IMG/VR virus record: IMGVR_UViG_2734482594_000010 | Direction: 5' to 3' (one strand) | Origin: a virus | Taxonomy: Duplodnaviria; Heunggongvirae; Uroviricota; Caudoviricetes | Length of the DNA: 6,334 bases | The notes under the pieces: generated by a model | Told to the model about the DNA's origin: nothing | Seen by the model: only the letters and a program-made list of their open reading frames with translations | Databases searched by the model: none | Shown: piece by piece, positions 1 through 6,334 of the stretch | Layout of the letters: each line of letters starts with the position of its first letter | Position numbering within the stretch: the first letter of the stretch is position 1 | Made by a program: the position numbers and the translations under genes

Positions 1-64
1 TATCATCAGATGGCTGCTTAAAAAAAGAACAAATGGTAGTGTCCGCTATTGCCAGTACACCTCA
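1..64 (+). mobile_element. Right terminus of an IS3-family insertion sequence (partial; element body lies left of the window). Includes the last 6 codons and stop of the transposase (1..21, ...YHQMAA*)
   Basis: 1..64 is the exact reverse complement of 6228..6291 and the match ends abruptly at 65/6227. Read from the tip the end is TGAGGTGTACTGGCAATAGCGGACAC..., a 5'-TG terminus with a GCAATAG-GGACAC core resembling IS3-group terminal repeats. Specific IS name not assignable without a database search. Confidence 0.6.
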
Positions 65-263
65 TCCATCACCGAAAAAAATTGGCTTTTACACCATTGG
101 CGATAAAAGCATTTACCTGTATGACCTACGCCGCATGGATGAAATCATGGAGGCTCTTGATAATCGTTCGTCGATGGATTGGTGTGTTGCTGTTCATGAT
201 ATGAATGCAGGGTTTGATGAAAAGATTTTGTTCCCCTCATCAGTTGAAAGCACTGCGGGTTAA
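33..263 (+). CDS. Hypothetical protein, probably the 3' remnant of a phage gene truncated by the IS insertion. The ATG at 33 lies inside IS-derived sequence; native sequence starts at 65; an internal in-frame ATG is at 135
   Basis: Open frame 33..263 (76 aa) crosses the IS junction at 64/65. Stop TAA 261..263 overlaps the SD (AAGGAG 262..267) of the next gene. Confidence 0.3.
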   Translation: MVVSAIASTPHPSPKKIGFYTIGDKSIYLYDLRRMDEIMEALDNRSSMDWCVAVHDMNAGFDEKILFPSSVESTAG

Positions 264-273
264 GGAGTAACAC

Positions 274-441
274 ATGACCACTATTACCAAAGAACGTATT
301 GAATTGTTCATTAAAAACCCGCTTGAAAACGGGCTTACCCGTGGTGAACAAATGGAACTGGCACGGATTGCGCTGGCATCGCTGGAAGCAGAGCCGGTTG
401 TGTTCTGGTTTGAAAAATATCAAGAAGGGGCTACGGCATGA
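274..441 (+). CDS. Hypothetical small phage protein (55 aa), N-terminal paralog of the next ORF
   Basis: ATG 274 preceded by AAGGAG (262..267, 6-nt spacing). Ends in ATGA (438..441) overlapping the next start. Shares MTT-T-E start and motif [10 protein letters not shown] with [10 protein letters not shown] of the 438..782 product. Below the 60-aa cutoff of the supplied ORF track. Confidence 0.6.
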
Positions 442-782
442 CGACTTTTACCAGAGAGCAGTTAATAGCTCACGCAGAGGAGACTATTGAAGCACAGAGA
501 CTGTGCATACCGGGCACAATCGACCATGACATCATCCGCACATATAAGATGGATATTGCTGTTCTGGAAATCGCACTGGTATCGCTGGCAGCAGAGCCAG
601 CCGGTAAATTGCATGAATACAAACCAGTGGGATATCAGCGTCTGGTCGATGAGTTAACCATGCTGGTAAAGCAGTTAACCTGGCAACTGAGGAAAGCGAA
701 GCCAGACTGCAAATTACCGGATAAGGCGATGAGTTATCTGGAGCGGAACGGACTGATAAGCGTGGAGGATATTTTACGATGA
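438..782 (+). CDS. Hypothetical phage protein (114 aa), paralogous over about 50 N-terminal residues to the 274..441 product
   Basis: ORF track entry. Start overlaps upstream stop (ATGA); stop overlaps the next ATG (ATGA 779..782). Confidence 0.7.
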
Positions 783-862
783 CCTGGCCTGAAGCATTAA
801 CAACGGTAGGAATTGCGATGGCGGTGGCGCTGGTGGTGTATTCGATTTGCCGCTGGGGATAA
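779..862 (+). CDS. Putative 27-aa hydrophobic peptide ([27 protein letters not shown]), single predicted transmembrane helix
   Basis: ATG 779 overlaps the upstream stop. SD GGAGGA at 764..769 with 9-nt spacing. Hydrophobic core [18 protein letters not shown]. Very short, so coding status is uncertain. Confidence 0.35.
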
Positions 863-869
863 AAACGGT

Positions 870-897
870 TTGCGGGAAAAGGAGAGTTAAGTAGAAT
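870..897 (+). promoter_or_regulatory. Candidate sigma70 promoter for the mok/hok transcript (-35 TTGCGG 870..875, 16-bp spacer, -10 TAGAAT 892..897)
   Basis: Hexamer matches read from the sequence. Position about 120 nt upstream of the mok start fits the long leader of hok mRNAs. Not verified. Confidence 0.3.
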
Positions 898-1016
898 TGC
901 AGCGGGTGCTTGAGGCTATCTGTCTCAGGCATGAACACCAAAAGGCAGATAGAGAAAAGCCCCAGTTAACATTACGCGTCCGGCAAGACGCTTAACATTA
1001 ATCTGAGGCTCAATCT

Positions 1017-1229
1017 ATGAACGGCAAATCTAGGTTAGCCTCTTACGTGCCGAAAGGCAAGGAGAAGCAGGCTATGAAGCAGCAAAAGGCGATGTTAATC
1101 GCCCTGATCGTCATCTGTTTAACCGTCATAGTGACGGCACTGGTAACGAGGAAAGACCTCTGCGAGGTACGAATTCGAACCGGCCAGACGGAGGTCGCTG
1201 TCTTCACAGCTTACGAACCTGAGGAGTAA
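1017..1229 (+). CDS. mok: mok-like frame: in-frame upstream extension of hok (70 aa), expected to couple translation of hok
   Basis: ATG 1017 in frame with hok. No alternative-frame ORF overlaps hok (frame +1 has stops at 1018, 1036, 1075; frame +2 has no start). Lengths 70/51 aa match the known Mok/Hok pairing. Confidence 0.5.
   Translation: MNGKSRLASYVPKGKEKQAMKQQKAMLIALIVICLTVIVTALVTRKDLCEVRIRTGQTEVAVFTAYEPEE
1074..1229 (+). CDS. hok: Hok/Gef-family type I toxin, 51 aa (MKQQKAMLIALIVICLTVIVTALVTRKDLCEVRIRTGQTEVAVFTAYEPEE), HokD/RelF-like
   Basis: Translation matches the Hok/Gef family signature (N-terminal TM helix, conserved TRKDLCEV-IRTGQTEVAVF-AYE) as recalled. ATG 1074 preceded by AAGGAGAAG. 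Confidence 0.85.
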   Translation: MKQQKAMLIALIVICLTVIVTALVTRKDLCEVRIRTGQTEVAVFTAYEPEE

Positions 1230-1298
1230 GAGACCAGGCGGGGGAGAAATCCCTCGCCACCTCTGATGGGTCAGGCATCCTCAATGCACCCACACTTA

Positions 1299-1324
1299 AC
1301 CCGCTTCGGCGGGTTTTTGTTTTT
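1299..1324 (+). terminator. Rho-independent terminator of the hok transcript (stem ACCCGC/GCGGGT, UUCG tetraloop, then TTTTTGTTTTT)
   Basis: Perfect 6-bp stem 1299..1304 / 1309..1314 with loop TTCG, followed by a T-run, 70 nt after the hok stop. Confidence 0.7.
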
Positions 1325-1337
1325 ATTTTCAACGCGT

Positions 1338-1367
1338 TTGAAGTTTTAGATGGTGCCGGAATAGAAT
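1338..1367 (+). promoter_or_regulatory. Candidate sigma70 promoter downstream of the hok terminator (-35 TTGAAG 1338..1343, 18-bp spacer, -10 TAGAAT 1362..1367)
   Basis: Hexamer matches only; would drive the 1450..4064 gene string. Confidence 0.25.
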
Positions 1368-1449
1368 CAAAAATACTTAAGTAGCGCGCAGGGAGAAGAG
1401 GGATGGACCCCGAACAGGGGAGTGCTATTTATCTGGAAGGATTCTGTTG

Positions 1450-1731
1450 ATGAAAATCGAAGAATTACGTGAAATTTTTAGTGAAGATGGCCTCTATACT
1501 GTGCGCGTTGAGAATGGCGCTATTGTCAGCCACTGCCTTCCAGACTACACAATTCTGATAATTCAGCCGTCTTTGCCAGCAGGCACGGGCGGCGCTCTCA
1601 CGCATTTAAATCTGATTGGTACCAGCATCCCCCATGCACTGAAGAACAGGCCGAATGGCTCATTCAGTGTTACCGCAGGCGCGGATGCGAGGTTAAAAAA
1701 GCCCTTAGCCTCGACTACCGTCACTGGATAA
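1450..1731 (+). CDS. Hypothetical small protein (93 aa from ATG 1450; track lists TTG 1447), Qin Rem-like by position. Reading frame appears disrupted; see finding on a frameshift at 1629..1633
   Basis: ORF track entry. SD-like GGAAGG 1435..1440. N-terminal 60 aa look protein-like; the C-terminal 30 aa in this frame do not, whereas the -1 frame from about 1632 to the TAA at 1804..1806 does and abuts the next gene's start. Confidence 0.45.
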   Translation: MKIEELREIFSEDGLYTVRVENGAIVSHCLPDYTILIIQPSLPAGTGGALTHLNLIGTSIPHALKNRPNGSFSVTAGADARLKKPLASTTVTG

Positions 1732-1806
1732 TCTCCGTCAGGCTCCCTTACTCCGAACGGCCAACGCGTCCGTCCCGCACATTCCAGCAACGGATCTGGA
1801 GGTAAT

Positions 1807-2865
1807 GTGCGGGTATTACTTCGACCTGTTCTGGTACCGGAACTCGGTCTGGTTATCGTTAAGCCAGGCCGTGAATCAATGTCAGCATTCCATAACGGCA
1901 GAATACTGGTGGAGCCGGAACCAAAAAGCATGCGTAATCTGCCGTCCGGGGTCGTTCCTGCCGCTCGCCAGCCGCTGGTGGAAGACAAAACATTGCTGCC
2001 GTTTTTCAGTAACGCACGGGTGATTCGTGCTGCTGGTGGTGCTGGTGCATTGTCTGACTGGCTGTTGCGCCATATTAAATCCTGCCAGTGGCCACACGGC
2101 GATTATCATCACAGCGAAACCGTCATTCACCGTTATGGTACCGGCGCAATGGTGTTGTGCTGGCACTGCGACAACCAGCTGCGTGACCAGACATCCGAAT
2201 CACTCGAGCAACTTGCTCATCAAAACCTGTCAGCATGGATGATTGACGTCATCGGTCACGCAATAAGCGGTACGCAGGAGCGTGAATTATCTCTGGCTGA
2301 ATTATCCTGGTGGGCGGTCCGCAATCAGGTGGCGGACGCGCTACCGGAAGCGGTATTACGTCGTTCGCTGGGGTTGCGTGCGGAAAAAATTCGCTCTGTG
2401 TACAGTGAAAGCGACATCATACCGGGAGAGCAGACAGCCACCAGCATACTGAAGCAGCGCACAAAAAATATTGCGTTACTGCCTCACGTCCACCAGCAAC
2501 AGAACCCACCACAGGAAAAGACGGTGGTCAGCATTGCCGTTGATCCGGAGTCACCGGCTCAGTATCTCCAGCGCCAGAAATCACAACGGGAAGAGATGCC
2601 TGTATACACGCGCTGGGTAAAAACGCAGAAATGCATGACGTGTGGCAATCAGGCAGATGATCCGCATCACATCATTGGTCATGGACTGGGAGGGATGGGA
2701 ACAAAGGCTGATGATTTGTTTGTTATTCCGTTATGCCGTAAATGCCGTAACGAACTACATGCCGGAGTAAAAGATTTTGAAGAGAAACACGGCAGTCAGC
2801 TGTTGTTGCTGATTCGTTTTTTAATGCACGCGAGAAATTCGGGTGTTCTGAAGTGGAAAGCATAA
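1807..2865 (+). CDS. DUF968-family prophage protein (YdfU-like, 352 aa) with two HNH-like Zn-finger motifs
   Basis: GTG start 1807 with SD GGAGG 1797..1801. N-half motif CQWPHGDYHH...CWHCDNQL; C-terminal motif CMTCGNQADDPHHIIGHG...CRKCRNELH. Family and position between rem and Q as in E. coli Qin (recalled). Confidence 0.8.
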   Translation: MRVLLRPVLVPELGLVIVKPGRESMSAFHNGRILVEPEPKSMRNLPSGVVPAARQPLVEDKTLLPFFSNARVIRAAGGAGALSDWLLRHIKSCQWPHGDYHHSETVIHRYGTGAMVLCWHCDNQLRDQTSESLEQLAHQNLSAWMIDVIGHAISGTQERELSLAELSWWAVRNQVADALPEAVLRRSLGLRAEKIRSVYSESDIIPGEQTATSILKQRTKNIALLPHVHQQQNPPQEKTVVSIAVDPESPAQYLQRQKSQREEMPVYTRWVKTQKCMTCGNQADDPHHIIGHGLGGMGTKADDLFVIPLCRKCRNELHAGVKDFEEKHGSQLLLLIRFLMHARNSGVLKWKA

Positions 2866-3246
2866 ATGACCGAGCGCATAGAATTTGTTTTACCTTACCC
2901 GCCGACGGTGAACACTTACTGGCGTCGTCGTGGCAGCACATATTTTGTATCAAAAGCCGGGGAGCGTTATCGCCGGGCAGTGGCGCTTATTGTTCGCCAG
3001 CAGCGGCTGAAATTAAGCCTGTCCGGAAGGTTGGCAATAAAAATTATTGCAGAACCACCGGATAAGCGCCGCCGTGACCTGGACAATATTCTGAAAGCGC
3101 CGCTGGATGCGCTGACGCATGCGGGGTTGCTAATGGACGATGAGCAGTTTGATGAAATCAATATCGTTCGTGCTCAGCCAGTATCTGGTGGACGTCTGGG
3201 GGTGAAGATTTATCCCATAATGCTTGAAGGGCAGGTCAAAAAATGA
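2866..3246 (+). CDS. rusA: RusA-family Holliday-junction resolvase (126 aa)
   Basis: ATG directly follows the upstream TAA. Translation contains the RusA acidic catalytic core ...DKRRRDLDNILKAPLDALTHAGLLMDDEQF..., close to E. coli RusA ...[30 protein letters not shown]... as recalled. Confidence 0.9.
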   Translation: MTERIEFVLPYPPTVNTYWRRRGSTYFVSKAGERYRRAVALIVRQQRLKLSLSGRLAIKIIAEPPDKRRRDLDNILKAPLDALTHAGLLMDDEQFDEINIVRAQPVSGGRLGVKIYPIMLEGQVKK

Positions 3247-4064
3247 AACTGGAAGATTTACCGAAATACTACTCCCCAAAATCCCCCGGCCTGACTGATG
3301 CATCGGCCTCAACGTCGAAAGATGCGCTGAGTATCACTGATGTGATGGCCGCGCAGGGCATGACACAGAATCGGGCTGAGATGGGGGTTTCTGCGTTCCT
3401 TGGGAAAATGGGCATTAGTATGAATGACAGAGAGCGGGCAACAGAATTGCTGACAGAATATGCACTCAGTCGGTGTGATCGCGTGGCGGCGTTAAGAAAA
3501 CTCCCGGCAGAAATAAAACCGGCAGTGATGCGTATTATGGCTTCGTATGCGTTTGAAGATTATGCCCGTAGCGCGGCGAGCAAAAAACAGTGCCCCTGCT
3601 GTCACGGAAAAAAATTTATTGAAAGCGAGGTTTTTACAAACAAGATCCAGTATCCGGATGGTAAGCCGCCGGTATGGGCAAAGTGTACGAAAGGTGTGTA
3701 TCCGTCTTACTGGGAAGAATGGAAAAAAGTCAGGGAGGTGGTAAAAGTTGCCTGTCCGGAGTGTGGCGGAAAGGGTGAGGTTTCCACCGCCTGTAAGGAT
3801 TGCCGTGGGCGTGGTGTCGCCATTCATCGTGAAGAGTCGGTAAAACGTGGTATGCCTGTTATCAGAGACTGCCAGCGTTGTGGTGGTCGTGGCTATGAAA
3901 GACTACCATCAACGGAGGCATTTAATGCTATATGCGAGGTGACAAACCAGATAACACGCGCGTCATGGGAAAAAACAGTTAAGAAATTTTATGATGCGCT
4001 GGTGACCCGGTTTGATATTGAAGAAGCATGGGCTGAGCGGCAGTTAAAAAAGGTAACTAGGTAA
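3243..4064 (+). CDS. Putative late-gene antiterminator Q (Qin QuuQ-like, 273 aa) with four CxxCxGxG-type Zn-finger repeats
   Basis: ATGA overlap with rusA. Lies immediately upstream of a lambda-PR'-like promoter with pause element and tR'. N-terminus MKLEDLPKYYSPKSP... resembles Qin-type Q as recalled. Repeats CPCCHGKK, CPECGGKG, CKDCRGRG, CQRCGGRG. Confidence 0.7.
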   Translation: MKLEDLPKYYSPKSPGLTDASASTSKDALSITDVMAAQGMTQNRAEMGVSAFLGKMGISMNDRERATELLTEYALSRCDRVAALRKLPAEIKPAVMRIMASYAFEDYARSAASKKQCPCCHGKKFIESEVFTNKIQYPDGKPPVWAKCTKGVYPSYWEEWKKVREVVKVACPECGGKGEVSTACKDCRGRGVAIHREESVKRGMPVIRDCQRCGGRGYERLPSTEAFNAICEVTNQITRASWEKTVKKFYDALVTRFDIEEAWAERQLKKVTR

Positions 4065-4069
4065 CAAGG

Positions 4070-4109
4070 TTGATTTTTCCGGAATCTGTGGTAAATTCGT
4101 CATAACGAT
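4070..4109 (+). promoter_or_regulatory. Late promoter PR' with Q-utilisation region: -35 TTGATT (4070..4075), 16-bp spacer, extended -10 TGgTAAATT (4089..4097), promoter-proximal sigma70 pause element AACGAT (4104..4109)
   Basis: The -10 TAAATT and the AACGAT placed 6 nt downstream are the same elements and spacing as in phage lambda PR' (established). Starts 6 nt after the Q stop. Confidence 0.7.
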
Positions 4110-4144
4110 GGGCGTTTTATGCCTGACGTTAGAAGAGTTTCTAC

Positions 4145-4168
4145 AACCCGCCGCCGAGCGGGTTTTTT
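4145..4168 (+). terminator. tR'-like rho-independent terminator (stem CCCGC/GCGGG, loop CGCCGA, then T6)
   Basis: Hairpin 4147..4162 followed by TTTTTT 4163..4168, about 60 nt downstream of the predicted PR' start. Confidence 0.65.
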
Positions 4169-4288
4169 ATGACTGAAATCGCGTCAGTACAGTAAACGCG
4201 CTGGTGGCGGTGAATACCTGTCTTTCAGCTTGCTGGCTTTTTCGACAAGAGTTATTGGTGTGTCACGTTAACCGGAAAAGGAAAAGAC

Positions 4289-4486
4289 ATGCTAAAACAG
4301 CAGGATATGACAGAAACCGCCAGAGTGGTGTTTAATGAATTAAGCGTTACCGAACCGGCGACAGTCGGGGAGATAGCGCAGAATACTTACCTTTCACGCG
4401 AACGCTGCCAGTTAATACTGACCCAGCTGGTTATGGCGGGTCTGGCAGACTATCAGTTCGGTTGTTACAGACGCCTTCCGCAGTGA
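4289..4486 (+). CDS. Small putative DNA-binding protein (65 aa) with helix-turn-helix / winged-helix-like segment (PATVGEIAQNTYLSRERCQLILTQLVMAGLADYQ)
   Basis: ORF track entry. SD-like AAGGAAAAG upstream of ATG 4289. Stop codon lies inside the following terminator hairpin. Confidence 0.5.
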   Translation: MLKQQDMTETARVVFNELSVTEPATVGEIAQNTYLSRERCQLILTQLVMAGLADYQFGCYRRLPQ

Positions 4487-4496
4487 AGGCTTTTTT
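4473..4496 (+). terminator. Rho-independent terminator (stem GCCTTC/GAAGGC, 6-nt loop, T6) overlapping the stop of the 4289..4486 ORF
   Basis: Perfect 6-bp stem 4473..4478 / 4485..4490 followed by TTTTTT 4491..4496. Confidence 0.6.
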
Positions 4497-4513
4497 ATTT
4501 GTGGTAAATGGGC

Positions 4514-4544
4514 GGCTGGTGGGTGTTAGGGGCACCCACCAGCC
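4514..4544. promoter_or_regulatory. Perfect 12-bp inverted repeat GGCTGGTGGGTG-(7 nt)-CACCCACCAGCC in the leader of the methyltransferase gene; candidate operator or RNA stem-loop
   Basis: Arms 4514..4525 and 4533..4544 are exact reverse complements. No T-run follows, so not a classical terminator. Confidence 0.4.
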
Positions 4545-4636
4545 ATCTGCTCATGCGTTGGGTTCACAAGCAAACCTCAGGCCCACTGCTTTGCGCAAAA
4601 GCAGAATGAGCCTATCAGAGACAGGCTTAATGATCC

Positions 4637-6334: not shown

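What the first reader, a model, noticed from the sequence alone, without database searches (positions are those of the whole stretch)
870..1324. Prophage mok/hok toxin locus: in-frame mok, UUCG-capped terminator, no convincing sok promoter
Hok is HokD-like. The only upstream reading frame that can couple to hok is in frame (1017), making Mok an N-terminally extended Hok. A 7-bp inverted repeat (916..922 / 946..952) lies in the leader, and the 3' end has a GC stem with a UUCG tetraloop that could serve as the fold-back inhibitory element as well as the terminator. On the minus strand across the mok start, the best candidate sok promoter (-35 TTGCCT, -10 TAACCT) is poor, so the antisense control may be decayed, as in several chromosomal hok loci. 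If so, hok is either silent or controlled differently here.
Basis: partly seen in the sequence, partly recalled or inferred. Interest (0 to 1): 0.4.

Follow-up and report, generated by a model that had tools for sequence, protein, structure and literature searches.

The report
Intact hokD/hokW-type hok/sok toxin–antitoxin cassette
This is an ordinary, fully intact copy of the well-known hok/sok RNA-controlled toxin module that sits in many E. coli prophages, and its antisense (Sok) promoter is not decayed but identical to one already shown to work in the Shiga-toxin phage Sp5.

Summary
The reading that antisense control is decayed does not hold.

- **Family membership.** Window 904–1079 (+) matches the Rfam hok/sok leader model at 112 bits (E 9e-26). 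Hok (1074–1229) is a Pfam HOK_GEF protein, 51/51 identical to K-12 HokD.
- **Closest characterised relative.** The locus is about 93% identical to mokW/hokW/sokW of phages 933W and Sp5.
- **sok promoter.** The element judged poor (−35 TTGCCT, 17 nt, −10 TAACCT) is base-for-base identical to the Sp5 sokW promoter. There SokW RNA was seen on northern blots, and mutating that −10 removed the protection. An R1-type plasmid promoter scores the same 7/12.
- **In-frame mok.** An in-frame mok 57 nt upstream is the commonest layout (29 of 43 loci surveyed) and is already annotated for mokC, mokA and mokW. Classical R1 uses 58 nt, +1 frame.
- **fbi element.** It is not the UUCG terminator. It is 1279–1291, which pairs with the 5' end (904–915) at probability ≥0.9, with compensatory changes across genera.

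Verdict: already known, low interest.

The parts
870..897 (+). hok promoter: -35-like TTGCGG (870-875), 16-nt spacer, -10 TAGAAT (892-897). Predicted start at G904.
   Evidence: Read from the sequence. A -10 sits at the same offset before GGGYGC in relatives: TAGAAT in Kluyvera L034/L036 and TATAAT in K-12 hokC. The Rfam model starts at 904. Positions 861-903 differ from 933W at one base only, and hokW mRNA is expressed in Sp5 lysogens (PMC8621323). The start site is inferred, not mapped.
904..1320 (+). Full-length hok (mok-hok) mRNA
   Evidence: MFE -169.2 kcal/mol, z = -6.97 against shuffles. On 34 relatives its pairs are 85% kept, against 40-47% for slid controls, and 32 pairs show changes on both sides.
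904..915 (+). tac (translational activator element), the 5' end of the mRNA
   Evidence: Pairs with 1279-1291 in the full-length fold at probability >=0.90 per pair. When the 3' end is cut at 1276 it pairs instead with 957-963, which is the Rfam consensus structure.
916..952 (+). Conserved 5' leader hairpin.
   Evidence: Helix 2 is 92.6% paired, with 3 pairs changed on both sides.
957..963 (+). ucb / anti-SD box. It pairs with the mok SD region (1005-1010) in full-length mRNA and with tac in truncated mRNA.
   Evidence: pair table and truncated folds. Helix 4 shows covariation: A-U in 22 sequences and G-C in 11 at columns 77/121.
955..1025 (-). sok gene: antisense RNA of about 68-71 nt with a 14-nt single-stranded 5' tail, a long hairpin and a U-tail. 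It covers the mok SD and start codon.
   Evidence: Coordinates transferred from the annotated 71-nt sokW of 933W. Fold -29.9 kcal/mol, z = -4.9. The start at G1025 lies 7 nt after the -10. Expression was not measured for this window.
1032..1060 (-). sok promoter: -35 TTGCCT (1060->1055), 17-nt spacer, -10 TAACCT (1037->1032)
   Evidence: Identical to 933W/Sp5 across 1031-1076. The Sp5 -10 mutant lost protection (PMC8621323). Across 34 relatives -35 is TTGCCT, TTGACC or TTGCGC, and -10 is TAACCT, TAATCT, TATCCT, TAGCCT or (C)ACTCT, with a 17-nt spacer throughout.
1005..1008 (+). mok Shine-Dalgarno GAGG
   Evidence: Invariant in 34 of 34 aligned relatives, 8 nt before the ATG at 1017.
1017..1229 (+). 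mok reading frame, 70 aa, in frame with hok and sharing its stop
   Evidence: The same 57-nt in-frame layout occurs in mokW, mokC, mokA and 29 of 43 surveyed loci.
1060..1064 (+). hok Shine-Dalgarno AGGAG. It overlaps the sok -35 on the other strand.
   Evidence: AGGAGA in 31 of 34 relatives.
1074..1229 (+). hok toxin gene, 51 aa
   Evidence: Pfam PF01848 at 1.2e-23. 51/51 identical to K-12 HokD and 47/51 to HokW.
1237..1258 (+). 3' UTR hairpin GGCGGGGGA-GAAA-UCCCUCGCC, the predicted protective 3' end of the processed (truncated) hok mRNA
   Evidence: Helix 16 is 94.6% paired. The role is assigned by analogy with the last stem-loop of R1 Tr-hok (PMC9841398).
1279..1291 (+). fbi (fold-back inhibitory element), with a bulged U at 1285
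   Evidence: Pairs with 904-915. It always lies 45-56 nt after the hok stop. Compensatory changes: U907/A1288 becomes C/G in 11 sequences and G915/C1279 becomes A/U in 5.
1298..1329 (+). Intrinsic terminator: 7-bp stem, UUCG loop, T-run
   Evidence: It folds independently of fbi. It is shared with K-12 hokD but replaced by unrelated sequence in 933W, Kluyvera and Photorhabdus.

Best explanation
Window ~861-1330 is a complete, canonical hok/sok type I toxin-antitoxin cassette of the hokD/hokW lineage, carried in the nin-Q region of a lambdoid prophage.

**Mechanism.** The anatomy is shown here; the steps are inferred from the R1 and Sp5 systems.
1. A modest promoter (-10 TAGAAT) makes a stable mRNA of about 415 nt starting at G904.
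2. In the full-length RNA the 5' end (tac, 904-915) is clamped to fbi (1279-1291). This lets ucb (957-963) sequester the mok SD, so nothing is translated.
3. Slow 3' trimming back to the hairpin at 1237-1258 removes fbi and the terminator.
4. tac then pairs with ucb, the mok SD is freed, and ribosomes translating mok (1017) open the hok SD and start, so Hok is made.
5. Sok is an unstable antisense RNA of about 70 nt (1025->955). It is made from the TTGCCT-17-TAACCT promoter embedded in the mok/hok leader. It pairs with the mok SD/start region of the trimmed mRNA, and the duplex is destroyed. Sp5 data implicate RNase III and Hfq.
6. Hok therefore appears only when Sok synthesis stops or Sok is depleted.

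**Likely role.** By analogy with hokW-sokW, it helps lysis and phage release after prophage induction. Alternatively or additionally, it stabilises the prophage.

**On the mok frame.** In-frame mok simply means that Mok here is Hok with 19 extra N-terminal residues. What matters is translation of mok up to the hok start, not the Mok product.
For: - Family and identity: Rfam RF01794 at 112.4 bits on the + strand, 904-1079. Pfam HOK_GEF. Hok is 51/51 identical to K-12 HokD.
- Closest relative: about 93% nucleotide identity to the annotated mokW/hokW/sokW of 933W and VT2-Sakai.
- sok promoter: identical to Sp5. Sp5 experiments show HokW toxicity, SokW on northern blots, loss of protection in the -10 mutant, RNase III/Hfq dependence, and loss of SokW with appearance of HokW after mitomycin C (PMC8621323).
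- Sok RNA: folds as a 5' tail plus hairpin plus U-tail, z = -4.9.
- End-pairing and refolding: reproduced in silico.
- Family-wide structure: 85% of cells paired against 40-47% for slid controls, with 32 pairs changed on both sides. Compensatory changes in tac/fbi.
- Translation signals: mok SD GAGG invariant and mok ATG present in 32 of 34 relatives.
- R1 model: described in PMC9841398.
- Distribution: found in 4933 of 5426 complete E. coli genomes and in 78 phage records.
- Prophage context: DUF968, RusA, antiterminator Q, DNA methylase and a tRNA.
Against: - Nothing was measured for this exact sequence.
- The stretch between the sok -10 and about +8 (1018-1031) differs from Sp5, so promoter output could differ.
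- By hexamer match the sok promoter is only 7/12 and fails a consensus scan.
- The conserved promoter positions overlap the hok SD and structured RNA, so their conservation is not independent proof of promoter function.
- The window's ends lie in IS3-family elements, so the prophage may be a remnant and a lysis-helper role might no longer apply.
- NCBIfam Hok HMMs score below their cut-offs (48.5 against 73).
Confidence: 0.88

Rival explanations
1. One reading: the sok promoter has decayed, so this is a chromosomal hok relic in which hok is silent or controlled by something other than Sok.
For: The promoter matches only 7 of 12 consensus positions and is not called by the scan. Truly eroded copies exist: E. 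coli L011 lacks tac, K-12 hokD lacks the whole leader, and K-12 hokA, hokC and hokE are hit by IS elements.
Against: The -35, spacer and -10 are identical to the experimentally functional sokW promoter. An R1-type plasmid Sok promoter scores the same 7/12, and the scan calls no Sok promoter in it or in 933W. The key bases (TTG; A at position 2 and T at position 6 of the -10) and the 17-nt spacer are kept out to Photorhabdus. Every other regulatory element is intact, and there is no IS inside the cassette.
Confidence: 0.04
2. The cassette is intact, but its main role is prophage (or genomic-island) stabilisation by post-segregational killing, or exclusion of superinfecting phage, rather than helping lysis on induction.
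For: [quoted passage not shown] The window's prophage segment is bracketed by IS3-family ends and may be defective, which would make a release-helper role moot. Such cassettes persist in cryptic prophages such as Qin.
Against: The only direct experiment on a prophage member (hokW-sokW) found an effect on lysis timing and phage yield, and no growth effect of deleting it under normal conditions (PMC8621323). Nothing here tests stabilisation or exclusion.
Confidence: 0.3
3. The UUCG terminator hairpin itself acts as the fold-back inhibitory element.
For: It lies at the 3' end, where fbi is expected, and is GC-rich.
Against: It has no complementarity to the 5' end. The MFE and ensemble pair 904-915 with 1279-1291 and leave the terminator as a separate hairpin. 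fbi is conserved and covaries with tac, while the terminators differ completely between lineages or are absent at that spot in 933W.
Confidence: 0.02

Closest known systems
hokW-mokW-sokW of Stx phages 933W / Sp5 (VT2-Sakai)
   Same: About 93% nucleotide identity over 432 nt. Identical sok promoter, hok SD and most of hok. The same 57-nt in-frame mok and 71-nt antisense layout. Hok is 47/51 identical.
   Different: Four C-terminal Hok residues differ (TAYEPEE against VDYESEK). mok codons 2-6, which are also the Sok 5' end and promoter discriminator, differ. Homology stops right after fbi, so 933W has no UUCG terminator there. In 933W the cassette sits near the right end of the genome, not in the nin-Q region.
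hokD (relF) of the K-12 Qin cryptic prophage
   Same: Hok protein 51/51 identical. The same 3' UTR, fbi and UUCG terminator.
   Different: The K-12 copy has lost everything upstream of the hok SD (tac, ucb, mok, sok) and is fused behind relBE. The window is the intact form of this locus.
hok/sok (parB) of plasmid R1
   Same: The same set of elements: promoter, tac, ucb, mok SD, mok, sok promoter at the same offset, hok SD, hok, 3' hairpin, fbi and terminator. The R1 model is in PMC9841398. An R1-type plasmid locus was compared.
   Different: In R1 proper, mok starts 58 nt before hok and is in the +1 frame (mok start nt 116-118, hok start nt 174-176). Here it is 57 nt and in frame. In the R1-type plasmid locus compared here (L004) the promoter hexamers are TTGCGC/TATCCT and tac/fbi are GGCGC/GCGCC. 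Takada et al. report 44% identity between R1 Hok and HokW.
hokC/mokC/sokC (gef) of E. coli K-12
   Same: In-frame mok 57 nt upstream, annotated with the same stop as hokC. The sokC start lies 9 nt into mokC, the same offset as predicted here.
   Different: sok promoter hexamers are TTGACC / (C)ACTCT. The leader is shorter. The K-12 copy has IS186 just downstream.

Membership tests
hok/sok type I toxin-antitoxin family | Small Hok/Gef-family membrane toxin ORF of about 50 aa | tested here: met
   Pfam PF01848 at 82.9 bits against a cut-off of 22. 51/51 identical to K-12 HokD. NCBIfam Hok HMMs hit but fall below their cut-offs (48.5 against 73).
hok/sok type I toxin-antitoxin family | Conserved structured hok mRNA leader (Rfam RF01794) | tested here: met
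   112.4 bits against a gathering score of 59, E 9e-26, full model 1-157, + strand 904-1079. The model is in the sense of the hok leader, not of Sok.
hok/sok type I toxin-antitoxin family | mok reading frame with its own SD, starting 57-58 nt before hok and reading through the hok start | tested here: met
   ATG at 1017, GAGG at 1005-1008, 57 nt, in frame.
hok/sok type I toxin-antitoxin family | cis-antisense Sok gene with its promoter inside the mok/hok leader, giving an RNA with a 5' tail, a hairpin and a U-tail that covers the mok translation start | tested here: met
   Met at the sequence level. The promoter is identical to the validated sokW promoter.
hok/sok type I toxin-antitoxin family | Sok RNA actually expressed and protective | not testable with these tools
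   Only indirect evidence: shown for the 93%-identical Sp5 locus with the same promoter (PMC8621323).
hok/sok type I toxin-antitoxin family | Long-range tac-fbi pairing of the mRNA ends | tested here: met
   904-915 pairs with 1279-1291 at probability >=0.90. Helix 1 is 90.7% paired with 3 pairs changed on both sides. Compensatory changes are listed.
hok/sok type I toxin-antitoxin family | Refolding after 3' trimming: tac-ucb pairing that frees the mok SD | tested here: met
   In silico only. With the 3' end at 1276, 904-911 pairs with 957-963; in the full-length RNA, 958-963 pairs with 1005-1010. 3' processing itself was not tested.
hok/sok type I toxin-antitoxin family | Hok kills or arrests cells when expressed | not testable with these tools
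   HokW (47/51 identical) is toxic (PMC8621323). The identical K-12 HokD/RelF protein is reported toxic in the literature (Gerdes et al. 1986, cited as reference 23 in that paper; not read here).
hokW-sokW subgroup (Stx-phage cassette) | Near-identity to the 933W/Sp5 cassette, including its 3' end and genomic position | tested here: not met
   93% identity up to fbi only. The 3' terminator, the Hok C-terminus and the position in the prophage differ. It is better filed as the intact hokD allele, as PGAP names it in other genomes.

The most novel reading that the evidence does not exclude
Because mok is in frame here (and in most relatives), translation from 1017 would make a 70-aa Hok carrying a 19-residue basic N-terminal extension. 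This longer isoform could itself insert in the membrane and act as a second toxin or a timing variant, rather than being a mere by-product of coupling. The repeated switching between 57-nt (in-frame) and 58-nt (+1) spacing among lineages would then reflect selection on whether that isoform is made. A second, weaker lead: the hok 3' UTR (1238-1319) has an IsrK-like two-hairpin layout (25.7 bits, below threshold) and might yield a stable 3'-derived sRNA.
Probability: 0.1. Interest if true: 0.3.

Novelty: already known. Interest (0 to 1): 0.07.

Why it matters
It matters little beyond correct annotation.

- The window carries an intact, probably active hok/sok module of a type present in about 90% of complete E. 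coli genomes and already studied in phage Sp5.
- Weak hexamer matches are normal for Sok promoters and do not indicate decay.
- The Rfam 'sok' model reports the hok-leader strand, so the Sok gene is on the opposite strand.
- The locus named hokD by PGAP is, in most genomes, the complete form of the module. K-12 Qin retains only a 5'-truncated stump of it.

Tried and rejected
1. A consensus promoter scan as a test of the sok promoter. It fails here, but it also calls no Sok promoter in an R1-type plasmid locus or in 933W, so it is uninformative.
2. My recollection that mok is always out of frame. This is true for R1 proper (58 nt). It is false for the R1-type IncFII plasmid examined, for hokC, hokA and hokW, and for 29 of 43 loci.
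3. A first regex for the 5' end missed the Photorhabdus and Kluyvera loci. I fixed this by inspection and a looser pattern.
4. In alignment A2 the relatives without the fbi bulge are shifted by one column. This inflates the 'not paired' cells for columns 418-423. The duplex-based table shows they pair.
5. The isrK and rsmX hits over the 3' UTR are below threshold and driven by generic hairpins plus the terminator. I did not pursue them.
6. NCBIfam gave only sub-cut-off Hok hits.
7. I did not use the large protein searches or structure prediction, because the identity of the protein was never in doubt.

Full report
**Observation**

- The 51-codon ORF at 1074..1229 is a Hok/Gef-family protein (Pfam PF01848, 82.9 bits against a cut-off of 22). 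It is 51/51 identical to K-12 HokD.
- An ATG at 1017 opens a 70-codon frame that is in frame with hok and shares its stop. No start codon in another frame reads into hok.
- The 7-bp inverted repeat 916-922 / 946-952 is exact.
- The 3' hairpin AACCCGC-TTCG-GCGGGTT (1298-1315) with a T-run is called as an intrinsic terminator.
- On the minus strand the hexamers TTGCCT (1060->1055) and TAACCT (1037->1032) are 17 nt apart. They match 7 of 12 consensus positions and are not called by a consensus promoter scan.

**What it is**

Rfam's hok/sok model RF01794 matches 904-1079 on the + strand at 112.4 bits (gathering score 59, E 9e-26), over the full model. The model is in the sense of the hok mRNA leader, so the Sok gene lies on the opposite strand.

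The 455-nt locus occurs in 4933 of 5426 complete E. coli genomes, with a median of two places per genome. PGAP names the protein HokD there. It also occurs in 78 phage records.

It is about 93% identical to the annotated mokW/hokW/sokW of phage 933W and VT2-Sakai (Sp5).

The surrounding genes place it in the early-right region of a lambdoid prophage. They are DUF968/HNH, RusA, antiterminator Q, a DNA methylase and a tRNA.

**The sok promoter**

From 1031 to 1076 the window is base-for-base identical to 933W. That stretch holds the -35, the 17-nt spacer and the -10.

Takada et al. (PMC8621323) worked on the Sp5 locus and showed the following:
- HokW is toxic.
- sokW expressed from its own promoter protects.
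- Changing TAGGTTA to CCGGCTC on the + strand (primers YO-421/422), which destroys TAACCT, removes protection.
- SokW RNA is seen on northern blots in lysogens and disappears after mitomycin C, while HokW appears.

The sokW annotation in 933W is 71 nt. It transfers to window 1025->955, with the start at G1025, 7 nt after the -10. That RNA folds as a 14-nt single-stranded 5' tail, one long hairpin and a U-tail (-29.9 kcal/mol, z = -4.9). The tail and the 5' arm of the hairpin cover the mok start codon and SD.

The R1-type plasmid Sok promoter is TTGCGC-17-TATCCT, also 7/12. The consensus scan calls no Sok promoter in that locus or in 933W.

Across 34 aligned relatives from Escherichia, Shigella, Kluyvera, Citrobacter, Pantoea and Photorhabdus, the promoter is conserved:
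- -35 is TTGCCT, TTGACC or TTGCGC.
- -10 is TAACCT, TAATCT, TATCCT, TAGCCT or (C)ACTCT.
- The spacer is always 17 nt.

This conservation is partly confounded. The -35 overlaps the hok SD, and the spacer is structured RNA. Taken together, the promoter is the normal family promoter, not a decayed one.

**The mok frame**

In R1 proper the mok start is at nt 116-118 and the hok start at nt 174-176. That is 58 nt, so +1 frame (PMC9841398).

The 57-nt in-frame arrangement is already annotated for mokW/hokW, mokC/hokC and mokA/hokA. It is also present in an R1-type IncFII plasmid.

In a survey of 43 loci:
- 29 have the in-frame 57-nt layout.
- 8 have the 58-nt +1 layout.
- 6 have neither. These include the relBE-fused K-12-type hokD.

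For R1, translation of mok up to the hok start is what matters, not the Mok product (PMC9841398). That explains why either frame is tolerated. The mok SD GAGG is invariant in 34 of 34 relatives, and the ATG is present in 32 of 34.

**fbi and the terminator**

The full-length RNA (904-1322) has an MFE of -169.2 kcal/mol, z = -6.97. In it the first 12 nt (904-915) pair with 1279-1291, with U1285 bulged. Each pair has probability >=0.90. The terminator forms a separate hairpin.

In the same fold, 958-963 pairs with 1005-1010, which sequesters the mok SD. When the 3' end is cut at 1276, the 5' end pairs with 957-963 instead. This is the Rfam consensus (open) structure. Cut at 1270, the 5' end forms a local hairpin (906-916 / 922-932), like the metastable structure described for R1.

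Among relatives, the segment complementary to the 5' end always lies 45-56 nt after the hok stop. The compensatory changes are:
- U907/A1288 becomes C/G in Photorhabdus, Pantoea and the R1-type plasmid.
- G915/C1279 becomes A/U in Kluyvera and Photorhabdus.
- G914/C1280 becomes A/U in Citrobacter.

I mapped the window's MFE onto the 34-sequence alignment A2:
- 85.0% of cells pair, against 40-47% for slid controls.
- 32 pairs change on both sides; 0 of 500 shuffles reach that number.
- The end-pairing helix is 90.7% paired.
- Its 'not paired' cells come mostly from a one-column register shift in the relatives that lack the bulge.

The terminators, in contrast, are unrelated between lineages, and there is none at that spot in 933W. 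So fbi is 1279-1291, and the UUCG hairpin is only the terminator. The hairpin at 1237-1258 is conserved (94.6% paired). It corresponds to the protective 3' stem-loop of truncated R1 hok mRNA.

**Relation to K-12 hokD**

K-12 hokD shares the hok ORF, the 3' UTR, fbi and the UUCG terminator with the window. Homology stops at the hok SD, upstream of which lie relE and relB. The window is therefore the intact form of the locus, and K-12 Qin retains a 5'-truncated relic of it. Truly eroded copies do exist elsewhere, for example E. coli locus L011, which lacks tac. This window is not one of them.

**Mechanism and role**

The anatomy is shown by the calls above. The steps are inferred from R1 and Sp5.
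1. The full-length mRNA is stable and closed by the tac-fbi clamp.
2. Slow 3' trimming removes fbi and the terminator.
3. tac pairs with ucb, which opens the mok SD.
4. mok translation drives hok translation.
5. Sok, made constitutively but unstable, pairs with the trimmed mRNA, which is then degraded.
6. Hok is therefore made only when Sok is lost.

The most likely role is to help lysis and phage release on induction, as for hokW-sokW. Prophage stabilisation or phage exclusion are alternatives.

The ends of the window lie in inverted copies of an IS3-family element. The prophage may therefore be a remnant.

**Verdict**

The identity of the locus is right. The claims of decayed antisense control, an unusual mok frame and a terminator acting as fbi are not. 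The cassette is an already known kind of element and is of low interest.

Noticed in passing
window 1-64 and 6228-6291 (also 6225-6334): The ends of the window carry a perfect 64-nt inverted repeat. Positions 6225-6334 are 100% identical to the end of an IS3-family element present in up to 43 copies per E. coli genome. Complete genomes match the window contiguously only over 65-6041. The prophage piece is therefore bracketed by inverted copies of the same IS, or the contig ends in collapsed repeats.
   Followed up: partly
window 779-862 (+): A small hydrophobic [30 protein letters not shown] (27 aa). Its ATG overlaps the stop of ORF 438-782, and it ends just before the left edge of the hok cassette (about 861). 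It is conserved but unannotated in 933W ([27 protein letters not shown]). In E. coli CAU16175 a different annotated 34-aa hydrophobic protein ends at the same junction.
   Followed up: partly
window 1238-1319 (+): A sub-threshold match to the Salmonella prophage sRNA IsrK (RF01394, 25.7 bits against a gathering score of 50). It covers the hok 3' UTR hairpin, fbi and the terminator. This may be only a generic two-hairpin resemblance.
   Followed up: partly
window 5855-5895 and 5867-6049 (+): A run of N (masked sequence) lies inside a match to the prophage sRNA STnc100 (RF02076, 69.8 bits against a gathering score of 47). A second weak STnc100-like match lies at 6088-6276.
   Followed up: no
window 5736-5811 (+): A tRNA with anticodon CAT, called Met by ARAGORN. 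The tRNA at the equivalent position in a related prophage is annotated tRNA-Ile by PGAP, so it may be a lysidine-modified tRNA-Ile2 typical of lambdoid late regions.
   Followed up: no
window 1338-1367 (+) and ORF 1447-1731: A promoter-like site, TTGAAG-18-TAGAAT, lies directly after the hok terminator. It precedes a 94-aa ORF with no Pfam or NCBIfam match.
   Followed up: no
loci L012 (E. coli) and L033 (Kluyvera sp.): The relE-hok fusion arrangement of K-12 Qin, in which hok lacks its leader and sits behind relBE, also occurs in a Kluyvera genome with a diverged Hok and a different terminator. The fusion is therefore not confined to E. coli K-12.
   Followed up: no
Rfam RF01794 match, window 904-1079 (+): The Rfam family named 'sok antitoxin' is modelled in the sense of the hok mRNA leader: it starts at the mRNA 5' end and runs to the hok start codon. 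Its hits therefore mark the strand opposite the Sok gene.
   Followed up: yes

Follow-up and report, generated by a model that had tools for sequence, protein, structure and literature searches.

A 352-aa open reading frame (ORF) of the YdfU type, lying between rem and rusA in a lambda-like prophage segment, carries two Cys/His clusters and ends directly on the start codon of a Holliday-junction resolvase gene. Does such a protein hold two HNH nuclease sites and work as a unit with the resolvase, as an earlier note made from the sequence had suggested? Here, we examine this frame in the window, the whole stretch of 6,334 nucleotides that was analysed (IMG/VR record IMGVR_UViG_2734482594_000010, Caudoviricetes). 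The protein belongs to a real, already catalogued accessory family of lambda-like prophages, and the HNH nature, the RusA/Q context and the recombination hypothesis are all in print. To these we add that the N-terminal "second HNH" looks like a conserved non-catalytic zinc module outside the Pfam model, that the HNH motif of the Shigella allele carries His314Arg, and that P1 PdcB is a full-length member of the family.

Locus layout and origin of the segment

The window is co-directional and tightly packed: hokD (with the sok RNA) and rem are followed by the DUF968 gene, rusA, Q, a small ORF, an N6/N4 DNA methyltransferase gene, and tRNA genes. The YdfU-like frame, both Cys/His clusters, and the TAAATG (DUF968/rusA) and ATGA (rusA/Q) junctions were confirmed at the positions listed in Table 1; since the four quoted motif strings and the junctions could all be located, the observation in the earlier note was correct as it was made. 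The rusA product belongs to the RusA family (Pfam RusA, 61.6 bits against a gathering cut-off of 22.8, E = 1.5e-16; PHROG 34, E = 4e-56), and the gene downstream of it matched Pfam Antiterm/Q (E = 1.6e-53). In the closest E. coli relative, the same 1059-nt coding sequence is labelled "DUF968 domain-containing protein" in RefSeq. The DUF968 gene is an accessory member of a lambda-like prophage's delayed-early ("nin") operon, and the view that it shares a recombination-flavoured operon with RusA is supported.

Table 1. Features of the DUF968 locus (nucleotide positions in the window; aa, residues of the DUF968 protein)
Feature	Position	Strand	Details
GGAGG Shine-Dalgarno sequence	1798-1802	+	4 nt before the GTG of the DUF968 ORF
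TAA, end of alternative upstream ORF	1803-1805		90-aa ORF annotated by some gene callers
DUF968/YdfU-family ORF	1807-2865	+	352 aa, 1059 nt, GTG start
N-terminal Cys/His zinc module (putative)	2083-2181	+	aa 93-125; likely ligands C93, H101, C118, C121, from conservation
Motif CQWPHGDYHH	2083-2112		aa 93-102
Motif CWHCDNQL	2158-2181		aa 118-125
Helical region	2197-2466	+	aa 131-220; long helix 131-154 plus shorter helices
Low-confidence Q/P-rich linker	2467-2541	+	aa 221-245; pLDDT <50 for 225-242
C-terminal zinc-stabilised His-Me (HNH) finger (predicted)	2554-2841	+	aa 250-345
Motif CMTCGNQADDPHHIIGHG	2632-2685		aa 276-293
Motif CRKCRNELH	2734-2760		aa 310-318
Codon CGT, Arg314	2746-2748	+	His (CAT/CAC) in the family
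TAAATG junction	2863-2868	+	DUF968 stop TAA 2863-2865 abutting rusA ATG 2866-2868
RusA-family Holliday-junction resolvase	2866-3246	+	126 aa
ATGA	3243-3246	+	Q start overlapped by rusA stop
Q-type late-gene antiterminator	3243-4064	+	273 aa; Pfam Antiterm plus DnaJ-like CxxCxGxG zinc finger

The window protein is identical to the RefSeq entry "MULTISPECIES: DUF968 domain-containing protein [Shigella]" and was found on at least 1000 contigs; the 90% cluster that holds the exact protein has 5135 members. In complete Shigella chromosomes, the corresponding 6.4-kb segment lies between two inverted IS600 copies within an IS-riddled cryptic lambdoid prophage, which accounts for the perfect inverted repeat of 64 nt found at both ends of the window (1-64 and 6228-6291). 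The host element is a cryptic lambda-like prophage remnant in Shigella, and the window is the single-copy stretch that lies between the IS elements, as short-read assemblies commonly recover it. A related Rem-DUF968-RusA-Q block (2.7 kb) gave at least a partial match in 4549/5426 complete E. coli genomes (84%), and in 2385 of the 5426 it matched at 80% coverage or more. RefSeq labels the genes of this block DUF968, RusA, and antitermination protein. Full-length homologues occur in 175 phage records, among them Stx2 phages, mEp460, SfII, SfIV, ST64B, cdtI, Klebsiella phages, and Vibrio phages. Stx-converting, Shigella serotype-converting, Salmonella, Klebsiella, and P1-type phages are all represented among the carriers.

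The two Cys/His clusters and residue 314

The protein divides into a folded N-terminal part (aa 1-220) and a C-terminal HNH finger, which a disordered linker joins. It is a member of Pfam DUF968 (PF06147; 210.3 bits against a gathering score of 27.8, E = 2.6e-62), with a match that spans aa 160-344 and profile positions 1-169 of 171, and the second half of the helical region thereby falls inside the first half of the profile. Pfam HNHc_6 matched aa 261-328 (28 bits), PHROG 96 ("HNH endonuclease") was matched over the full protein length, and the protein had no NCBIfam match. An Orf/NinB-like domain has been proposed for Gram-positive "DUF968" proteins (PMC4118853); we looked for such a fold or sequence in the non-nuclease part, and none was detectable. 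In a representative library, the N-terminal 150-250 aa appeared joined to tail-fibre, tail-tip, capsid, or portal domains; we took these joins for deletion events in prophages or for chimeric assemblies, uninformative about function.

An AlphaFold2 model built from 28 diverse homologues (mean pLDDT 85.5) placed strands at 285-288 and 306-309 and a helix at 311-319 with high confidence. This beta-beta-alpha unit (aa 285-319) resembles solved His-Me members, so the structure prediction proposed in the earlier note as a check on the C-terminal segment bore out its description as HNH-like. H288 is the last residue of the first strand, the place of the catalytic His in the His-Me superfamily, and is the predicted catalytic His, with helix positions 314 and 318 as probable metal ligands; the two CxxC knuckles (C276/C279 and C310/C313) would form a treble-clef zinc site. 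Cap5 and McrA are among the structural neighbours of the C-domain, and Ref and YbcO matched better than terminase-type HNHs. The family profile aligned with Ref (hhalign, E = 3.8e-5) in a register that sets C276/C279 on C96/C99, H287/H288 on H112/H113, C310 on C130, C313 on H133, and position 314 on H134. Against PDB sequences, the sole matches of the C-domain profile were YbcO (E = 0.24) and EcoKMcrA (E = 1.7), both with their HH...D...CxxCH..LH elements in register with the C-domain; searches with the single protein or the full-length profile returned nothing useful.

Across 28 distant full-length homologues (25-50% identity), C93, C118, C276, D303, and P308 were invariant, H288 was kept in 25/28, His at position 314 in 24/28, and H318 in 25/28. 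Position 313 alternates between Cys and His among homologues. Measured against E. coli copies, dN/dS was 0.15-0.19 for the whole gene and 0.04-0.06 for the C-domain, its most constrained part. Invariant residues at this divergence, together with the low dN/dS, indicate that the motifs are not there by chance. As judged from the model and the alignments, the C-terminal segment is a genuine beta-beta-alpha-metal (His-Me/HNH) domain, with DLP12 YbcO and the P1 Ref core as relatives.

The N-terminal cluster gave a different result from the one that the earlier note had expected in reading it as a second HNH. A separate model of aa 1-158 (pLDDT 92.1) has a hairpin (105-110/113-118) followed by a helix (119-125). 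Among 42 homologues, C93 and C118 are each present in 42/42; position 101 carries His 21 times and Cys 17 times, and position 121 carries His 26 times and Cys 16 times. Such Cys/His interchange at fixed positions points to a structural zinc site, presumably built from the four ligands of Table 1, and a knuckle followed by a hairpin and then by a helix that begins with two ligands gives a treble-clef layout. Strand 1 (aa 105-110) has no conserved His at its end: H108 occurs in 3/42, and no other conserved His is nearby. Of the residues in the motifs quoted in the earlier note, C93, C118, and C276 are invariant, but H97 and H102 vary among homologues. Internal duplication was ruled out as a demonstrable homology (hhalign of the N-domain against the C-domain profile, probability 0.3%); the first 157 aa matched no Pfam family even at E up to 10, and Foldseek gave no match of the N-domain to the PDB below E = 2. 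The N-module looks like a non-catalytic zinc module and is possibly a degenerate relative of the His-Me finger.

A further feature, on which the earlier note did not remark, is the second R of CRKCRNELH, which replaces a conserved His. Position 314 comes next after the second zinc knuckle, and we take it to be the third H-N-H element, a metal ligand of the core helix (also in the McrA register); Asn62 of T4 endonuclease VII is a comparable metal ligand. Where a metal-binding His or Asn belongs at the start of the core helix, the window protein has Arg, with H318 kept. His occupies position 314 in 119 of the 120 nearest clusters (90% identity) and Arg in none of them, and all 23 of 23 other C-domain homologues have His. 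The change needs a single base (CGT for CAT), is one of only two C-domain replacements relative to the nearest E. coli copies, and is missing from one Shigella flexneri genome (L003), which keeps His. Sequencing error was ruled out as its source: at least 1000 contigs, complete Shigella chromosomes included, encode the identical protein, and Arg314 is therefore real and fixed in a Shigella lineage. With its third HNH residue mutated, the Shigella allele is unsuitable as a wild-type representative of the family; WP_001580491 is an E. coli-type protein with His314. That the nuclease of the Arg314 copy is weakened or dead we put at about even chances, because a sub-clade that includes P1 PdcB carries Gln314 and Glu318. 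The members of this sub-clade (PdcB, P0200, P0205, and P0223) lack His at both positions, so canonical HNH chemistry may be dispensable for the role of the family.

Gene neighbourhood and proposed role

A 10-sequence alignment was used to retrieve 81 loci, each from a different species-level genome and mostly from Enterobacterales. Directly downstream of DUF968 in most of them is a Q antiterminator, which belongs to one of at least three unrelated families. RusA lies no more than 4 kb from DUF968 in 59/81 loci, and none was found within that distance in 22/81; it is directly downstream in 4/81 (the Escherichia/Shigella type), directly upstream in 13, and further upstream in the remaining RusA loci. 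An antirepressor-type gene (ANT, KilA-N, or ORF6N) is immediately upstream in 44/81, often between RusA and DUF968. Lambda-type NinB and NinG were found in 0/81 loci by jackhmmer searches started from the lambda proteins, by which distant versions would be missed. Some E. coli copies (loci L004 and L006-L008) run from DUF968 straight into Q with no intervening rusA.

Overlapping or abutting frames are usual in these operons, and a 4-nt overlap between the preceding ORF and the DUF968 start is seen in many loci. The constant neighbour of DUF968 is the Q antiterminator, and tight rusA coupling is a trait of the Escherichia/Shigella lineage. Because frames generally abut or overlap and rusA is so rarely the next gene, the coupling reflects operon packing and lineage gene order, with no family-wide DUF968-RusA bond. 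The "start-to-stop" coupling to RusA described in the earlier note is a real junction, but one of lineage-specific order and not a family property; in the DUF968/rusA co-occurrence count, RusA was present within 4 kb in 59 loci, missing from that range in 22, and variable, usually upstream, in position.

For the function of the protein, we lean slightly towards a composite reading, in which a metal-dependent, DNA-nicking or -cleaving HNH enzyme is targeted through its N-terminal part and acts on recombination or replication intermediates. The family enzyme would nick or cut DNA using a divalent metal and with little sequence specificity; H288 would serve as the general base, and residues 314 and 318 would hold the catalytic metal. 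The N-terminal region (aa 1-220) would direct the enzyme to its target, be it a DNA structure or a partner protein (RecA or SSB, for example); the enzyme would act on recombination or replication intermediates of phage growth, and RusA would then resolve the products. DUF968, rusA, and Q would be read from one transcript with coupled frames, the tight packing being operon style and implying no specific DUF968-RusA link. P1 Ref, with its HNH core and separate DNA-binding N-terminal region, serves as the working precedent. Counting against the composite reading are the nonessential nature of PdcB, the sub-clade without His314 and His318, the lack of a RecA_dep_nuc match, an N-terminal region that is folded, unlike that of Ref, and the 22/81 loci without RusA within 4 kb.

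Several other explanations were weighed against this one. Two active HNH sites in one polypeptide, making paired cuts on branched DNA in a co-translated complex with RusA, would fit the presence of two conserved Cys/His sites, each with a hairpin-helix unit, and the D122 and N123 that follow the last N-terminal zinc ligand, where true HNH enzymes have a metal-binding residue. Yet the N-module has no conserved His in or near strand 1 (H108 is rare, and H97 and H102 vary), its profile does not align with that of the C-domain, the N-terminal 157 aa matched no Pfam HNH family even at E up to 10, and RusA is directly downstream in only 4/81 loci; we regard this model as highly improbable, and the claim of a second HNH as unsupported. 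A mainly non-catalytic protein, which binds DNA or a partner as a recombination mediator or regulator and uses the HNH fold as a DNA-binding zinc finger (at least in the Arg314 copy and in PdcB-type members), is unlikely. It would account for the fixation of Arg314 in a Shigella lineage while the ORF stays intact, for a PdcB-type sub-clade that has lost His314 and His318 and keeps the N-domain and overall length, and for a late-gene regulator as the most constant neighbour (Q families in lambdoid loci, lpa in P1). Most of the family, however, keeps H288, D303, His314, and H318, with the C-domain under the strongest purifying selection, and a place just before Q would merely mark the end of the early operon. 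Gln and Glu, as at 314 and 318 of PdcB, are moreover still able to bind Mg2+, as in HNN-type variants.

A nuclease directed at other DNA, serving in host-genome degradation, superinfection exclusion, or defence or anti-defence, seems very unlikely, although defence systems often contain HNH domains, the structural neighbours include Cap5 and McrA, and entries in the reference list of PMC5714182 link Ref to genome degradation and enhanced antibiotic lethality, among them Ronayne et al. (2016; PMID 26765929), whose title points to a Ref phenotype in ciprofloxacin killing. No PADLOC model matched, the nin-operon synteny beside RusA is conserved, and the P1 homologue has no plating phenotype. Scarcely credible is a selfish homing HNH endonuclease, or a terminase-associated HNH that aids cos cleavage (HK97 gp74 type): the gene is an early-operon gene in a fixed syntenic position far from the terminase genes, it encodes about 250 aa of conserved non-nuclease sequence with no intron or intein context, and Ref and YbcO match it better than terminase-type HNHs do. 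A bolder reading makes the family a group of Ref-like, partner-dependent targeting nucleases. In it, docking on RecA filaments or branched DNA would fall to the N-terminal part, a second His-Me/treble-clef finger that has lost its activity, and the C-terminal finger would cut to yield RusA substrates; the Arg314 allele of Shigella would then be a naturally occurring dead enzyme that can only bind. Taken as a whole, this picture is distinctly unlikely.

Comparison with known systems

Jablonska et al. (2017; PMC5714182) placed DUF968 with DUF1364/YbcO in His-Me finger group 7, with YdfU named, gave RusA, Q, and antirepressors as DUF968 neighbours, and proposed a role in recombination; the central idea of the earlier note was therefore already published. 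Its remark that the function is undetermined is true experimentally, as no biochemical study or DNA cleavage was found for any DUF968 or DUF1364 member in the literature searched, but the assignment to HNH, the RusA and Q neighbours, and the proposal of a recombination role had all been in print since 2017. The name "DUF968 / HNH endonuclease" fits the C-terminal part correctly, and the "second HNH" should not be labelled as a nuclease site.

YdfU of the E. coli K-12 Qin prophage (Pfam DUF968) is of the same family and has the same architecture as the window protein, and the two presumably share the gene order hokD-rem-DUF968-...-Q. The window copy differs in having Arg314 for the conserved His, and it is followed by rusA where some E. 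coli copies run straight into Q. YbcO of DLP12 and phage 82 (DUF1364; PDB 3G27, a 96-residue chain) is a single domain, lacking the roughly 250-aa N-terminal region and the extra zinc site of the DUF968 protein, and its sequence match is weak. Lambda Rap (NinG), a structure-specific nuclease of the His-Me type from the same operon region (PMC5714182), is on that account a possible functional analogue. Homology to Rap/NinG was ruled out, the only similarity being a local CxxC match at 7%.

The P1/P7 protein PdcB is homologous along its full length; the match covers 90% of the query at 25.6% identity (E = 7e-21). H288, D303, and the zinc ligands of the N-domain are preserved in PdcB, whereas H287 is gone and positions 314 and 318 are occupied by Gln and Glu, respectively. 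P1 pdcB lies immediately upstream of lpa (late-promoter activator), with no RusA nearby, and is nonessential by CRISPRi and by insertion, its function being listed as unknown (PMC10695390, PMC10067587).

P1 Ref, an HNH nuclease that depends on RecA, cleaves D-loops. Its HNH core acts on DNA only where a RecA filament is bound, and DNA binding is provided separately by the N-terminus, a disordered, basic tail of 76 aa (PMC4330346). The N-terminal region of the DUF968 protein is by contrast folded (pLDDT 92), and the long helical "finger" that interrupts the core helix of Ref (PDB 3PLW) has no sign of a counterpart in the DUF968 model. The relation to Ref is remote only, detected by profile comparison: the Ref-family HMM (Pfam RecA_dep_nuc, PF16786) gave no match to the isolated C-terminal fragment even at E up to 10. 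If the family nevertheless cuts recombination intermediates as P1 Ref does, it would be a new player in phage-driven recombination and mosaicism and might also affect the killing of lysogens by DNA damage. Should Ref-like targeting hold as well, the protein would be a prophage-encoded modulator of recombination and DNA-damage lethality, and a widespread one, given the share of complete E. coli genomes that carry the block.

Ends of the window and flanking genes

The window ends (1-64 and 6228-6334) carry a perfect inverted repeat of 64 nt, which represents the ends of the two inverted IS600 copies that flank the segment on complete Shigella chromosomes. The contig breaks off at IS copies, as is typical of short-read assemblies, and ORF 33-263 has its start inside the IS end. 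In the Shigella chromosomal loci (L084-L088, ~12.3-16.3 kb), the right-hand IS600 has the tRNA cluster on one side and, on the other, a gene for a nanS-p-like esterase (DUF1737 + SASA) and then a holin gene. In Stx-converting phages, stx is located at this position.

Genes upstream of DUF968

In the left part of the window, two small ORFs that overlap each other (274-441 and 438-782) both encode '...IALxSLxAEP...' and have in common a 29-nt repeat, which suggests that a small, uncharacterised gene was duplicated in tandem. The repeat is direct, with 86% identity between its copies (367-395 and 570-598). A hok/sok type I toxin-antitoxin locus follows, and the interval directly upstream of DUF968 (1447-1805) can be read as either of two mutually overlapping ORFs, the choice varying with the gene caller; E. 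coli relatives have a 92-aa ORF annotated in the frame of the ~90-aa ORF.

Predicted features of the window other than DUF968, rusA, and Q.
Feature	Position	Detail
hok/sok type I toxin-antitoxin locus	904-1229	Pfam and Rfam matches
sok RNA	904-1079	Rfam match, 112 bits
Hok/Gef ORF	1017-1229	Pfam E value, 3e-23
Strong terminator-like hairpin	1298-1315	3' of hok/sok
rem-like ORF	1447-1731	Pfam Rem (gene table of Shigella loci)
~90-aa ORF	stop TAA, 1803-1805	Frame other than that of rem-like ORF; stop 1 nt 5' of DUF968 GTG
Strong intrinsic-terminator-like hairpin with T-run	4145-4164	~80 nt past Q stop
Second terminator-like site	4473-4490	
N6/N4 DNA methyltransferase	4637-5695	352 aa; downstream of Q
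tRNA, anticodon CAT	5736-5811	tRNA-Met (ARAGORN) vs tRNA-Ile (RefSeq relative)

Genes downstream of Q

Promoter-like hexamers (TTGATT...TAAATT, read by eye) precede the T-run hairpin past Q, and the region (4069-4174) looks like a putative pR'/tR' late-promoter unit, which would be the target of Q. The methyltransferase matched PDLC03265, a PADLOC model for Type II MTases (E value, 4.6e-163); no restriction partner was visible within the window, and the enzyme therefore probably represents an orphan phage methylase. The tRNA cluster is broken by a run of N (5855-5895), at the place of which relatives carry tRNA-Arg twice, and an Rfam STnc100 match (5867-6049) spans this run.

DUF968 fusions and the P1 homologue

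Seven representatives in the protein library (P0127, P0146, P0160, P0172, P0174, P0176, and P0226) had the N-terminal 110 to 300 residues of a DUF968 protein joined to a domain of the tail-tip, tail-fibre, capsid, or portal type; such fusions probably arose by deletion as prophages decayed or are chimeras of assembly. PdcB of phage P1 (L089, the pdcB locus; 2360-3403) was homologous to DUF968 over its full length, so P1 encodes both Ref and a DUF968-type protein. In PdcB, the zinc motif of the N-terminal domain is intact, and the two metal-ligand positions of the helix are occupied by Gln and Glu. The P1 pdcB gene lies directly 5' of lpa, just as DUF968 lies directly 5' of Q in lambdoid prophages.

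Follow-up and report, generated by a model that had tools for sequence, protein, structure and literature searches.

A probable late regulatory region with PR′, a sigma-70-dependent pause element and tR′ behind a Q-lambda-family antiterminator gene of a lambdoid prophage

Positions 4070-4168 of the window (the whole 6,334-nt stretch of viral DNA that was analysed) very probably form the late regulatory region of a lambdoid prophage with a Q-lambda-family Q, comprising the promoter PR′, a Q-loading site, a sigma-70-dependent pause element and the terminator tR′. The Q-lambda mechanism and the -10-like pause element have been published (PMC9388147, PMC5001585). The switch is thus well known in kind and a specialist would find nothing surprising in the cassette; the variant itself is seemingly without direct study in the literature searched, in which no functional work on quuQ, ydfT or the Qin late promoter was found. 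The value of the result is one of annotation, with the late promoter, the Q-loading site and tR′ placed for a very common E. coli prophage module: 3,138 of 5,426 complete E. coli genomes match positions 3600-4700, and 1,077 do so over at least 80% of the query. The features read in the window are:

3243-4064, plus strand: Q antiterminator gene, 273 aa, Q-lambda family (Pfam PF03589, 1.6e-53)
4070-4075, plus strand: -35 hexamer of PR′, TTGATT, by direct reading; same place as lambda TTGACT
4076-4091, plus strand: spacer between -35 and -10, TTTCCGGAATCTGTGG, 16 nt
4077-4089, plus strand: candidate Q-binding element TTCCGGAATCTGT, assigned by position alone, that of the annotated Q site of phi80
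4089-4097, plus strand: extended -10, by direct reading, with TG at 4089-4090, a G and TAAATT at 4092-4097
4098-4103, plus strand: discriminator CGTCAT, 6 nt, the variable part of the region
4104-4109, plus strand: -10-like sigma-dependent pause element AACGAT (+1 to +6), beginning with the predicted +1, A4104
4110-4112, plus strand: G-rich block GGG (+7 to +9), directly after AACGAT
4119-4121, plus strand: predicted pause position (+16 to +18), placed from the lambda pause at +16 (PMC5001585) and the local A16-T17-G18
4105-4129, plus strand: predicted 5′-terminal RNA hairpin (+2 to +26), outer stem ACG/CGU, inner stem GGGCGU/AUGCCU, in the RNAfold minimum free energy (MFE) structure
4130-4143, plus strand: small hairpin UAGAA-GAGU-UUCUA, predicted by RNAfold only
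4145-4168, plus strand: tR′, intrinsic terminator AACCCGC-CGCCGA-GCGGGTT (stem 4145-4164, 7 pairs of which 5 are G-C, loop of 6; T-run 4163-4168)
4289-4486, plus strand: 65-aa ORF, first gene past tR′, a possible winged-helix or HTH protein
4473-4496, plus strand: second intrinsic terminator (6 pairs of which 4 are G-C, T-run), overlapping the end of the 65-aa ORF
4637-5695, plus strand: N6/N4 DNA methyltransferase gene (Pfam PF01555, 7.9e-42; PHROGs)
5698-5726, plus strand: promoter-like site TTGAAG-17-TATTAT directly upstream of the tRNA, from a sigma-70 scan
5736-5811, plus strand: tRNA with anticodon CAT, ileZ type (ARAGORN; Rfam tRNA, 72.5 bits)

The gene immediately upstream of the region, whose stop codon precedes the predicted +1 by 39 nt, encodes a protein of PF03589, the Q-lambda family, which is one of three unrelated Q families (PMC9388147). 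Comparison of the 273-aa protein with lambda Q in the structure PDB 7UBM (chain Q) gave E=3.5e-41 and a colinear alignment in which residues 1-113 correspond to 1-113 and residues 182-273 to 116-207 of lambda Q; together with the Pfam match this bears out the assignment of the protein as Q in an earlier note on this DNA. The remaining residues 114-181 form a 68-aa insertion with two extra CxxC pairs at the base of the zinc-ribbon arm of lambda Q. The insertion is also present in the Q proteins of phi80 (41% identity, no large gaps) and mEp237 (54%) and in YdfT of the K-12 Qin prophage.

Directly downstream of Q, a sigma-70 promoter could be read as TTGATT-16-TGgTAAATT, followed after 6 nt by AACGAT and a G/C-rich block in the initially transcribed region, all at the spacings given by the earlier note (4070-4109). 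Its further statement that the -10 TAAATT and the pause element stand at the same 6-nt gap as in lambda also agrees with the lambda genome (NC_001416), where both are identical. The -35 is weak, with four of six consensus matches, and T4089-G4090 at -15/-14 make a true extended -10. A generic sigma-70 scan did not list the promoter at 4070-4097, because its 8 of 12 hexamer matches fall below the threshold of 9 and the TG earns no credit. The window holds the complete pattern TTGATT-N15-18-TAAATT-N6-AACGAT once, and 200 dinucleotide shuffles did not produce it; a looser version with up to two mismatches is uninformative by itself, with 0.58 matches expected. The discriminator CGTCAT differs from the commonest ones of the relatives (TGCCCT and similar). 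In lambda, a TTG gives rise to a TTGACT that resembles a -35 and adjoins the pause element; as CGTCAT is without this TTG, Q may be loaded less efficiently in this copy. At the place of the annotated Q site of phi80, a clade-specific conserved block was found that may serve as the Q-binding element, and mEp237 has TTTTCCCGAATCTGTG at the place of this candidate.

We were also interested in how far this arrangement is kept among relatives. Viral contigs scanned for the exact pattern GGTAAATT-N6-AAYGATGGG yielded at least 120 stretches, with at least 42 lambda-type and at least 75 window-type loci and few chance matches. Among the matches listed, the 73 strictly classified window-type loci all have an upstream ORF whose stop lies exactly 39 nt before +1, with a length of 273 aa in 62 of the 73 (the remainder being cut or broken), and a terminator hairpin was found at +41/44 to +58/61 in 75 of 75 window-type loci. 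Q homologues of only 39-47% identity, from eight other genera (those named are Atlantibacter, Mangrovibacter, Scandinavium, Phytobacter, Kosakonia and Buttiauxella), Shigella and K-12 Qin, are still accompanied by the -35, the -10, the 6-nt gap, AACGATGGGC and a nearby terminator. Anchoring on the motif was possible for 169 of 175 related loci, corresponding to 99 unique sequences. These retain the -35, the -10, the pause-element positions A2 and T6, and the GGG, while the 6-nt discriminator and parts of the spacer vary. Some fixed columns were imposed by the anchor pattern itself; information comes from the columns free of this constraint: A+5 (99 of 99), G+4 (92), T-34 (99) and G-14 (98), and within the spacer T-27, T-26 and C-25 (92-97) as well as A-21 and A-20 (97-99). 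The spacer is bimodal and tracks the two Q clades, the bases between its conserved positions differing by clade, and at least nine different discriminator hexamers were counted among otherwise near-identical promoters. All natural variants of the pause hexamer (AATGAT, AAAGAT, AACAAT, AATAAT, AACTAT, GACAAT and GACGAT) retain A2 and T6, which are the two most important positions of a -10 element.

With +1 at 4104, the tR′ hairpin occupies +42 to +61 (G+C core +44 to +59), and its T-run comprises six T, the first two of which can pair with A4145-A4146, before A4169; the 3′ end of the RNA is predicted at about +64 to +67. The earlier note had expected a terminator about 45-65 nt past the start, and both a terminator scan and RNAfold recovered it there, between the promoter and the late genes. 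In the Stx2_EH1910 phage the stem is kept through base changes. A leader survey covered 461 Q-lambda-family loci, collected with the Q proteins of the window and of Qin-like, P22-like, phi80 and Yersinia phages as seeds; their downstream regions were clustered to 84 usable representatives. As the viral-contig alignment scan seeded with the Q of the window returned relatives of 92-100% only, the diversity was supplied by the other seed proteins. In 79 of the 84 representatives, phi80 and K-12 Qin included, the end of the first terminator hairpin falls between +47 and +69. The exceptions are the lambda type (+186, two representatives), Edwardsiella phage Edno5 (+98), one damaged stem and one lambda-like case missed by the detector. 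From these numbers, and in agreement with the phi80 annotation, it is lambda (+186/+194) that stands apart, whereas the window conforms to the family. The leader is therefore short, about 65 nt, as the word "compact" in the earlier note implied, but it is not peculiar: the rule for the Q-lambda family is a leader of roughly 55-75 nt, to which the 194-nt 6S RNA of lambda is the exception. Published work on NusA and nascent RNA length (PMC4914094) concerns the RNA length at the pause, not the distance to the terminator.

Downstream of tR′, the 65-aa ORF matches Pfam TrmB below the cut-off (0.0026) and PHROG 331, of unknown function (1.4e-37); it is annotated as "TrmB family" in phiP27. Neither a scan nor inspection by eye found a sigma-70 promoter of its own for this ORF or for the methylase at 4171-5697, which makes their dependence on Q plausible as far as the sequence goes. 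The tRNA is annotated as tRNA-Ile in near-identical RefSeq loci and as ileZ in 933W, and positions of about 5585-5740 of the window are 85% identical to the 933W stretch that holds the annotated "pT putative tRNA promoter". Because the promoter-like site at 5698-5726 is homologous to pT, the tRNA may be expressed without Q. The proposal of the earlier note that everything downstream (HTH ORF, methyltransferase, tRNAs) is Q-dependent was thus too strong: it is plausible for the 65-aa ORF and the methylase and doubtful for the tRNA. Its gene list was recovered in the HTH-like ORF and the methyltransferase, and in one tRNA only, since a run of N (5855-5895) masks the next one. The window itself ends before lysis or morphogenesis genes, and near-identical loci lead into late genes, namely tRNAs, an esterase, a holin, YdfR and a lysozyme in one contig (L301, 99% identical) and stx2AB in Stx2_EH1910.

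By homology with lambda and phi80, a start site, a pause, Q binding and Q-dependent read-through can be proposed on the basis of the elements, their conservation pattern, the Q family and the gene order of the relatives. Sigma-70 RNA polymerase would start constitutively at about A4104. Sigma region 2 would then re-bind the non-template AACGAT (+1 to +6), and the enzyme would scrunch and pause near +16/+17 with the help of the GGG; a G/C-rich block is reported to help set the pause position, which is +16 in lambda (PMC5001585). Without Q, the polymerase would escape and stop at the hairpin (+42 to +61) and its T-run, which would yield a transcript of about 65 nt. With the 273-aa Q, which would bind between -35 and -10, engage the paused complex and travel along, the modified polymerase would pass tR′ and the terminator at 4473-4496 into the 65-aa ORF and the methyltransferase and, beyond the window, reach lysis and morphogenesis genes (stx2 in some relatives). 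The reading of the region as PR′ with a sigma-70 pause element and a Q-loading site, already put forward in the earlier note, is supported by this homology and by the comparison with relatives down to 39% Q identity and with the phi80 annotation.

Very improbably, AACGAT belongs as its -10 to another promoter that overlaps PR′, or a dead prophage has left the entire motif behind as an inert relic. The hexamer does have A2 and T6 of a -10, but 16-18 nt upstream of it stands GGAATC with no -35-like sequence, and in lambda experiments have defined the same layout as a pause element (PMC5001585, PMC9388147). Cryptic prophages are frequent, and the mutated pause elements of some relatives (AAAGAT, AACAAT, GACAAT) indicate that copies decay in them, so that even the intact copy here may sit in a defective prophage. 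Against a relic, the Q gene, the promoter and the terminator are all intact in the window, and the layout is kept across genera at 39% Q identity, which argues for selection. Still less credible is a trp-leader-like attenuator, in which the ATG within AACGATGGG would open a 22-codon ORF (MGVLCLTLEEFLQPAAERVFYD) that runs through the terminator. The Rfam match to Trp_leader (RF00513) at 4065-4171 that points this way scores 21.8 bits (E = 0.66), far under the gathering score of 41, and no Shine-Dalgarno sequence precedes the ATG. The ORF opened by this ATG ranges from 2 to 60 codons in 54 representatives, and its frame is open no further than frame +2 (medians 22 vs 25.5); in lambda it is M-G-stop only, and the phi80 and P22-like clades are without the ATG. 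With a sub-threshold Rfam match, no conserved length and no preference for the frame, the leader peptide was rejected.

A further reading, compatible with the Q switch and in our estimate unlikely, takes the RNA of about 65 nt from PR′ to tR′ as the main product in the lysogen and as a stable, structured regulatory small RNA. The precedent is StxS, a regulator that binds Hfq and arises by termination of the transcript from a constitutive PR′ (PMC7547250). The RNA of the window is predicted by RNAfold to form three hairpins and a U-tail (-21.4 kcal/mol, z = -2.0), in the first of which the 5′ end with the pause hexamer pairs with CGUU at +24 to +27. The leader is conserved past the pause element, with CGTT at +24 to +27 in 92-98 of the 99 unique sequences, and a complementary YGUU lies at +20 to +28 in 83 of 84 representatives (1,000 shuffles: mean 32, maximum 48). 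The 5′ stem appears in the MFE fold of 50 of the 84 (23 +/- 4 in shuffles), and 90% of the cells of the hairpin are paired in 54 relatives of the QuuQ and Qin clades vs 31-42% in slid controls. The distance of YGUU from +1 shifts by up to 8 nt between clades, which is easier to reconcile with RNA pairing than with a DNA site of constant distance. On the other side, no compensatory (double-sided) changes of the 5′ hairpin were seen within the QuuQ and Qin clades, where the column-shuffle control was not exceeded, and the short RNA matches no Rfam family. Two candidate compensatory events were found between clades, AACA/UGUU (P22-like) and AAGG/UCUU (Yersinia phage); a clade swap test could not discriminate, as UGUU can also pair with AACG through G-U wobble. 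In the P22-like and phi80 clades another internal hairpin dominates the predicted fold, and the needs of pause and terminator alone could explain the conservation of the leader. Homology with StxS was rejected, since the similarity to the StxS region in the 933W leader is confined to the 24-nt terminator hairpin and StxS cassettes have a 144-aa Q and a 258-nt leader (PMC7547250); the functional analogy is kept. From the predicted folds, the 5′-terminal stem may be regarded as a lead, not a finding. Somewhat less doubtful, though still tentative, is a dual role of the pause hexamer, which as DNA would be the sigma-70 pause signal and as RNA (+1 to +5, AACGA) would pair with YGUU (+20 to +28). 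Such a stem would be family-wide, the lambda 6S RNA included, and would lend stability to the RNA of about 65 nt, possibly also to the late mRNA; the many E. coli prophages with such cassettes, K-12 Qin among them, would then constitutively make a stable structured small RNA.

Past tR′ the sequence diverges, with nine downstream contexts among 147 window-type cassettes, most often the module of 65-aa ORF and methylase (89 loci) or a tRNA directly (49 loci). The phage Stx2_14040 has the same terminator and the same module of 65-aa ORF, methylase, tRNA and stx behind an unrelated Q of the Q21 family (PF06530), and a hairpin near-identical to tR′ stands early in the late leader of 933W. Judging from these contexts, tR′ marks the point where cassettes with Q proteins of unrelated families replace one another ahead of the same cargo. 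In another locus (L269), a Qin-type promoter is joined to a lambda leader exactly at AACGATGGG. As the module lies upstream of stx2 in some Stx2 phages, it bears on the coupling of toxin expression to induction there.

In comparison with known systems, lambda PR′ (TTGACT-17-TAAATT-TGACTC-AACGAT-GGG) shares with the window the Q family PF03589, the -10 TAAATT, the 6-nt gap and AACGATGGG at +1 to +9, as well as the order of a Q gene immediately upstream, an intrinsic terminator downstream and late genes beyond. Unlike lambda, the window has a spacer of 16 nt (17 in lambda) whose TG makes a genuine extended -10, lacks a TTGACT-like element beside the pause hexamer, and has a leader of about 65 nt (194 nt), 39 nt from the Q stop to +1 (77 nt) and the 68-aa insertion in the zinc-ribbon arm of Q. 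Lambda Q binds its site between -35 and -10 (PMC9388147), and as this interval reads TTCCGGAATCTGTGG here and ATTGAATAAAATTGGG in lambda, the Q-binding specificity is presumably different.

By sequence, the nearest annotated relative of this variant is the pR′ of phi80. The phage has a compact leader and a long Q, gp17 (269 aa, colinear with that of the window including the insertion), which is taken to function as Q on the GenBank annotation. The phi80 GenBank record annotates the -35 of pR′, a 7-bp Q site, the -10 and a terminator at about +46 to +74, all with equivalent positions here; the Q site TCGCGGA lies one base after the -35, where the window has TTCCGGA. Unlike the window, phi80 has the pause hexamer AACGCT with a 7-nt gap, a -10 TAGATT, another leader sequence and terminator, and lysis genes after a second terminator with no cargo module. 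The Qin prophage of K-12 resembles the window in ydfT (quuQ), which encodes a Q-lambda-family protein of 250 aa with a DnaJ-like extra zinc motif, and in TTGCAT-17-TAAAAT-6-AACGATGGGC with a terminator at +44 to +63, in a region where RefSeq annotates no RNA or regulatory feature; the corresponding short RNA of Qin is predicted on the minus strand of NC_000913.3, from 1,642,422 to about 1,642,358. It differs in that its Q is only about 40% identical, its spacer is TTCAAAAAATATGGA, and csp genes and the Qin lysis cassette follow downstream.

Among Stx phages, those with a Q21-family Q (Stx2_14040, and 933W with the same kind of PR′) have a near-identical hairpin, AACCCGCC....GCGGGTTTTTT, soon after the promoter, while their Q family, promoter and qut sequence are unrelated. 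StxS (Sy, Lan and Tree 2020) is made with a 144-aa Q from a 258-nt leader processed to 74 nt, compared with the 273-aa Q and the leader of about 65 nt here. By analogy with StxS, the RNA of a constitutive PR′ would end at tR′ in lysogens of the prophage described here, and both occupy the same niche between Q and the tRNA/stx cargo.

The tR' hairpin of the window (AACCCGCC....GCGGGTTTTTT) recurs as a near-same copy after late promoters that belong to mutually unrelated families of Q, as listed here for the window and two comparison loci.

Window 4145-4168: terminator hairpin
L004 3003-3027: near-same terminator hairpin
L480 1225-1248: near-same terminator hairpin

Among the 147 cassettes with the window's Q/PR'/tR' arrangement, nine kinds of downstream context were found after the terminator, and the shared hairpin marks the junction for swapping Q cassettes and cargo modules. 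Downstream of the Q gene on an IMG/VR contig (L269), a lambda-type 6S leader is joined to a Qin-type promoter exactly at AACGATGGG; the pause element, which is common to both types, itself appears to be a recombination point. A cassette of the same kind is intact in the Qin prophage of K-12 MG1655 (TTGCAT-17-TAAAAT-6-AACGATGGGC; terminator at +44..+63).

L302 5361-5423 (NC_000913.3 1,642,360-1,642,422), minus strand: K-12 Qin cassette

From the intact cassette and the zero features in the RefSeq annotation of this interval, an unannotated RNA of ~62-65 nt is predicted. At the 5' end of the short PR'-tR' RNA, a terminal stem between the pause hexamer and YGUU at +20..+28 may form in the window (4104-4130) and in 83 of the 84 family representatives; covariation for this stem was absent within clades.

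Residues 114-181 of the window Q protein (3582-3785) constitute an insertion of 68 aa that brings in two additional CxxC pairs and weakly matches the DnaJ motif CXXCXGXG. This insertion is common to the Q proteins of phi80, mEp237 and Qin, and the long, insertion-bearing type was the majority of the family members sampled in this analysis. In lambda Q, the zinc-ribbon arm touches DNA and sigma region 4, and it is inside that arm that the insertion of the window Q sits. Another ORF, of the DUF968/HNH-like (YdfU) type, lies upstream of rusA.

Window 1807-2865: DUF968/HNH-like ORF
L002 911-1960 (mEp460 record): DUF968/HNH-like ORF

The mEp460 record labels it 'Phage antitermination protein Q', which looks like a mis-annotation because Pfam instead gives DUF968 (2.6e-62). 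Further upstream, window 904-1229 is a predicted hok/sok-type toxin-antitoxin locus.

904-1079: sok RNA (Rfam, 112 bits)
1017-1229: 70-aa Hok/Gef ORF (Pfam, 3e-23)
1298-1315: terminator noted with this locus

Directly downstream of the Hok/Gef ORF, a weak, sub-threshold isrK-like match (25.7 bits) covers 1238-1319.

The non-coding DNA that separates the 65-aa ORF from the methylase (4487-4640) has a strong predicted fold (-62 kcal/mol, z = -3.2), including a perfect 14-bp hairpin without a T-run at 4513-4545. No Rfam family was assigned to 4487-4640, the P26 match on the minus strand being sub-threshold (24 bits); in L138, a locus from Kosakonia, similar sequence stands directly 3' of tR'.

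ARAGORN called the CAT-anticodon tRNA (5698-5811 region) Met, and in relatives it is annotated as tRNA-Ile (ileZ). A single tRNA is detectable in the window, apparently because an N-run of 41 (5855-5895) hides the middle of a second one (Arg in relatives). The same run hides the 5' part of an STnc100 sRNA match at 5867-6049 (Rfam 69.8 bits, above the gathering score of 47), and a second, weak copy (21.8 bits) follows at 6088-6276. The promoter-like site of the CAT tRNA (TTGAAG-17-TATTAT) is homologous to the annotated pT of 933W, a phage in which the methylase gene before the tRNA is reduced to its 3' remnant alone. In Stx phages, stx occupies the place that both STnc100 matches hold in the window.

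Follow-up and report, generated by a model that had tools for sequence, protein, structure and literature searches.

A conserved structured leader RNA with two competing predicted folds precedes M.EcoGII-type methylase genes in lambdoid prophages

Competing mRNA folds, formed in a set order during and after transcription, control translation of the toxic gene in hok/sok. In phage Mu, the start codon of mom is held in an inhibitory mRNA structure until Com acts (PMC6483171, PMC3299994). M.EcoGII-type enzymes, which methylate adenines in any DNA context, are harmful if constitutively made and are silent in lysogens (PMC5778455). Here, we describe a leader RNA directly before a methylase gene of this type, found in the window, by which we mean the whole 6,334-nt stretch of Caudoviricetes DNA that was analysed (IMG/VR record IMGVR_UViG_2734482594_000010).

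The leader shares features with several known systems and differs from each. It resembles the Mu com-mom TIS in that a harmful late DNA-modification gene would be silenced by a buried start codon and would need an activating event, and a Vibrio form of the leader shares its operon with a Com-like zinc-ribbon gene and the methylase. Unlike the Mu element, which is one hairpin beside a Com-binding hairpin, the leader spans ~140 nt, comprises five helices, has two global folds and shows no sequence similarity to it. The window holds no Com-like ORF, and in Vibrio, where the leader precedes com and covers its start, the leader cannot be what Com acts on. With translational riboswitches (SAM-II, SAM/SAH, preQ1 and TPP thiM), the leader has in common a multi-helix junction, conserved unpaired bases, a likely pseudoknot, an alternative pairing predicted to hide the ribosome-binding region, and a sensor-like core joined to different downstream pairings in different lineages. 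Unlike these, it precedes genes for phage DNA-modification enzymes rather than metabolic genes, and neither the + strand of 4497–4640 nor any of eight related loci matched an Rfam 15 family at E up to 1; the sole Rfam overlap of the leader was a minus-strand P26 match whose 24.2 bits fall short of the threshold of 36. Like hok-type mRNAs, the leader has competing folds over a toxic gene, and a hok/sok locus lies in the same window (904–1229), but the leader has no evident antisense RNA partner or 3' processing step and is unrelated in sequence and architecture.

The window covers the late-regulatory region of a lambdoid prophage. Its order is hok/sok, a DUF968-like gene, a RusA gene, Q, PR' and tR', followed after tR' by a 65-aa ORF, a second terminator, the methylase, a tRNA and a run of Ns that is overlapped by an STnc100 match. 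The features around the leader are as follows.

Ending at 4064: antiterminator Q (PF03589), 273 aa, with a DnaJ-type zinc-finger region
4070–4097, + strand: candidate PR', read from the sequence as TTGATT, 16 nt, TAAATT
4145–4170, + strand: tR', from the terminator scan; an equivalent terminator is annotated in SfV
4289–4486, + strand: 65-aa ORF, winged helix weakly resembling TrmB (Pfam TrmB E 0.0026, short of the family cut-off)
4473–4496, + strand: intrinsic terminator after the 65-aa ORF, ending 4 nt before the leader, from the terminator scan
4497–4636, + strand: structured leader RNA, beginning with the 5' tail and ending immediately ahead of the methylase ATG (covariance model R1, 139.4 bits, E 1.5e-34)
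4637–5695, + strand: DNA methyltransferase, 352 aa, beta-class N6_N4, M.EcoGI/GII type (PF01555, E 7.9e-42)

tR' lies ~50 nt past the candidate PR', forming a short transcription unit of the 6S/StxS type downstream of Q, and the PR'/tR' region (4070–4170) is the likely source of the leader-bearing transcript. The 65-aa ORF has 48% identity to an ORF in the same position in a Providencia phage (L003, 1800–1994) and is found together with the leader from E. coli to Providencia; it is absent from phage LLS and from the Vibrio loci.

Several other elements of the window are RNA-like or structural. In the hok/sok-type toxin-antitoxin locus at 904–1229, an Rfam sok match (904–1079, 112 bits, E 9e-26) overlaps the start of a 70-aa Hok-like ORF (1017–1229), right behind which a weak IsrK-like match (1238–1319, 25.7 bits, below the gathering score) ends in a terminator-like hairpin. 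Downstream of the methylase, a tRNA with anticodon CAT lies within 5736–5895, its equivalent being annotated as ileZ in phage P27, and a second tRNA-like start at ~5822 runs into the 41-base N-run at 5855–5895. The N-run also masks the 5' part of an STnc100 sRNA match (5867–6049, 69.8 bits), of which a second, weak copy lies at 6088–6276. The ends of the window are linked by a perfect 64-nt inverted repeat (1–64 and 6228–6291), which may be real, as an inverted duplication, or may have arisen in assembly at the contig ends.

The methylase carries DPPYF near its N-terminus and FFMGLGS near its C-terminus, which, judged by sequence, places it with the M.EcoGI/GII-type enzymes and predicts non-specific activity. 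Its 5' end shares 94.8% DNA identity with phage 1720a-02, a phage named as carrying a very similar MTase (PMC5778455). Using a degenerate pattern, we found at least 120 leader loci in viral contigs; among the matches listed, the next ORF belonged to this methylase family in 110 of 121 motif instances, with the leader directly before the start codon. The exceptions among these matches were C5-cytosine methylases (PF00145), ParB_N proteins, including one 488-aa ParB-methylase fusion, and holins ~90 nt away, all of them at the head of a late or lysis operon downstream of Q. At some Vibrio loci, the block is followed by a Mu Com-like zinc-ribbon ORF and then the methylase; the Com match, seen in Vibrio loci only, is PF10122 at E 0.0016, below the family cut-off.

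The leader is conserved as a unit with the methylase. In the 200 nt before the methylase start of annotated phages, there is one conserved block, running from (C)TGTG(A/G)AAATGGGCGG to the ATG, and it was kept in 75 of 75 diverse loci. When phage genomes were compared by BLAST, matching to phage LLS and the Providencia phage, whose upstream genes are unrelated or diverged, began at window position 4506, while in other loci, which have the upstream ORF in common, matching breaks off at ~4526; because matching starts and stops at such mosaic breakpoints, the block belongs to the methylase. In a homologue search with one genome per species, ~60 species, ranging from Escherichia to Vibrio, had the block ahead of a methylase homologue; among them were Salmonella, Klebsiella, Enterobacter, Citrobacter, Mixta and Rosenbergiella as well as Erwinia, Providencia, Proteus, Morganella, Serratia and Gilliamella. 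Across Enterobacterales, Morganellaceae, Gilliamella and Vibrio, it thus accompanies an M.EcoGII-type methylase regardless of the upstream gene. The leader is present in 2707 of 5426 complete E. coli genomes, in up to 8 copies per genome, and in 58 cultured phage records, many of them Stx2 phages; P27 is an example of a phage in which it has Q on one side and the tRNA and stx genes on the other.

In most enteric loci, a hairpin ends 12–17 nt upstream of the leader. Control windows were not clearly different in this respect, and we rejected a rule that the leader always follows a terminator, which is phylogenetically linked and fails in Morganellaceae. No description of the leader was found in the literature searched, a full-text search with the arm sequences returned unrelated papers only, and the Pas and STnc100 preprint makes no mention of the region. 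Two described candidates were set aside: the anti-sRNAs AsxR and AgvB, which lie 3' of moron coding sequence (PMC4104026), and the Koudelka prophage (PA8) rRNA methyltransferase with its PNB-2 partner (PMC10810198), an MT-A70 gene distinct from this one and located at the opposite phage end. The leader is thus apparently an undescribed and unannotated new family among structured cis-regulatory leaders.

To characterize the structure of the leader, we drew five helices (fold A) from the alignment and built covariance model R1 on them. The elements of this fold are listed below in window coordinates.

4500–4504, + strand: 5' tail UGUGG, candidate pseudoknot strand with UCACA at 4564–4568
4505–4508, + strand: linker UAAA, the second half of a decamer (4500–4509, discussed below), of variable length, 2–4 A-rich bases
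4509–4513 and 4581–4585, + strand: P1, UGGGC with GCCCA, 100% paired in 75 sequences; its first base, 4509, is the last base of the decamer
4514–4544, + strand: P2 hairpin, which is a 12-bp inverted repeat with a 7-nt loop, 94% paired
4548–4555 and 4565–4572, + strand: P3 hairpin, UGCUCAUG with CACAAGCA, its loop carrying G(G/A/U)UCAC
4586–4604, + strand: P4 hairpin, which is a second palindrome, CTGCTTT-GCGCA-AAAGCAG, 85% paired
4607–4613 and 4623–4629, + strand: P5 hairpin, UGAGCCU with AGGCUUA, 84.5% paired

Model R1 found all 75 non-identical leaders on the + strand, at E values from 1e-12 to 1e-44, and on the minus strand of the same 75 its best E was 0.016 or worse, none of it significant. 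In the model-based alignment, 87% of fold A cells were paired, versus 30–45% with partners slid, and the covariation score was 0.160 versus 0.05–0.08. Compensatory changes were seen at 22 of 37 pairs, compared with 13.6 ± 1.5 in shuffles (none of 500 reached 22) and 7–12 with partners slid, and RNAalifold recovered P1 and P2 independently. All of this evidence is computational, from alignments that are partly model-fitted and sequences that are phylogenetically related.

The helices also show compensation one by one. P1 has two independent compensatory changes, G-C to A-U in L017 and C-G to G-C in L076. Compensatory changes occur at 8 of 12 pairs in P2, where G-U pairs exist on the + strand only, at 4 of 6 pairs in P4, whose position holds a hairpin in all lineages, and at 3 of 6 pairs in P5. 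In P3, the outer pairs covary, one pair varying between U-A (25 sequences), C-G (22), A-U (11) and U-G (4), another between G-C (65) and A-U (5), and a third between U-A (54) and C-G (14). The tail, with consensus (C/U)UGUG(A/G), is complementary to UCAC(A/G) in the P3 loop; this candidate pseudoknot was 91.8% paired in register and 28–50% when slid, with a G-C to A-U change in Vibrio and CGUGA/UCACG in the holin-type loci. An RNA from the minus strand folds well on its own (z = −5.4), but we rejected it, there being no significant model matches and G-U pairs favouring the + strand. The 5' untranslated region of the methylase thus contains covarying sense-strand structure, and we are confident that 4497–4636 is a structured sense-strand RNA.

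The same strands can form a second set of pairings (fold B), which reaches the methylase start.

4508–4513 and 4549–4554, + strand: alt-P1, AUGGGC with GCUCAU, extending the P2 hairpin and present in the minimum free energy (MFE) fold of the window
4561–4572, + strand: segment X, GGUUCACAAGCA, the P3 loop and 3' strand, pairing with Y
4624–4636, + strand: segment Y, GGCUUAAUGAUCC, the P5 3' strand and UGAUC, sequestered by X
4631–4639, + strand: initiation region, UGAUC, one base and the methylase AUG, with no canonical Shine-Dalgarno (SD) sequence

UGAUC is complementary to GAUCA beside the anti-SD in the known 3' end of 16S rRNA, and may act as a weak SD; GATC(C/T)ATG is almost invariant in enteric leaders. 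Besides X:Y and alt-P1, fold B pairs the P1 3' strand with the P5 5' strand. A second partner thus exists for every strand of P1, P3 and P5, and folds A and B are mutually exclusive. The MFE structure of the window lacks P1 and P3 and contains AUGGGC:GCUCAU and the long-range helix; for six diverse leaders, as for the window, fold B comes out as the MFE structure or close to it. Folds A and B are nearly equal in energy: over the 75 leaders, the median values were −47.9 kcal/mol for fold A, −51.8 for fold B and −53.9 for the MFE, with fold B lower than fold A in 58 of 75 by nearest-neighbour energies, a balance that is only rough because pseudoknot and tertiary energies lie outside the model.

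Fold B pairings covary as well. In the alignment, which was fitted to fold A, the helices specific to fold B were 90.3% paired versus 20–40% when slid, with a covariation score of 0.187 versus 0.013–0.074 and compensatory changes at five pairs. Their count of compensatory pairs was no better than in the shuffle control (7 versus 6.7), and much of the covariation comes from a few deep splits, chiefly Enterobacteriaceae versus Morganellaceae. Alt-P1 was 97.8% paired over the 75 leaders, with one-sided changes only and 10 mismatches; we rejected it as the sole true partner of AUGGGC, as the double changes in L017 and L076 fit P1 and a G58-to-A change is compensated in P3 and not in alt-P1. X:Y was stronger than X paired with random windows of the same mRNA, with a median empirical fraction of 0.044 and a fraction of at most 0.05 in 50 of 93 leaders, and five leaders (L037, L204, L226, L234 and L253) had no good X:Y pairing. 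Most relatives have a stronger X:Y than this window, whose weaker value of −8.7 kcal/mol (empirical fraction 0.18) is explained by a U at position 4563, where relatives have G or A. The most telling case is that of distant lineages whose downstream gene or start context is different: in the Vibrio com, Gilliamella, C5-methylase and ParB-methylase groups, the loop reads GUCAU(R)A and pairs in the MFE with the start codon region itself, UAUGAC, AUGACC or GUGACU. In each case, the alternative pairing, which many lineages have as their MFE, is predicted to occlude the ribosome-binding region or the start codon, as an expression platform does.

On balance, we think it probable that the Q-dependent late transcript includes a bistable leader through which translation of a toxic DNA-modification gene is controlled. 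We infer the control of translation by the switch, its default state and its trigger as follows. The leader would be made when Q-modified RNA polymerase starting at PR' reads through tR' and the 4473–4496 terminator; transcripts terminated there would end in the U-tract at ~4491–4499 and lack the leader. In fold A, a three-way junction of P1, P2 and P3 would form beside hairpins P4 and P5, the 5' tail UGUGG would probably lock the P3 loop in a pseudoknot, and UGAUC-C-AUG (4631–4639) would be left single-stranded. In fold B, pairing of X (4561–4572) with Y (4624–4636) would bury the ribosome-binding region. During transcription, the alt-P1 partner (4549–4554) would emerge before the P1 partner (4581–4585), and this order together with the energies suggests that fold B, with translation off, is probably the default. 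Such a default would keep a non-specific toxic adenine methylase untranslated unless fold A is stabilised, which could be brought about by a ligand, by a protein of the phage or the host, or by folding kinetics; the product of the co-conserved 65-aa winged-helix ORF is one candidate protein trigger. The reported toxicity of M.EcoGII-type enzymes and their silence in lysogens (PMC5778455) fit a leader that is off by default.

The alternative that survives best is that the conserved core serves elsewhere, in mRNA stabilisation or processing, in self-cleavage or in polymerase passage through the late operon, and that its pairing with the start is secondary or coincidental; we consider this unlikely. 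It draws on the holin-type loci (L211, L278, L294, L297, L299 and L302), where the core is intact ~90 nt upstream of holin genes, with no adjacent ORF and no X:Y pairing to their starts, so the core may act beyond hiding the methylase start. These loci, however, hold a conserved X partner of their own, AUUUGUUC, 34 nt downstream and complementary to the 3' part of X, CGAACAAA, a pairing that may, from its sequence, be a different expression platform. The core always heads a lysis or late operon downstream of Q, usually right behind a terminator hairpin, as a role in the operon at large would have it, but the terminator adjacency is not universal and is absent in Morganellaceae. Conservation is high at its junction nucleotides, a trait of ribozymes and of RNAs that bind proteins, yet no Rfam ribozyme or antiterminator matched at E up to 1. 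Furthermore, at least six divergent lineages and four different downstream genes have X paired with Y or with the start codon, though the bases involved differ. Conserved partners in fold B exist for all strands of fold A, and without a switch this would be difficult to account for.

A second alternative places a promoter here. A sequence-only reading of this stretch had seen in the repeated decamer of the PR' −10 region a possible weak promoter or a relic of late-promoter duplication, and in the stretch as a whole a regulated entry point into the methyltransferase gene. We confirmed the elements that it had listed: the decamer TGTGGTAAAT occurs at 4087–4096 and 4500–4509 and nowhere else in the window; the terminator at 4473–4496 is a GCCTTC-CGCAGT-GAAGGC hairpin followed by TTTTTT; the 12-bp perfect inverted repeat is formed by GGCTGGTGGGTG (4514–4525) and CACCCACCAGCC (4533–4544) with a 7-nt spacer; and the second palindrome, CTGCTTT/AAAGCAG at 4586–4604, makes a 7-bp hairpin. 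A regulatory entry into the gene was borne out too, in that the block from ~4500 to the ATG at 4637 follows the methylase despite a differing upstream gene. The remainder of the proposal, in which TGgTAAATg (4502–4510) is a weak extended −10 or PR' relic that gives the methylase its own start and the palindromes are repressor or activator operators, appears very improbable.

In favour of this promoter are the ten bases that it shares with the PR' −10 region, the TG one base ahead of the TA-rich hexamer TAAATG, the small winged-helix protein encoded immediately upstream, and the passable extended −10, TGTGAAAAT, that 23 of the 75 related leaders carry at the decamer site. Compared with an extended −10 sigma-70 promoter such as lambdoid PR' (A2, T6 and TG one base upstream), however, the hexamer has G in place of the conserved T at position 6 (TG-g-TAAATG), lacks a −35 and has no Q-binding or pause context, and a promoter scan of 3900–4900 returned no promoter-like site. 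The element differs in sequence and spacing in 52 of the 75 relatives, the spacing shifting by 1–2 nt, and it overlaps paired RNA: a start ~7 nt downstream of the hexamer (~4517) would fall inside P1/P2 and remove the P1 5' strand, whose pairing has two compensatory changes in its favour. The window contains 52 exact direct 10-mer pairs, versus ~20 in mononucleotide shuffles, and the decamer had at least two matches at up to one mismatch in 11 of 200 shuffles; by these sequence counts, the repeat is at chance level and its match to PR' is a chance one. Relatives read CTGTGAAAATG, TGTGGAAATG, TGTGAAATG or GCAATGAAATG at the decamer site, so the decamer is not conserved; it equals the PR' sequence in a single E. 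coli clade, by coincidence, and the likeness to PR' ends at the decamer, so that nothing points to duplication. As for the palindromes, both are far beyond chance, being conserved and covarying over dozens of genera, but their arms change by compensatory pairs and by G-C to G-U steps that keep pairing on the + strand only, and the minus strand yields no significant model match, which is unlike the evolution of a DNA operator.

Translation of the 33-aa ORF at 4508–4609 (MGGWWVL...) as a leader peptide that couples to or attenuates methylase expression is barely credible: its ATG at 4508 is almost invariant and in the window and some relatives its stop is a conserved TGA that lies 27 nt ahead of the methylase ATG, but ORF length varies from 3 to 45 codons, 25 of 75 leaders have a stop after 7 codons, single-base indels shift the frame, substitutions track base-pairing rather than codon periodicity, and the ATG bases are required for P1 and alt-P1.

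Orthologues of the methylase also occur behind other upstream regions. In Vibrio, Aliivibrio and Psychromonas, twelve loci (L075, L077–L084, L087, L089 and L090) carry, ~180 nt upstream of the methylase start, another conserved leader with a structure of its own: a closing helix, GCCUUGAGU/AUUCAAGGC, plus two hairpins that covary. A LexA-box-like CTGT-N8-ACAG lies ahead of this other leader, which has no Rfam match. In Shewanella and Vibrio ichthyoenteri (L086 and L088), a LexA-box-like site is followed by a com-like zinc-ribbon ORF and the methylase, with no leader motif. With this leader-less com-like arrangement, the methylase family would be under at least four control arrangements.

Returning to the bistable leader, its trigger could be a small molecule, although we hold it doubtful that the leader is a ligand-binding riboswitch. 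We would also suggest, tentatively, that the core (tail and P1–P4) could be the sensor of a new riboswitch class or of a protein-responsive switch, combined with interchangeable expression platforms and responding to SAM/SAH or to a late-infection cue. The genes gated by it would be M.EcoGII-type methylases, C5-cytosine methylases, ParB-methylase fusions and com, and the presence of four unrelated DNA-modification gene families behind the leader makes a shared signal plausible, which would be of wider interest for phage anti-restriction biology. If the sensor reading is true, many Shiga-toxin phages would also have the switch on the late transcript that includes stx. Though very common, the leader lacks annotation, and it would guard a gene that is harmful if expressed at the wrong time. 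If the two-state model holds, it would provide a testable answer to how the methylase stays silent in lambdoid prophages despite read-through, and the leader would represent a new family of switching RNAs.
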